64,000 nucleotides of DNA, taken from positions 31,062,001 through 31,126,000 of the forward strand of contig NC_043003.1 in the NCBI RefSeq assembly GCF_006345805.1. Reading direction: 5' to 3'. The notes below the pieces were generated by a model. The model was not told the DNA's origin. It ran no database searches and saw only the letters and a program-made list of their open reading frames with translations. The position numbers and the translations under genes are program-made. Origin of the DNA: Octopus sinensis (lineage: Eukaryota). How positions within the stretch are numbered: position 1 is the first letter of the stretch; every line of letters begins with the position of its first letter. Shown piece by piece: positions 1-64,000 of the stretch.

Positions 1-2900
1 GGACCAGGTTACCAGAAGTTCTTACTGGTATGCAAGAACTACACGGATCGGATTAGTGAACTAGCTAAGCGGCAGTGGACGAGGGCAATCATCAAAAACA
101 GGTGATGGGTCACCCTGGAGAGGGTGATTAGAATAGAATCAATAGCGTTTAGCAAAGAACTGGCAAAACAAATAAATATATTAGGAGAACTAGTTAGTAA
201 CTTAGAAGAGACGATTGGTAAAAGCATCGTGATCGACGTACCAGTGGAGAGAATGGCCCCTGACCATTTCCTTGAGGCAAAACACGAAATCTGCGTTGTC
301 AAAGCTAAGGTCCGTGCGCTCAAACGCGAAGGAACTAAAGTCATCCGATGGAGACAAGATGAGGCAACAAAACTATGATTAGGTCTTTGAGAGGCCGAGG
401 CGGGCGGGTACTTCTCGGTTCCGAACAGGTGTGTGCGACTTTCCAGCAGCACTTCGCACGATTGTTTGGGGAGGGTGATGAGTCGGTGACAGCAGGGGAG
501 TTTAGTTCGTACCTAGACAGCTTGCCATGTCTCGGCAGTGGGCGCGAGTTTCTACGAAAAGTCAATAACAGTCGCTTAAATATAGGAGGCAATGAGCGGT
601 TGCACATGTTGCAAATCGCCCGGTTTTGATGGTCTGCACCATGAATTCTCGAGTTCATGCCAGCCTTGTACGGTGGCCTCTTGGTAGACACTTACCGTAA
701 CTGAAAGCAGAACAGGAGAATTCTTAGTGTTGTTAGCCAGGGTGTGGTAACATCGCTGAAGAAAGTCGCTTACGAAGGGGATGTGCTAGGTAATTTTCGG
801 CTGATAACTCTGCTAAACATGGTGTTTAAGATTTTGGCTTTGGTGTCCGTGAAAATGTTGGTGCTTGTTTTCGGAGACTGGTTGGGAGAGCGCAAACATG
901 CGCTATCCAGAACAGGACTATCCACGACAACCTACATTTTATGCGATTCATCACTGAGAGGGCTAGGACAAAAGTTGACTTCGGTGGGGGTCCTGATCAA
1001 TTTGGGTCAGCCTGAAGCATTCGATAGGGTCGACCATCGTTACTTGGAAGCCATCGGGGAACTGGCCGGCTTCGGACCCGTTCTCAGAGGTTGGGTTACT
1101 GTAATACACAGCGGCACCTGCTTAGTAGTCAAATAAAGGGAACCGTTTCGTATCACACGCTTGGTCCGTCAGGGAAGTTCGCGCTCGCCTCTCCTGAACG
1201 TGTTGGCTCTCGAGCCAATGCTGCGGAAGCTGGAATAGTTGAGGAACATCCCACTCGAACCGGGACGCGAGAGGACAGTGTAAATGTACGTGGACGACGT
1301 CACCATCATGAACTCGACCGACGTCACCATCATGGACTTGAACAACTCTGAAGAGAAGGCAGTTTGTATCATTATAAAGGAATACGAGTTAGTGGCAGGG
1401 GTAAAAACCAACGCAGACAAGTTGGTAGGCTGGCAGCTGGGATCCTGAGAGACAGGTCTATGCCGTCCGGCGCCGTTGTTGGATGCTGGACTAACGGACC
1501 CGTTAAACTGCTTGGGATCTCGTTCAATCTCGACCTCCAGGTGGCTAAGAACTGGGACTAAATGACAAAAAGGTGGCTAGTATTACCCATAAATCGATAG
1601 AAAGGAAGCTGTACTTGAAAGGGGGGTCAGAAGTGGCGAATGCTTACATCATCATTTATCGCTTGACCGTCGTGCCTTGCCACAGCAACGTCTTGATCAA
1701 TTTGGAGCATATGTTATTTAGCTTCCCGTGGAAGGGACGAATTCCAATGGTCATGCAGTCAATGTGTTGTTAGCGCCCTCTGCATGGCAGCTACAACATG
1801 CTATTGCTGCTAATGCGCAGAGCGCTCTTAGGCTGCGCCACCTGCAACGATTCCTAGAAATTTAATCGTGTGTGGCACCGTTCGTGTGATACGTTTTTCC
1901 GTAGGTCGTCTCCTTGACGGAACTGCAGATCTTAGTGAATGAAAAATCAAGACTGGGAGACTGGCTCCTAGAGTGTCGTCAGGCGCTCACAGTCCTCTAT
2001 AAATCGGGCAATGGGATTGGTGGATGTTTCACTTTAGTAATGTATAGAGGATTAGTGTCAGGAAAGTGTAATGACGTTTTCGGGGAGACTTTGGGACTGG
2101 GGATCGACAAAAACGAACTGGCTCGTCAGTTACGAAGGGATTTCCGATCGGGGTGTACTACTGATAATTTCCAGATGTCCTTGGCCTGGCAGTGCTACCG
2201 AAGAGCGCTACCGGTTCGAGATAAACTCTACCAGCACAGATGTACAGTCAGAAGGAGTTGTTCGAGATGCATGCAGAGTGACGAAACCTTTTTGAGTATC
2301 TGAGCATTGCTGACTTGTGAAGTTCTGTCGAACAGCTGCTGTCGCGTGTGGGACGGATCTCTAGCTGGTGGCTATTGCAAAAGAAGTTGTCTGGTGAAGA
2401 AGGCTGAACGGCATAAAGACGGATACATTTCTCTTTGGTAGAGACCTCATCATCTTTTTCAAGTTTCATTTGAAAAGAAAAGTGAGGGCGTGGGGGGATG
2501 TGCTGTCCTCAAGCGAATTTATTGAAAGGTAAGTGAAAGTGGCAACAATGGCAAGAGTGGATGGCATCGCTTAAAGTATAGGTCTGTGAGTCAGAAGACT
2601 GGAACTGGAGCGGGCACTTGCCCTTGATATTCAGGAATATCTTCGATGGCGAGGTTGCTCGATTGTCCCTAAAGGCCCTCTTGTATCAGGTGGCCCACAT
2701 TACTATCACCTTTTTTTCTTTTACTGATGTATACTATGTATAATCCATTTCTTTGTTTTATTGTGTACGTGTATACTTTTTTTTACTTTTCATTTTCTCT
2801 CTAATTATTTCATTGTATGTAAATTCCCACACTTTATGCCTATCTTTCTATTGTTACGTCATCTGTCGCCCATCTTCTTCTTCTTCTTCTTCTTCTTCTT
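1..2900 (+). mobile_element. Degenerate non-LTR retrotransposon ORF2 (Tx1/L1-like RT plus C-terminal zinc knuckle) with 3' UTR ending in (TTC)n
   Basis: Broken frames give RT motifs NFRLITLLNMVFKILA, EAFDRVDHRYL, SVRQGSSRSPLLNVLALEPML and YVDDVT (about 1287), then LPVRDKLYQHRC..CSRCMQSDET. Many stops and frameshifts. Confidence 0.85.
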
Positions 2901-2904
2901 CTTG

Positions 2905-4186
2905 AGGGAGCGAGCAGAAGCGTTTTCACGCCGGGCAAATTGCTTATCAGCATTTCCTTCGTCTTTACGTTCTGAGTTCAAATTCTGCCAAGGTCGACTT
3001 TAATTTTCATCCTTTAGGAGTCGATAAAATATGTACTTGTTGAATATTGGAGTTGATATAATCGACTTACCCACTCCCATGAAATTGCTGGCCTTGTGCC
3101 AAAATTTGAAATCATTATTATTATGAAGGCAGCGAACTGGCAGAATCGTTAGCACGCTGGACAAAATGCTTCCCAGCATTTCTTCCGGCTTGAAATTTGG
3201 AGTTCAAATTCCGCCGAGTTTACCTTTCGTCTTTTCGGGGTCGATGAAATAAATACCAGTTAAGTACTGAGGTCGATGTAATCGACTATCCTTCACCCAC
3301 GAAAATTTCAGGCAATAGCAGAAAAGATTATTATCATTATTAATAAGGCGGCGGCAAGGCGGTGAACTGGCAGTGTCGTTAGCACGCCGGGCGAAATGCT
3401 TAGCACTATTTCGTCTGCCGCTACGTTCTGAGTTCAAATTCCGCCGAGGTCGACTTTGCCTTTCATCCTTTCGGGGTCGATAAATTAAGTACCAGTTACG
3501 CACTAGGGTCGATTTAATCGACTTAATCCCTTTGTCTGTCCTTGTTTGTCCACTCTATGTTTAGCCCTTTGTGGGTAGTAAAGAAATAGGTATTTCGTCT
3601 GCCGTTACGTTCTGAGTTCAAATTCTGCCAAGGTCGACTTTGTCTTTCATCCTTTCTGGGTCGATAAATTAAGTACCACTTGCGTACTGGGGTCGATACA
3701 ATCGACTGGGCTCCTCTCTCCAAATTTCAGGCTTTATGCCTATAGTAGAAAGGATTATTAATAAGGTGGCGAACTGGCAGAATCGTATGCACGCCGGGCG
3801 AAGTGCTTGGCGGTACTTCGCCCGTTGCTACGATCATCTGAGTTCAAATTCCGCCGAGGTCAGCTTTGCCTTTCATCCTTTCGGGGTCGATTAATTGAAG
3901 TACCAGTGAAACACTGGGGTCGATGTAATCAATTAGTCCCCTCCCCCAAAATTTCAGGCCTTGTGCCTATTGTAGAAAGGATCATCAATATTCTTAAGGT
4001 GGCAACCTGATAGAATCATTAGTACGCCAAACAAAATGTTTAGCGGCATTTCTTCTGGCTCGATTCACTTTGAGTTCCAATACTGCCAAGTTCCACTTTG
4101 CCATTCATCTTTTCGAGTTGGATAAATTTAGTACCCGTCAATAATCGACTGCTCCTGTTCCCAAACTTTCAGGCTCTGTGCCTGTA

Positions 4187-4241
<55 letters not shown>

Positions 4242-4460
4242 TTAAGGTGGCAGAATCGTTATCGCGCTGGATGAAGTGCTTAGCAGTATTTTGCCTGTCG
4301 CTACGTTCTGAGTTTAAATTACGCCGAGGTCGACTTTGTCTTTCATCATTTCAGAGTCGATAAAGTAAGTACCAGTTGAACACTGGGGTCGATGTAATCG
4401 ACACATCTCCACCTCCAAAATTGCTGCCGTTGTGGCAAAATTTTTGAAACCATTATTATT
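2905..4460 (+). mobile_element. Head-to-tail cluster of about 6-7 tRNA-derived SINEs (family A) separated by (ATT)n tails
   Basis: Repeated GGCGGCGA(A/G)CTGGCAGAATCGTTAGC (A-box-like), GAGTTCAAATTCC (B box) and a conserved GCCTTTCATCCTTTCGGGGTCGATAAA..AGTACCAGT body. Confidence 0.9.
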
Positions 4461-5779
4461 GTTATTGTTATATCATCATTATTATTATTATTGTATTATC
4501 ATTATAGGCCTTGTGCCTATAATAGAAAGTATTATTATTATTATTATTATTATTATATTATTATTATTATTATTATTATTTCGCCCGACCACCTCTCTCA
4601 ATGTTTGATGATAAATATTATAGAAACTCCAATAGAAGAGATAAATTAGAACGAAATTGCTTTTTCTTTGAAAGTTTCAGGTAGAAATACAAAGAATTCT
4701 TTAAAAATATGATATAAAAAGTAACAAAAAAAAGCAGAAACCCAAAACAAAAGAAAGACAAAACAAAAGTTTTCAATGATGTGGTATGTCATTGATTATG
4801 ATATTGTAATTAAAATAACATTGAATTTAAAAACAAAGCTACATCGAAACATTCGTATAATTATTTTTACTGGTTCTAGTCCTTAGATTGGTGCCATGAA
4901 GGGGGCACCGCCTTCAGCGGGTATTAGTTGATTGTATGATGATAAATATTATCGGACCACTTGAGAAAATTATTTAAAAATAACAATTGAAGAGAAAAAT
5001 ATAATAAAATTAAAATATTTTGAAATGTTATTCATAATTAAAATGTAACAAAAATCCCCAACAACAACAAAAAATTAAGAAAACAATGAAATATAAAAAT
5101 AAAACCTGTTAAAAAAAACGGAGAAATGAAAACATTTTTTTAATTAAGAAATTGACTCAAAGAGACTTTGTTGCCGAAAACAGAATTTTAAAACAAGCGG
5201 GGAAGAAATAAAATAAATAAGGTTAGCAGAGAAATGTGGATCTTCAGACAAATCCTTAAAAGGAAAGTAATTTGTTTTCTGCGAGCCATTAGCTAAAAAT
5301 ACGAAACATAAAAATTATTAATAAGAAGATATTGTTTTTTTTTTATTTCCCCCCTTTACGAAAGATAATTACCATTTTGTTACAAAAGGAGGCAAAAACA
5401 AACTCCCTCTCAGTTGTTTGTTAATTGAATGGGATTGTTGAAAGATATTTTTTTTGTTTTGTTTTGTTGCTATTTTAACCTGTTTCAGAATTAAGGTGCC
5501 TCTTCGCTACTCTTAGCAAAACAGAAAAAAAACAAAAAAACAAAATAAAACAAAAACAAAAACGTACAGAAAACCCACATAGACGACACATCAGATGGAA
5601 ACTGCTTGATAACAATTGCATTTTGCTGTCAAAATACCAACAAACATTATTTTTCAAGAGATATTTCTTCTAATATCCAGTGCGCATTTGCACCATTATC
5701 TTTTGATGGCAGTTCGCGTTGGTAGGAGAAGGTAATGATGCCATGTAGAATTGCTTCCTTGTAATAAAAGAGTAATTGC

Positions 5780-6100
5780 TTTCTGGATAGGAAGCAGGCA
5801 ATGTGATTGAGTGTTTCTTGCTGGTCCCTTCCACCTATTCTGCAATTATGTTTGTTTTTAATATTTTCTGATGGCAAAGCTTTGTTCATGTCATGTTCCC
5901 CCTTTTTCTAAAATCCTTAATTTTCAGCTTTGAGTTCTGGGTTTCTCAGTCATCGCCGAGTTTACCCTTCTTTTTCTTTGTAGCTTTCTTTATCCTCTAT
6001 CACTTTGCAATTGTCGGTTAATAGCGCTTTGAGTTGGGGTGGGAGTGGGGGATGGGATTAGAATGCCTTTCTTGTCAGATAATCACACGCCATACAAGTG
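5780..6100 (-). mobile_element. Decayed R4/Dong-like (RLE-type) LINE fragment
   Basis: Minus-strand translation NPELKAE..HNCRIGGRDQQETLNHIA resembles the CRxC..ETxxHI knuckle region of RLE LINEs. Confidence 0.5.
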
Positions 6101-7459
6101 ATTTTTAGAAAATGATTTTATAGAGCGCTTTGTATTTCTATTTACATTGTTCAGAGGGAAACAAAACAAAACGAAAAAATAAATAATAATAAATAAATAT
6201 AACCAAACAAAAACAAACAACGCGATTCTAATTTCTTCTCTTTCACATTCAGTGGTTTGTTAACGTATTATTAAATCCTCAGCCTTAGCCATCACGTTCT
6301 ATTTTTGAATCGTAAACAATTTTACCGCTTTCTGAGATATTATATGCTCCCGAATTGTTTTCATAAATAATTTTTTTTTCTGGTAAAATAAAGGAAGAAA
6401 GTAAAGAATACCAAATATAAACAAAAGAAATCCAAAAATAGCTTTATTTCTTCCTTAGTGTTTAAAGGAACAAATACAGGCTTGCCTTCTTTCTGAACAT
6501 AATTCCTCCTCCACCTAATACCATGTATAATAATATTAATAAACAAAAAAATAATATTAATAAACAAAAAAAAAGTTAATATGATGGCGGTGGTGATGGT
6601 TGTGGATTCGTTTTACGAAGGACTATAAAAGGTAATGTTAGAATAGAATCGTTTGTTAGCGTGACGGACGAAATTCCTTAACCAGTATTAGGTTACATCA
6701 TATTTTAGAGTTCTGGGTTCAGATCTTGCCAGGTATGCGTCTTAATTTTTTAATTCTTTGGTATTTGACTGTTAATTAATTTTGTTGCGAGCAGGAGAGA
6801 TAAGATAATTATCAGTAAGTTACTGGTGTTGATTAAATTAATTACTTATCCCGCCACTAAATATTTTGTGGCCTAGTGTCAATTTAGGGAATCTTTATTT
6901 TAGACATTGATTAATGAACTCTGTGTGTGTGTGTATACACACACACACATGTAAGAATCTCTGGATCTTCACCGGTTTCAACGATGAATGTTCCAACTGT
7001 TCGATCAGCAGAACGGTTAAGTTATTGGATATAGTGTGAAAATGGCTTAGTATTCCACAAACATGAAGTATGTTCAATGTAATCAGTATCAAAGAATGTA
7101 TAACAAGACTGACTTTTTGAATTACAGGTATATTTCATCTTATGGGATTCCCAACAGTTTCCATCAACCCAGTTTCACTGACAAGGCTTGTGCCGACTCG
7201 AGGAGGTTATAATAAAAGATAGTTACTCAAGATATCACGCAGTAACATTGAACCCCGAACGTTATGATTGTAAAACAAACTTCTTAACCATTTAGCAACA
7301 CCTGCATCTATTTGTCAGGTCACGGACTATCTACAGTATTCAATGCATTTTCTCTCACTCGCTGACAATTCTGCCAGTTCGTCACGTTGAATATAGTTAT
7401 AATAATAGCAATATAATATTTACAAATAATAGTAAAACCCCTCTCATGAAAAAAAAAAA

Positions 7460-7545
7460 AAAGCCGAGGGTTACCTGCGGGACTTGAATCTGCATTTTCT
7501 GTACTCATGACAGAGGCGCTAACCTTCACCCTCGCCTTTTTCGTT
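7460..7545 (-). pseudogene. Degenerate tRNA-like sequence followed by oligo-T
   Basis: Minus strand reads GGTTAGCGCC-TCTGT-CATGAGT-ACAGA (anticodon-arm-like), then GATTCAAGTCCCGC (B-box-like), then a T run. No intact acceptor stem. Confidence 0.35.
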
Positions 7546-8037
7546 CATCTGATGAGAAACTCTAATTTTACAAACGAGAAAGTAAATCTGTTTACATCAT
7601 GAAAATGATATAAACAGATTTATCATGAAAATGAAAACTTTTGGAGATGTGAAATAAATTATTTGAAGAGCGAGTTGAAGTGGACACGTCTATAAGCAGA
7701 ATTATTTTCTCGCTTGTCAGAATAAAACATCTAATCGAAAGGACGAAAAAGCAAATGTTTACGTTTACGTAGTGGTTAGCACGTCTGTCATGGATACAGG
7801 TGATGCAGTTCGAGTTAAAGTCAACGAGGGGTGATGAATTCGAAGAAAGGAGAGAGAAGTCAAAATAAGTGGACAAAATGTTGTTGGGTGTTCGTGGGGT
7901 TCGAATGGCAGTTAATGGAAAAGATATATATTCTGAGATATAGTTTCAATAATAATTTGATTCGGATCTATATGACTTAAGGTTTCGTGGAACGCGTCTA
8001 TCTTTATTCTTCTATCTTCTAATATCTGACGAGTTGA

Positions 8038-8253
8038 CGGCGGCGAGCTGGTAGAATCGTTAGCATGCCGGTCAAAATGCTTAGCAGCATTGTGTCCGTC
8101 GTTATGTGTTCTGAGTTCAAATTCTGCAGAAGTTGATTTTACCTTTCATCCTTTTGGGGTAGATTAAAATAAGTACCAAACGAGCACTGGGGTCGATGTA
8201 ATCGACTTAACCCCTCCTCGAAGATGCTGGGCTTGTGCCGAAATTTGAAACCA
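8038..8253 (+). mobile_element. Family A SINE with target-site duplication
   Basis: Full head and body, flanked by AATATCTGACGAGTTGAC and AATATCTGATGAGATGGAC. Confidence 0.85.
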
Positions 8254-9279
8254 ATATCTGATGAGATGGACGCATCCAAGGCACCCACGAAACTAAGGAA
8301 AATGAAACTGAGTCAAACTGTTATTAAAAATATATATTATCGACAGGGGCTAGTACCGAGAGGTAATATTTATTCCCACTTAAATGTGGATGTTCTATTA
8401 GAACAAACTACACTGCGGTAGTTACCATGAGAGAAACTCTCATATTGGCTTTTTGGTGCAAAAAACACTTGCTTATATCGCTAGCGGGGGTTTATCCCCA
8501 AACCCGGCTGCCTCTAGTGCAAAGACCACCAAATCACATGACTGTGACCGTGTTTGGTTTTATCAATGATGTAAATACGACCGCAAGAGGTAGCAGTGAT
8601 TCAGCTCCCCGCCAGCGATGTTATAGATTGACAGTGCCAGAACAGGCCTGGTGGCGCTATTAGCCAGTTAGTTTGTTAAAAATACATAGCGACAGAGGCA
8701 GTATTAATACCACCAAATATAAGTAACTCCTACCGAATTCGTAGGGTGCCATTTTCTTTCGGTTGTCCACTCACTCCTATTCTAAGAATAGGAGTGAGTG
8801 GAAATTCCAAATACATTCTTGGTGTATATAAATTTATTTCTATCTTCTTCTTTTGAATACCAAAGCATAATCTCTAAGAATGTCATAGAAAAAAATTTGA
8901 AATTATTGCATACTTGCTATAATATGATAATTCCTTTCAACAAGTATAAAAATATTTTTCAGAATCAGTCAGCAATTATTCATAAATTACAATAAAAAAT
9001 TTCATATATGAATCCTCCGGTTTATAAAATATCTGGAATTTATTAGTGCTGAATATTTTTTCTATTATGGCTTCATCTCATCCAGACGATATAACATTAA
9101 CATGTGTTTATCTAGTAAAGAAAGAATTTGTTAGGCTCATTTTCTCATTTCTCGGTTTCGTATACGATAAAACGTATCGTTGTGACAGAGGTCATGTGAC
9201 ACCATTTTACATAGTGACGAATAGAACACAGCGATAAACATGATAGAACGATAAACATGGTAAAGGCAGAATCTTCTAT

Positions 9280-10194
9280 TTTTTTACTTGTTTCAGCTGT
9301 TGGATTGTGGCCATGTTGGGGCACCTCTTTCAAGGCGTTTAGTCGAACAAACCGACCCTAAGTCCGGTACTTATTCTATTGGTCTCATATGCTGAACCGC
9401 TAAGTTATGGGGAGTTAAACAAACCAAGACTAGTTGTCAAGTGGTGTGTGCATGTGTGTGTGCGCGTGCGTGTGTGCGTGCGTGTGTGTGTGTGTGTGTG
9501 TGACAAACACAAACGCAAAGACACACACATATACATATTTACACACACACACATACATGTATATCCACCCACCTCCCACTATTCATGAGAGTATCATGAG
9601 GCAAAGCCTTCAGCTATCTCCTCCATGTGGCCCTATCAGAAGCCACTGTCGTTACACTTTCCATGGAAAACATTTTTAAAACGATTTTAAAACGATTTTA
9701 AGTCTGGTGCTTATTCTATGGGTCTTTTTTATAGAACCTCTAAATTATGGGAACTTAGACAAAATAACATTGATTTCAAGCGGCAGAAGAGCAAAAAACA
9801 AATGACACACCCACACGGGGCTTCTACACTATACTATCTGCAAAGTTTACTCATGAGCTATACTAAAATGCCTAAAGTGCCGTAGGTCTGAACCAGAAAT
9901 CACATTCTTGCGAAATTAACTTCTCAACCACACAGCCATGACTACACCTATAATCAGTTATCATAAGGAACATGAAAAATACAAAACAAGATTTTCTCTC
10001 TATATGAGGTAACAATAGAGTTTAAAAATAAATGCATAAAATAGATGGATAAAAACAAAAATGGTTGTGTGGTAAGAAGCTTGCTTCTCAATCACATGGT
10101 TCCAGGTTCAGTCCAAATGCGTGGCACCTTGGGCAAGTGTCTTCTACTATAACCTTGTGAGTGGATTTGGTAGACGGAAACTGAAAGAGGCCCG

Positions 10195-10265
<71 letters not shown>

Positions 10266-10465
10266 AGTGTGTCTGTGTTTGTCATTCCGCCCTCGCATAA
10301 CAACGGATGTAAAGTGGTTCGGCAAAAGAGACCGATAGAATAAGTATTAGGCTTACAAAGAATAAATCCTGGGGTTCATTTCTTCGACTAAAACCATTCA
10401 AGGTGATACTCCAGCATGGCCGCAGTCAAATGACTGAAACAAGTGTAAAAATAAAAGAATAAAAT
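9280..10465. mobile_element. Family B SINE copies (CORE-like, with internal microsatellite): decayed minus copies about 9280-9950 and a plus copy about 10060-10465
   Basis: TGTGTGGTAAGAAGC..GGTTCAGTCC..GCACCTTGGGCAAGTGTCTTCTACTATA head and CCAGCATGGCCGCAGTCAAATGACTGAAACAAG tail. Confidence 0.8.
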
Positions 10466-10479
10466 CTGAAAAAGAAACA

Positions 10480-11100
10480 CACAGAGAAAAAAGTAGATTA
10501 AGAGAAAAGATTTGAAGCGGAACTTACAGAAAAAGAAATACTACTGAAGAATGGAGAAAAAGAGATCTTTCCATGGTTTGTATCCTGTAAGACCACATGT
10601 GTAAAAATGAGGCAAAATGAAATATCTGAATAATAACCCAAACGCTTTGCATTGTGAAAAACGACGATCTGATTAATGCTTGGCTACAAACAGGTACACA
10701 CAAATGAAAAAGAGAAGCTACCATTAACTGCAGACTCTGCAACCACTATAAATAAAAATTTAAACAATTGACTATTGTTTCAGGCTGTCCCATCCTCACA
10801 ATGACAAGATATATAACCTAGATATTTCCTGGATAAGTAACTATATCTGCAGGTCAAACTACTGAAGCTTTTGCATAGAAACTAAGAATAAGTGATGGGG
10901 GCATGTAACTAATGTGGTTTGTGGTAATGCTATGGTTATAGACTTCTGAGATTTATCTTTTCTAGACTGAAAAGGAGATGGAATTCAAATCATCACGATA
11001 TCATTGTCAAAACAAAAATAGTAGGAACATATATTCTGAAAGCAGTAAAAATATATTTCAAGGTACAATGACTTCACAATGGATATTATCGGATAAGAGT
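10480..11100 (+). mobile_element. Highly decayed R4/Dong-like LINE fragment
   Basis: Translates to INCRLCNH...IVSGCPIL, the CCHC knuckle region. The rest is heavily mutated. Confidence 0.45.
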
Positions 11101-11132
11101 AAATATGTTACATATATATATATATATGTATG

Positions 11133-11196
<64 letters not shown>

Positions 11197-11249
11197 GTAC
11201 GCGCAGGGTTTGCATCGCCGTCCGATGCCTTTTTTTCATTTTAATAATG

Positions 11250-11670
11250 GTTTCAAATTTTGGACTTCAGTATTTGTAAGGGGGAGGATAAGCTGATTAC
11301 ATTGACCTCAGGTTCACCTGATACTTATTTTATCCACTCCAAAAGGATGAAAAGCAAAGTGGATCTCAGTAGTGGAATTTGAACTCAGAGCATAAAGCCG
11401 GACGAAATAATTACCAGCATTTCGTCCGGCGTGCTTTACGATTCTGCCAGTTTACAGCCTTACGAATATTAATAATGATAATAATCCTTTCTATTTCTAG
11501 GCGCAAGGCCTGGAATTTTGGCGGGAGTGGTATAATCGATTTCACCGGCCCCAGCTCTTGACTGGTATTTATTTCATCGACCCCGAAAGGATGAAATGTA
11601 AAATCGGCAGAATTTGAACTCAGAACGTAAAGACAGACGAGATGCTGCTCAGCATTTTATCTGGCTTGCT
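11250..11670 (-). mobile_element. Two family A SINE copies
   Basis: Reverse complements of the family A body (GGATGAAA..GAATTTGAACTCAGA). Confidence 0.75.
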
Positions 11671-12436
11671 ATATAATTTTAATAATACAAGCACTCTACA
11701 AATACAATAGACGATATTGGTGACACGACAGGAACAAGTGGTGTAGCGAAAAACTTATAGTAAAACTACTGAAATACAAAACAAAATATAAAACAATAAT
11801 GAAAAATTATTTTTTTAAATAAACCACTTAATTGATTAATTTGTTTTTGAGCAAGAATAATTCATTAGATTCTGATCATCAAGTCCAACCTTACACGTTT
11901 AAACCCTTCCTCACTATAAAAGAAATATTGATGAAGGAAAAAAATAATTTAATAAAAATAATAAAAACAGAATGAAAAACAAATTAAACAAATCACCTAT
12001 TGAGTTGAAAGAAACAAAACAGACTTTTACGTGAAGTTGATAATTAAGCCACTTAAAAAATCTATCAAGAACTAAAAGATTTTAATAAAATATGATCACC
12101 AAAAGTGTCTTTACTTTTTCAGTAAGATGTTTTTATAAACTTGAAGGAAAAAAAAATTAAATTTCTGAATTTATTTAAAATGTTAAAATAAGATAAATAT
12201 TCATGTTGAAAAAATAAATGAAAAATCTCATTCATTTTAATGTGTCCAAAGTAATAAAAAAATATTCTCTTCCATAATTAAGGTAAAAAAAATTAGCTTG
12301 AGAACCGAGTAGATGTTTCTTTTCGCCTTAAAACAACTAGAACCGTATTATTATTATTATATTTCCCAGATAATATTATAAGCGAAAGGGATGCATGGAA
12401 ATATTACATTTTAGAAACGTTCTTATTTTTATTCAT

Positions 12437-12802
12437 TCATCTATCCATTATTCCAGAGTGGGTTGAGGGTGTAGAATCCTCTGGGGTCCATAGGGTCCTA
12501 TCAGAAGCAACCGTCTTTCCACTTCCCGGTTGGGTTCCCAAGCACGACCAACTGAAACTATGGATAGTACTCATCCATCTCATTCTTGGTTTACTTCTCT
12601 GTCTCCTCTCTGTTGGCTCAGCTTGAAAAATTCGTCTTGCAGGTATTTTCTGCGACCTGCTAATCACATGTCCGTAGTATCGGAGCTATAAACTCACAAT
12701 GCGGAGAAGTAGCGGTTGGAACTGCAGGGACGTCCTGATATTCGAGTTACGCATCCTGTCGTATAACGTTATTCCAAAGATCCTTCGAAGGAACCGTTTC
12801 AG
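12437..12802 (-). mobile_element. RTE-like LINE 3' fragment
   Basis: RFLRRIFGITLYDRMRNSNIR...LRYYGHVISR...RRQRSKPRMRW, a typical RTE C-terminus. A related plus-strand copy lies at about 15500-15790. Confidence 0.75.
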
Positions 12803-13001
12803 CCGCTTATATTCGCAATCATACTCTTTCTGTCATTTTTATTTTGATTTTAATTTTGATGCATAAATTTATAGATCTTCATAAACAATGCTTTATTATG
12901 TTAAAGATTTCAACCATATTTTCGTTCCATAGTCGAGGTTGTGTAGACCGTAACAATCGTTTCCACATGTATTTATTTCGTTTATATCCCATAGCCTAGC
13001 T

Positions 13002-13446
13002 CAGTGGTTCTCAACCGGAGCCTGTATGACTCTTGGTGGGCAGGAGGGTTCACATAAGATTTTGTTTGCTAAAATTTGTGTGCAATAAACTGGTTTTACT
13101 TCTGCTATACACAAATAATTATAATCATAATTAATTAATTTGTTTTGACGAAGAATAATTCATTAGATTCTGATCATTAAGTCCAACCTCACACGTTTAA
13201 ACCTTAAAAATATGTTGATGCAGGAAAAAATAATTTAATAAAAATAATAAAAATATAATGAAAAAACAAAAAGCAAAATAAACAAATATCTTATTGAGTT
13301 GAAAGAAGGTAATCAAACTTTTACAAAACTAATTTTAATTATAAAAATATAAAAGGATTTTTTAAATATTGAATGGCGACGATGTTCCTACCAAGCAAGA
13401 TAGGAATCAAAGTGTGTCGAAGGTAACAATTAGCTGAGAACCGCCG
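13002..13446. mobile_element. hAT/Charlie-type MITE
   Basis: Starts CAGTGGTTCTCAACC and ends with the degenerate inverse GCTGAGAACCGCCG. Confidence 0.55.
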
Positions 13447-13898
13447 ATCTTTGTGGTTGAAAGCATAACACTTGAACACACGAATATCATGACAAGAAGA
13501 GTAAAAATGATGTTATAGATAATTTCTAAGGCGGCGAGGTGGAAGAATCGTTAGTACGAAGGGTAAAATGCATAGAAGCATTTCGTCCGCCCTTGCGTTC
13601 TGACTTCAAATTACGACCTTAGTTTTCGTCCTTTCGGAGTTGATAAATCAAGTGCAATAGGGGTCGATGAAATTGACTAGATCCCACCCACCAAGTTTCA
13701 GGCCTTGGGCATATAGTAGAAAGGACATTATCGATATTATCCTTTTATATTTAGAAATGAGAAGCAAGAATTTGAATGTAGATCTAAAATATTATATTCA
13801 GACTTTAAATTTTAATCTAATATTGGATAGTTTCGACATGGATGACAAAGTGGATTTCAAACCAATTCTCTTCTACATTTATTTCACTCGCTGAGCAG

Positions 13899-14009
13899 TC
13901 CGGAAGTAACTACATTCCACTCAGTATTGAGTCCTTTAACAATTTTAGTCATCTTAACCACTTTCTTCACGACAATGGACTTTTTAAGGAAAGAAAACAC
14001 AGTGCTGAA
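13899..14009 (+). other. Candidate internal exon (111 nt, phase 0/0, open frame SGSNYIPLS...ERKHSAE)
   Basis: Pyrimidine-rich upstream sequence ending in CAG and a GTATGT donor. No homology recognised. Confidence 0.25.
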
Positions 14010-15499
14010 GTATGTGTCCCTTATTGAAAATTTCGTCGTCGTATCATCATCATCAACATTATTATTACTGTTGGTGGCCTTATTCAACTACTAATTGAAT
14101 AAGTTTAAAGACGAAACTTAAGGACCCAGTCCAAACGAAATATAATTTTCCCATTGGGCACCTTTATGTAGAAACCTGTTGCCGGTGAGTCAAATTTGGG
14201 ACCGGTTTCCATTCTTGGTCGCTGTGTTTCTATCGTATTTAAAGTTAGTATGACTGTATGTCGAAAGTCGCATTTTCTCTATCCTGATTTCATTTAGTCT
14301 AATAACATAGTAACCTTGGCTACGGAAGTTATCGTTGTTTCTGAATTATAGACGTAACTGCGTGATGTTCTTCACGCTTATTACAGATAAAGATAAAATG
14401 AAGCTACTTTTTGTCATAAAGATTGGTGAAACCATAGTAACAGAGGTACAGGTAATCTACGAAAATATCTGGTTTCACTGACCACCGTCATTTACAAATA
14501 GTGACTACCAATCACAGTTTCATGCGAAACTAATGACTCCATAATGAGAGAGGAGGACACTTTAGTAAACTAATAAACGAAAGAATCAAATGTTGCAGCA
14601 ATATCCTTTATTTTCCAAGTGGAATCGCAAATGAATAGGCACTCCATCAAAAACAAAGTAAAACTAATACAAAAGAATAATAAAAAAAAACTCAGTAAAT
14701 GATCCATCGAACCTTTCGCTGGTTTTCTGCCGTTTACCGGATCGTTATTCTGTGTTTTACTTGTGGAAGTGACTTCCTTCTTCAAGTTGCTGCAACCGAA
14801 ATGGGTCTCATAATGCTGCAACCGAAATGGGTCTCATAATGCTGCATCAGGAATTTCTGTTTCCTATTAACTGAGGTCGGTCCTCAAATTTCATACTGTG
14901 CGTCTTTGTTAATAACATCAATGTCAACAGAGAAAGAACGCTCTTCTTTCTCTAATAAGGTGCGAACATTTAAATATATATCGTGGTGTTCAGTACGATA
15001 GCAGTTACCAGCAAATCTATTTCCTACAAGAGGACATCAAGTAATTTTATTTACATACAGTAAAGTAGGTAGTAACATAATTAATGTAATTAGGAGTAAA
15101 TTTTGAATAATTAAAATTTCACAAATGATTAAAGAACCAACCATTATTTGTCGTAATGACTATTTCTGGTCAAACCAAGTAAGGGAGACAACCTCCGGAT
15201 TTTAATGGTGGAATGTCATGAGGATTGAGTTTGATCACTATTCAAATATAACTTCAATGGTAATCACCGATATGTTAGAGAGGAGTGAAGTAAGTTTCAA
15301 ACGAAACCACAAGAAATAAATTTAGATTTCGAATTTTATGCGAAACCAAATTATTTCACTTTTCTTATTTCAGTAATGCCCTTATCACACTTATAATACT
15401 CTTTATTGTACAAACAATACCACAGAGAGGAATTAAATTGCGGTGAGAACAAGGCAGAGACCTCTTAACAGTTAATTATTTAATATGCCAAAGCCGGAG

Positions 15500-15790
15500 A
15501 TCAAAGAGCCACTCCAAGTAGAGCCACTACTTCTCCGAATTGAGAGATCACAGCTCCAATAATCTGGATATGTGGCAAGAATTTCACCGGGCAAAACTAA
15601 GCGGCAGGAGACTCAGGCGTAGATCACAAGCAAGATGGTTGTACAATGTCCATGAGCTTGGTTGGTCTCGCTTGGGAACCCAGTCAGATCAATTGGAGAT
15701 GGTTGCTTCTGACAGAACACTCTCGAGAATAAGTGGGCGAAAAAGATGAGATGAGCTGCCAAGATCGTTTACTTCTCAATGCAAGAAAGG
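15500..15790 (+). mobile_element. RTE-like LINE 3' fragment, same family as 12437-12802
   Basis: PLLLRIERSQL...RRRSQARWLYNVHELGWSRLGTQSDQLEMVASDRTL parallels the minus-strand copy. Confidence 0.7.
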
Positions 15791-17059
15791 AGTAGAATTA
15801 CAACATTATAGCCAACGACCGCAACACAACAATAACAACAGCTGCAGTAAGAACAGCAACTCTAACAAGCAAGAACGAAGGAGTCTCTACATGTGACAAT
15901 TAAGAGATCATTACACGGTTGTTCGACCTGCTAGAAACAGCAGCCAAATTCGACATACTAAAGTAGCTACTCTTAAAAAGTGATGGTCAGGATCGGAACG
16001 TCTTCGAGGTCATAAGTCTGCTCAAACATTCGCAATAATAACAACAATAACAGCGAGAATAACAAGTATCTTTTACCTTTTACTCATTTCAGTCATTAGA
16101 CTGCGGCCATGCCTCGAAGAATTTTTAGTCGAATGTATCGACCCCAGTACTTACATTTTATAATCCTGGTACTTATTCTATCGGTGGTTTTTGCCGAGCC
16201 GCTATGTTACACACCATCACCGGTTGTCAAGCGGTGGTGGGGTGACAAGGTGAGTATCTATGAGAGTTCTAGACAGGGAATTTACTGTTTATAAAGGAAT
16301 AAAGCAGTAGGTATAAGAATAAAGGGTAAAACAGTAGATAGAAGAATACAGAGAGGCGAATGAAGTTCACAGCTCATCTTCTTTCAGAGGGTATGGAGGT
16401 TGGTCCGAACTTCCTTGAAGGTATAGGTCCTTAAGTATAAGCCCAGGTAAATCCAAGCAGTATTTTGGCAGTATTTTGAATATTGCGTTCATGTTGAAGG
16501 GACAGATGAAGTGGATAGTTTGTATGAAAATGGTCTACGTGGGTATATAGCCTGATAAAGACAGACACCATGATGGACAGATATGGGTTGTGAGTTAGTG
16601 AATAGAAGAGAAAAGAGAAAGGAAGAAAAGACAGAAATGGGATAGGTGCAGGAGAAAATGAATGAAGGCGAAAAAAAAATCAAAATAAAAAATAAAGATA
16701 AAAGATGCTAGTATTTTCAGTGAAGTTTATTCATGGTCGGTTCGGGGTGAGAGGTCAGGTATTAAGGTTTTGGCAAAGTGGAGGAGGAAGGCATTTATGG
16801 CTATTAATTAAATTGATGAATTCTAGGTTCGGTGTGGTCTGTAAGGATAGCTAAAAATAGATGCCTAACTTAAGGGAGTATATATGGGACTAAAAATACA
16901 ATTAAATGGATAAAAGATAAAGAATTAAAGAATTAAAAATTAAAAGTTAAAAATTAAAAAAGATTATAGATTAGAAATTAAAAAAGATTATTGCAGCTAG
17001 CTAGCTTCTAAGATATTTATGCTGAAAGATGAAAAAGAAAAAACCGTACTTATATTCTT

Positions 17060-17453
17060 TTCTTCTCTAGTCACAAGGCCCGAAATTTTGAGGGAAGGAA
17101 AAGTTGATTAGATCGACCCCAGTATGCAACTGGTGCTTAATTTATCGACCCCGAAAGGAAGACAGGCAAAGTCGACCGCGGTGGAATTTGAACTCAGAAC
17201 GTAAAGACAGACGAAATACCTATTTCTTTATTGCCCACAAGAGGCTAAACACAGAGAGGCCAAACAAGGACAGACAAACGGATTAAGTCGATTATATCGA
17301 CCGCAGTGCGTAACTGGTACTTAATTTATCGACCCCGAAAGGATGAAAGGCAAAGTCGATCTCGGCGGAATTTGAACTCAGAACGTAAAGGTAGACGAAA
17401 TACGGCTACACATTTCGCCCAGCGTGCTAATGTTTCTGCCAGCCCGCCGCCTT
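17060..17453 (-). mobile_element. Family A SINE with internally duplicated body (dimeric form)
   Basis: Two B-box/body units joined by the same linker seen at 3357-3760 and 43732-44120. Confidence 0.85.
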
Positions 17454-17574
17454 AAAAACGTATTTATATTGTAACGACCGTGGATATACATAGCTAGTGT
17501 TATGCGTGTTGATTTTGCTTGCATTAGGACCTATGGAAGAATCTATAAATACGATAGAGAGCCACTGCCTGGTA

Positions 17575-17627
<53 letters not shown>

Positions 17628-17644
17628 AAAAAAAAAATAAATAA

Positions 17645-18186
17645 ATTTTTTTTTTTTTTTTAAAAACCGAAAATGATGTTTGTTTTAAACCTTGAGATTA
17701 CATAGAAAGTATTTTGCGTAGGATATGAGCAGTTCCCATGAGCACTATCTTTTGAATTTCTGCCATTTTTGGGTTTCCTGGTATCTGAGTTAGGTAGCTA
17801 TCAGCCCCTTTTGCTATCATTCCCAGGGCACCTATGACAACAGGTATTGTTTTAGTCTTCAGGTTCCACATTTTGCTGATTTATATTTCAAGATCTTTAT
17901 ATTTGCTCAGTTTTTGGTAGGTCTTGACAGATACGTTTATATCGATTGGGACATTCTTTGTTTGAAGTCTTTCAATATGATGTCTGGCCTATTTGCATCT
18001 ATTTTTCTGTCAATTTGAATGGTGAAGTTCCAGAGGAGTGAGATGTGGTCATTTTCAAGCACTGGGGGTGGTTTTTGTTCCCACCAGTTTTTTTCATGGG
18101 GCAGATCCAAGTTTTTGCAGATTACCCAGTGAATATATTGTGCAGCTCTATCGTATCTGTTGAGATACTCTGTAGGCGCAAGAAGA

Positions 18187-18187
<1 letters not shown>
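17645..18187 (-). mobile_element. R4/Dong-like LINE 3' end (restriction-like endonuclease) within (TAA)n
   Basis: LAPTEYLNRYDRAAQYIHWVICK...LLWNFTIQIDRKIDANRPDIILKD...IPVVIGALG, with (ATT)n tracts on both sides. Confidence 0.85.
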
Positions 18188-18239
<52 letters not shown>

Positions 18240-18259
18240 TATTATTATTATTATTTATA

Positions 18260-18470
18260 GGAATTAAATTTACGCTTATTAGATGAGGTAACAATAGATT
18301 TTATATTGTGTGGAGAGGAGTAGGATAATTTCAGAATAGACCTGAATAGTATTTATGGTGACGTGGGAAGTTAGAGTTCACCATTGTAAAAAAGGTTTAA
18401 AGCGAATGGGGGAGTAAACCAGAGAATCGATCTTCCCCATTGTTATTAGGCAAAATAGAGGACGCATAAT
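18260..18470 (-). mobile_element. Small decayed Penelope-like fragment
   Basis: Visible similarity to 40220-40340 (AATAG..GAATA(G/A)TATTTATG(G/T)TGACG(T/A)GGGAAGTT(A/G)GAGT). Confidence 0.4.
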
Positions 18471-19280
18471 CTGCATACATATATACGACATATATACCAA
18501 ATCCACTCACAACGCTTTGGTCGGCCCTAGACTATAGTAGAAGGCACTTGCCCAAGGTGCCACATGTTGGGAAGCAAGCTTCTTACCACACAGCCACACC
18601 TTGGTCAATTCTTTAACAAAGCAACAAGAATTATAGCGCCGCTGCTTATCCTTCTTTGGTTTTCGTATCGTAACATTAAATCTGTAAAAGATAAATCTCA
18701 TCACATTAGTCCATCGATGTTAATTCCAATAGAACCGCCCCAACTCCATACTTTTTTCCTGTTCGCTACCTGCTTATATAGAATTAAATGACCTGTCCAC
18801 AAATACAATGTAACGTCTGTAGACGATTTGAACTCAAGCACTATGATTCAGAAACAACAGAAGGAACAGCGGTAGTTAGACATGTGATTCTCTATCCACC
18901 AATTAGCTATTTATTGTATTCTTTTAATATTCAGCATTGTTTGAAATAGAATTGTGTAAAAAGAAATAGAGAAGCTGCACTTTATACCTTCTCTCCCCAC
19001 TCCTTCTCTCTCTCCGTCTGTCATTTTCATTCCTCTTTTTCTCTCACCTCTTCTCCCCATCATTCTACCTCTATTTTTATCTCTCTCTCTTCTTTAGGTC
19101 ATTCTCTGACATCTCCTCTAACTCCCTTTACCTTCTCTTTGTTTCTCTGATTCGTATTTTGCCTCTATTTCAACTCTCTCTCATTCCTTTTAGTCTTTCT
19201 TCTCCACCTCTTTCCATTTTCTTTCTCTATTCCCTTCATCTCTGTCTACCTCTTCTTTCTATCTTTCTTGCACATACCTC

Positions 19281-19323
<43 letters not shown>

Positions 19324-19899
19324 TTTGTTTTTACTTTTCTTGTGAGAGTAAAAAAAATCCTTTTACGTACATTTCTGCATCACGTGATACCTGTTTGTTC
19401 TCTTCAATATAATGCAGTTGACATTCAGAGAAAGTCATTCTAACACAAATATACATATACGAATGTATATTTGAGCATGTTCACACACACAAACTCTCTC
19501 TCTCTCTCTCACACACGTACAAACATGACGATAGTCTTTGTATGTAGCAAAATTTCCAACAATGAATGCATATGGATGCATTCATTTTTCTTTTCTTTCC
19601 TCCTTCGACTATATTTATTTTGCAGTTAAATGGCTGCCGGGGGAATATAGTTTGCTTTGTGATAGACAAACTGATTGATTTCTTTTCGCTGTGACTGTTT
19701 TTGTCTCTTTTATACTGAGATTGGCACTGTCTGATATTGCACGTTCTAGCAGAGAGAACGCTATGTAACTCGCTTTTGATAAAAAACAAGACAGTTATGA
19801 GTTGTCAGTTTTATATGTACCAAGAGGGCGCCTCTCTCTGATCGCTCGACCTGTTAGAACTAACAGACAAATCTTCTTTAACTTACACAAACTCTTCTC

Positions 19900-21170
19900 T
19901 TCTTATATAATCTTTATAACCGTAGCTGTCATCACTTTCTTTACGTTTATACATGAATTAGTCAGAAAAAAAGGAAAGTAGCCATGATCTTTATCAGCCT
20001 GCTGTACTAAATATAGGGAAAGAATTAATAAATATAGAAGGTATGAATAACAAGAGGAGGAGAAATGAGTGATTCGGTAACGCCTGAATGAAGATGGTAT
20101 TTGACCAGCATGCCTCAAGAAATAAAGGCCACTGTAGTAGCGGCAACAATCGAAAAGAGACATAACAAGTCTGTTCTGTGTCTTTGTGGTCGACTTCATT
20201 TCGATGAATCTAGAGGCTATTTTTCAATGCAATCACAGGTATCTGTATACTCAGTAGAAATAGCATCAGCAACAGTAGCACTAGCAACAGCAACATCAAC
20301 AACAACAGCAGCACTGTGCTAGAGGTGGGAGCAGTACGTACTTGTAGGTCTAATCCAAGTTATGTAGAAGGAATCCGGTCTTTGTCGTACAATCTCTGCT
20401 ACGTTGTGTATGAGTATTCTCCACGAGAAAGCGTCAGTGTTGATGAGGCCTGTTACTTTTAGCAATGGTAAGGGTTCAAGTTGTGAGCTATTTATGTTTA
20501 GGAGTGAAGACATGCGATAATGTTTCCTTGCTGTTGAAGGAGACAAAATTGGCACGGCTCCATTGGAGAAAGATTTCGAGATCTTTTTTCATGGAACAAG
20601 TGCTTATTTGGTCCGAGGTATTAAGGTTGCACGTAGATGGTGCCCGAGTACGGAAGGTTAGGAAAAAAAGAGTGATAATATTTATGTAGGAGTTTCTTCT
20701 GATTCATTTCGTTCTGAGTTTAAATTCCGCCGAGGTCAACTTTGCCTTTCACCCTTTCGGGATCGATATAATAAAGTACAGGTTGAGTACTGAGGTGCTA
20801 AAATTTGAAAGAGTTATTTGTGTAGGAGTGAGCTATGTTGGTGCTGCAGGTAAGTAGATCGTGGGTTTATCGAGAAAGTGTGTGTGAATGGGGGTGGTAA
20901 TGCAAAACCGGATCCTGGAACACCCCAGAGTTAATAGAGAGTAGGCTATAGAAAGCTCCACCAGTATACGCCACGATATTGCAAACTGACAGGAAACCTT
21001 TATCAAAGAGACGCTAGAGGAGCGGAACTCAAATCGTTTTGCCAGGGAGATATGCATGCTACACACGTTCGAAAGCTATGTTTATATTAAGGGCAACCAC
21101 GCCGCTTTCACTAAATATCTCAAGAGGGAAGGACTGTTAGTGATTGAAAGATAAAAAGCAAGTACCTAGC
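19900..21170 (-). mobile_element. Highly decayed LINE RT 3' region (Jockey/L2/CR1-like), interrupted by a SINE
   Basis: FYITWIRPTSTYCSHL resembles the YxxxIRPxxEYCSxxW motif. Otherwise fragmentary. Confidence 0.45.
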
Positions 21171-21629
21171 AGATCTGACTTTACGGAAGTTGTACTAGTG
21201 GTCATTGAGGAGAGATTGTAAGAGTGAAAGATAGCTAGTTAGTTAGATAAATAGATAGATTGATAGAGAGATTGATAGACAGATAGATACATAGACAAAC
21301 GAATAGACAGATAGATAGATTCAAGTTATTGATGATGAATGTTGTTAATAGCTATCTCCATTTCCTTTAAGATATTAGAAGTGGGTGTAATAGGAAGGTA
21401 TCTGGCTGGGTTAGAAGGGTTACCTTTTTGTTAATAAGACCACAGTGGCGTACTTTCAAAGATCGGGATATATCCTGCGTACGTGTGAAAGTGTATGGGA
21501 GAAAGAGAGGGAGAGAGAAAGAGAGAGAGAGAGAGAGAGGAGAGAGAAGACATTGAAGAATTTGGTGAAGTTCGAGATATTTTGGAGCTCATTGTTTCGT
21601 AAAGGTAGGTAAAGTTACCCTCTCGAATC

Positions 21630-21860
21630 ATACCGACTCATAACGGCCGGTTTCCTGGTTTCATGGCGTATAAGTTTCCCACCTGGATGTAATGCCAGTC
21701 CATCGCAGGATTACTCATTTTTGCTTGCTGAGTGGACTGGAGAACGTAAAAACGAAGTGTTTTGCACAAGAACACAACACGTCGCTCGGTCCAGGAATCG
21801 AAACCACAATCTTACGATCATGAGTTCACCACCATAACAACTAAATCACGCTCCTCCACT
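21630..21860 (-). mobile_element. tRNA-derived SINE related to family C
   Basis: Minus strand carries GGTTTCGATTCCTGGACC (B box) and the CTGCGATGGACTGGC...ATACGCCATGAAACC tail shared with 42313-42602. Confidence 0.7.
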
Positions 21861-22307
21861 TGCGCATTGTTTGAGGGTAATGGAAACAATATTCTCGGTT
21901 AGAAAAGACCGGATATGAATGCGGTGGTGATTCTTAATATCTATGTAACCATGACATGTATGTGTGCGCGGTGGTGAGCCTGTCTGAGAAGAAGGAAATA
22001 TTTTTTGGGTAGATTTGTCGAATACGTGCTGTGTGGTGGCTAAATGCAAAGTGGGTAGAAAATGAAGAGGCTTACTCCACGGGAGCAATACTCAAGCAGA
22101 GAAAGCTTCTACATTTGCTACTATATTTATTGATTGAGAAATTCCGTGCAGTTTTTTTCAAGTGTTGCAAGCCATGTTTTATGTAATCAGCTGAGTAAAT
22201 CATTTGGATCGGTGAGTTTGGTTGTATGTTGGGATATGAAAGGACATAACTAAAGAGATGTCTGTATATCGGACAGTGTCTCAAGGGGATGAGGTTAGTT
22301 GATTTAG

Positions 22308-22385
22308 AGCAGCCCCCCAACCAACGTTTTTGCACCACGGACCGGTTTCATGCAAAATAATTTTTCCAAGGACCGGGGTAACATG
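22308..22385 (+). mobile_element. hAT-type MITE end fragment
   Basis: CAGCCCCCCAACC..TTTTTGCACCACGGACCGGTTTCATG resembles Charlie-type MITE termini. Confidence 0.4.
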
Positions 22386-22764
22386 CGCTTAACAAAACAC
22401 AATTTAGTGCATGTTGCATAATCTAATTATTACAAAGATAACACATATATTACACATATTATACATCTATAATGCAAAAACATCCTACAGAGTGCAATGA
22501 TGAGAAATAAGATGAGAAATAAGATGAGAAATAAAATTTAAAAGATTTATTCTTTTCGTGCAGTTTGGTACCAAATAATCAAAGGTCAGGGGACGAAACA
22601 GCAGCAGCAGCAGCAACAACAACAACAACAAAAGTTTTATAACATACGAATCAACAAGTGTGTGTATGTGCGTGTGTGTGTTTGTGTGTGTGTGAATCTC
22701 TCTGTGGTCGCTCGGCTCGCTAGAAATAACAGCCAATTTTTATCGTCTGGATAAAAAAGGAATT

Positions 22765-22824
22765 ATCGTCACCACCACCACCACCACCATCACCACCACC
22801 ACCATCATCATCATCATCATAATT

Positions 22825-22863
<39 letters not shown>

Positions 22864-23030
22864 TTCATCAACACCATCACTACCACCACCACCACCGCTG
22901 TCATCGCCACAGCTATGATTATCATCACTATCACCATCATCGGCAACGCCGCCGCTGCCACCACCAAAATCACCACCACCATCGCTATACTTCACCACTG
23001 ACACCTTCCACCACCGACACTAGCACCATT
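22765..23030. repeat. Compound (CAC)n/(CAT)n trinucleotide microsatellite
   Basis: Read directly. Confidence 0.95.
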
Positions 23031-23389
23031 GCAACAAAAATCTCCCCCCCCCCCCCACTACCCCTTGCCCACTGCCCCCTGCCCCCCCGCCCACCTGCCA
23101 AGCCGCTTTTACAATCTCAACCACCAAACTGCAACAACTCACCCAGATGCATGGGTCAGAACAACATTATAAAAGATAATAAAAACAGGAAATTAGAAAC
23201 GAGTAACCATAAATCCATCGTCATACTTAAGAAAACCTAATATTTTCAATATTACAGGCGTTATTCTATTCTATTCTATTTTTGTGCAAGGATTTATTTT
23301 CTATAAGATCATATTCAGCTGAATGTGCATTTTATATGTATGCTTGTGTGCATGATTATATTTATGCATATGTGTATCTCTTTCTCTTT

Positions 23390-23592
23390 CTCTCTTTTAC
23401 TTGTTTCAGTCATTTGACTGCGGCCATGCTGGAGCACCGCCTTTAGTCGAGCAAATCGACCCCGGGACTTATTCTTTGTAAGCCCAGTACTTATTCTATC
23501 GGTCTCTTTTGCCGAACCGCTAAGTAACGGGGACGTAAACACACCAGCATCGGTTGTCAAGCAATGCTAGGGGGACAAACACAGACACACAA

Positions 23593-23627
<35 letters not shown>

Positions 23628-23798
23628 CATATATACGACAGGCTTCTTTCAGTTTCCGTCTACCAAATCCACTCACAAGGCATTGGTCGGCCCGGGGCTA
23701 TAGCAGAAGACACTTGCCCAAGATGCCACGCAGTGGGACTGAACCCGGAACCATGTGGTTGGTTAGCAAGCTACTTACCACACAGCCACTCCTGCGCC
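23390..23798 (-). mobile_element. Full-length young family B SINE
   Basis: Reverse complement of the GGCGCAGGAGTGGCTGTGTGGTAAGTAGC head, internal TA/TG tract and GACTGAAACAAGTAAAAGAG tail. Confidence 0.9.
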
Positions 23799-23815
23799 TA
23801 TGTATATATGCTTTT

Positions 23816-23862
<47 letters not shown>

Positions 23863-23986
23863 GTCTGTCTGTCTGTCAGTCTTCCCATCTGCACCTCTCT
23901 CCCTGTTCCTTCCTATAAAATATATAATCCAGGCAATTCATTTTTCCTTTTCCACACGGTTAAACACACTGACACACACACACTCA

Positions 23987-24031
<45 letters not shown>

Positions 24032-24897
24032 TCACATACATATATAGGCGTGTGTGTGTGTATGTGGGTGTGACAGAGAGTGTGCTTACACACACACACA
24101 CACACACACACACTCTCACACACACACACACGCACACACACACACGTTCACATATATATATATAGGCGCGTGTGTGTGTATGTGGGTGTGACAGAGAGTG
24201 TGATTGTGTATACATATGTATACGTATATATGTGCGCGTGTACGTGTACACTCTTTCCCCTGTCTTTGTCTCTGTCTGTCTGTTTTTATCTCTCCTTCTC
24301 TCTTTGTGTGTATATATTGTTGACGTCATAAGAATTATCAACTTCGAGGGAACATGAAATAATTCTTTTGTGGAATAATGGCTTTCGAAGTAGACGATAA
24401 AGCTATAAGTAATAACAAGTGAATATTAGGTTAAGAAAAAAGAAAAAAAAAACTCTTTATAATTTTATCATCTGCTTCGAAATCTACTGTAAATTTTTGT
24501 GGAATTCTATATGAAATTTTGGTGTTGTCATCTACTGCTCTTTTACCATGTTGTATTTTGCACACTATTGTATTGTTTGCATTGGCTCCCTATTGTAAAA
24601 GTATGATCAATCGACGAGACAAATGTTGCACTTGTGTATTCGATGCAAAAGTTTGAGTCATGAAGTTTACAACTGTCATGTATACATTGAAATTTTTATA
24701 TCAAATTGGTTGTCTGATGTACATTCTTATACTTTGCTAGTTTATAATTGTGTGTTGTTGAGAAGATTTTCCACTTTGATGCTGTTGTAATATATTCTAC
24801 GAGTTTGTTGTTAGGCATGGTAAAGTTGTGCTGTTTTATGGGTTTTTCAAGTTATGTCCGTCTATTTAATAGTCCAAAATCATCTGCTTCCAGTACT

Positions 24898-25777
24898 CTT
24901 TTACTCTTTTACTTGTTTCAGTCATTAGACTGCGGCCATGCTGGAGCACCGCCTTTAGTCGAGCAAATCGACTCCAGGTCTTATTCTTTGGAATCCTAGT
25001 ACTTATTCTATCGGGCTCTTTTGCCGAACCGCTAAGTTACGGGGACGTAAACACACCAGAATCGGTTGTCAAGCGATGTTGGGGGGACAAGCATACACCA
25101 CACATATATATATATGTACTAGCAGTATCGCCCGGCGTTGCTCGGGTTTGTAAGGGAAATAACTATAAAGCATTTTTAGAGAGTTATAGCCAAAAATTAG
25201 CAAAAAAATGGGGAAAAAATGATGGTAAATTTTTTTTGATAGTTAAAAAGGTCGAGTTGCGTCCCCTAGACCATCTGTGGTTTGTGTTTCTGATTGTCGA
25301 CCCCATGTCGAATTTATCGATCTTTTTCAGAACTGGGGGAACTTTTCAAAATTTTCGCTGCGTTAGTTTTGAATTATGACATTGGGCTATGGTGTGTCAA
25401 GTTTATCAGAATCGGTGAAAGCCGTGGTCAGAGTGAGGGTACAACCAGACAGACACACAGAAACACACACAGACAAACTGCCGTTTATATAGAGAGAGAT
25501 ATTTATATACATACATACACAATATATAATATAGATATATATTATATATATATCTATATATATATATATATATAATATATATTATATATATATATATACA
25601 TATATATACATATATACGACGGGCTTCTTTCAGTTTCCGCCTACCAAATCCACTCACAAGGCTTTGGTTGGCCCGAGGCTATAGTAGAAGACACTGCCCA
25701 AGGTGCCACGCAGTGGGAATGAAACAGAAGCATGTGGTTGATAAGCAAGCTACTTACCACAAAGCCACTCCTGCGCC
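24898..25777 (-). mobile_element. Family B SINE split by a Helitron insertion in its internal microsatellite
   Basis: 3' half at about 24898-25110 and 5' half at about 25615-25777. Confidence 0.85.
25119..25499 (-). mobile_element. Non-autonomous Helitron (about 380 bp)
   Basis: On the minus strand it begins TC and ends CTAG, with the GC-rich hairpin CCCGAGCAACGCCGGG just upstream of the end. It sits between A and T with no TSD. Confidence 0.75.
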
Positions 25778-26709
25778 AATAGTATATAATATACATAGTT
25801 CGCGTATTTTTAGGTGTTTGTAAATTTGGTCTGGTCAACTAATTAGTTACAGTGCCCATTTTAACTACTTTTTGTTTGTTTTATGCGTAAGATTTACTTA
25901 GTGTTTCATTATAAAATAAGAAATTAAGCCGGCCTACTGACAGAATCGTTTGGTTTTCGGGCAAAATATTTAGCGATATTTCGCTCGTTTTTAAGTTCTG
26001 AGTTCAAATTCCGCTGGGGTTGACTTTGCCATTTGTCCTTTCGAGTTCGATAAGACAAGTACCAGTTGAATACTGAGGTCGATGTAATCGACTTACCCAA
26101 TCCTCGAACATGCTGGCTTTATGCTAAAATTTGAAACCATTGTGAGATGAAAATTAAAAAGTTCACATAGGAAAAGGTTTTACAACAGATTTTTGTATCT
26201 GTTGTAAAAAAATTGCTCTCACCTAGCATGCATAAGCATTTATTCATATTTTTTGTGTATATATTTTGTGTCAACTGAGGTGCCATATGTCTTATACCTT
26301 ATTCCTACATTTATATCTTAGAATGAAGCAGAATGAATTAATACATTTAGGAAAGATGTTGCACCAAACTAAAGATGAGAAGGAAATATAAAAGAATCTT
26401 TAATAAAAACGTTCAAACTTAAACATAGTCATGTTTTTAATGTAACACACAGATACATGTGCACATATATATAAAAGAAAGCATGCTTGTCACTCACAAG
26501 AGAGTATGACGTCGTTGCGTGTACAATGTTTTCGATAAATATTTTAGGTGCCCATGCAGTCACGAATGGACATAGACGCCCTCTTCGCCTTTTCATTCAG
26601 TGTGTCTGGGGATCGGTTAAGTGAAATTCTGAGTAGCAGTTTGTGAAGTTTTTCAGCTTCAATAAAGCGGTATACTTATACATACATAACACACACATAT
26701 ACATATATA

Positions 26710-26882
26710 CATGCCTGTAATTATTGGGGCACTGGGATATGTAACGCACTGCCTAAATACCAATCTTGAGAAATTAGGTTTCTCAAAACCAGGAAGGAGA
26801 AAGTTAATTCGAAGACTACAGATCCAATCCATCACTGAAACTGTAAAGGTCTGTAAAACTTTCCAGAACTTAATCATTTAAG
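26710..26882 (+). mobile_element. R4/Dong-like LINE extreme C-terminal fragment
   Basis: MPVIIGALGYVTHCLNTNLEKLG matches the PVIIGALG motif also seen in 17645-18187. Confidence 0.6.
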
Positions 26883-27153
26883 TATATATGATCATGTCTA
26901 GATATGCAAGTATATGCATGAGAAGGCATACATAAAACAAAACATATAAATTTGCACGTATACATACATACATACATAAATACATACATACATACATACA
27001 CATACATACATACATACATATACATACATACATACATACATACATACATACGTGCAAAAACTCCTGTTGTTAACGTTGAAATTCCAATGAAGAAGCCTTG
27101 TATCTAGGTTAGAAACAGGCAAGAAATCTTGAAATTAAAACTGAAAATAACAA

Positions 27154-27229
<76 letters not shown>

Positions 27230-27312
27230 TATATGTACGTATATACTCACATTTTGATTCCCCATATCTCATTGAAGCTTTCATTTCTTTTCAGATCAAA
27301 TTAACTTTAAAT

Positions 27313-28483
27313 ATGGCAGAAGTGCGACTGTTTTGAAGAAAGAAAATTCATTATAAAGTGCTACTGGAAGCACGAAAACATCGTAGAAGTGCAAAGACAA
27401 TTTAGAAAACATTTTCATAATGATCCACCAACGCGTTGCACCATTGCTTGCATCTGGAGATAAGTTTGAATCAGATGGAATTGTCCATAATGTCCATAAA
27501 GAGCGTTCAAGAAGACCACGGTCATCAACCAGTTCCGCAAAGGAAAAACAGTTGCTAGAAACCCTCCACCGATCCCCATAGAAAATCTATACGACAAATG
27601 GCTCGTGAGACAGGAATCCTTGAATCAAGCACCTATCGCATTTCGAATCGAGTTTATTGGAAATGTAATATTCCAACATTAATCCATGTTTTAAATGAAG
27701 ACGATCCTGACTCGAGAGCTGAAGTTTGTGAATAGTATCTGGACAAATATGAGATTCAGCATTCCCATGCAAAATTGTATGGAGCGATGTGAACAGCTTG
27801 ATGTTAAATGTCTCAACTGGCTCACTTGCATCTACTGGGTTCCTGAAAATCAGTATGTTAATATATAAAACCAAACCATTTGAACTTAAAAGGGGTTACA
27901 GTATTGTGTGGGATATCATCAGTGAGCATCCTAGGGTCATTCTTTTTTGACTAAACTGTCACTGGAGATGTTTACACTAAACTTGTTGCAGGAACCCGTT
28001 GTTCCACGTGTCGAAGAGTTGTTTGGTGACGAAGTGATTTACTTTCAGCATGATGAAATACCTCCCCACAACCATTTTGATGTAAGGGCCGAAATCGATG
28101 CAACTTTTCCAAACTGATGGATTGAGCGAAGATGTAGTGCTAAATTTCTTGGGTGTTCCCCAGATCTCACTCCAATTGAAATATTTTCATGTGGGTATCA
28201 CAAAGATAAAGTTTACGGTTCAAAGCTAGCAACAGTCGATGAGATGAAAGAAGCAATTGAAAGACAATATCTCACAGTTCCAAATGGAATGATTTGTAAC
28301 GCTGTTGAATTCATTGTTCCACATTACCGGGTGTGTGTGGAAAGCGGTGGTCGTCAGTTTCAACATTATGAATATTTATTTATCCATTCATGCATTTAAA
28401 CATTATTCTTGTTCCTAAGTCAATAAAGAATAAATTTACTGTCATTTAAAGAGTGAGAATATATTTTTTTGGACATACCGTAT
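27313..28483 (+). pseudogene. Tc1/mariner-superfamily transposase pseudogene with probable right TIR
   Basis: ATG at 27313 (MAEVRL..ERKFIIKCYWKHENIVEVQRQF), HRSPxKSIRQMARETG, YFQHDEIPPH and SPDLTPIEIF..KDKVY. Many stops and frameshifts. Ends TTTTTGGACATACCG-TA. Confidence 0.85.
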
Positions 28484-28496
28484 AGGTATGTAAATA

Positions 28497-28570
<74 letters not shown>

Positions 28571-28590
28571 TATATGTATATATATGTATA

Positions 28591-28647
<57 letters not shown>

Positions 28648-28653
28648 ATAATA

Positions 28654-30300
28654 TCGGTGCCACCTCACTCTCCCGTGAACATCTAGATTCCTTCCTCTCT
28701 TTCGTTCAATCTTTCCATCCAGCCCTCCACTTCACTTCCACTATCTCCAACACCTCTGTCTCCTTCCTCGACATTTCGGTTAGCATTCTTCACTCCACTC
28801 TTACCACCTCCATTCACTACAAACACACAGACTCACACTCTTACCTCAACTTCTCTTCCTCCCACCCAGAACACACCAAGCTTTCCATCCCCTATTCCCA
28901 ATTCCTCCGTCTACGTAGGCTCTGTAGTGACGACCATGACTTTGAGACTCAGTCTCAACGTATGGCTCACCACTTCATCCTACGTGGATACCCCCTCACC
29001 ACTATCCACACCGCCCTTGCCAGAGCACGTTCCGTGGACCGTGTATCTGCTCTCTCTCCCCGAACCCGCCCTGTAGTCTCCCGCCTCCATTTTCCCCTCA
29101 CTTACCACCCCACGACCCTATCTCTCCAACGCACCATTCTTAGAGCTTTCCGTCATCTCCAGTCCGACCCGTCCACTTCACACCTCTTCCCTAACCGACC
29201 CCTCCCCTCTTTCAAACGAGCCCATAACCTTCGAGACCTTTTGGTCCATAGCTCCTTCCCTGACCCTACCTCCCAACCTGGCTCGTTCCCCTGCTCCCTC
29301 CCACGTTGCCGCACTTGCCCTTACCTCTCCAACACCACCCTCCTCACTGGCACCTATCATCGACCCTTTCGCATCATCAACTCCTTCACCTGCACCTCCA
29401 GCATTATTATCTATTGCGTCTCTTGCTCTCTCTGCCATTCCCTGTACATCGGACAAACGGGACGCCGCTTGGCTGACCGGTTCGCGGAACACCTTCGTGA
29501 CATCCACCTTGCGAACGACAACCGGTCTCACGCCATTTCCGCTCCACCGGTCACTCCTTGCAACACCTGTCTGTGTCAGTTTGTCCTACACAGAGGCCAT
29601 CCGGATTCCCGTTTGCGCCGTGAACAGGAATTAATCTTCTCTCTTCGCTCTTATATGCCATTTGGTCTCAACTACTCCCCCCCCTCCTCATCTAATCCCC
29701 CTCTCCCCCTCCTCATCTAACTCCCCCCGACCCCTACTTCCTTCAGCCTTCATCCTTTCACCCCTACTCCTCTTCCCTTCTTCCTTTTCTCCCTCCCTCC
29801 TTCTTCCCTCTTCCCCTTCCCTCTGCCTCTCACTCCCCTTCCTCTCCCCTCTCTCCTCTATCCTCCCTTCCTCTCCCCCTCCTCTTCTCCTCTCCTTCCT
29901 CTCTCCCTCCCCTCCCCTCACTAATCTCTCTCATACACACACACACACTCTTCTCATACACACACACCACACACTCTTATGTTTGAGCGGGGTCATTCAA
30001 CCCAATATCTCCCCTTTTCGCTCTTGCGTCTCATGTTTGATCTTTGACTTCTGGCCGAAATCAGATCGCCATGTTGATTCGCTAGCTTTTGTACGCATAT
30101 TTTTTTTCTCCTTCTTTCTGTGTTTTTTTTCTCTGTGTATCTTTCTGTTGAAGAGCGTAGGCTCGAAACGTTAAAGACTTGTTTCATTTATATTTCCTGA
30201 GCGCCATACTAATACAATTGTTTGTTTGTATTCCACCTGCCTTCATCTTTTGTTTATTTCCGTAAACCTGCCTTCGTCTTTTGTCTATTTTCATAAAGCT
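28654..30300 (+). mobile_element. 5'-truncated Penelope-like element (RT C-terminus plus GIY-YIG endonuclease, 3' pLTR) inserted in (TA)n
   Basis: [54 protein letters not shown], CxxPRCxTC and IIYCVSCSLCHSLYIGQTGRRLADRFAEH. TA tracts on both sides. Confidence 0.92.
30140..30177 (+). ncRNA. Minimal hammerhead-like motif in the PLE pLTR (variant core CUGUUGA)
   Basis: UCUUU-CUGUUGA-A-GAGC(GUAG)GCUC-GAA-ACGU-U-AAAGA. Stems I and II and a palindromic ACGU stem III are present, but core A6 is replaced by U. Confidence 0.55.
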
Positions 30301-30654
30301 TCCCGTTATATATATATATACACGCACACACACATACATATACATTTTATACATGCATATATACATGAATTTCTATAAATATATACATATATATACATAC
30401 AAAGATAGTTACATACACACATACACAAATGCACAAATATACATGCGCATTTATACAAACGCAAATATACTTCTGAAGAAAATCTTTGATTTGAAATATT
30501 AGTATTTCTACAAATATAAAGGAAATGAAAGCAAGTATATTAGTCTAGATTATATGTATTGAAATCTTCAATGACTGATCGCTGAGTTTGTTACTAGGAT
30601 TAATATAATGATAGATATATATATGTGTGTATGTGTGTATAAATAAATATATAT

Positions 30655-30728
<74 letters not shown>

Positions 30729-30744
30729 ATCTACATATATGTAT

Positions 30745-30910
30745 GCGTTAGATCGCTAGCCACTACACATTCTTTATTTTCTCTCTTTGTTTCTTTCTGT
30801 GTTCCTTTCTGTGGAAGAGCATAGGCTCGAAACGTTAAAGACTTTTTCACTTCCCGAGCGTTAAACTAATGCATATGTTTGTTGTCTACACCACCTGTCT
30901 TTGTCTTTTG
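30745..30910 (+). mobile_element. Second partial PLE pLTR copy with hammerhead-like motif (30805-30840)
   Basis: GAT(T)CGCTAGC...CTTTCTGTGGAAGAGCATAGGCTCGAAACGTTAAAGACTT parallels 30075-30270. Confidence 0.7.
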
Positions 30911-30983
30911 ATTTTTTGTGAATTCTCTTCATATATATATATTTACACACATAAATATTATATATATATATATATATTATATA

Positions 30984-31018
<35 letters not shown>

Positions 31019-31019
31019 A

Positions 31020-33885
31020 CAAAGTAAAGTTGTAAGGTACCGCACAAGTGGAAATATATTAAAAGAAGGTTTGAAAATGCAATTTTAAGATGTTTATTCA
31101 CTTGATCAGTTTCACATTTTTAGAAAAAGATTGTCAAAAGTAAAATGTAAAGCTTTGTATAAGCTTTGTTGTGTTAAGAACTAGTTGTCACAGAAGTATT
31201 AAAATTCATATATTCTTCGATAATAATAAGAAAATGTTAAAAATAGTTTACAAGAAAGTATTAAGAAAATATTCAACAAAAAGTATTACACACACGTGAA
31301 CAAACACATATACACACACATGTGCACACACAACACCCTGACAATTCCCAATCACACACATACACACACACATCACCAGGATAATTATAACAACATAAAC
31401 ATACTTAGAGAGAGACACACATACGCACTCATTTATACACACTCACGTACACACACACTCGCGTACACACACACTCACGTACACACACATAACATCCCCA
31501 TCAATATAAAACACACCAATATACACACACGCACCCACAGACGCTATCATACACACACGCGAACAAACACATACACACATGCGCACACACAACACCCTAA
31601 CAAATGTTAATCACTTACATAAACACACACAATCGTACACACATATACACACACCATCCTACCAAATATAAAAGACACACAGACCCATTTACACACGCCA
31701 TAATAAACTCTGGGACCAAATAAAAACGCCCCCACACACAGAGACACAAACACATATACACATACACATAGAGACGTGCACAGAGACACGCACACATTCA
31801 CACTATTCTGACCTCTGAGGCCAGTCTCAAAAACCACTGAACCATGACAGACTAGCTCAGAAACAAAAAAAATCCTTTTAATTCCACATTGCTCTTTCTT
31901 CCTCCGACCCTAACCAATCTCCCACACTGTCCCTTAAAATAACAGACAATCCTTAGCTACACACGAGACAGAAAAAATGTCAGAAAGATAGGTTGGTTCT
32001 TCTCGAATTCTTTGTAAACTCTTAAATATATCTCCTTCTGTGTATATATATACTACTAAACAAACATGATTTTATTGAATTCTTAATACTTTTTCTGTGT
32101 ATGTATATATATACTATCAAACAAACATGATTTTTATTGAACTCTGCCTGTCTCTGTCTCTCTTGTTTACTCTTGTAGGTGCGAGGTCGTTGTGAAGTCT
32201 TGGTGCAGAAGAAGGAGGAGGAGAAGGAGGAGAAGAGAAGAAGAAGAAGAAGAAGAAGAAGAAGAAGAAGAAGAAGAAGAAGAAGAAGAAGAAGAGAAGA
32301 AGAAGAAGAGAGAAGAATGCGGGGAGTGAAGTGCATGATAGTAGTATGTAAATGGTTAAGTGCCCTGAAAGTGACCGTTGTGGATGGTAGTAGTGATTGA
32401 ATTATTGGGATATTCCTTTTGAATGTCTTGTTTATAAAATTTGCGTAGGTGTTATTCTAAACAGTAATAGTGGTAAAGTTAGGAAGAAGGTGGCGGAGAG
32501 GGAGAAGATGAAGAAGAAGAAGAAGGAGAAAGAGAAGGGAGAATAAGAAGGAATGTAGGCAGTATGATAGTAGTAGGGTGTTAAATGGTCAAGTAACTTA
32601 AAAGTGGGTCGTTATGGATTATAGCAGTGATTGGGACTGTTTTTTAATGAATTCTTGGAAATCTCTTGAGTGTATCATTTTAAATATTTGCGTGTGTATT
32701 TGTGTTATTCTAAGATATCCCAAATTAAAGAAGGATTTACAACCAAAAGCTCTCTCATACATCTTCACGCACAACCCTCTTAACAATGAAGCCATCGACA
32801 CCATCCTTCAAAACATTCCCCTCCTAAAAAAGGACCACAGAATGAACTTAATCCTCCAAACACACACCACCATAAAAAGCAAGAGACAACCCAAATCTAT
32901 GAAAAGTCTCCTAACACAAGCCCGAATACTCTCAACAACAACACAGAAGCCGTCAGTAAAAAGTGCAGAAGACCCAACTGTGGGATATGCGTCAATTTAA
33001 TTGATGGATCAGAGTTCTCCTTCAAACAGGAATAACGTTTCACAGTGAAAAGCAGCTTCACATGTGCCTCGGAAAACCTAATATACGCACTAGCCTGCTC
33101 TGGGTATCAAGAGCAATACATAGGCCAAACAAAAAACAGTCTACGTAAAAGAATGGCTCTTCACAGATTCCATTCAGCCAACACATCGACATTTGCAACA
33201 ATAAAAAAATCCAAGCTTCAGAATTTTCCCCTCTACCAATTCAGGGACGATACAACCTGTAGCCACGAATTAGTAAAGAGACTCTCTTTATTACAAAATA
33301 CAGACCCCTTTTGAACGCGTCTACAACACACGACATGTCCACCACGGCCTTAGAATAACACAAACACACACGCAAATATTAAAAATGATGCACTCAAGAG
33401 ATTTCCATGAATTCATTAAAAACAGTCCCAATCACTGCTATAATCCATAACGACTCACTTTTAAGTCACTTGACCATTTGACACCCTACTACTATCATAC
33501 TGCCTACATTCCTTCTTATTCTCTCTTCTCTTTCTCCTTCTTTTTCTTCGTCTTCTTCTTCTTCGCAACCTCCTTCCTAACTTTACCACTATTACTGTTT
33601 AGAGTAACACATACGCAAATTTTATAAATAAAACATTCAAAAGAGATATCTCAGTAATTCGATCACTGCTACCATCTACAACGGGTCACTTTCAGGGCAC
33701 TTGACAATTTAACATACTACTATCATGGCACTCCCGCATTCTTCTTCTTCTTCTTCTTCTTCTTCTTCTCTTCTTCTTCTTCTTCTTCTTCTTCTTCTTC
33801 TTCTTCTTCCGTACCAAGACTTCACAACAACCTCGAACCCACAAGAGTAAACAAGAGAGATAGAGACAGGAGGCAGAAACAAGGA
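31020..33885. mobile_element. Penelope-like element with an inverted 3' arm (left arm minus, GIY-YIG fragment and 3' region plus)
   Basis: 32713-33312 encodes KSSFTCASENLIYALACSGYQEQYIGQTKNSLRKRM. About 32140-32712 is the reverse complement of about 33350-33880. Confidence 0.8.
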
Positions 33886-34093
33886 AAATGCCCCTTGTAT
33901 TTGAATATTATGCAAATATTCTTAAAAAACATTTTTCTTTTAATTTTTCCTAAAATTAATTGTTTTCCATACTTTCAGTTGAAAAAGTCTCAAAGACTGA
34001 AACAGTACTGGAATGTTTTTTATAAAATTATTTTAGCATTTTCTACCTTGACTTTTTCCATATATATCAACTCATGTGTTCCTTTTCAACCTG

Positions 34094-34136
<43 letters not shown>

Positions 34137-34309
34137 ATTTATTACATATCTCTATGTACACACTCTTACACATCTATATGAGCTGCGAAGATAAACAACC
34201 TACTAAAAGTAGCAGCCAAATCGCCCTTTAAATCCTGAAATCACACCCTTGTGTGAAAGTTGACAATGAGCCTTCTATATGGTATCTGAAAATGTGAGAA
34301 CTATTCTTT

Positions 34310-34519
34310 TTTGCTCTAGGCACAAGGCCCGAAGTTTTTGGGGAGGGGGCCAGTCGATTAGATCGACTCCAGTACGCAACTGCTACTTAATTTATCGACC
34401 CCGAAAGGATGAAAGGCAAAGTCGACCTCGGCGGAATTTGAACTCAGAACGTAAAAACAGACGAAATACCGCTAAGCATTTCGCCCGGCGTGCTAACGTT
34501 TCTGCCAGCTCACCGCCTA
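34310..34519 (-). mobile_element. Family A SINE
   Basis: Near-consensus reverse complement of the family A head and body. Confidence 0.9.
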
Positions 34520-34739
34520 AAATGAGGAAAATATCAACCAAATTTTTTTCAAACAACAGCTCACTATCTTATGCATCCTTATATCTATGAAATCTCTATG
34601 CGTTAGATAATCATGCCAATTCTCCCTCATAACATTTTTCTCACTCATGTTACTGTAATACAAATATGCGAGCATCGCCAAATATTGGCGTAATATAATT
34701 CAATTTATGATATGATACTAAATATAAAATAAATTTAAC

Positions 34740-34796
34740 AAACTGATTGACTAACTAACCAACGGACTAACTAAATAACCAACCAACCAACCAACC

Positions 34797-34863
<67 letters not shown>

Positions 34864-35236
34864 CAACTATCTAACCAATTAACTGACTGACTAACTAACC
34901 AACGGACTAACTAACCAAGTAACTGATTGACTAACTAACCAACGGACTAACTAACCAATTAACTGACTGACTAACTAACCAATTAATTGACTGACTAACT
35001 AACTAACCAACTAACTCACAGACCGACCGACTAACTAATCAACTTACTAACAAACTAGGAACTAATCATCTAACTAACCAATTGACTAATTAACCAATTC
35101 ACTGACTGATTGGCAAAATAACTAACTAGCTCTACGCCTATCTAAGTGATTAACTAACTAGCAAGATAGCTAGCTAACACAATAACAAACTATACTCACT
35201 AACCAACCAACCAACCAGCCAATCAACCAACCAACC

Positions 35237-35330
<94 letters not shown>

Positions 35331-35880
35331 TATCTATCTACCTAACTAACTAACTACTAACTAACTAACTAACCAACTATCTAACCAATTAACTGACTGA
35401 CTAACTAACCAACGGACTAACTAACCAAGTAACTGATTGACTAACTAACCAACGGACTAACTAACCAATTAACTGACTGACTAACTAACCATTAATTGAC
35501 TGACTAACTAACTAACCAACTAACTCACAGACCGACCGACTAACTAATCAACTTACTAACAAACTAGAACTATCATCTAACTAACCAATTGACTAATTAA
35601 CCAATTCACTGACTGATTGGCAAAATAACTAACTAGCTCTACGCCTATCTAAGTGATTAACTAACTAGCAAGATAGCTAGCTAACACAATAACAAACTAT
35701 ACTCACTAACCAACCAACCAACCAACCAACCAACCAACCAACCAACTAACTAACTAACTAACTAACTACTAACTAACTAACTAACTAACTACTAACTAAC
35801 TAACTACTAACTAACTAACTACTAACTAACTAACTAACTACTAACTAACTAACTAACTACTAACTAACTAACTAACTGAT
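34740..35880. repeat. Compound (AACT)n/(AACC)n/(ATCT)n satellite containing a block duplication of about 510 bp
   Basis: The variant string AACCAACTATCTAACCAATTAACTGACTG starts at both 34861 and 35371. Confidence 0.9.
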
Positions 35881-35937
35881 ATGCTTAAGTTATCTAATAT
35901 ACTGCGAACGAGTCAATCAATTCTACAATTTCCTCAG

Positions 35938-36476
35938 AAATCCAAACAACCCAATAAACTTGCCTCATGTCGACAAAAGAAATCAATATAGTGTAGTATT
36001 AGTTATACATTGTGAATGAACACCAGAAAATCTATCATATCAGACGTTCAGTGAAAAATATGTAAGTTTTGTTGAAAGTCTTCCTATTGTCTTTTCTCTT
36101 TCTGTTTCACTGTCTGCTCCTCTCTTTCTCTCTCTCGTTAAAGCAAGAAAATGCTAATACAATTTGCCAGACTCCAATCAGTCGAAGACTGAGATGTCAT
36201 TTACCTGTATGTCTTCCTTTACTTTCCACTTGAATACCACGAAAGAAGAAAAACAAAGAAGGAAAAATAGACACTGAAGAACAAAAAGACTGAGAATAGC
36301 AAGAGTAAAAGGTGGAGTAGGAGTCGGATAAAGAGGATAAAGGCTAGTCTGTAGTATATAATTGAATGCAGTCTGATGAAGTCTTTAAGATGATTCTTCT
36401 TTACCAAAATGAATGCAAGGATAAAAGGTAAACACAAAGCAAATACTCGAACACATAAGAAACGAAACAATAAAGA

Positions 36477-36516
<40 letters not shown>

Positions 36517-37051
36517 AAGAGAGGGAGAGAGAGAGAGAAGAGAGAGACATAAGGAAGAAAAATAAAAAAAGAGAGAAGGAAACGGAAACAGGCATGCTTA
36601 TAAATGACACACTCCTACACACACACACACATTCAAACCCAATCGGTAATTAAACAAATAAACAACAAAAGACAATAAAAAAGGAATGAAATTTCCACAA
36701 TGTTTAAAATAAAGATAGAAAGAAACAGAAACAAATACAAGTAAAAGAGAGTAAAATAAATTTTAAAAATGTAAATGTGTCGACTTTTGAAACAGAGGTA
36801 AAAACAAAAAAAAAAAAAACAAACAAAATAGATTGAAGTAAAGAAAAAAATAATAAAATAGAAGAAAATTCTATTTTAGTGTTGTATGTTATACATAAAC
36901 TATGAAAAGATGAGATTTAGTCTCGTGTATTTCGGGAGACTTTTGGCTGGTGAATTTAATTTTATTTATCTAGACGCCATTTGTATCGTTCACATCTGGC
37001 AGACATAATAATGAAGGGGATGTGTCTAGGCTTATTGAATCAGCTGAATAA
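35938..37051 (+). other. Candidate three-exon 3' end of a spliced transcript (35938-36061, 36144-36206, 36974-37051)
   Basis: Acceptors TTCCTCAG, a long pyrimidine tract plus AAG, and TTTATCTAG. Donors GTAAGT and GTATGT. The last two exons join in frame to a TAA, and the first has one in-frame TGA. No homology recognised. Confidence 0.3.
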
Positions 37052-38489
37052 TTTCTTTTCTGTCTAACGACAAAAGTAGAAGAGGCAAAGACTAAATGTT
37101 TGTCCGTTGCTAATAATTTGTGAATAAAGCGTATTATTTCGAGGCGAAACAATATAAAAAGAAATAAAAACAACACGTTGTTAACGATTCAGTGTTGAAG
37201 AGATATCGGAAAAGACACGCTTGTTAAGAGAAGACTTTTGCTAACTTCCGGGTGTTCTGTTGAACGAGTTCTTTTCCGTAATGTCTGTTTGAAAATGAAA
37301 TGAAATGAAATAAAATAATATAAATTCTGGGAAGTCGAGAGAATTTCGATAAAAAAACAATCAAAATAATATAGGAAAACTATAACTGAAGGTACAGCCG
37401 AAGCTGTTTGTTGGTTTCCAGTAATTTTGAAACTTTGACAATCGACAAGTGAGGCACCGGAAGTAGACGTATTCGATTTTGTTTAATACGGAAATTATGA
37501 GCTGGAAATTATAAAGTGGTAGTTATTGGAAGAAAGTCTTAATATAAGGAAGGAAAAAGAGAAAAATAAGGACAGAGATGTAGAGAAGTACATATGATGG
37601 AGAATTAAGAACAAAAGAGTATCTCAAAACGAGAAAAAAGAGAAACTGATTAAATTTGCTGATTGGGGAAACAGCTTAAAAATTGATAGATCAGATAGAA
37701 TGATAAAAAGGACAATGTGTCGGCTTTCTTATAGTTGGTAGATCAGTTCCTATACATCGTAAGTTCAAATCCTAATAGGACCCACTTTGTACTTTTGCTT
37801 GGTGCAGTTCAACTGTCTCCAAATTATAACACTGTGTTACACAATTTTTGTCCTTGGGTAGCAACTGGAATTTCCTATTTTCTTGCATCTGGAAAGTATG
37901 AAAAATGGCTAAAATTTCCTTTAAAGTTTGTTTTTATTACATTTATCTAAATCCTAACAAAATCCTATCTCCTCTTCAGATCCTACTGATAGCCTTCAGT
38001 GCCTTCCATGAAACTGCCAGATTGAGTATTGCAATCTTGAAGTTATACTTTTGATGTCATTGAGAGGTCTTTGTCTTGTGAGCATTACCCAAGATTATCA
38101 TCTATCACCACGAGAACTTTGCCCAAATATACTTTGTTGAAATAATAGATGACAAAAACATGTACCTTATTCTATTACCATTATTGACAACATGGTGATC
38201 TGCATTGTGAGCAGGGGAGTTATCACCAAATGAGAAAACACTCAGTTTCAATGAGCCATATGCTCTACAACATATACTCCCTCATCCATTCGGCTCAAAT
38301 GCCCGTGTATGTATGTATGTATGTATGTATGTATGTATGTATGTATGTATGTATGTATGTATGTATGTATGTATGTATATATATATATACATACATACAT
38401 ACATATATACATACGTACATACATACATACACACACACACATACACACGCGCACCCCCCCCCACATATATATATATATGTTTGTATGGT

Positions 38490-38655
38490 TGTAGGAGTGG
38501 CTGAGTGGTAAGTAGCTTGCATACCAACCATATGGTTTCGGGTTCAGTCCCACTGCGTGGCACCTTGGACAAGTATCTTCTACTATAGCCTCGGGCCCAC
38601 CAAAGCCTTGTGAGGGGATTTGGTATACGGAAACTGAAAGAAGCCCGTCGTCTAT
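38490..38655 (+). mobile_element. Family B SINE 5' half
   Basis: GGAGTGGCTGAGTGGTAAGTAGC...GGAAACTGAAAGAAGCCCGTCG. Confidence 0.85.
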
Positions 38656-38839
38656 ATGTATATATATATATATGTATATATATGTATATATATATGTATA
38701 TATATTTGAATTGCATGAACTAAAAGTCGGAGGGGGACGGGATGAACTACTTGCATCAACTTGCGATAAAAGCAGGTAGTAATTTTACCTTGTCCTTATT
38801 CTTAGTGCAAGGTTTGAAGAGGGCAAATTTTTTCAAAGT

Positions 38840-39350
38840 TAAAATAGAAGAGACAAAGGAGCATATTCGGTATATTTTGCTTATGAGTTCAATAAAGGCA
38901 ACAACGCAATGGAAAGTGCAAGGAATATTAATGCAGTATATGGGGATCAGACAATAAGCGTAAGCCAGTATCAACGGTGGTCCCAGAAAACCCGAGCTGG
39001 AAACAACAGCCTAGAAGATGAGCCTCGTCCTGGAAGATCTGTAGAGCTCGACGAGGACGTCCTGCAAACCCTCGTGGAACAAAATCCCATCGTAACTGTT
39101 GAGGAACTAACAGAATTTGCTCATTCAGCCATTCATCGACACGTGCATACCATCAAAAAACTACTATCTTTCGTTTCATGACGAAAGGTGTTCCATCAGG
39201 ATAATGATCGGCCACATACAACGAGGATGACATTCCAAAGGCTGAAGCAGTTTGAATGGGAAACGATGCCCCACCCACCATATTTGCCGGACATTCTCCA
39301 TCTGATTATCGTTTATTCCGCAGTCTTCAAAATCATTTAGATCCATAATG
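38840..39350 (+). pseudogene. Mariner (Mos1-like) transposase remnant with internal deletion
   Basis: KEHIRYILL..ESARNINAVYG..QRWSQK..SLEDEPRPGRS (HTH region), then FHQDNDRPH and PHPPYLPD (YSPDL-like). Confidence 0.85.
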
Positions 39351-39780
39351 TTAAGGTTGCATCGACGATTTTCTCGGACCATAACTTAATAGAACTAATA
39401 ATGTATGGTCTGCATGCGGGCTACTAGAAACACCCAACTCCTCTCCAGCCTGAACTGGTTAAGGTCAAACAACTGACAAGCAAAACTGTGGTATTGAGCA
39501 GAATATTTGCTGTAGCCCATCTTTTATACCAAGACAAAACAATCTACATGATAACACTTCCAATCAGTTAAGAAGTGTTGTTGTTGTTGTTCTTCTTCTT
39601 CTTCTTGTTCTTCTTGTTCTTGTTCTTGTTCTTCTTGTTCTTCTTGTCCTTCTTGTTGTTGTTGTTGTTGTTGTTGTTGTTCTTCTTCTTTCTTCTTCTT
39701 CTTCTTCTTCTTCTCTCATTATTATTATTATTATTGTTGTTGTTGTTGTTGTTATTATTGTTGTTGTTGTTGTTTTTGTA

Positions 39781-39839
<59 letters not shown>

Positions 39840-39843
<4 letters not shown>

Positions 39844-39985
39844 TAGTTTTATTTTTATAGCGTGCTTTCACTTCACTACCGAGCACAGCTCTGTGTGCCT
39901 TGGGTATGTGCTGTGATTTGTTGTGATGCTCTGATGGTTATTGTATGGAAAGTGTTCTGCGTAGGATGTGTGCAGTGCCTATTTC
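39840..39985 (-). mobile_element. R4/Dong-like 3' terminus next to (TAA)n
   Basis: GTAHILRRTL C-terminal peptide, then a short UTR running into (AAT)n on the minus strand. Confidence 0.65.
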
Positions 39986-40039
39986 TGTTGTTGTTATTAT
40001 TTATCCTTTCTCGGGTACTAGTATTCTGGATAGTGTTAG

Positions 40040-41058
40040 TAGGATTGACTGGATTTTTTTAATGGTCTAAAATGTTGGGTACGAAGTGGGAGCTATACAT
40101 GTTGGGCGCTCGTGTATTCAGAGTTGTTTCGGCGTACATTTTGATAATAGAGAGAAAGTTTTCGTCTATTAGAGGCTGTTATGATAGACTCAAAGTTGGG
40201 TGGGGTAGAGTAGGATAGCTTTAAAATAGATCTGTTAAAGATAGAATAATATTTATGTTGACGAGGGAAGTTGGAGTCTAATATATCAAAAAAGGATTTG
40301 GCTAAGTTCTTAAAATTTAATGAGAAGAGAGATTTATACCATAGAATAGAGCGCCCACCGCTTTTCTTTGGTTGCTTGGGGGTTGTGTGATCTGTATTTT
40401 TAGAAATTAGAGGTGGGGTTATATGGCCCGTTATTGTTAGCTGTTTTAGCTTTTGACCTAGTGTGATATGTATGCGTGTGGAGTCTAAGCTGCCTTAATC
40501 TGTGTTCTCCCGGGGTTCAAGTAGAGGGCACGTATGGTCTGTTATGATTATGATGGTTAGCCTGCCGTGGTGATATGAGTTGAGATATATGTTGCTTGAG
40601 CCTAGTATTAGAGATGTATTTTATTTGTTAGGCGAAGCCGCTAGCAGCGAACGCTTGGTTGTAGTATGGAGCGTGGTTATTGAATATTTCTTCAGTGGCT
40701 GAGAGGTTGGATATACGAAACGAAATACCCTTAACAATATTATCGAAGGTGGATTTGCGGTGATTGGAATTAATGTTTAAGCACTTAAGGTACTGGTTGG
40801 GTTTATGATATGGGGAGTATTAGGAGGAGGCTTCTAAGTTTAAAGTAACGTCTAAAAAAATTAGCGGTTTTATGGGAAATTTCAAAAGTAATGGATAGGT
40901 TGAGGCTGGAGAAGAATTTGTGTAGACGCTTCCTAATTCGTTCTAAAAAGGATTTATTAACGCGTAATCTCTGTTTAGGCCTCCCTAGATAAATGGGAAG
41001 TGTGTTCGGAGTTGATGGAGTAAGTAAGTATAGTCCAACGAGGTCCGCGATCTGGGTG
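40040..41058 (-). mobile_element. Decayed Penelope-like RT fragment (family distinct from 28654)
   Basis: [11 protein letters not shown]...IRKRLHKFFSSLNLSITFE..NFxxDVTLNL...HKPNQ..NINSNH..ISFRISNLSATEEIFN. Abuts (TA)n. Confidence 0.75.
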
Positions 41059-41061
41059 ATA

Positions 41062-41136
<75 letters not shown>

Positions 41137-41429
41137 GTGTAAATACATATATATATATATATATATATATGTGTATATGTGTGTGTGTGAATGTACATAT
41201 ATATATATACATAATATATACATATTTATATATATATATATATACATGCATATACACACACACACACATATATATATATATGTATATGCATATATGCAGA
41301 CACATGCACACACACCACACACACGCACAAACAAGCTTATCTATCATGTCAGAATTTAATTTATAATATATTAAAACCTGTTTAAACCTGTCTCTCCGAG
41401 ACTATTGTTGAAATAATATCATTACAGTA

Positions 41430-42265
41430 GAACAAACAGCTGGGTAGAAGGGTGTTTGAGGTTGTGCCGCGCAATTGTTGATGAACTGTAATGCTAGAGG
41501 AGCGGCAGCATAGGAGGAACCTGGCACGAAAAGCCTCTGACTCTGTCCCTCGCTAACATATGCCAGAAGTCCTTCGGCTTGCTAAAGTACCGGAGAGCAT
41601 AACCAAAGTCATAGCTGACCTGGCATCATCACGGAGTACCATCTTGAAGTTAAATATAAAAAGTGATTGTATTATCCCTGATAAAATACACTACTGCAGA
41701 GGTATCTTCGAAGGAGACAGACTGTACATACTTTCAGTAAATCCCTTTGTCATTTATGTTGAGGAAGATTAAAAGGTATTGCCTTGGTTTACAGGGCGAC
41801 AGAAATACCAAAATTACAAATTGCTTCTTTGTGAATGACTCGAACCTGTATGTTAAGAGTACGCATGAGATGAAAAAGTGCCTTGACCGGGTTACAGTAT
41901 TCTCAAAGGATATAGATTTGGTGTTTGGTCAGGATATGTGTTCCTATATAGTTGTGAAACGAGGGAAAACTGAAAATTGTAATCTAGACTAGCTGCATAT
42001 CCATCAATAACTTAACTATTTCTCCAATGTCTGATGACGAATGTTACGATGGTACCTCTAACAAGGAACGCGTCCCCAAAGGATATAACAGCTGGATAAG
42101 AAAAATATGCACACCAGGGATCTCTGCATTCAACAAAACAGTGGCCTACAATGTGCTTGCAGCACCAGAATTCATACAAATATATGGGCTATTTGATCAG
42201 ACGCTTGATGAGATCCGAGCCATTGATGTGAAAACTCGGAAAATACTGACAAATACAAACAATTT
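41430..42265 (+). mobile_element. R4/Dong-like LINE RT fragment
   Basis: KASDSVP (KAFDSVPH), YCRGIFEGD, FFVNDSNLY (FMDDLKLY), SAFNKTVAYNVLAAP and IDVKTRKILT. Confidence 0.8.
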
Positions 42266-42312
42266 TTCAGATTTATATCTAAACAATTACTGCCTCAGTA
42301 ATCGTTTATCTG

Positions 42313-42602
42313 TGGAGGCGCAATGGCCCAGTGGTTAGGGCAGCAGACTCGAGGTCGGAGGATCGCCGTTTCGATTCCCAGACCGGGCGTTTTGTGTGCT
42401 TATTGAGTGAAAATATCTAAAGCTCCACGTGGCTCCAGCAGCAGGAGTTGTACTCTTTCGCCCCAACTTTCTCTCACTCTCTCTTCCTGTTTCTTGAGTA
42501 ACGCTGCGATGGACTGACGTCCCGTCCAGCTGGGGGGAATACATACGCCACAGAAACCGGGAAACCGGGCCCATGAGCCTGGCTAGGCTTGAAAAGGGTG
42601 CA
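42313..42602 (+). mobile_element. Family C tRNA-derived SINE with TSD
   Basis: GGAGGCGCAATGGCCCAGTGGTTAGG (A box) and GTTTCGATTCC (B box), flanked by AAT(C/A)GTTTATCT. Confidence 0.9.
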
Positions 42603-43731
42603 AAAAAAGAAAAATAGTTTATCTATAAATCTGAAGGTTTCTCGTCCCTCAAATTTGCGTTGTTGTATCTATGTTGTTAATCGTTATTGTACTTTCTCAT
42701 TGTGAATTAGTCATACAACGAATTTCATGAAAATTAGTAACATTGGTTTACGATTCACTACGTTTCTTATGACAAGACGTTCGAGGAAGTGTCTCTGTAA
42801 GACAGGCAGAATAAATATCACCATGAATTTTTGTTCGGATGCGCAGGATAACAGAAGCTTCCGGCGAATGCGTACGTCTTTCATCGATACACGCACACAG
42901 ACACAGGGACAGATACATTCGCATATACAGACGCTCAAACACATATACAAACGCACTCAGATGCACTCACTCAGACACACTTACACATACTCATGCACAC
43001 ATGCATACACTCAGATACTCATACATCTACACAAATACACACTGGGACAGGTATGTACACACTCAGAGAGGCATACACACATCCAGATACACACACACAC
43101 ACACACATACACAAACACAGACTCATACACACATACTCTCAAACATATACACAAATCAGACATACATACGCATGTATACAAAAGAGAGGCTTCCACGGAG
43201 TTTTCGTTCTCCAAATTCCATTCACAGATATCGGTCTGTGTCAGTTTGAGGCTATGGCAAAAGACACATATGCCCATAGGTATCGTGCAATGAAATGGAA
43301 ACCGAAACCCAGTGGTTACCAAGCAAATTTGTTAACCACACAGACAGGAGTCATTACTAAACAAGTTTTCATCGCTTCTCTGAAACTAGAGACGAAATGT
43401 AATTTCCTCTGAGTTTGTTTATAACAATAATAAATTTCAGCAAACGAGGGATTATTGGTGCAGTTAACTATTGGAGCAATTAATTGCTAGTCATTAAAAC
43501 GCCTTCAGGAATTATTCGCTGTTGTTGTTGTTGTCGCCATTCTCGTTCTCGTTGTCATCGTAATCGTTGTGGAGGTCGTACTTGGTCAAGCAGAGCTATG
43601 ACTAAATGTGACGAAGCTTTAGTGGTACTAGTATTACTGGTTATGGTAGTCGTGGTGGTGAATTAATATAAATTATAGTAGTTGTGGTTTAGCCAAAGAC
43701 AAACCTGATCTTACGATTAAAGATATTATTA

Positions 43732-44748
43732 AGGCGGCGAGCTGGCAGAAACGTTAGCACGCTGGGCGAAATGCTTAGCAGTATTTCGTCTGCCGTTACG
43801 TTCTGAGTTCAAATTCCGCCGAGGTCGACTTTGCTTTTCATCCTTTCGGGGTCGATTAAATAAGTACCAGTTACACACTGGGTTCGATATAATCGACTTA
43901 ATCCGTTTGTATGTCCTGTGGGTAATAAAGAAATAGGTATTTCATTTGCCATTACGTCCTGAGTTCAAATTCCGCTGAGGTCGACTTTGCCTTTCAACCT
44001 TTCGGAGTCGATAAATTAAGTACCAGTTACGCACTGGAGCCGATGTAATCGACTTAATCCCTTTGTCTGTCCTTGTTTGTCCCCTCTATGTTTATCCCCT
44101 TGTGGGCAATAAAGAAATAAGAATCGTTAGCGGTATTTCTTACGGCTTTACGTTCTGAGTTCTAATATCGCCGAGGTCCACTTTGCCGTTCATTCTTTCG
44201 GGGTCGATAAAATAAGTGGCAGTCGAATACTGGCGTCGATGTAATCGACGAACCTACTTCACACAAAATTTCAGGCCTTGTGCCTATAGTTGAAATAATA
44301 ATTAAAGGTATCATAGTCACGATCACCAAAACTTATTAAGGAATTTTCTTTTTCTGTTTTTTTTTTTAAGGTGTAAGGTGTAATGCAATCGATATTTGTA
44401 GCAGATATAGCGAATAACAAATAGCTCCTTCATTGGTTTGTAGCAACAGTAATATATATTGTAGTAGTAGCAGTAGATATTACATTAATAGTTGGTATAT
44501 TATCAGTATCAATATTAACATTAGTGTAAGGCAGCGAGCAGGCAGAATCATCATTAGCACGCCGGGCAAAATGCTTAGCGGCATTTCGTCCATCTTTATG
44601 ATCTGAGTTCAAATGCCGCTGAGGTCGACTTTACCTTTCATTCTTTCGAGGTCAATAAAATAACTACCAGTCGAGCAATGAGGTCGATGTAACCAACTTA
44701 GCCCCATCCAAAAAATTGCCCGGCCTTGTGCCAAAATTTGAAACCAAA
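43732..44748 (+). mobile_element. Cluster of family A SINEs (a multimeric copy plus a separate copy at 44528-44748)
   Basis: Repeated head, B-box and body motifs. Confidence 0.88.
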
Positions 44749-47700
44749 TTAGAATAAGTAATAGTAGGTACGTTTCATGAGTAAATAGGGTAGGTATTAG
44801 GCATTAATAAAATAGATGGTCAACAAAAAGGCGTTTTATTAAACAAAAAATTGTTTAAAGCAATCTCTTCAACCTGGGCCGATTTCAAAGATCCCTATAG
44901 CTGTGTCCTATTCGTCTACTTGCAATCAGACCGTCTACACTAGTGTTTTCCTGGAAAGAGATAAGCGTTCTGCTAGTTAAAGTATAGTGTCTACGTTTTC
45001 CTTAGTTATACTAGTAGTCTTTTGTAGCAAATATAATAGCCTTGTTAAGTCATATAGAGGAGACGGACGGGTAGTAAGACGCTATATCGAGCCATACAAA
45101 AGAAGTGCAATTCTTATTATTGATATTTCCAAACCAGTATATTACCTTTCCGTCACACTCCTACAAATCCAAGTGAACAGGTTTTGCAACCTTAGGAACT
45201 TCTCTAATATTTCCTTGTTAATTCTGCTAATATCCAAATTAGAGGGGCTGATTAGTCAAATGGAGGGCTCACTTAGGGAATTGGGAGATTTTGAGATGAA
45301 ATGGCTCCGTTCCGTAGTCCACTTCGAACTTACTAATGAATAGGCTTGGTCGTTAATGGATTCTAAGAGGGGGTAATGAAAAGCTCTTGGCTTTGGGAAA
45401 GAGAAAATACAGGAGGATCGGTTAGTAATGATTTTATTCAACATAGTCCCCTCTCAGATTCACAGACTTATTACAGCGGTCCTTCAGTAAAAGAAGTCGA
45501 AAGGTTGGGCCTCCATCCAGGCTTTCGCGACACCCTTAAAGCCAGGAACTTTTCAGCACCCCCTCGTACGGTGGTCCATGGCGTGTATATTTCCAGTTTT
45601 GTGAGGTATAATATGTAGCTTGGAGATTCTATTTGCTAACAATAGCCACTTAAATAAAATGAATTAGGGATTAACTGCTCACAGGAGAAAGTCGGGCATT
45701 CCGCCACCATCAGATCGAGAACAAGTACGATGAGATACGTTCGTATACAGCTATTATTCAGCATGATACGGTTGTACTAGTCACTATATTCTCGTATAAC
45801 TATTGCACTAATCGAATGGTAAGCAATATTCCATATCCGAACACACTCTGTCTAACATTAGCATTAGATAACCCTCTACTATCTTGTTACTAATATTGAC
45901 TGAGATCCTGCATGCATTCTAAGCCAGCGTCTACAATCAAGTTGTCGACGTTTTCCTTTTCTTACAACATCATGAAATGGGTCACACAAGTCTTATTTGG
46001 ATGCTCCCATTTCAAGGTGGCTTTCGCAGTGACCAGATAGTCGCAGCCGTTTGCCTGATATTCTCTCCAACTTTCAGTAGGCCTCCCTAAAGTCATTCAG
46101 TTGTCATATATTGCTGCCATTTCACATTTAGGGCTGTTCGTAGCATCCATTTAGTCTGTTTAATAATTTCCTTGTCAGTGTCCATGTTTCACTAAATGAA
46201 GCCAAGGTAAATTAAATTACTACAGTGGAGGGTAGCCTAATTTGTGTATTTATGTTTGTCACGGTTTGTCATTAATTACGCAATATTTATTTTATGCATA
46301 ATACAGCATAAATTAGAGGAACTGAAATAATTGAAATATTATGAAGTAGCCGCTTAGAGAAACCACATCTTTTCGATTTCAATCAACACAACTTTATATT
46401 TTCTGAGCTTGTCAAATTCTTTTGCCGCAATTTTATCATCATAGGTGATATTCATGTCAATCAATAAACAGACTTTATTATTTTGGTGTTTTACAACAAT
46501 ATCCGGTTTATCAACTTTGATGGTTCTCTTTCTATGTGTAGCAAAGTCCCTAAAAATCGTTACATTTCTCTCTCAGTTACAGCCTCTGCTTTCCGATTGT
46601 TGTTTCCGACTGAACCTTCTCCCAAAATTGCTGGCTTTGTGCCAAAATTTGAAACTGTTATTATTAACGTGGTTAATTCGTAGAATCGTTAAGTTTTTGC
46701 GATATATCATCCGTCTCTACGTTCTTCGATTAAATCCCGCCGAGGTCACATTTGAGATCACTTTTGTCTTTTATTCTCCAGGGTCGATAACATAAAATTC
46801 CAGTCAAGGACTGGAGTCCATATACTCGACCGACCTCTCCTTTCAGTATCGCTGGCCTTGTGTCTAAATCTAAAAACAATTTTTATTATTTGATGTTCAC
46901 ATTTAGTCCAAGTCAGACTTATTCAAGCACACCTAAAATCGAAAACCCTTTACTAATTCAGGACTAAATTGTCCAATATACTTTTAATCCTTTTTAAAGA
47001 CTGTTACTTTTGACTGCTTTTTCTAGTTGTTTGAGCAGCAGTGTAGAAGCTTTCGTTCTGGCTGGTCGTCGTCGTTAGGGTAGTAGTGATAGCAATATAG
47101 TTAGGTGAAGTGTTTTAATCGGCGAAATCACACCGTTTGAAAACGTTGAACAGATAACAAATCAATGAATACTTTTAAAGAAGAAATAACTATTTGAAGA
47201 AAGATGAACAGACTATCAAGTTAAAAAAGGGAACTAACAAAACTATTTGAAAATAAAAGACACGAAATGACAAAGAAAACAAAACAATAATAAAAATACT
47301 AGTTACCAAAGAAAAAAAAGAAATAATCCTAAGAACAAAATATACGGTATCTTCGTGACTTTTAATTACTTTTTTGAATTTCCGACCATATCTAAAAAAC
47401 ATTTTTATCAGAACATCTAAGGCATCGCCAAACATCGAAACTTCATTAAAAAATTAAACAAAAGAACAATATAAAAAAATTCAAGACATTTTTGCTCATC
47501 AGATTCTTCTGGAGTTAATTCAAAACCGAGATTAAGAAACAGGTTATCTCTCTACCCATTCTGTCTGTCTGTCTCTCTCTTTGTTTTTATAATTCTCTGA
47601 AGTTATTGTTTAACAATTGACGCGTTTCTAACCAAAGAATAAAGATGCTACTTTAGAATTTAAATAAAAAACGCCAGAAAAAATTACATGTTGATCTTTT

Positions 47701-47749
47701 AGAAACATCATGTATAATTTCATTGTTCCGCTTACTGAGTGAATTTGAA

Positions 47750-47754
47750 GTATG

Positions 47755-47785
<31 letters not shown>

Positions 47786-47910
47786 GAATATATGTATGTA
47801 TGTGTGTATGCATGTATGTAAGAATATATGTATGTATGTGTGTATGCATGTATATATATAAGTATGTATGTATGTATGTATGTATGTATGTATGTATGTA
47901 TGTATGTATG

Positions 47911-47941
<31 letters not shown>

Positions 47942-47943
47942 GA

Positions 47944-47977
<34 letters not shown>

Positions 47978-48095
47978 GAATATATGTATGTATGTGTGTA
48001 TGCATGTATATATATAAGTATGTATGTATGTATGTATGTATGTATGTATGTATGTATGTATGTATGTATGTATGTATGTATGTATGTATGTATGC
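47750..48095. repeat. (TATG)n microsatellite with a higher-order repeat
   Basis: Read directly. TAAGAATATATG interruptions recur. Confidence 0.95.
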
Positions 48096-48499
48096 GCGCC
48101 TGCGTGTTTGTGTTTGTATGTATCATAGGAATTTCATTTCGACATCAATAACAGTAATGAGTTACATGCTATATTTTATAAAAAAAAAATAATTTACTCT
48201 GTCATGCTGGTAAACTGAGCTTGAAGAATAGACATATTAGATGGCGTCGCTATTTCAAACATTGAAGGTTATTAATTAAAAAAAAAAAAAAGAAATTTAT
48301 AGTCACTGTAACGATGAGAGCATAAACATCTAATCAGAAATTGTTATGCAATAAGGTAAAGACGACATAAACTGGATAACGAATGTAACTTGAATAATTT
48401 CAGCGTGTATTTTGCTGAGGAGGTTTAATATGTCGGAAGCATAACCGGAGTTATCTCGTGTAATAATTGATTAACCTTTGAAAAAATATTGATAACAAT

Positions 48500-48617
48500 T
48501 AAGGAACATAGGCTTGAGACGTCAAAGGCATTTCTATTTTTCCTGACCGTCAAACTAATACACCTGCTTGTTGTTTCCTCACGTGTCTCTCTTTCGTTTT
48601 CTATACATTTGAACCTT
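48500..48617 (+). mobile_element. Decayed PLE pLTR end immediately upstream of array 1
   Basis: GGAACATAGGCTTGAGACGTCAAAGGC..TTCCTGACCGTCAAACTAATAC..TTGTTGT parallels 30812-30900. Confidence 0.55.
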
Positions 48618-48922
48618 ATATATATATATATATATATATTGTCATAAAAAAAGGGGTAGAATTAATTAATTGTTAATAAATTCGACCAAGCAGTATTCGG
48701 TATGTAAAGACCATTTACGGTATATTTGAAGTATTAATTTATAAAAATATGGTAAAGTAAAAAAATTCACTTTACCACACACCGAACTTTTCAGAAATAG
48801 CAGCCAAAAATTTGGCTATTTCTTCAACTGCAAATAAAAGTCTCCAGACAATGCATACTCAGAAAATAACTCACATAGGTATAAGGGAAAAAAACAATGA
48901 AAGATCACATCCATATACGATA

Positions 48923-48984
48923 CCCGAGGACAGTCTGTTTCTGGATTTGTGGGTAAAACGCCACTTTTCCTTCATCAGCTCAGA
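48923..48984 (-). ncRNA. Type I hammerhead ribozyme (array 1, left arm)
   Basis: Exact reverse complement of 49602-49663. Confidence 0.8.
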
Positions 48985-49601
48985 GATTTCTTCTGATTTA
49001 GATTTGAAAATACTAAGAATCAAACATACCCGTCCGATATCTGTAACATCGGACAAACCATGCCAGACACCCAGTACTAGCGAATCCAAAAATACGAATG
49101 AGATCTATTGTTCTCCCTGTCCACCCACGTGAGTCATAGAGCATTACATTTCTACAGAGGTAAAAACTGCAGTTCAAATTCTTGGAGAGAAAGCATTATA
49201 TTGTCATCAAAAAAGGGTGGCTGCTATTTCTGAAAAGTTCGGTGTGTGGTAAAGTGAATTTTTTTACTTTACCATATTTTTATAAATTAATACTTCAAAT
49301 ATACCGTAAATGGTCTTTACATACCGAATACTGCTTGGTCGAATTTATTAACAATTAATTAATTCTACCCCTTTTTTGATGACAATATAATGCTTTCTCT
49401 CCAAGAATTTGAACTGCAGTTTTTACCTCTGTAGAAATGTAATGCTCTATGACTCACGTGGGTGGACAGGGAGAACAATAGATCTCATTCGTATTCTTGG
49501 ATTCGCTAGTACTGGGTGTCTGGCATGGTTTGTCCGATGTTACAGATATCGGACGGGTATGTTTGATTCTTAGTATTTTCAAATCTAAATCAGAAGAAAT
49601 C

Positions 49602-49663
49602 TCTGAGCTGATGAAGGAAAAGTGGCGTTTTACCCACAAATCCAGAAACAGACTGTCCTCGGG
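49602..49663 (+). ncRNA. Type I hammerhead ribozyme (array 1, right arm), predicted cut after GUC at 49657
   Basis: UCUGAG-CUGAUGA-A-GGA..GUGG/CCAC..UCC-A-GAA-ACAG(A)CUGU-C-CUCGGG. Stem I is UCUGAG/CUCGGG and stem III is near-palindromic. Confidence 0.8.
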
Positions 49664-50859
49664 TATCGTATATGGATGTGATTTTTTTCCCTTATACCTA
49701 TATATATATATATATATAGTGTTTCACGGATTAAGAGGAAACATTTATATCACATTGTTACTGTTATTTCTGAATGTCGTTCCAATGTTAATAACGTGAT
49801 TTTCTTCTTCCTCTCTTGTCTCTAAATCAAACGATATAATTGAATAGAACCCCTCTTTCTCTTTCTCTGTCTCTCTATCTATCTTTTTCCCTCTTTGTTT
49901 TTTTTCCTTTCTCCAAAAAAAACATTAAAAAATTCTCCTCATCTAAACAAAGCATAGAACGTCCATAAAAGAACAAACAAAAAACAAAGCAAAAAATAAA
50001 ATGTCACATTCACCAAGGATACGCTGTTTTTATGATTTTGATTTTAATTCTTATCGTGAAGAGTTCGTTTAAACGAACGAAAGCGCTTATAATAAAGCAT
50101 TATATAATAAAGAATTATCCAAAATTCTGACTGCTTCCTTTTCTCTCGATACACACACACGCACAAACACACACAGACACTCACACACACAGACACACGC
50201 ATGCACGCACGCATGTATATGCATGAATGCATGTATGTGTGTATGTTTTTGTATGAACATGATTTTTGTATGAACATGATTTTAACATGATTAAAAGCAC
50301 AATGAGCGAAGAAAAATATCTCGTCTGTGTCAATGGCATTAATTTAGATAAATATATCAAGAGACATTGAATACTGCATGTAACAATTTCTTAATCAAGT
50401 TCTTAATTGAAAAAGAAAGCAACAACATATACTTACCTTGTTCAAAGCATGAAAATTGATTGTAGGAGATTAATTCTTAATTTCACAAAATTATTTCCTT
50501 TTTCTTCGAGAATTGTTAAAAATTACCAGTCGATTTTCGTTATATTTTCATCTAAGAAGATTTCGAGTGTACTACAATTTTTACGAATGGCATTAAGTGC
50601 AACATCCTTATTTTATGGTGGAAACGGTTATGTCATTCTTGAAATTTATTTTAGAAATGAGATATGAAGGAAGAAATATAAGCATTTTGGGCAATCTGAA
50701 GAATGCACAAACATTTAAAAAAGAAGAGTCAAGTTACTGCCCGCTCTCACTTACTGGGAAAAGATCTCCAAATCATTACATTCCTCGTCATAATTGTCCA
50801 TCTATCCATCCATTTTTACCGCCTACTATTTTACCGCCTACTAAAAAAAGGCTGAGTAG

Positions 50860-51237
50860 ACGCAGGAGTGGCTGTGTGGTAAGTAGCTTGCTTACCAACC
50901 ACATGGTTCCGGGTTCAGTCTCACTGCGTGGCACCTTGGGCAAGTGTCTTCTACTATAGCCTCGGGCTAACCAAAGCCTTGTGAGTGGATTTGATAGACG
51001 GAAACTGAAAGAAGCCCGTCGTATATATGTATATGTATATGTATAAATGTGTGTTTGTGTGTTTGTCTTTGTCCCCCCAACATCAGAGTTTTATGTCTCC
51101 GCAACTTAGCGGTTCGGCAAAAACCCTCCGATAGGATAAGTACTAGGCTTGCAAAGAATAAGTCCTGGGCTCGGTTTGCTCGACTAAAGGCGGTGTTCTA
51201 GCATGGCCGCAGTGAAATGACTGAAACAAGTAAAAGA

Positions 51238-51245
<8 letters not shown>
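50860..51245 (+). mobile_element. Full-length family B SINE
   Basis: GCAGGAGTGGCTGTGTGGTAAGTAGC head through the GACTGAAACAAGTAAAAGAGTAAAAGAG tail. Confidence 0.9.
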
Positions 51246-51296
<51 letters not shown>

Positions 51297-51630
51297 TTTT
51301 AGATCCCAGTTCATGGATATATTACGGAAACAAAAACAGGTCAATTAGCAAAAAAAAAGTGCAAAGATAAATAATAGGAAATCTAAAGTAAAATCATTTA
51401 AAAATTAATCAGTCAAACGTGGAGAGATACTGAGAAGAATCAATAGATAAGCTACCAGATTTATGATCTTACAAAACTTATCAGTTTGTGAACTATGTAA
51501 ATAAACAAGAATTTTGTTGGCCTCCAACGGATCATATTTTACTAAATTATACTAGTGTTATCATAAAGATAAAGCATTTGACATTTGTTTTTTTTTTATA
51601 TGATGATTAATTAATTGATGCATCTTGTTT

Positions 51631-51703
<73 letters not shown>

Positions 51704-51706
<3 letters not shown>

Positions 51707-54700
51707 AATTAAGGACTGAACACGAAAAGTGGACAGTCAACATGCTAGATATAGACGTCAAATCGCCATTCACCACAAAAGATTATGTTCTCAGATCAAA
51801 CTCAACACAAAACCATAGCAATAAACAAGTGAAAAATATACGAAATAAAATAATTACCCATGTACTAAATTAGTTTCAGCTGTTATTTTCCGCAAGGAAA
51901 ACTGCAGCCATCATCAGCATGGTCCGTTATAAATGTAATTTGCTGGACTAGATGCAAACACGATACCGAAATATCGCGTGCATGGAGTTCAGCCTATTAC
52001 ATTTGAATATACCTTTCAAATGCCTTTACTTTGGCGCGTTGAAACCCGAGAAAACCAGCCTGCAGCTAATAATTAGCAGCAGTTAATTTATCGGTTAGAG
52101 AACATATTTATTTATATAAAAGTAATTAAGGGTAGAAATTGATATTTATCAATTAAGACCAGTGGTCTAGCATATTAAAAAAGAATCCGAAGATTAAAAT
52201 ATTTATATATACCAATTAAGGACTGAACACGAAAAGTGGACAGTCAACATGCTAGATATAGACGTCAAATCGCCATTCACCACAAAAGATTATGTTCTCA
52301 GATCAAACTCAACACAAAACCATAGCAATAAACAAGTGAAAAATATACGAAATAAAATAATTACCCATGTACTAAATTAGTTTCAGCTGTTATTTTCCGC
52401 AGGAAAAACTGCAGCCATCATCAGAATGGTCCGTTATAAATGTAATTTGCTGGACTAGATGCAAACACGATACCGAAATATCGCGTGCATGGAGTTCAGC
52501 CTATTACATTTGAATATACCTTTCAAATGCCTTTACTTTGGCGCGTTGAAACCCGAGAAAACCAGCCTGCAGCTAATAATTAGCAACAGTTAAGAATGGT
52601 TGAGAACATAATGCTATGGTTTTGTGTTGAGTTTGATCTGAGAACATAATCTTTTGTGGTGAATGGCGATTTGACGTCTATATCTAGCATGTTGACTGTC
52701 CACTTTTCGTGTTCAGTCCTTAATTGGTATATATAAATATTTTAATCTTCGGATTCTTTTTTAATATGCTAGACCACTGGTCTTAATTGATAAATATCAA
52801 TTTCTACCCTTAATTAATTTTATATAAATAAATATGTTCTCTAACCGATAAATTAACTGCTGCTAATTATTAGCTGCAGGCTGGTTTTCTCGGGTTTCAA
52901 CGCGCCAAAGTAAAGGCATTTGAAAGGTAATTCAAATGTAATAGGCTGAACTCCATGCACGCGATATTTCGGTATCGTGTTTGCATCTAGTCCAGCAAAT
53001 TACATTTATAACGGACCATGCTGATGATGGCTGCAGTTTTCCTTGCGGAAAATAACAGCTGAAACTAATTTAGTACATGGGTAATTATTTTATTTCGTAT
53101 ATTTTTCACTTGTTTTGCTATGGTTTTGTGTTGAGTTTGATCTGAGAACATAATCTTTTGTGGTGAATGGCGATTTGAAGTCTATATCTAGCATGTTGAC
53201 TGTCCACTTTTCGTGTTCAGTCCTTAATTGGTATATATAAATATTTTAATCTTCGGATTCTTTTTTAATATGCTAGACCACTGGTCTTAATGATAAATAT
53301 CAATTTCTACCCTTAATTACTTTTATATAAATAAATATGTTCTCTAACCGATAAATTAACTGCTGCTAATTATTAGCTGCAGGCTGGTTTTCTCGGGTTC
53401 AACGCGCCAAAGAAGTAAAGGCATTTGAAAGGTATATTCAATGTAATAGGCTGAACTCCATGCACGCGATATTTCGGTATCGTGTTTGCATCTAGTCAGC
53501 AATTACATTTATAACGGACCATGCTGATGATGGCTGCAGTTTTCCTTGCGGAAAATAACAGCTGAAACTAATTTAGTACATGGGTAATTATTTTATTTCG
53601 TATATTTTCACTGTTTATTGCTATGGTTTTGTGTTGAGTATGATCTGAGAACATAATCTTTTGTGGTGAATGGCGATTTGAAGTCTATATCTAGCATGTT
53701 GACTGTCCACTTTTCGTGTTCAGTCCTTAATTGGTATATATAAATATTTTAATCTTCGGATTCTTTTTTAATATGCTAGACCACTGGTCTTAATTGATAA
53801 ATATCAATTTCTACCCTAATTAATTATATAAATAAATATGTTCTCTAACCGAAATTAACTGCTGCTAATTATTAGCTGCAGGCTGGTTTTCTCGGGTTTC
53901 AACGCGCCAAAGTAAAGGCATTTGAAAGGTATATTCAAATGTAATAGGCTGAACTCCATGCACGCGATATTTCGGTATCGTGTTTGCATCTAGTCCAGCA
54001 AATTACATTTATAACGGACCATGCTGATGATGGCTGCAGTTTTCCTTGCGGAAAATAACAGCTGAAACTAATTTAGTACATGGGTAATTATTTTATTTCG
54101 TATATTTTTCACTTGTTTATTGCTATGGTTTTTGTTGAGTTTGATCTGAGAACATAATCTTTTGTGGTGAATGGCGATTTGACGTCTATATCTAGCATGT
54201 TGACTGTCCACTTTTCGTGTCAGTCCTTAATTGGTATATATAAATATTTTAATCTTCGGATTCTTTTTTAATATGCTAGACCACTGGTCTTAATTGATAA
54301 ATATCAATTTCTACCCTTAATTAATTTTATATAAATAAATATGTCTCTAACCGATAAATTAACTGCTGCTAATTATTAGCTGCAGGCTGGTTTTCTCGGG
54401 TTTCAACGCGCCAAAGTAAAGGCATTTGAAAGGTATATTCAAATGTAATAGGCTGAACTCCATGCACGCGATATTTCGGTATCGTGTTTGCATCTAGTCC
54501 AGCAAATTACATTTATAACGGACCATGCTGATGATGGCTGCAGTTTTCCTTGCGGAAAATAACAGCTGAAACTAATTTAGTACATGGGTAATTATTTTAT
54601 TTCGTATATTTTTCACTTGTTTATTGCTATGGTTTTGTGTTGAGTTTGATCTGAGAACATAATCTTTTGTGGTGAATGGCGATTTGACGTCTATATCTAG

Positions 54701-54825
54701 CATGTTGACTGTCCAATTTTCGTGTTCAGTCCTTAATTGGTATATATAAATATTTTAATCTTCGGATTCTTTTTTAATATGCTAGACCACTGGTCTTAAT
54801 TGATAAATATCAATTTCTACCCTTA

Positions 54826-54836
<11 letters not shown>
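51704..54836. repeat. Hammerhead array 2: 507-bp unit, about 1.8 copies followed by about 4.4 inverted copies, flanked by (TA)n
   Basis: ACCAATTAAGGACTGAACACG at 51704 and 52211. Orientation switches at about 52610. Copies are nearly identical. Confidence 0.95.
53016..53080 (+). ncRNA. Type I hammerhead ribozyme (array 2), predicted cut after GUA at 53075. Further copies: 53519-53583, 54019-54083, 54523-54587 (+); 51858-51922, 52365-52429 (-)
   Basis: CCAUG-CUGAUGA-U-GGCUG..UUUUCC(UUGC)GGAAAA..CAGCU-GAA-ACUAA(U)UUAGU-A-CAUGG. All three stems pair and the core is intact. Confidence 0.88.
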
Positions 54837-54866
<30 letters not shown>

Positions 54867-54871
<5 letters not shown>

Positions 54872-57800
54872 GGCTTAGTAAAATAAATTACTTTACCGCA
54901 TACTGAACTCATTAGAAATAGCAGCTAAAAAAACATTTATAAAACTATTTCTAATACTTAAAGAAAACCTCTCTCATATAGTGTTTGCTCAATTCAACTC
55001 ACGGAAGTATGGGGGGTAGAGACATTAAAAAATCAGATGCAAAGGTTATTTGAGAACGTACGTTTCAGATTAGTCAAAACTCGACATTTCTATCATCAGC
55101 TCAGAACTCCCTGGTTTGGATTTGAAAACACTGAAAGTGGGAGCATACTCCTTCGGCCTCCTATCGCTTTTGAAGATCCGCTCGTAACTAACAGTGCCAA
55201 CAAACCCAAATATGCAAGCGAAGAATTTCTGCTCTCCCCTTTCCACCAGCGTGGGTTAAAATCAGCAAACATTATGCTTTTTTCGGTAAAATCCGAGGCA
55301 TTTAAATAGAGAGAGATGAATTATAATTTCAACAATTGAGGGTAAAATTAATTAATTAATCAATTTCACCAAGTGTTCAGTATGCAAAGGGACCATTTAA
55401 GGCGAATTCAAATTATTACATTATATAAAAGGGCTTAGTAAAATAAATTACTTTACCGCATACTGAACTCATTAGAAATAGCAGCTAAAAAAACATTTAT
55501 AAAACTATTTCTAATACTTAAAGAAAACCTCTCTCATATAGTGTTTGCTCAATTCAACTCACGGAAGTATGGTGGGTAGAGACATTAAAAAATCAGATGC
55601 AAAGGTTATTTGAGAACGTACGTTTCAAGATTAGTCAAAACTCGACATTTCTATCATCAGCTCAGAACTCCCTGGTTTGGATTTGAAAACACTGAAAGTG
55701 GGAGCATACTTCTTCGGCCTCCTATCGCTTTTGAAGATCCGCTCGTAACTAACAGTGCCAACAAACCCAAATATGCAAGCGAAGAATTTCTGCTTCCCCT
55801 TTCCACCAGCGTGGGTTAAAATCAGCAAACACTATGCTTTTTTCGGAAAATCCGAGGCATTTAAATAGAGAGAGATGAATTATAATTTCAACAATTGAGG
55901 GTAAAATTAATTAATTAATCAATTTCACCAAGTGTTCAGTATGCAAAGGGACCATTTAAGGCGAATTCAAATTATTACATTATATAAAAGGGCTTAGTAA
56001 AATAAATTACTTTACCGCATACTGAACTCATTAGAAATAGCAGCTAAAAAAACATTTATAAAACTATTTAATACTTAAAGAAAACCTCTCTCATATAGTG
56101 TTTGCTCTATTCAACTCACGGAAGTATGGGGGGTAGAGACATTAAAAAATCAGATGCAAAGGTTATTTGAGAACGTACGTTTCAAGATTAGTCAAAACTC
56201 GACATTTCTATCATCAGCTCAGAACTCCCTGGTTTGGATTTGAAAACACTGAAAGTGGGAGCATACTCCTTCGGCCTCCTATCGCTTTTGAAGATCCGCT
56301 CGTAACTAACAGTGCCAACAAACCCAAATATGCAAGCGAAGAATTTCTGCTCTCCCCTTTCCACCAGCGTGGGTTAAAATCAGCAAACACTATGCTTTTT
56401 TCGGTAAAATCCGAGGCATTTAAATAGAGAGAGATGAATTATAATTTCAACAATTGAGGGTAAAATTAATTAATTAATCAATTTCACCAAGTGTTCAGTA
56501 TGCAAAGGGACCATTTAAGGCGAATTCAAATTATTACATTATATAAAAGGGCTTAGTAAAATAAATTAAATTACTTTACCGCATACTGAACTCATTAGAA
56601 ATAGCAGCTAAAAAAACATTTATAAAATTATTTCTAATACTTAAAGAAAACCTCTCTCATATAGTGTTTGCTCAATTCAACTCACGGAAGTATGGGGGGT
56701 AGAGACATTAAAAAATCAGATGCAAAGGTTATTTGAGAACGTACGTTTCAAGATTAGTCAAAACTCGACATTTCTATCATCAGCTCAGAACTCCCTGGTT
56801 TGGATTTGAAAACACTGAAAGTGGGAGATACTCCTTCGGCCTCCTATCGCTTTTGAAGATCCGCTCGTAACTAACAGTGCCAACAAACCCAAATATGCAA
56901 GCGAAGAATTCTGCTCTCCCCTTTCCACCAGCGTGGGTTAAAATCAGCAAACACTATGCTTTTTTCGGTAAAATCCGAGGCATTTAAATAGAGAGAGATG
57001 AATTATAATTTCAACAATTGAGGGTAAAATTAATTAATTAATCAATTTCACCAAGTGTTCAGTATGCAAAGGGACCATTTAAGGCGAATTCAAATTATTA
57101 CATTATATAAAAGGGCTTAGTAAAATAAATTACTTTACCGCATACTGAACTCATTAGAAATAGCAGCTAAAAAAACATTTATAAAACTATTTCTAATACT
57201 TAAAGAAAACCTCTCTCATATAGTGTTTGCTCAATTCAACTCACGGAAGTATGGGGGGTAGAGACATTAAAAAATCAGAGGCAAAGGTTATTTGAGAACG
57301 TACGTTTCAAGATTAGTCAAAACTCGACATTTCTATCATCAGCTCAGAACTCCCTGGTTTGGATTTGAAAACACTGAAAGTGGGAGCATACTCCTTCGGC
57401 CTCCTATCGCTTTTGAAGATCCGCTCGTAACTAACAGTGCCAACTGTTGGGTTTGTTGGCACTGTTAGTTACGAGCGGATCTTCAAAAGCGATAGGAGGC
57501 CGAAGGAGTATGCTCCCACTTTCAGTGTTTTCAAATCCAAACCAGGGAGTTCTGAGCTGATGATAGAAATGTCGAGTTTTGACTAATCTTGAAACGTACG
57601 TTCTCAAATAACCTTTGCATCTGATTTTTTAATGTCTCTACCCCCCATACTTCCGTGAGTTGAATTGAGCAAACACTATATGAGAGAGGTTTTCTTTAAG
57701 TATTAGAAATAGTTTTATAAATGTTTTTTTAGCTGCTATTTCTAATGAGTTCAGTATGCGGTAAAGTAATTTATTTTACTAAGCCCTTTTATATAATGTA

Positions 57801-59020
57801 ATAATTTGAATTCGCCTTAAATGGTCCCTTTGCATACTGAACACTTGGTGAAATTGATTAATAATTAATTTTACCCTCAATTGTTGAAATTATAATTCAT
57901 CTCTCTCTATTTAATGCCTCGGATTTTACCGAAAAAAGCATAGTGTTTGCTGATTTTAACCCACGCTGGTGGAAAGGGGAGAGCAGAAATTCTTCGCTTG
58001 CATATTTGGGTTTGTTGGCACTGTTAGTTACGAGCGGATCTTCAAAAGCGATAGGAGGCCGAAGGAGTATGCTCCCACTTTCAGTGTTTTCAAATCCAAA
58101 CCAGGGAGTTCTGAGCTGATGATAGAAATGTCGAGTTTTGGACTAATCTTGAAACGTACGTTCTCAAATAACCTTTGCATCTGATTTTTTAATGTCTCTA
58201 CCCCCCATACTTCCGTGAGTTGAATTGAGCAAACACTATATGAGAGAGGTTTTCTTTAAGTATTAGAAATAGTTTTATAAATATTTTTTTAGCTGCTATT
58301 TCTAATGAGTTCAGTATGCGGTAAAGTAATTTAATTTATTTTACTAAGCCCTTTTATATAATGTAATAATTTGAATTCGCCTAAATGGTCCTTTGCATAC
58401 TGAACACTTGGTGAAATTGATTAATTAATTAATTTTACCCTCACCCTCAATTGTTGAAATTATAATTCATCTCTCTCTATTTAAATGCCTCGGATTTTAC
58501 CGAAAAAAGCATAGTGTTTGCTGATTTTAACCCACGCTGGTGGAAAGGGGAGAGCAGAAATTCTTCGCTTGCATATTTGGGTTTGTTGGCACTGTTAGTT
58601 ACGAGCGGATCTTCAAAAGCGATAGGAGGCCGAAGGAGTATGCTCCCACTTTCAGTGTTTTCAAATCCAAACCAGGGAGTTCTGATCTGATGATAGAAAT
58701 GTCGAGTTTTGACTAATCTTGAAACGTACGTTCTCAAATAACCTTTGCATCTGATTTTTTAATGTCTCTACCCCCCATACTTCCGTGAGTTGAATTGGGC
58801 AAACACTATATGAGAGAGGTTTTCTTTAAGTATTAGAAATAGTTTTATAAATATTTTTTTAGCTGCTATTTCTAATGAGTTCAGTATGCGGTAAAGTAAT
58901 TTATTTTACTAAGCCCTTTTATATAATGTAATAATTTGAATTCGCCTTAAATGGTCCTTTGCATACTGAACACTTGGTGAAATTGATTAATTAATTAATT
59001 TTACCCTCAATTGTTGAAAT
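54867..59020. repeat. Hammerhead array 3: 560-bp unit, about 4.6 copies followed by about 2.8 inverted copies (fold-back at about 57449), flanked by (TA)n
   Basis: GGGCTTAGTAAAATAAATTAC at 54871, 55431 and onward. The junction is CAGTGCCAAC-tgttgggttt-GTTGGCACTG. Confidence 0.95.
57553..57606 (+). ncRNA. Type I hammerhead ribozyme (array 3), predicted cut after GUU at 57602. Further copies: 58112-58166, 58683-58736 (+); 55051-55103, 55611-55664, 56168-56221, 56734-56787, 57293-57346 (-)
   Basis: UGAG-CUGAUGA-U-AGA..GUC(GAGUUUU)GAC..UCU-U-GAA-ACGUACGU-U-CUCA. Stem III is the perfect palindrome ACGUACGU. Confidence 0.8.
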
Positions 59021-59094
59021 ATATATATATATATTATATATATATATATATATATAATATATATATATAAATAACATTCTTTTATTCTTTTATT

Positions 59095-59301
59095 CTTTTA
59101 TTGGTTCCAGTCATTTAACTTCGGCCATGTTAGTACACCGCCTTTAGTCGAACAAATTGACTCCAGGACTTATTCTTTGTAAGCATAGTACTTGTTCTAT
59201 CGGTCTCGTTTGTCGAATTGCTAAGTTAGGGGGGCGAAAATACACCAACATCGGTTGTCAAGCGATGTAGGGGCACAAATACAGATACACAGACATATAC
59301 A

Positions 59302-59337
<36 letters not shown>

Positions 59338-59546
59338 TATATATTATATATATATATATATATATATGCGATGGGCTTCCTTCAGTTTCCGGCTACCAAA
59401 TTCACTCACAAGGCTTTGGTCGGCTCCAGGCTATAGTAGAAGACACCTGCGTAAGGTGTCACGCAGTGGGACTGAACTCGGAACCATGTGCTTGGGAAGC
59501 AAGCTTCTTATCACTCAGCCATGCCTTCGCCTATGTGTATATATAT

Positions 59547-59579
<33 letters not shown>

Positions 59580-59743
59580 GCGATGGGCTTCCTTCAGTTT
59601 CCGGCTACCAAATTCACTCACAAGGCTTTGGTCGGCTCCAGGCTATAGTAGAAGACACCTGCGTAAGGTGTCACGCAGTGGGACTGAACTCGGAACCATG
59701 TGCTTGGGAAGCAAGCTTCTTATCACTCAGCCATGCCTTCGCC

Positions 59744-59747
<4 letters not shown>
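59095..59747 (-). mobile_element. Family B SINE whose 5' half is tandemly duplicated (212-bp period)
   Basis: GCGATGGGCTTCC...CCTTCGCCTATG is identical at 59368 and 59580. Confidence 0.9.
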
Positions 59748-59805
<58 letters not shown>

Positions 59806-59888
59806 TGTATATATGTATATATATACATATTTGTATGTATGTATATATATATTATATATATATGTATTTGTATCTATCTATCTGTCTG

Positions 59889-59958
<70 letters not shown>

Positions 59959-59992
59959 CATCTATCCATCTATCTATCTATCTATCTGTCTA

Positions 59993-60095
<103 letters not shown>

Positions 60096-60779
60096 GTATG
60101 GCTATGTAGTAAAAAATTTGCTTCCCAGTCACAAAATTTCGGTTGAGTCTTACTGTGCAACACCTTGAACAGGTGTCTTTTACTATAGCTCCGGGTCGAG
60201 GTGTGAGTGGATTTGCTAGACATACAGGCATACACACATGCACTCGAACACACACTCATTCACAGACATGAATATATATGATATAACATATATGTTATAT
60301 TATTTAGTTTGAAGCAGTGTACAGATTTTATATATCAAGGTAGTCAGAATTTGGATAACTATTATTATTGAGCACTTTTATCTCCTTCAGGGATTCATCA
60401 TGAATTGTGTGCTGTTAAAAATTTATTCCTTTTTATACCACATATGTGAGTTAGCTGAAAAAGGTAAAAAAGTTATATTTGCTTTCTTAGATTTGAAAAA
60501 AAATGGTGTTTTTGTAATGTTCTTTGTCATTTTGAATCTATATGTGTATGTATGTGTGTGTATGTGTCTATGGTGCATTTTTAAAACAAAGTATATACAT
60601 GAGAATTTTGGAGGTTTGCTTGTAGAAGCAAGAGAAACAAAAAATTGGACGGTGTGTTCTGGGATGGTTGATTTATGACAAATAAAAAGAGGCCAAACTT
60701 TTTATCCATTACAATAAATTGTTGCCCTTGGTCATTAAATCGCTGACAGGGTTCTCTTGGTTACCTGCTTAGCTATTTA

Positions 60780-61086
60780 TTTATCTATGCGCCCTTTTGA
60801 AGCCTGACCAGGCTGATGGGCCCGGTTTCCCGGTTTCTGTGGCGTATGTGTTCTCCCCAGCTGGACGGGACACCAGTCCACCGCAGCGTTACTCAAGACA
60901 CAAGAAGAAAGAGTGAGAGAAAGTTGTGGCAAAAGAGTACAACAGGGGTCGCCACCCCCCGAGCCGGAGCCTCGTAGAGCTTTAGGTGCTTTTGCCCAAT
61001 AAACACACAACGCCCGGTCTGGGAATCGAAACCGCGATCCTCCGACCGCGAGTCCGCTGCCCTAACCACTGGGCCATTGCGCCTCC
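60780..61086 (-). mobile_element. Family C SINE, young, with 11-13 bp TSD
   Basis: Reverse complement of the 42313-42602 family, with (CC)TGCTTAGCTAT on both sides. Confidence 0.92.
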
Positions 61087-61853
61087 TGCTTAGCTATAGA
61101 TTTCACAAAATTTTTGGGAAGGCTTTAAATGTGTGGATATTATTAACGATGATGTTCTTATTATTGCCACTAAAATTACTGGAGTAACTCCGAAAGTCAA
61201 CACACAACACTCTCTAATACAATGTGTGTGTGTGTGTGCGTATGTGTCAGTGTGTGTATTAGAGAATGTTGTGTGTTGACTGTTTCAGCGTTACTTACTT
61301 CAGTAATTTTAGTGACAGTGATAAGAACATCATCACTAATAATATCCAGTGATTATTTGGTTTGGTTAATCTGGAAAAGAATTTCTTTTAATAAAAATTC
61401 TCAGGTTTTTATAAATATACTTTTTACACGTTTAGTTTTATGTGAATTTTTTTATTAAACATTTCCATTTCGTTTTTGGATTTGGTTTGCAAGATAAAAA
61501 TAAGAAATAAGTGGAAATTTTACCGGTGAGTGTATTAAATTATAAGGCACAAAAAGAAAATGACTCTCCCAAGACACAACAGAGTATTTCCATTTCCTTC
61601 CGGTATTGTGGATCATCCCTTGGGCTTTTATAAATGATAAGATCTTGTATGTTTAATCCGCATATTTGTAGACGTTTGTAAACACACATATACACACACA
61701 GAGAAACATACATACACAGAAGATTCTAAACTTAACACCACACTCTTTTAATTATTATGCTTAGCTTTATAGAGCTTTAGCGTTTTTCAGAAATTCTAAA
61801 ACTTGATTTCTTATTCATATAACGACACTTTAAGAGTATCGCACAGATATTTA

Positions 61854-63022
61854 CAGCCTTGGCCAAAAGTATTAGGTCACCCCAATGTTTTGGGGTTCTG
61901 CTATCTCAATGTTAATGAAACTCATGCACATGGTACATTATGGTATATTTCACAATACACATCGGTTTTAATATCTGGCTGACCCTCCTTTAGCATCAGT
62001 TACCGCTTTTATACGATTAGGCATTGAATCAACTAGTTTCTTGCAGGTGCTAGGCACAATTTTACTCCATTCTTCTCTCAACTTTTGTTACAAATGCTCT
62101 TTATTTTTAATTGTTGTGTTCCTGATAGCTTCACCAAGAGTTCCCTATAGGTGTTCAATTGGATTTAGATCGGGACCTTGAGCTGGCCAGTCCGTGGAAA
62201 CAATACTCTGTCTTAAACCAATTGATGAGTATTCTTTGCTGTATGACATGGAGCGTTGTCCTGTTGAATGATAATACTGTTTTTCGACACTCCTGGATGC
62301 AATTTAGCAATTGATGGCTCTAAAACATCTGATAAAGTAGAAACATAACTGAATTTATCCTTCCCTGACGTAAAAACATTTCTCCAGGTCCTGTGACAGA
62401 ACATGCAGACCCACACCATGATAGAACTAGACATTCAGCCTTAAATGCTTCCCCAACTCTGCAATGCACGTAAGTTGCACCAGATGTACCGAAAACCTGA
62501 GTAAAACATGAAAAATAACATTAGCTTTATGTTGGATACCTTTTTAAATATTTTGGGCAACAAACCAGTTACGTTAAGTTTATATGTTGATTGAATACAT
62601 GTACTATCTTACCTCATAGTTATTTTCATCAGACCATATGGCTTTTGACCATTGCTCACTGGCCCAATTTGAGTGGTTTTTGGCCTAGTGAAGACATTTA
62701 TCCATATTCACTTCAGAAACCCATGGCTTCTTCCTGGCTTTACAGCGTTTCAAACCGTACTCTACAAGCCTTCTTCTAACAGTTCTGGTTGATATTTGTA
62801 TAGTATTTGCCTTGTTGAAGTCTGTACAGAGCTCCAACGATGTTTTTCTTCTGTGTCTGAGCAAATGACAGATGATGGATCTGTCATCACAAGGTGATGT
62901 AACCTTTTTTCTGCCTGTTCTTTGCATTGTCTTCACATCTTTTGTCTCTCTGAAGTGCTTGAGAGTCGTTTGCACCCACATCGAGAACATTTGGGGTGGC
63001 TTAATACTTTTGGCCAAGGCTG
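61854..63022 (-). mobile_element. Tc1-like DNA transposon with TIRs and TA TSD, carrying a defective transposase with an intron
   Basis: TIR CAGCCTTGGCCAAAAGTATTA(G/A)G(T/C)CACCCCAA at both ends, flanked by TA. Peptides RTGRKKVTSPCDDR, STRTVRRRL..GL..ARKKP, WSDE, QQDNAPCHTAK and WPAQGPDLNPIEH. Confidence 0.93.
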
Positions 63023-63124
63023 TATATATAATTTTATAAATCTGAAACCTGGACGAAAAGAATTCACTTTAGAGGAATACACAGTCGGTTCGGTATTTCA
63101 TTTACAATCACAGACACATCTTTT

Positions 63125-63557
63125 ATCTTTATCTTTTATTTGTTTCAGTCATGACGCCATGGCCATTCTGGGGTACCGTCCTTAGCCGAACTTTAGCTGA
63201 ACAGCTTAGTTCCAGACCTTATTATTCATGCCTGGTGCTTATTCTATCGGTTATTTTGCCGAAATGCTAAGTTACGGGAACGTAAAGTCACCAACAACGG
63301 TTGTCAAGCAGTAATGCAACAGAGACAAAGACACACGCATCCTCCATACATATATACATGTATACATACACACATGCATACATACATACATACATACATA
63401 CATTCATACATACATACATACATACATACGTACATACATACATACAGAGATAGATACATGATGGATTTCTTTCAGGATCCGGCTACCAAATTCACTCACA
63501 AGGATTGAACTATCTGGTTGAGAAGCTAACTTCTTACCACACAGCTATGCCTGCACA
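63125..63557 (-). mobile_element. Decayed family B SINE
   Basis: Reverse-complement tail and head fragments around an (ATAC)n tract. Confidence 0.7.
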
Positions 63558-64000
63558 TTAATGAATTAAATTTTAATTTGCATTCATCCAATAAATGTTC
63601 ATACAACCAATAAATGCATTGCATAGTTTTCTGATTGATATAATTTTCTATCCTGATTTTGGGACCCAGTGCATGAATAGATTGCCGTCCCACTTTCTCA
63701 GGTTGTAGATAAAATGTCTACCTCTTTATTAACACAATAATGTGATTTGCTAGGTGGTAATTGCGCAGCTATTTTTAGCAGGTTGATCGACAACATAGAT
63801 GCTTACCTGGTGGCCTACGTCAGGCGATTTTACAGGTACACACCTGGTTATCTCGATAGTTGTCTCTCCTGCCGGAATTTATAAATGATGGATGTGTGTT
63901 CTAGTTCGCGAGTATAGAGTTGTTTACATGAGCACTGGATGCAGGTTTACCAAATTGATCCTGCAGTCCGGTATGGTTAATACTAACAGCAATGTTGCTG

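Follow-up and report, generated by a model that had tools for sequence, protein, structure and literature searches.

Head-to-head polarity is known for PLEs (Arkhipova et al. 2013, PMC3846280; Craig et al. 2021, PMC8557442), in which the inverted pLTR and its tail have been explained by self-priming on an antisense template or by endonuclease resolution (PMC3846280, PMC8557442); the origin of PLE tandem and inverted structures has been called undefined (PMC8557442). In the accessible part of a study of the Poseidon PAc protein in vitro (Frangieh et al. 2024, PMC11167929), both strands of AT-rich DNA were cleaved and extended by the protein, a predicted dimer, with two internal RNA start sites located in a stem-loop and matching the genomic tail; ribozyme cleavage was not needed, and the start site was alike on the top and bottom strand. 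For PLEs, the published record already includes the head-to-head polarity, a 'tail' on one side and two start sites in vitro; a paper stating the rule reported below for the pairing of two end sites was not found in the literature searched, mostly open-access main texts without supplements. According to the available portion of a bioRxiv report on L1 twin priming (10.1101/2024.08.27.596794), two DNA ends prime on one RNA and the cDNAs are joined by microcomplementarity. For metazoan non-LTR retrozymes, the texts available of Cervera and de la Pena 2020 (PMC7229834) and of the preprint of Li et al. (10.64898/2026.07.22.740005) describe neither inverted two-arm inserts nor fixed end sites, both of which the Octopus arrays have; the word 'inverted' occurs 0 times in the former and once in the latter.

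The analyzed window was a 64,000-nt stretch of contig NC_043003.1 of Octopus sinensis, and three of its arrays (1, 2 and 3) are apparently non-coding hammerhead-motif repeats, assigned to the non-LTR retrozymes, with a ribozyme predicted from sequence. Units of 505-561 nt with a GC content of 0.34-0.35 were found as dispersed short tandems, with 1,318-1,456 first-look candidates per query genome-wide. Each unit carried a type I hammerhead motif (CUGANGA, GAAA, NUH, stems I-III) in which all three stems paired; the hammerhead topology coincided with the MFE in family A2 (-17.4 kcal/mol), and its energy was -8.0 vs. an MFE of -11.7 in A1 and only -0.8 vs. -7.6 in A3. The minor-allele rate was 0.16-0.48% in the hammerhead core vs. 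0.74-1.87% unit-wide. The Rfam scan gave no hammerhead match at the gathering score or at E values up to 10, and the ribozyme is a prediction based on core motif, pairing stems and conservation. Just three stop-free frames of 105-123 codons lay over the arrays, comparison with the window PLE protein gave no match, and an ORF with RT and GIY-YIG was absent from the arrays. Monomers were strongly self-paired, with circular MFE values of -136 to -171 compared with means of -100 to -118 (sd 6-7) for a control of 25 crude dinucleotide-block shuffles, and the ribozyme strand folded better than its complement. Dispersed short tandems, a GC content of 34-35%, a type I hammerhead motif per unit, an apparent lack of coding regions, strong self-pairing as a circle and the presence of PLEs in the same genome are all shared with metazoan non-LTR retrozymes, as far as the available texts describe them (PMC7229834; 10.64898/2026.07.22.740005), while the Octopus units of 505-560 nt exceed the 150-450 nt of PMC7229834 and fall inside the range given in the part consulted of the Li et al. 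preprint.

Self-alignment and a motif scan resolved the three arrays as fold-backs of these units, with arms joined 5'-to-5' and all six outer 3' ends entering (TA)n. Both methods agreed with the earlier note in placing the hammerhead on the minus strand in every left arm and on the plus strand in every right arm, and the strand switches fell where it had put them, at 49217/49218 (array 1), ~52610 (array 2) and 57444-57447 (array 3). Array 1 was flanked by (TA)n target seen in the sequence at 48617-48639 on its left and at 49699-49718 on its right. Its left arm (48640-49217, minus strand; family A1, 561-nt unit) spanned about one unit, with a core CTGATGA...GAAAC at 48978 and its 3' end at site 2, one of the two recurrent end sites described below; its right arm (49218-49698, plus strand) covered 0.87 unit, with a core at 49608 within a hammerhead at 49603-49662, and its 3' end lay at a non-canonical TATA word at unit position ~104. 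The junction showed 1-nt microhomology. In array 2, preceded by (TA)n at 51634-51704, a left arm of 1.8 units (51705-52610, minus strand; family A2, ~505-nt unit; cores at 51917 and 52424) ended at site 1, and a right arm of 4.4 units (52611-54833, plus strand) with four hammerheads (cores at 53021, 53524, 54024 and 54528; full motif 53016-53080) ended at site 2. The following (TA)n run (54834-54867) adjoins a 3' end of both array 2 and array 3, which are separate insertions meeting tail to tail. Array 3 belonged to family A3 (559-nt unit, ~68% identical to A1) and comprised a left arm of 4.6 units (54868-57444, minus strand; five cores at 55099, 55660, 56217, 56783 and 57342; 3' end at site 1), a 2-nt insert at the junction (57445-57446) and a right arm of 2.8 units (57447-59019, plus strand; three hammerheads with cores at 57557, 58116 and 58687; full motif 57553-57606; 3' end at site 2), followed by (TA)n at 59020-59073. 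This array was a near-perfect palindrome with a near-symmetric junction (5' ends at unit positions 459 and 451). The assembly contained ~1% single-base indels within these arrays. Among the Logan matches listed for five runs (four per junction), from which a filter removes some records, no contig bridged the junctions of array 1 or array 3, and every piece at the array 3 junction ended at 57444 or began at 57447; the runs may not be those of the assembled individual.

Polarity was tallied in 113 other loci of families A1, A2 and A3, corresponding to the best-scoring 37-39 of ~1,300-1,450 candidates per family and thus biased to young, long copies. Two loci with TA between the arms (L132, L138) and one neighbouring stretch without a copy (L144) were left out before the counts. 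Direct two-arm junctions were divergent in 78/78 cases, and the outward polarity, which the earlier note had raised on a sample it considered small, proved non-random in the tally, since all 75 direct junctions outside the window, among these best-scoring loci, were divergent. Two-armed inserts were the majority (73/113 loci, on many contigs). Three convergent neighbours were found (L050, L104 and the window run at 54834-54867), each with a TA run between the arms, and no convergent pair without TA between the arms occurred in the window or the 113 other loci. Bystander fold-backs of related families in the flanks were likewise divergent (9/9). TA was present at both outer ends in 72/78 fold-backs, and at the 3' end in 41 of the 43 unpaired arms.

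Arm 3' ends fell at two fixed sites of the unit, ~95-100 nt apart, and the two arms of an insert ended at different sites in 65 of the 66 fold-backs with both ends canonical (A2, 33/33; A3, 25/26; A1, 7/7; p ~1e-18 vs. independent choice), the site windows having been set after the data were seen. The one exception (L049) used site 2 twice. One end lay elsewhere in 12/78 fold-backs, 11 of which were from A1 and included array 1 of the window. Six further, very short second arms (11-27 nt) ended at the opposite site, as did, by eye, the bystanders with both ends visible (7/7). Arm length was independent of site (site-2 arm longer in 34/65; equal median length), and the left/right bias of site 1 (37 vs. 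24, p=0.12) was treated as chance. Both sites are TATA words matching the target, and 5-9 TATA words occur per unit. The two end sites lie in a conserved, predicted RNA module, one copy of which is at 57749-57894 (plus strand; fold z=-4.6), where a long stem whose loop contains site 1 would be followed by a terminal hairpin and, ~20 nt further, by site 2. Fold z values were -4.9 for the A1 copy and -1.7 for the A2 copy, and the consensus of eight sequences had 31 pairs, six with double changes.

Of 73 junctions, 64 were analyzed and the other nine dropped, and arm identity was compared after exclusion of pairs with fewer than 200 shared positions. Arms of one locus differed by 0.18% vs. a median of 1.23% between loci, and the within-locus difference was below the between-locus median in 57/59 pairs; at L061, for instance, the arms differed by 0.36% and the nearest other locus by 1.81%. 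Both arms copy the same sequence type, which does not by itself prove the same molecule. Unit-specific variants (398 minor substitutions, of which 42 recurred within one arm and 11 across arms) gave no consistent register, assembly noise being limiting. Offsets between the inner ends of the arms were indistinguishable from uniform (KS p=0.51, n=64). Microhomology of at least 2 nt was present in 15/31 clean joins vs. 5.6 expected, the other 33/64 junctions counting as inserts, in many cases owing to a sequencing error that interrupts the exact extension. None of the 128 5' ends lay at the ribozyme cut, both arms exceeded one unit in 37/64 junctions, and multi-unit arms read through the ribozyme. 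Among 117 5' ends, 19 were no more than 20 nt away from the site at which the partner arm starts, vs. 8.9 expected; as ends near the arm's own site were about as frequent (15 vs. 12, Fisher p=0.41), this is not taken as evidence for a cDNA stop by collision with the partner's primer.

Based on these results, the two arms most likely derive from a PLE protein that used the two cut ends of the target as primers on a single RNA. The protein, probably as a dimer, would bind the conserved two-hairpin module and nick a (TA)n run on each strand. Of the two resulting 3'-OH groups, one would start cDNA synthesis at site 1 and its counterpart at site 2, with a TATA word in the RNA helping in both cases, and each cDNA would extend a random distance over RNA that is circular or an uncut multimer. 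Annealing of the cDNA 3' ends by 1-7 nt, or their joining with a short insert, may then be followed by fill-in, and a second priming that failed or remained very short would leave a one-armed insert. Priming at both ends with head-to-head joining should give outer ends that are fixed and abut TA, inner ends that bear no relation to each other, and microhomology where the cDNAs meet, and the TA outer ends (72/78), uniform inner offsets and excess microhomology counted above agree with this part of the earlier proposal. That proposal had also taken the primers from a DNA break in (TA)n; priming from two ends stands, whereas a pre-existing break is not needed and nicks made on both strands by a PLE endonuclease are better supported by the part available of PMC11167929.

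Priming at both ends could instead have used two RNA molecules of one clonal type in an asymmetric complex, or proceeded by sequential re-priming after the first cDNA. The site and polarity counts fit this reading equally well, and the frequent re-copying of whole units by both arms would, on a single molecule, require strand displacement; however, given so diverse a pool, the observed arm identity would demand that both molecules came from one clone, and equal molecules offer no obvious reason for site alternation, and we consider this reading rather unlikely. Polarity and arm identity would also follow from a single priming with snap-back or self-priming: the cDNA folds back and is copied (in the proposal of PMC3846280, it is an antisense template that primes itself), after which TATA microhomology connects the product to the second TA end. 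This reading nonetheless appears improbable. Symmetry within 10 nt was found in 6/78 junctions (array 3 among them) vs. 3.0 expected, the other 72 being asymmetric with uniform offsets; site 1 was combined with site 2 in five of the six symmetric cases with canonical ends, and a folded cDNA would have no reason to avoid the site of the first arm among the many TATA words of a unit. The asymmetric junctions do not favour the published explanations by self-priming or endonuclease resolution, and snap-back is disfavoured as a general route. A TAATT duplication carried by just 2/190 unit copies is mirrored in both arms of array 3, although other variants of this array are not; for the mirrored 5-nt duplication, snap-back or consensus cross-talk fits better than two-site priming.

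The single-base indels of the arrays, and the palindromic structure and mirrored variant of array 3, would speak for fold-back chimeric long reads or palindrome mis-assembly. Such chimeras, however, would be symmetric and mirror the flank, and neither opposite-site pairing nor two arms that both stop exactly in TA could come from them. They would also have to recur in the 73 two-armed loci, which are spread over many contigs, and again among short diverged bystanders and an old PLE family. An artefact is very improbable, and site pairing, TA ends, asymmetric joins and the number of loci all side with the earlier argument against random read chimeras. It is scarcely credible that two independent one-armed insertions met at one site, or that a later local inversion was combined with tandem expansion by unequal crossover, although one TA run can serve as target more than once (arrays 2 and 3; L050, L104) and local amplification is favoured for retrozyme tandems in the part available of preprint 10.64898/2026.07.22.740005. 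Independent insertions would leave TA between the arms, as in the two pairs set aside and in none of the 78, with arms as different as other loci, and an inversion would not put both outer ends at fixed sites; for the 78 junctions, TA-free joins, fixed ends and arm identity rule out both.

A PLE in the window had been regarded as a fourth structure of the same kind, and its polarity was confirmed but its boundaries were not. An inverted, 3'-interrupted copy of an old PLE 3' repeat (32147-32714, minus strand; 85% identical to 33349-33870) adjoins an old 5'-truncated PLE with a broken GIY-YIG endonuclease region and 3' repeat (32715-34098, plus strand). This right arm reaches ~34098, where it has the longer ('tail') version of the family's 3' end and borders on (CA)n, and the segment 31020-32146 matches none of the 20 loci of the old PLE family, so that neither PLE arm directly adjoins (TA)n. 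Both orientations occurred in 6/20 loci of this family, all divergent, and in the two whose ends are intact (L150, L161) one arm had the short end and the other the tail end. Among the loci examined of a young intact PLE family, two-arm inserts with canonical ends were absent. A 13-sequence module profile (nhmmer) matched only bystander retrozymes in the 20 old-family and 80 further PLE loci, which represent few families among thousands of candidates. Elsewhere in the genome, RVT_1 and GIY-YIG were found together in 781 aa (L225).

The results indicate that retrozyme multimers entered the genome as such and did not grow in place, and the pairing rule and shared template, as direct evidence at the sequence level, indicate PLE-style machinery in retrozymes. 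Hundreds of young, short, non-coding inserts provide countable footprints, and the same two features connect genomic products with the in-vitro result (two starts, use of both strands, a predicted dimer) and make sharp predictions for a reconstituted assay. More tentatively, and with doubt prevailing, programmed two-site twin priming might be how PLEs normally integrate: one retrozyme circle would be bound at the conserved two-hairpin module by an asymmetric dimer, each subunit with its own site and nicked (TA)n strand, and two RTs would roll with strand displacement before the cDNA ends join. If true, tandems, inverted pLTRs and the one-sided tail would come under one mechanism.

The arrays display three traits of PLE-mobilised copies, namely an inverted 5'-truncated copy, two alternative 3' ends and a microsatellite target. 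The PLE pLTR tail measures 30-40 nt (PMC3846280, PMC8557442), whereas the Octopus tail is ~95-100 nt, in an apparently non-coding element, and it is in Octopus that site alternation has been counted (65/66). In the accessible part of the Poseidon PAc study (PMC11167929), site choice was not strand-specific in vitro, in contrast to the opposite-site pairing of Octopus arms; priming was called non-homologous, whereas the Octopus sites match the target; and head-to-head products were not addressed. With L1 twin priming, as covered by the available portion of 10.1101/2024.08.27.596794, the arrays share the outward polarity. There, it is a matter of chance where inside the RNA the second primer anneals, and the arms are mostly separate parts of the RNA with a 2.6-fold length difference, whereas in Octopus both starts are fixed, the same unit is re-copied many times in arms of equal median length, and two-armed inserts predominate; poly(A), from which the main L1 arm is primed, was absent from the arrays. 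The arrays work like twin priming, yet not in its L1 form.

Three fold-back arrays, each with a left arm on the minus strand and a right arm on the plus strand, were delimited in the window by self-alignment and motif scan: array 1 at 48640-49698 (561-nt unit), array 2 at 51705-54833 (unit of about 505 nt) and array 3 at 54868-59019 (559-nt unit). As the earlier note had described, the hammerhead core found by the motif scan lay on the minus strand in all left arms and on the plus strand in all right arms, the strand switched at 49217/8, about 52610 and 57444-7, and the six outer ends all adjoined (TA)n. An Rfam search gave no hammerhead match; type I stems I-III were predicted to pair around an intact core in A1, A2 and A3 (the retrozyme families of arrays 1, 2 and 3), and this core was less variable than the remainder of the unit (125-164 copies per family). 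The predicted hammerheads at 53016-53080, 49603-49662 and 57553-57606 had a long, two-part stem II and a short, palindromic stem III. The weak monomer fold predicted for A3 suggests that a dimer or a protein may be needed for cleavage, as in other type I motifs. A tandem of ~484-nt units at L162:265-1233, each with a CTGATGA...GAAA motif, is apparently a further retrozyme family.

Polarity was tallied genome-wide by searching one unit per family against the assembly (1,318-1,456 candidates each, 39-40 scored) and fetching 113 loci among the matches listed (37 for A3, 39 for A2 and 37 for A1). These loci and the window contained 80 adjacent minus-then-plus pairs. Two of them were excluded because TA separated their arms; the remaining 78 direct junctions were all divergent. 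Most of these fold-backs (75/78) were outside the window, at 73 of the 113 listed loci, and 72/78 had TA at both outer ends. Only three convergent neighbours were found in the same set, each with an intervening TA run. Fold-backs of more distant families in the fetched flanks were divergent in 9/9 cases.

The 3' ends of the arms were concentrated at two unit positions ~95-100 nt apart (sites 1 and 2, at 226/321 in A2, about 240/339 in A3 and about 245/343 in A1, numbered from CTGATGA), which were homologous across the three families. Among the fold-backs of the 113 listed loci and the window with both ends at sites, one arm finished at each site in 65/66, including window arrays 2 and 3, the sole exception being L049. 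The other 12 of the 78 had one end off the sites, and 11 of these were A1, window array 1 included. Unlike A2 and A3, A1 often had an off-site arm in 11/18 fold-backs (L107, L112, L115, L122, L125, L134, L136, L137, L143 and window array 1), with at least one arm at a canonical site in 18/18. Of 41 one-armed rows examined, six carried an 11-27-nt inverted second arm finishing at the other site, one a short arm ending elsewhere and one a chance match; judged by eye, the flanking fold-backs showing both ends paired the two sites in 7/7 cases. In the conserved predicted RNA structure, a long stem had site 1 within its loop, whereas site 2 was directly beyond a terminal hairpin. Fold z values of this two-hairpin module were -4.6 (A3), -4.9 (A1) and -1.7 (A2), with double changes in 6/31 pairs (8 sequences).

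Arms of the same locus differed by a median of 0.18%, compared with 1.23% between loci (the within-locus value being lower in 57/59 pairs), which indicates that both arms copied one sequence type. Independent insertions, expected to leave TA between dissimilar arms, are refuted for the 78 junctions, none of which has TA between its arms. A snap-back would be expected to yield symmetric junctions without site alternation, and is disfavoured as the general route by the observed alternation and by the mutually unrelated arm 5' ends, which were symmetric within 10 nt in 6/78 junctions (3.0 expected), with offsets uniform by KS (64 junctions). Read chimeras, for which mirrored flanks are expected, are argued against. 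None of 128 5' ends coincided with the ribozyme cut and both arms exceeded one unit in 37/64 junctions, pointing to a circular or uncut multimeric template. Joins were clean in 31/64 resolved junctions, and 15 of these 31 showed microhomology of 2 nt or more (5.6 expected). A collision signal at the 5' ends was dropped, as its control failed.

Two-site priming from both target ends followed by cDNA joining agrees with the counts: each target end would prime once, the two primings would take place at two programmed RNA sites of one template (either one molecule or two identical ones), and the resulting cDNA ends would then be joined. The earlier proposal of priming from both DNA ends with head-to-head joining is supported by the TA outer ends and the junction counts. 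We infer that the enzyme is a Penelope-like element (PLE) protein, given that the inserts are inverted, carry a tail and lie at TA targets.

Both arms of array 3 contained a TAATT duplication at mirrored places (56573, at 871 nt from the junction, and 58327, at 880 nt), which the other 188 A3 units examined all lacked. It may reflect snap-back fill-in, conversion between the arms or consensus cross-talk. Three different retrozyme families were found within 10 kb both at 48617-59073 and at L104 (G000:C1665:6500-16499), and arrays 2 and 3 had one TA run in common, which suggests that new insertions target TA runs left behind by earlier ones.

The window PLE that had been cited as a fourth structure shared the polarity of the arrays within limits other than those claimed, its inverted arm being at 32147-32714 (minus strand) and its direct arm at 32715 to about 34098 (plus strand), ending in (CA)n. 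Between a TA run and its left arm there was a 1.1 kb low-complexity stretch (31020-32146), with no match at 20 loci of the family. This old family showed both orientations at 6/20 loci, all divergent, and the two loci with intact ends paired a short end with one ~25 nt longer. A 5'-truncated PLE (28650-29717; RT thumb to GIY-YIG, with a CxxxxCxxC linker) followed a TA run and belonged to a very large family (22,675 first-look candidates, numerous long open frames). Young PLEs with intact frames were present in the genome. One such family, located in (TA)n (L225, L229 and L238; G000:C1:207472500-207480499 and others; 97-99% identity among most copies), had an intact 781-aa RT + GIY-YIG frame. 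Upstream of this frame, and overlapping it, was one of 479 aa for which Pfam gave no confident match; the family is a two-frame PLE and a candidate mobiliser. The profile search detected the module in none of the PLEs examined. By eye, a short T-rich word ending ACC/AAC-T, preceded by a hairpin and ~15-20 nt before the terminal TATA, was common to the old PLE (34040-34067), the young PLE (L229 3' end) and site 2 of the three retrozyme families; it had no significance in the profile search.

In published work, head-to-head is the commonest PLE arrangement, with self-priming proposed and the tail carried by one of two inverted pLTRs (PMC3846280), and PLEs show an inverted 5'-truncated copy, a one-sided tail and (TA)n targets, their cycle being termed undefined (PMC8557442). 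Likewise, a PLE protein, a predicted dimer, performs cleavage and extension on both strands with two start sites, whose use did not differ between the strands (PMC11167929), and twin priming is described for L1 (10.1101/2024.08.27.596794). Non-LTR retrozymes have been defined and tied to PLEs (PMC7229834; preprint 10.64898/2026.07.22.740005), and the portions available of these two sources gave no description of two-armed inserts of the type seen here; no statement of the site-pairing rule was found in the literature searched, whose coverage is incomplete. The fold-back feature of the window is judged real, and the retrozyme class and PLE geometry of its arrays were already known; what is added to these is a strict, counted rule of site pairing and of a same template, by which the mechanism of PLE integration becomes testable.

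What the first reader, a model, noticed from the sequence alone, without database searches (positions are those of the whole stretch)
49239..57842. A second conserved, covarying RNA stem plus a shared motif links the three unit families
Seen on the ribozyme-sense strand: array 1 UUCGGUGUGU/ACAUACCGAA (about 49239/49320), array 3 GUUCAGUAUGC/GCAUACUGAAC, and array 2 UCUAGCAUGUUGA/UUAAUAUGCUAGA (52683/52761-52773). Each stem encloses about 65-72 nt and is followed by CU(U)GGU..AAUU..(C/U)UACCC. Arrays 1 and 3 differ by compensatory changes (A-U versus G-C, C-G versus U-A). The imperfections are G-U wobbles only on the ribozyme strand. Inference: an undescribed cis element under selection as RNA, such as an RT-binding, ligation or promoter-linked module.
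Basis: partly seen in the sequence, partly recalled or inferred. Interest (0 to 1): 0.72.

Follow-up and report, generated by a model that had tools for sequence, protein, structure and literature searches.

The report
Twin-hairpin start signal in Penelope-type retrozymes
The stem and motif are parts of one conserved, predicted RNA fold shared by many self-cutting-RNA repeats of this animal genome, and its two look-alike hairpins each lie 10-17 letters before one of the two fixed points where inserted copies end, so it likely tells a borrowed telomerase-related copying enzyme where to start.

Summary
The stems are real at the stated coordinates. The arrays are non-coding hammerhead repeats (non-LTR retrozymes) inserted Penelope-style into (TA)n. 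The module occurs in at least 8 related families and thousands of copies. In 37 copies S1 stays paired beyond a tree-aware null (0/2000), with G-U 42 versus A-C 9 cells; no single pair is significant. Insertion ends cluster at two sites, 10-17 nt after Ha (A) and after S2 (B). 11 of 12 two-armed insertions picked by ribozyme alone have one end of each. This is the Penelope 'tail', here about 90 nt, which marks two reverse-transcription starts in vitro (PMC11167929). Best reading: an RNA docking and initiation signal for a Penelope-type RT acting in trans. The module was not found as the own end of any autonomous element in 94 loci; binding and expression are untested. The scan noted two-site ends in this genome and twin hairpins in other genomes before.

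The parts
48639..49699 (.). Family F1 two-armed insertion: minus arm 48639-49217 ending at site B, plus arm 49218-~49699 ending at a non-canonical point about 35 nt after the hammerhead; unit 560 nt
49238..49369 (+). F1 module: S1 5' arm 49238-49247, Ha 49248-49273, S1 3' arm 49319-49328, S2 49337-49369
48655..48786 (-). F1 module, terminal copy; 16-nt tail then (TA)n (site B at ~48639)
49603..49662 (+). F1 type I hammerhead motif (second copy 48924-48983, minus strand)
   Evidence: cleavage untested
51705..54834 (.). Family F2 two-armed array: minus arm ~51705-52609 ending at site A, plus arm 52610-~54834 ending at site B; unit 503 nt; 6 hammerheads, 6 full modules
52683..52808 (+). F2 module: S1 5' arm 52683-52693, Ha 52694-52718, S1 3' arm 52763-52773, S2 52779-52808
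51705..51749 (-). F2 site A end: S1 5' arm and Ha present, copy stops about 9-13 nt after Ha and joins (TA)n
53016..53080 (+). F2 type I hammerhead motif (first plus-strand copy)
54834..54867 (.). (TA)17 tract shared by the F2 site B end and the F3 site A end
54868..59019 (.). Family F3 two-armed array: minus arm 54868-57444 ending at site A, plus arm 57447-59019 ending at site B; unit ~560 nt; 8 hammerheads, 7 full modules
57553..57606 (+). F3 type I hammerhead motif (first plus-strand copy)
57749..57875 (+). F3 module: S1 5' arm 57749-57759, Ha 57760-57785, S1 3' arm 57832-57842, S2 57847-57875
58976..59019 (+). F3 terminal S2 plus 13-nt tail joining (TA)n (site B)

Best explanation
The stem and motif are two parts of one conserved, predicted RNA fold near the 3' end of non-coding hammerhead repeats, and the fold likely docks a Penelope-type reverse transcriptase-endonuclease supplied in trans and likely sets the two points where copying starts. 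Shown: S1 (9-11 bp) can close a junction of hairpins Ha, Hb and Hc, and a 4-8 nt linker leads to hairpin S2. Ha and S2 are both typically closed by G-C pairs and followed by C and an AU-rich tract. Genomic copies end 10-17 nt after Ha (site A) or after S2 (site B) and join (TA)n, and two-armed insertions nearly always have one end of each. Inferred: the enzyme cuts both strands of a (TA)n target; one DNA end primes at A and the other at B; both cDNAs run 5'-ward, through several units when the template is multimeric or circular, and join head-to-head at variable points; S1 holds the two start units in one fold. The roughly 90 nt between A and B is the Penelope 'tail'.
For: Module patterns match 2143, 6609, 2275, 2436 and 356 times in G000 against 0, 3, 1, 48 and 3 for reversed controls (the patterns overlap). 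At least 8 families with different hammerheads carry it. S1 over 37 copies x 9 pairs: 265 WC, 42 G-U, 9 A-C, 17 other; canonical fraction 0.922 versus 0.763 +/- 0.056 in a tree-aware null, 0/2000. WC-to-GU events about 23 (6.5 internal), GU-to-WC about 14, WC-to-AC 7 (all at tips); background shows no bias toward G-U-making changes (80 versus 93). RNAalifold on sequence-only alignments recovers S1, Ha and S2; pair counts exceed shuffles and slid controls. S2's second pair is G-C in 31 and A-U in 6 copies; Ha is followed by C in 32 of 35 copies where it was called. Ends in 30 loci picked by the hammerhead alone: 18 B, 13 A, 1 artefact of 32; 11 of 12 independent two-armed insertions are A+B, p = 0.003. 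Five families: 138 of 156 ends at A or B (10 of them tentative); 42 A+B, 2 B+B, 0 A+A, 12 with another end, of 56 two-armed insertions. F3 genome-wide, forward strand only: 792 A and 1017 B junctions. PMC11167929 (main text read to early methods): the tail lies between two RT start sites in a stem-loop, the enzyme cuts and extends both strands and is predicted to be a dimer.
Against: No single S1 pair is significant in my R-scape-like test (best E 0.18 over 12 pairs), and the number of extra WC pair types is not significant (114/2000); only about 5-6 double changes are inferred. The 40 copies were picked by eye from 89 clusters, and 3 were dropped because the register was unclear. The module is not the own 3' end of any autonomous PLE in 94 RT/EN loci; the 11 with a hit look like separate insertions. 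Arms of one insertion are closer to each other than to every other insertion in only 10 of 18 cases (closer than the median in 18 of 18), so one template molecule is not shown. Most loci were selected through S2, which works against A+A. Junctions are blurred by microhomology with (TA)n. S1 is not in the predicted fold of about 7 of 37, mostly older, copies. The window's own F1 insertion has one non-canonical end. No binding, probing or cleavage data.
Confidence: 0.68

Rival explanations
1. Only the local hairpin-plus-AU-tract units (or just AU-rich microhomology to the TA target) set the starts; S1 is a general folding or stability helix of the retrozyme RNA or circle with no role in RT docking.
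For: Whole monomers fold into long rod-like structures. Both sites lie in AU/TA-rich tracts able to anneal to (TA)n. Per-pair covariation is not significant.
Against: The module is the only part alignable between F1 and F3. Units hold other AU-rich tracts that are rarely used as ends. S1 encloses site A and abuts S2 in every family.
Confidence: 0.17
2. The element acts as DNA: a cruciform or palindrome recognised by the GIY-YIG endonuclease or by host repair, as reported for the Drosophila virilis Penelope tail.
For: PMC11167929 recounts that the D. virilis tail was needed for endonuclease recognition of plasmid DNA. S2 is an AT-rich near-palindrome with many ATT words, the PAc cut motif.
Against: G-U versus A-C asymmetry (42 versus 9 cells; internal-branch events about 15 versus 0) points to the sense single strand; duplex DNA would be symmetric and cDNA would favour the opposite. 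New insertions land in (TA)n, not in the module.
Confidence: 0.07
3. The palindromes are by-products of template switching or hairpin-templated repair at an RT start region and are not selected.
For: S2 varies from 30 to 58 nt with internal repeats; small local inversions are common at these insertions.
Against: S1 pairs over 62-88 nt and keeps long-lived G-U pairs, which copying would turn into perfect complements; closing pairs and the following C are fixed while loops vary.
Confidence: 0.04
4. The cloverleaf is a tRNA mimic, a promoter element or a ligation aid for circularisation.
For: A stem closing three hairpins is followed directly by CCA in the F2-, F8- and F11-type families (alignment).
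Against: F1/F3-type families lack the CCA; there is no T-loop consensus; ARAGORN finds nothing; Rfam has no hit in the arrays; the ribozyme cut is about 190-250 nt from S2; ends do not map to the CCA.
Confidence: 0.04

Closest known systems
Metazoan non-LTR retrozymes (PMC7229834, passages read; bioRxiv 10.64898/2026.07.22.740005, parts 1 and 3 of 5 read)
   Same: Tandem, low-GC, non-coding units each with a type I hammerhead; proposed non-autonomous derivatives of PLE pLTRs.
   Different: Units here are 478-566 nt (150-450 bp given as typical). The passages read describe no second conserved RNA module, no two-site ends and no two-armed insertions. Cleavage and circles are untested here.
PLE 'tail' and internal RT initiation in Poseidon of Anolis (PAc; PMC11167929, parts 1-2 of 4 read); tail and inverted pLTR (PMC8557442, PMC3846280, passages)
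   Same: Two start sites separated by the tail, tail at one end only, inverted head-to-head arms, AT-rich targets, initiation in a stem-loop.
   Different: Tail about 80-95 nt rather than 30-40; start tracts AU-rich rather than AC-rich; element protein-less; a multi-helix fold conserved across families; in PAc either strand used either site in vitro, whereas here the two ends are nearly always one of each.
Telomerase RNA template boundary element (PMC11206666, passages)
   Same: A helix 5' of a short single-stranded tract, bound by a related RT, which would fix where that RT works.
   Different: The TBE stops synthesis, whereas here the RT must read through the hairpin; no pseudoknot or CR4/5 seen; analogy only, no homology tested.

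Membership tests
Non-LTR retrozyme | Type I hammerhead core (CUGANGA, GAAA, UH; helices I-III) in each unit | tested here: met
   Own descriptor: 16 motifs in the window with short palindromic helix III; Rfam gave no hammerhead hit at E <= 1
Non-LTR retrozyme | Tandem units of a few hundred nt, low GC, no protein | tested here: met
   Units 503-566 nt, GC 33-36%, no ORF >= 150 aa inside the arrays
Non-LTR retrozyme | Self-cleavage and expression as linear and circular RNA | not testable with these tools
   No run on record as RNA; contigs only
PLE-mobilised non-autonomous element | Inverted 5'-truncated arm, optional tail at one end, microsatellite target | tested here: met
   fixed 3' ends A and B in (TA)n, variable 5' junctions
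PLE-mobilised non-autonomous element | Sequence shared with the pLTR of an autonomous PLE in the same genome | tested here: inconclusive
   Not found as the own end in 94 RT/GIY-YIG loci of about 8 families; the sampling of PLE families is incomplete
Autonomous PLE | RT plus GIY-YIG ORF | tested here: not met
   None in the arrays; intact ones exist elsewhere in G000
Covarying structured RNA (R-scape standard) | At least one base pair significant after phylogenetic correction | tested here: not met
   Own G-test/APC implementation, 37 copies, best E = 0.18; R-scape itself not available; power low
Covarying structured RNA (helix level) | Pairing kept beyond a tree-aware null, with strand-specific wobble | tested here: met
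tRNA or tRNA-derived element | tRNA cloverleaf with T-loop consensus | tested here: not met
   ARAGORN 0 genes; no Rfam hit

The most novel reading that the evidence does not exclude
Ha and S2 are a duplicated docking signal (G-C-closed hairpin, C, AU-rich spacer) for the two protomers of a dimeric Penelope RT. S1 holds both in register on one RNA, often a circle, so that both cut DNA strands are primed at once. That would explain the PLE tail, the inverted pLTR and multi-unit arms in one step, and would be a retroelement counterpart of telomerase template positioning.
Probability: 0.3. Interest if true: 0.82.

Novelty: new variant of a known kind. Interest (0 to 1): 0.6.

Why it matters
How Penelope-like RTs, the sister group of telomerase, pick their RNA and why their insertions carry a tail at one end only is open (PMC8557442 and PMC11167929 say so). 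This module gives a short, natural, multi-family substrate with defined helices and two mapped start sites, so the question can be tested by mutation. It also gives a concrete cis signal for how animal retrozymes are mobilised, in a genome with thousands of such insertions.

Tried and rejected
Rfam scan: 102 matches, all microsatellite-type noise, none in the arrays. ARAGORN: none. Sigma-70 scan not relevant and at chance level. Per-pair covariation: not significant. RNAalifold on a mix of two clades misaligned the 5' arm and gave a compromise structure; repeated per clade. The G-U minus A-C statistic under the column-alphabet null is uninformative by construction (968/2000). A-to-I editing as the only source of G-U: rejected, since C-to-U and reversions also occur and background A>G is not in excess. 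Autonomous partner: GIY-YIG and protein searches and 94 loci read; L141 looked like a pLTR but is a separate retrozyme insertion beyond that element's own end. F8 and F11 end mapping was swamped by (TA)n in the reference and was redone. Expression: no RNA holder listed; contigs laid cannot show strand, ends or circles. Supplements of PMC11167929 held as text had no hits; its Fig. S2C on RNA folding could not be seen and may bear on novelty; bioRxiv supplements are closed. Literature searches for a described structure at the PLE or retrozyme tail found only the PAc stem-loop.
Full report
Observation. All three stems are present on the hammerhead-sense strand at 49238-49328, 52683-52773 and 57749-57842, each followed by the GGU...UACCC motif. 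The window holds 15 full modules and 16 hammerhead motifs. One stem alone is only mildly unusual (12-17 of 100 shuffled units give >= 10 bp). Arrays 1 and 3 are about 75% identical over the module and not elsewhere, so the link is homology.

Context. The window is G000:C7:31062001-31126000 in a 2.72-Gb animal assembly; my calls do not establish the organism (earlier AI notes call it an octopus). The arrays are three separate insertions of 503-566 nt non-coding units, each with a type I hammerhead core and a short palindromic helix III (Rfam misses them). Each insertion has two head-to-head arms bounded by (TA)n. This fits non-LTR retrozymes (PMC7229834, passages), proposed to be non-autonomous PLE derivatives (bioRxiv 10.64898/2026.07.22.740005, parts 1 and 3 read).

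Anatomy. Folding 37 natural copies and RNAalifold on sequence-only alignments of two clades give one architecture. S2 is closed G-C, G-C, U-A in 30 copies, G-C, A-U, U-A in 6 and G-C, G-C, U-U in 1; its length varies from 30 to 58 nt. Ha varies greatly in sequence but is typically G-C-closed and is followed by C in 32 of 35 copies where it was called; the sequence after Ha and after S2 is alike (C, U, then AU-rich; for S2 the C was part of the search pattern). Patterns for the module match hundreds to thousands of times against 0-48 for reversed controls. At least 8 families with different hammerheads carry it, linked by a chain of similarity.

Selection on RNA pairing. From 239 module copies in 89 clusters I picked 40 by eye that kept the upstream part, dropped 3 whose register was unclear and re-anchored 2 on MAFFT columns. 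Over 9 pairs in 37 copies: 265 WC, 42 G-U, 9 A-C, 17 other (cells are not independent). My R-scape-like test found no significant pair (best E 0.18 over 12). A helix-level null that keeps the tree, each column's alphabet and its number of changes gave 0.763 +/- 0.056 canonical pairs against 0.922 observed (0/2000), while extra WC pair types were not significant (114/2000). About 23 WC-to-GU and 14 GU-to-WC events (about 15 on internal branches) contrast with 7 WC-to-AC events, all at tips; background changes are not biased toward G-U. S1 pairing probability is higher on the sense strand in 21 copies and on the antisense in 8 (medians 0.95 and 0.66). The pair-count tool agrees on 15 copies (96% paired; slid controls 37-46%), though its shuffle ignores relatedness.

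Where insertions end. In the first 30 of 1495 genomic matches to the F3 hammerhead, 32 sense-3' ends were seen: 18 at 6-17 nt after S2 (site B; three from a diverged subfamily classed by eye), 13 at 76-82 nt before the S2 end (site A, inside the S1 loop, about 10 nt after Ha) and 1 alignment artefact. 5' junctions were scattered. Of 12 independent two-armed insertions (one local duplicate counted once) 11 were A+B and 1 B+B (p = 0.003). Across five families, 138 of 156 ends were at A or B (10 tentative) and two-armed insertions were 42 A+B, 2 B+B, 0 A+A and 12 with another end (selection through S2 works against A+A, and identical flanks were merged). For F3 alone the forward strand has 792 A and 1017 B junctions (reverse counts overlap and were not used). 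In the window F2 and F3 are A+B; F1 is B plus a non-canonical end.

Mechanism. In the anole PLE, reverse transcription starts at two internal sites in a stem-loop, the stretch between them is the genomic tail, both target strands are cut and extended, and the protein is predicted to dimerise (PMC11167929, parts 1-2 read). The tail is known to be present at one end only (PMC8557442, PMC3846280, passages). I therefore infer that A and B are RT start sites and that Ha and S2, each 10-17 nt 5' of a start, are matching docking hairpins, with S1 folding them into one unit. Shown: sequences, conservation, end positions and their pairing. Inferred: RNA folding in vivo, protein binding, dimer use, one template or two. 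Arms of one insertion are closer than the median other copy in 18 of 18 cases but closer than every other insertion in only 10 of 18, which fits one source locus without proving one molecule.

Partner. G000 holds intact RT-GIY-YIG ORFs of 772-781 aa. In 94 loci around such proteins, from about 8 families, a profile of the module hit 11 loci, in mixed orientation and not shared by sibling copies, so they read as separate insertions.

Rivals. A general folding helix (0.17), a DNA-level endonuclease signal (0.07), a by-product of template switching (0.04) and a tRNA mimic, promoter or ligation aid (0.04) are weighed in their own entries.

Novelty. Retrozymes, PLE tails and initiation in a stem-loop are in print. 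A conserved multi-helix fold with twin hairpins fixed to the two starts, and the one-of-each rule for the two arms, did not appear in my searches; a supplementary folding figure of PMC11167929 could not be seen. Earlier AI notes of this scan reported two-site, two-armed ends in this genome and twin hairpins at PLE starts in other genomes; I read them after and do not count them as support. Verdict: new variant of a known kind, interest 0.6.

Noticed in passing
L008, L011, L021, L027, L029: Long ORFs of a second, LINE-like retroelement (family name not tested) lie next to F1 units; L021 and L027 share the same junction 168-169 nt after S2, suggesting site-specific insertion into the retrozyme.
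   Followed up: no
L144:6468-6651 (minus): A divergent module (S2 closed GGA/UCC) abuts the 5' start of a full-length RT-EN element with no (TA)n between; either a template jump or a nested insertion.
   Followed up: partly
L141:4300-5480; L317; L331: Several autonomous PLE families carry hammerhead-like motifs with U3/A8 in place of C3/G8 near their ends; one has a long 3' region with repeated CCAAT and TGACGTC words and a TATA-like box.
   Followed up: no
L119, L125, L166: Other hammerhead elements without S1 also end in a short GGA/UCC hairpin, C and a 12-18 nt AU tail, the same anatomy as S2.
   Followed up: partly
window 28650-29700 and 32147-33870: Two broken PLE RT/endonuclease relics; the second has inverted arms.
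   Followed up: partly
window 57759 and 57832: Within F3 variants in public contigs the paired positions change together (C-G to U-A) in all four runs laid.
   Followed up: partly
window 50857-51253, 59085-59792, 34750-35877: Abundant SINE-like repeats, a 212-bp tandem of one of them, and a 1.1-kb (ACTA)n array.
   Followed up: no
F2-, F8- and F11-type modules: S1 is followed directly by CCA and hairpin Hc often carries a C(UUCG)G loop in F2-type copies; absent in F1/F3-type.
   Followed up: partly

What the first reader, a model, noticed from the sequence alone, without database searches (positions are those of the whole stretch)
49602..57606. All three hammerheads have a self-complementary stem III, suggesting dimeric (double-hammerhead) activity
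Seen: stem III is ACAG-A-CUGU (array 1), ACUAA-U-UUAGU (array 2) and ACGUACGU (array 3). These are three different palindromes with 0-1 central nucleotides. Known: short palindromic stem III hammerheads can cleave as dimers in which two stem III strands pair. Inference: cleavage would be favoured in tandem transcripts and damped in the monomer circle, which gives the tandem organisation a function.
Basis: partly seen in the sequence, partly recalled or inferred. Interest (0 to 1): 0.75.

Follow-up and report, generated by a model that had tools for sequence, protein, structure and literature searches.

The report
Pairing hammerheads in two-armed retrozyme insertions
These are young copies of three protein-free jumping repeats whose self-cutting RNA motifs carry a palindromic stem, an already published design that likely lets two motifs pair up to cut, and the copies sit as two back-to-back arms ending at two fixed sites, which likely records copying by a Penelope-type retrotransposon enzyme.

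Summary
The three stem III palindromes are real and beyond chance. A scan blind to stem III found 24 hammerhead types in 1.15 Mb of this genome, 21 with 0-2 unpaired central bases, and 34 of 38 loop pairs that a monomer hairpin cannot form are complementary. Qualifications: array 1 has one hammerhead per strand, so no cis dimer here. Folding favours the double form by only 0.4-3.9 kcal/mol, and the array 2 ribozyme is predicted to fold as a monomer. No cleavage was measured. The elements are non-LTR retrozymes (504-561 nt units) inserted into (TA)n as two head-to-head arms. One arm ends at site A and the other at site B, about 95 nt apart, in 37 of 37 classifiable arrays, and both arms share one haplotype. 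This likely reflects priming from both DNA ends by a Penelope-type enzyme. The scan noted that architecture before on other DNA of this genome.

The parts
48635..49217 (-). Array 1 (family 1, 561-nt unit), left arm; outer end at site B (unit position ~293 from the cut), joined to (TA)n
48923..48984 (-). Family 1 type I hammerhead, the only one on this strand; core C3 at 48978, predicted cut after 48929
49218..49700 (+). Array 1, right arm; atypical outer end about 43 nt after the cut, joined to (TA)n
49602..49663 (+). Family 1 hammerhead; stem III ACAG-A-CUGU 49648-49656, GUC triplet, A.A at the base of stem II; the only one on this strand
51692..52593 (-). Array 2 (family 2, 504-507 nt unit), left arm, ends at site A (~169); hammerheads at 51917 and 52424 (the latter with a broken first stem I pair)
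52594..52608 (.). Array 2 centre: 15 nt between the two 5'-truncated inner ends
52609..54840 (+). Array 2, right arm, ends at site B (~250-264); hammerheads at 53021, 53524, 54024, 54528; stem III ACUAA-U-UUAGU, GUA triplet
54834..54867 (.). (TA)17 target shared by array 2 (right end) and array 3 (left end)
54862..57444 (-). Array 3 (family 3, 556-566 nt unit), left arm, ends at site A (~191); hammerheads at 55099, 55660, 56217, 56783, 57342
57447..59025 (+). Array 3, right arm, ends at site B (~291) in (TA)n; hammerheads at 57557, 58116 and 58687 (the last with a broken first stem I pair); stem III ACGUACGU, GUU triplet, U.U at the base of stem II

Best explanation
The three arrays are young insertions of three related protein-free repeat families (non-LTR retrozymes) whose type I hammerhead motifs have palindromic stem III, likely kept so that two motifs can pair into a double hammerhead, and the arrays were likely written into (TA)n by a borrowed Penelope-type (Neptune-like) reverse transcriptase-endonuclease that primed both DNA ends on the same RNA sequence. 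Shown: the motifs, the palindromes, the head-to-head arms, the fixed A/B ends, the shared haplotype of both arms, and intact RT + GIY-YIG reading frames elsewhere in the genome. Inferred: transcription outward along an arm; cleavage helped by stem III pairing (strongest for families 3 and 1, weak or dispensable for family 2); ligation to unit-length circles; repeated read-around of the circle from site A at one DNA end and site B at the other; joining of the two cDNAs at the centre. Dimer dependence would let multimers be cut while the circular template survives, but it is a graded, inherited property and not the cause of the tandem layout.
For: Palindromes: 6 of 7 blind hits in 400 kb against 0 of 2 in ten shuffles; 21 of 24 types and 34 of 38 in-loop pairs. 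One family 1 array (L130) and one contig of run X1 differ only at the central unpaired base of stem III. Homoduplex against hairpin energies. Published precedent with cleavage data: axolotl monomers 6% and 22% cleaved, dimers much more (PMC7229834). Mobility: 182, 218 and 176 matches among about 40 scored of 1425, 1330 and 1312 candidates, mostly 95-99% identical. Architecture: of 63 arrays 44 are two-armed; 37 of 37 with both ends at A or B have one of each; 7 have one atypical end; one-armed arrays end at A in 10, B in 8, elsewhere in 1. Arm-to-arm mismatches at polymorphic sites are 1/256, 4/202 and 1/180, against 30%, 17% and 16% between arrays. The A arm is the longer in 17 of 37, and in three short insertions of a related family neither arm lies within the other (L116, L121, L155), so neither arm is a fold-back copy. 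An autonomous element (L172) shows the same two arms with a tail of about 30 nt at one end only. A purified Penelope-like protein nicks and extends both strands and starts at two internal RNA sites that define the tail (PMC11167929). Site A lies inside a stem with both-side changes in 11 of 18 pairs across 4 families.
Against: No cleavage, transcript end or circle was observed. The double form costs 1.5-2.8 kcal/mol more than one single hammerhead in a dimer, and the family 2 monomer fold costs only 1.9 kcal/mol. Stem I continues into a 53-77 bp rod that would have to be swapped to form a cis dimer. None of the three has G10.1-C11.1 and family 3 has a GUU site, so activity may be low; 8 of 9 Xenopus retrozyme dimers did not cleave in vitro. 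Hammerhead cleavage was not needed for insertion in vitro by the anole protein. Of variants shared by 2 or more units, 57 are in all informative units but 29 only in some, which a pure single-circle origin does not predict. No autonomous partner with a homologous 3' region was found among 50 endonuclease loci. The loci were picked from the top of BLAST lists, not at random.
Confidence: 0.66

Rival explanations
1. The ribozymes cleave adequately as monomers (helped by the long stem I rod, tertiary contacts or the bound protein), and the palindrome is an inherited or secondary trait with little regulatory effect in these arrays.
For: Family 2 can form 4 bp plus a triloop and its monomer fold costs 1.9 kcal/mol. 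The long local rod favours the monomer topology during transcription. Coral and mussel retrozymes cleave as monomers at about 0.8 and 0.1 per min. The anole element's hammerhead is protein-assisted.
Against: Complementary inner loop bases bring nothing to a monomer hairpin yet are kept across families whose stem III sequences differ (34 of 38). Monomer folds of families 1 and 3 cost 6.7 and 5.6 kcal/mol.
Confidence: 0.25
2. The template is an uncleaved linear multimer from a donor array, and the hammerheads rarely cut; array homogeneity comes from later conversion or duplication.
For: Unprocessed RNA was the main insertion substrate in vitro and no reads ended at the cut site for the anole element. 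29 variants are shared by only some units. Non-standard 10.1-11.1 pairs and a GUU site.
Against: Cores and stems are kept in families that differ widely elsewhere. Arrays carry many different haplotypes (11 of 15, 13 of 19, 9 of 12 distinct), each largely uniform, with 10 array-private variants in all informative units, which points to frequent single-unit bottlenecks. Arms reach about 10 units.
Confidence: 0.2
3. The inverted arrays are long-read assembly artefacts or fold-back products of a single cDNA.
For: A few centres are near-perfect hairpin tips (array 3 here, L095, L129). Unit copies show scattered one-base indels.
Against: The flanks on the two sides are not mirrored, and the two ends fall at different fixed sites in 37 of 37. 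Either arm can be the longer. In three short insertions neither arm is contained in the other.
Confidence: 0.05

Closest known systems
Double-hammerhead type I ribozymes of metazoan repeats and Penelope-like elements (Cervera and de la Pena 2014, PMC4209133, parts 1-2 of 4 read; review PMC6765202 and PMC6466107, passages; Forster 1988 and Lunse 2017 not seen, cited through these)
   Same: Type I fold, short helix III with palindromic loop, short helix I (4-6 bp), long helix II, extra or unpaired base at the foot of helix II; the same proposed regulation (cut in multimers, spared in monomer circles).
   Different: Helix III can form 2-4 bp as a monomer (1-2 bp in the classical cases). G10.1-C11.1 is absent in all three. 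Helix II is interrupted by a 3x3 internal loop. Family 3 uses GUU.
Metazoan non-LTR retrozymes (PMC7229834, passages and parts 2-3 of 6 read; bioRxiv 10.64898/2026.07.22.740005, parts 1-3 of 5 read)
   Same: ORF-less, AT-rich tandem units with one type I hammerhead each, dispersed in many young arrays, coexisting with autonomous Penelope-like elements; proposed non-autonomous derivatives of them.
   Different: Units of 504-561 nt are longer than the 150-450 bp of the first paper (within the 51-972 bp of the preprint). The parts I read describe no head-to-head two-armed arrays or fixed ends, and the preprint sampled no mollusc.
Insertion structure of EN+ Penelope-like elements (Craig et al. 2021, PMC8557442, passages; Frangieh et al. 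2024, PMC11167929, parts 1-2 of 4 read)
   Same: Partial tandems, an inverted 5'-truncated copy, microsatellite (TA)n targets, a tail at one end only, two internal RT start sites.
   Different: The tail is about 95-100 nt instead of 30-40 bp, the element encodes no protein, arms hold up to about 10 units, and the one-A-one-B rule is strict in this sample (37 of 37).

Membership tests
Type I hammerhead ribozyme | Core CUGANGA ... GAAA ... UH with helices I, II, III | tested here: met
   14 motifs in the window. Rfam gave no hammerhead hit at gathering score or at E up to 10, so these are variants outside its models.
Type I hammerhead ribozyme | Conserved G10.1-C11.1 pair | tested here: not met
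   A.A (family 1), extra U then G.U (family 2), U.U (family 3); axolotl HHR_Amex2 also has U.U and cleaves.
Type I hammerhead ribozyme | Loop 1-loop 2 tertiary contact | not tested
   Only secondary-structure folding was run.
Type I hammerhead ribozyme | Site-specific self-cleavage | not testable with these tools
   Only assembled contigs were available, which cannot show RNA ends.
Double-hammerhead (dimer-cleaving) class | Short helix III with self-complementary loop | tested here: met
Double-hammerhead (dimer-cleaving) class | Two or more same-strand copies nearby (arrays 2 and 3) | tested here: met
   4 and 5 intact same-strand copies in the long arms.
Double-hammerhead (dimer-cleaving) class | Two or more same-strand copies nearby (array 1) | tested here: not met
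   One per strand here; family 1 forms tandems of up to 9 hammerheads at other loci.
Double-hammerhead (dimer-cleaving) class | Dimer fold favoured over monomer fold | tested here: inconclusive
   Double minus two singles -3.9, -0.4, -2.9; double minus one single +2.8, +1.5, +2.7 kcal/mol (families 1, 2, 3); core tertiary energy is not modelled.
Metazoan non-LTR retrozyme | Tandem units, each with a type I hammerhead, no ORF, GC under 50% | tested here: met
   no stop-to-stop frame of 120 aa or more in 51692-59025.
Metazoan non-LTR retrozyme | Many dispersed, young genomic copies | tested here: met
Metazoan non-LTR retrozyme | Expressed as linear and circular unit-length RNA | not testable with these tools
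   No listed holder is on record as RNA; contigs cannot tell a circle from a tandem.
Penelope-type insertion | Inverted 5'-truncated arm, tail at one end, (TA)n target | tested here: met
   44 of 63 arrays two-armed; 37 of 37 one A plus one B.
Penelope-type insertion | Tail of 30-40 bp | tested here: not met
   About 95-100 nt in all three families; about 30 nt in the autonomous element L172.
Penelope-type insertion | Sequence homology to the pLTR of an autonomous element in the genome | tested here: inconclusive
   None seen in 30 + 20 loci drawn from 150 scored of 5029 endonuclease candidates.

The most novel reading that the evidence does not exclude
The stem III palindrome is also the clasp of the insertion complex. 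Two sibling RNA units from one transcript stay paired through stem III, and a dimeric Penelope-type protein primes one at site A and the other at site B. One RNA dimer would then explain the palindrome, the strict one-A-one-B ends and the shared haplotype of both arms.
Probability: 0.1. Interest if true: 0.8.

Novelty: new member of a known kind. Interest (0 to 1): 0.42.

Why it matters
The dimer idea itself is established, so on that point these are three more examples, though a useful graded series (2, 3 and 4 bp monomer stems in related, recently active elements) for measuring when a hammerhead needs a partner. The insertion footprint matters more. How Penelope-like elements make tandem-plus-inverted insertions with a tail at one end is stated as open in PMC8557442. 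A 500-nt RNA with two mapped start sites, a strict pairing rule and intact candidate enzymes in the same genome makes priming from both DNA ends, and read-around of a circle, directly testable in vitro.

Tried and rejected
Rfam: no hammerhead family matched at gathering score in the window or at E up to 10 in 48500-59200; the weak miRNA-family hits there are palindrome or microsatellite noise. Expression: no RNA holder listed as such; runs guessed to be RNA hold the three families as contigs, and one 591-nt single-haplotype contig spans a whole family 1 unit in run X1, but contigs show neither ends nor circularity, so this is not used as evidence. Extra conservation of the hammerhead inside each young family: none clear (14/3123, 18/4586, 11/3717 against 203/38598, 162/37202, 153/37748). 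Coupled arm lengths, as two enzymes chasing each other on one circle would give: only weak (rho 0.33, p 0.049, n 37). Two random RNAs from the pool, paired through stem III, as templates for the two arms: rejected, since arms are identical at scored sites in 38 of 44 arrays (3 of these had no informative site) against 168 of 652 between-array pairs. A consensus hairpin before site B was seen in single-sequence folds but not recovered in the four-family alignment fold. One search used one locus on the wrong strand and is not used. Autonomous partner not found; of the few DNA matches near endonuclease loci I read one (L155) and it was a separate retrozyme insertion; the others I assumed to be the same. 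Lunse et al. 2017 is not held. Searches for retrozyme/octopus/cephalopod/hammerhead, Penelope/twin priming/inverted repeat/rolling circle and retrozyme/inverted/head-to-head/palindromic (listings only, 20 of 27, 25 of 35 and 25 of 10,829 shown) surfaced no paper on two-armed retrozyme arrays; this covers the open library only. No supplements were read; supplementary figures of PMC4209133 and PMC7229834 may show mollusc hammerheads of this type.
Full report
Observation. The window is AT-rich, microsatellite-laden animal DNA from a 2.72-Gb assembly. Earlier notes of the scan call the genome an octopus; I did not test that. Two further copies have a broken first stem I pair. Rfam has no model that matches them. 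Array 1 has one hammerhead on each strand; arrays 2 and 3 have up to four and five intact copies on one strand. All three lack the usual G10.1-C11.1 pair, and family 3 has a GUU site, which from general knowledge (recalled, no call) is a weaker triplet.

Is the palindrome more than a hairpin? A monomer hairpin needs a loop of at least three bases, so only complementarity inside that loop is informative. With a descriptor that ignores stem III, 40 evenly spaced 10-kb stretches gave 7 hits, 6 with at most two central unpaired bases, while ten shuffles gave 2 hits and none palindromic. Across all 183 sequences held, 21 of 24 hammerhead types are palindromic by that rule. In them 34 of 38 in-loop pairs are complementary, or 38 of 44 if the three dropped types are included. 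The types share ancestry in part, but their stem III sequences and lengths differ (6 to 16 nt), so the symmetry has been kept through change. Variation within family 1 falls on the unpaired centre in one whole array and in one public contig. Selection for pairing between two copies is the simplest reading.

How strong is the dimer requirement? Isolated stem III hairpins are unstable (+2.1, +0.8, +2.4 kcal/mol) and the homoduplexes stable (-6.9, -6.7, -9.8). In whole units the gap shrinks. The single fold costs 6.7, 1.9 and 5.6 kcal/mol in the circle (families 1, 2, 3). The double fold in a dimer is 3.9, 0.4 and 2.9 better than two single folds, but 2.8, 1.5 and 2.7 worse than one. The model omits tertiary energy of the core, which would count twice in a dimer, so it is inconclusive. 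Stem I extends into a rod of 77, 55 and 53 bp that forms locally and would have to exchange partners for a cis dimer. I expect graded behaviour: family 2 active as a monomer, families 1 and 3 helped by pairing.

What is known. PMC4209133 describes short palindromic helix III in metazoan type I hammerheads, the dimer fold in tandem repeats, and regulation that allows cleavage in multimers and avoids it in monomeric circles, with low activity even as dimers for the Penelope-type variants. PMC7229834 shows both outcomes: axolotl motifs need dimers, coral and mussel motifs do not. A 2026 preprint derives animal retrozymes from Penelope-like elements and saw cleavage in 1 of 9 dimers tested.

What the arrays are. 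Each family has well over a thousand candidate places in the genome, the scored ones mostly 95-99% identical. I took 20 loci per family from those lists, plus the window. Of 63 arrays 44 have two head-to-head arms with hammerhead sense pointing outward, and their outer ends almost always join TA-rich microsatellite. Each family has two preferred ends about 95-100 nt apart, both at TA-rich motifs: site A and site B. All 37 two-armed arrays with both ends classifiable have one A and one B; 7 have one atypical end, among them array 1 here; one-armed arrays end at A in 10, B in 8 and elsewhere in 1. Both arms carry the same haplotype (1/256, 4/202, 1/180 mismatches against 16-30% between arrays). 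Neither arm is a fold-back copy of the other. Site A lies in a stem that covaries across four families.

Mechanism. These are the marks of Penelope-type insertion: inverted truncated copy, tail at one end, microsatellite target (PMC8557442). The purified anole protein nicks and extends both strands and starts at two internal RNA sites that delimit the tail (PMC11167929). The genome holds uninterrupted 775-781 aa frames with RT (just under the Pfam cut-off) and GIY-YIG (over it); their assignment to the Neptune clade rests on a CxxC linker read by eye. One autonomous insertion has the same two arms with a tail of about 30 nt at one end. Their hammerhead motifs also have palindromic stem III. 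I infer that both DNA ends are primed, one at A and one at B, on the same RNA sequence, which is read round repeatedly if it is a circle. Uniform, array-specific haplotypes favour a single-unit template (57 variants in all informative units, 10 of them private to one array), but 29 variants in only some units argue for mosaic templates, later duplication or assembly error. The tandem layout is then a product of copying. Dimer-dependent cleavage fits it, since multimers would be cut and the template circle spared, but does not explain it.

Limits. No cleavage, RNA end or circle was seen; only contigs of runs guessed to be RNA were available. The partner element was not identified. The loci were not a random sample. 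The two-armed reading was reached here, and eight earlier notes of this scan on other DNA of the same genome say much the same; these are not independent evidence.

Verdict. Observation confirmed; interpretation partly supported and already published; the elements are new members of a known kind. The remaining interest lies in the strict two-site footprint and in a natural series for testing dimer dependence.

Noticed in passing
window 28650-29717 (+): 5'-truncated Penelope-like frame (end of RT, CxxC linker, weak GIY-YIG match E=0.022) starting in (TA)n; another copy at L062.
   Followed up: partly
window about 30140-30175 and 30810-30845 (+): Minimal hammerhead-like motifs downstream of that frame, with ACGU as stem III but a changed core (CUGUUGA or CUGUGGA in place of CUGANGA); read by eye.
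   Followed up: no
window 32602-33000 (+), 40093-40494 (-) and 18257-18436: Further short retrotransposon-like fragments; the first matches the frame at 28650, the second matches 18257-18436; no Pfam support.
   Followed up: partly
window 62685-63065 (-): Tc1/Tc3-type transposase fragment (Pfam HTH_Tnp_Tc3_2, E=4.7e-10).
   Followed up: no
L140:2361, L149, L153-L155, L168:6163: An autonomous Penelope-like family has a hammerhead-like motif with U3-A8 in place of C3-G8 and stem III ACAUGU, about 75 nt before its (TA)n end; PMC4209133 reports this core covariation in Schistosoma.
   Followed up: partly
L163:2174-3610 and L166: A 479-aa frame of no clear Pfam family overlaps the start of the RT-endonuclease frame in full-length copies.
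   Followed up: no
hammerhead types listed: Many types have a mismatch at the foot of stem II (A.A, A.C, U.U, U.C) and a long stem II with internal loops, which may be a recurrent variant of the motif in this genome.
   Followed up: no
L034, L091 (stem III of 16 nt): One family has a monomer-type stem III (4 bp, 8-nt loop) whose loop still holds a central CUAG palindrome.
   Followed up: no
L089, L106, L111, L117, L118 and window 54834-54867: Different retrozyme families often sit side by side in the same (TA)n tract, as arrays 2 and 3 do here.
   Followed up: no
window 57400-57500: The centre of array 3 is a near-perfect hairpin tip (arms end at unit positions 410 and 402), as in L095 and L129; read-through transcription would give a long double-stranded RNA.
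   Followed up: no
window 34750-35877: Long degenerate (ACTA)n tract of about 1.1 kb.
   Followed up: no
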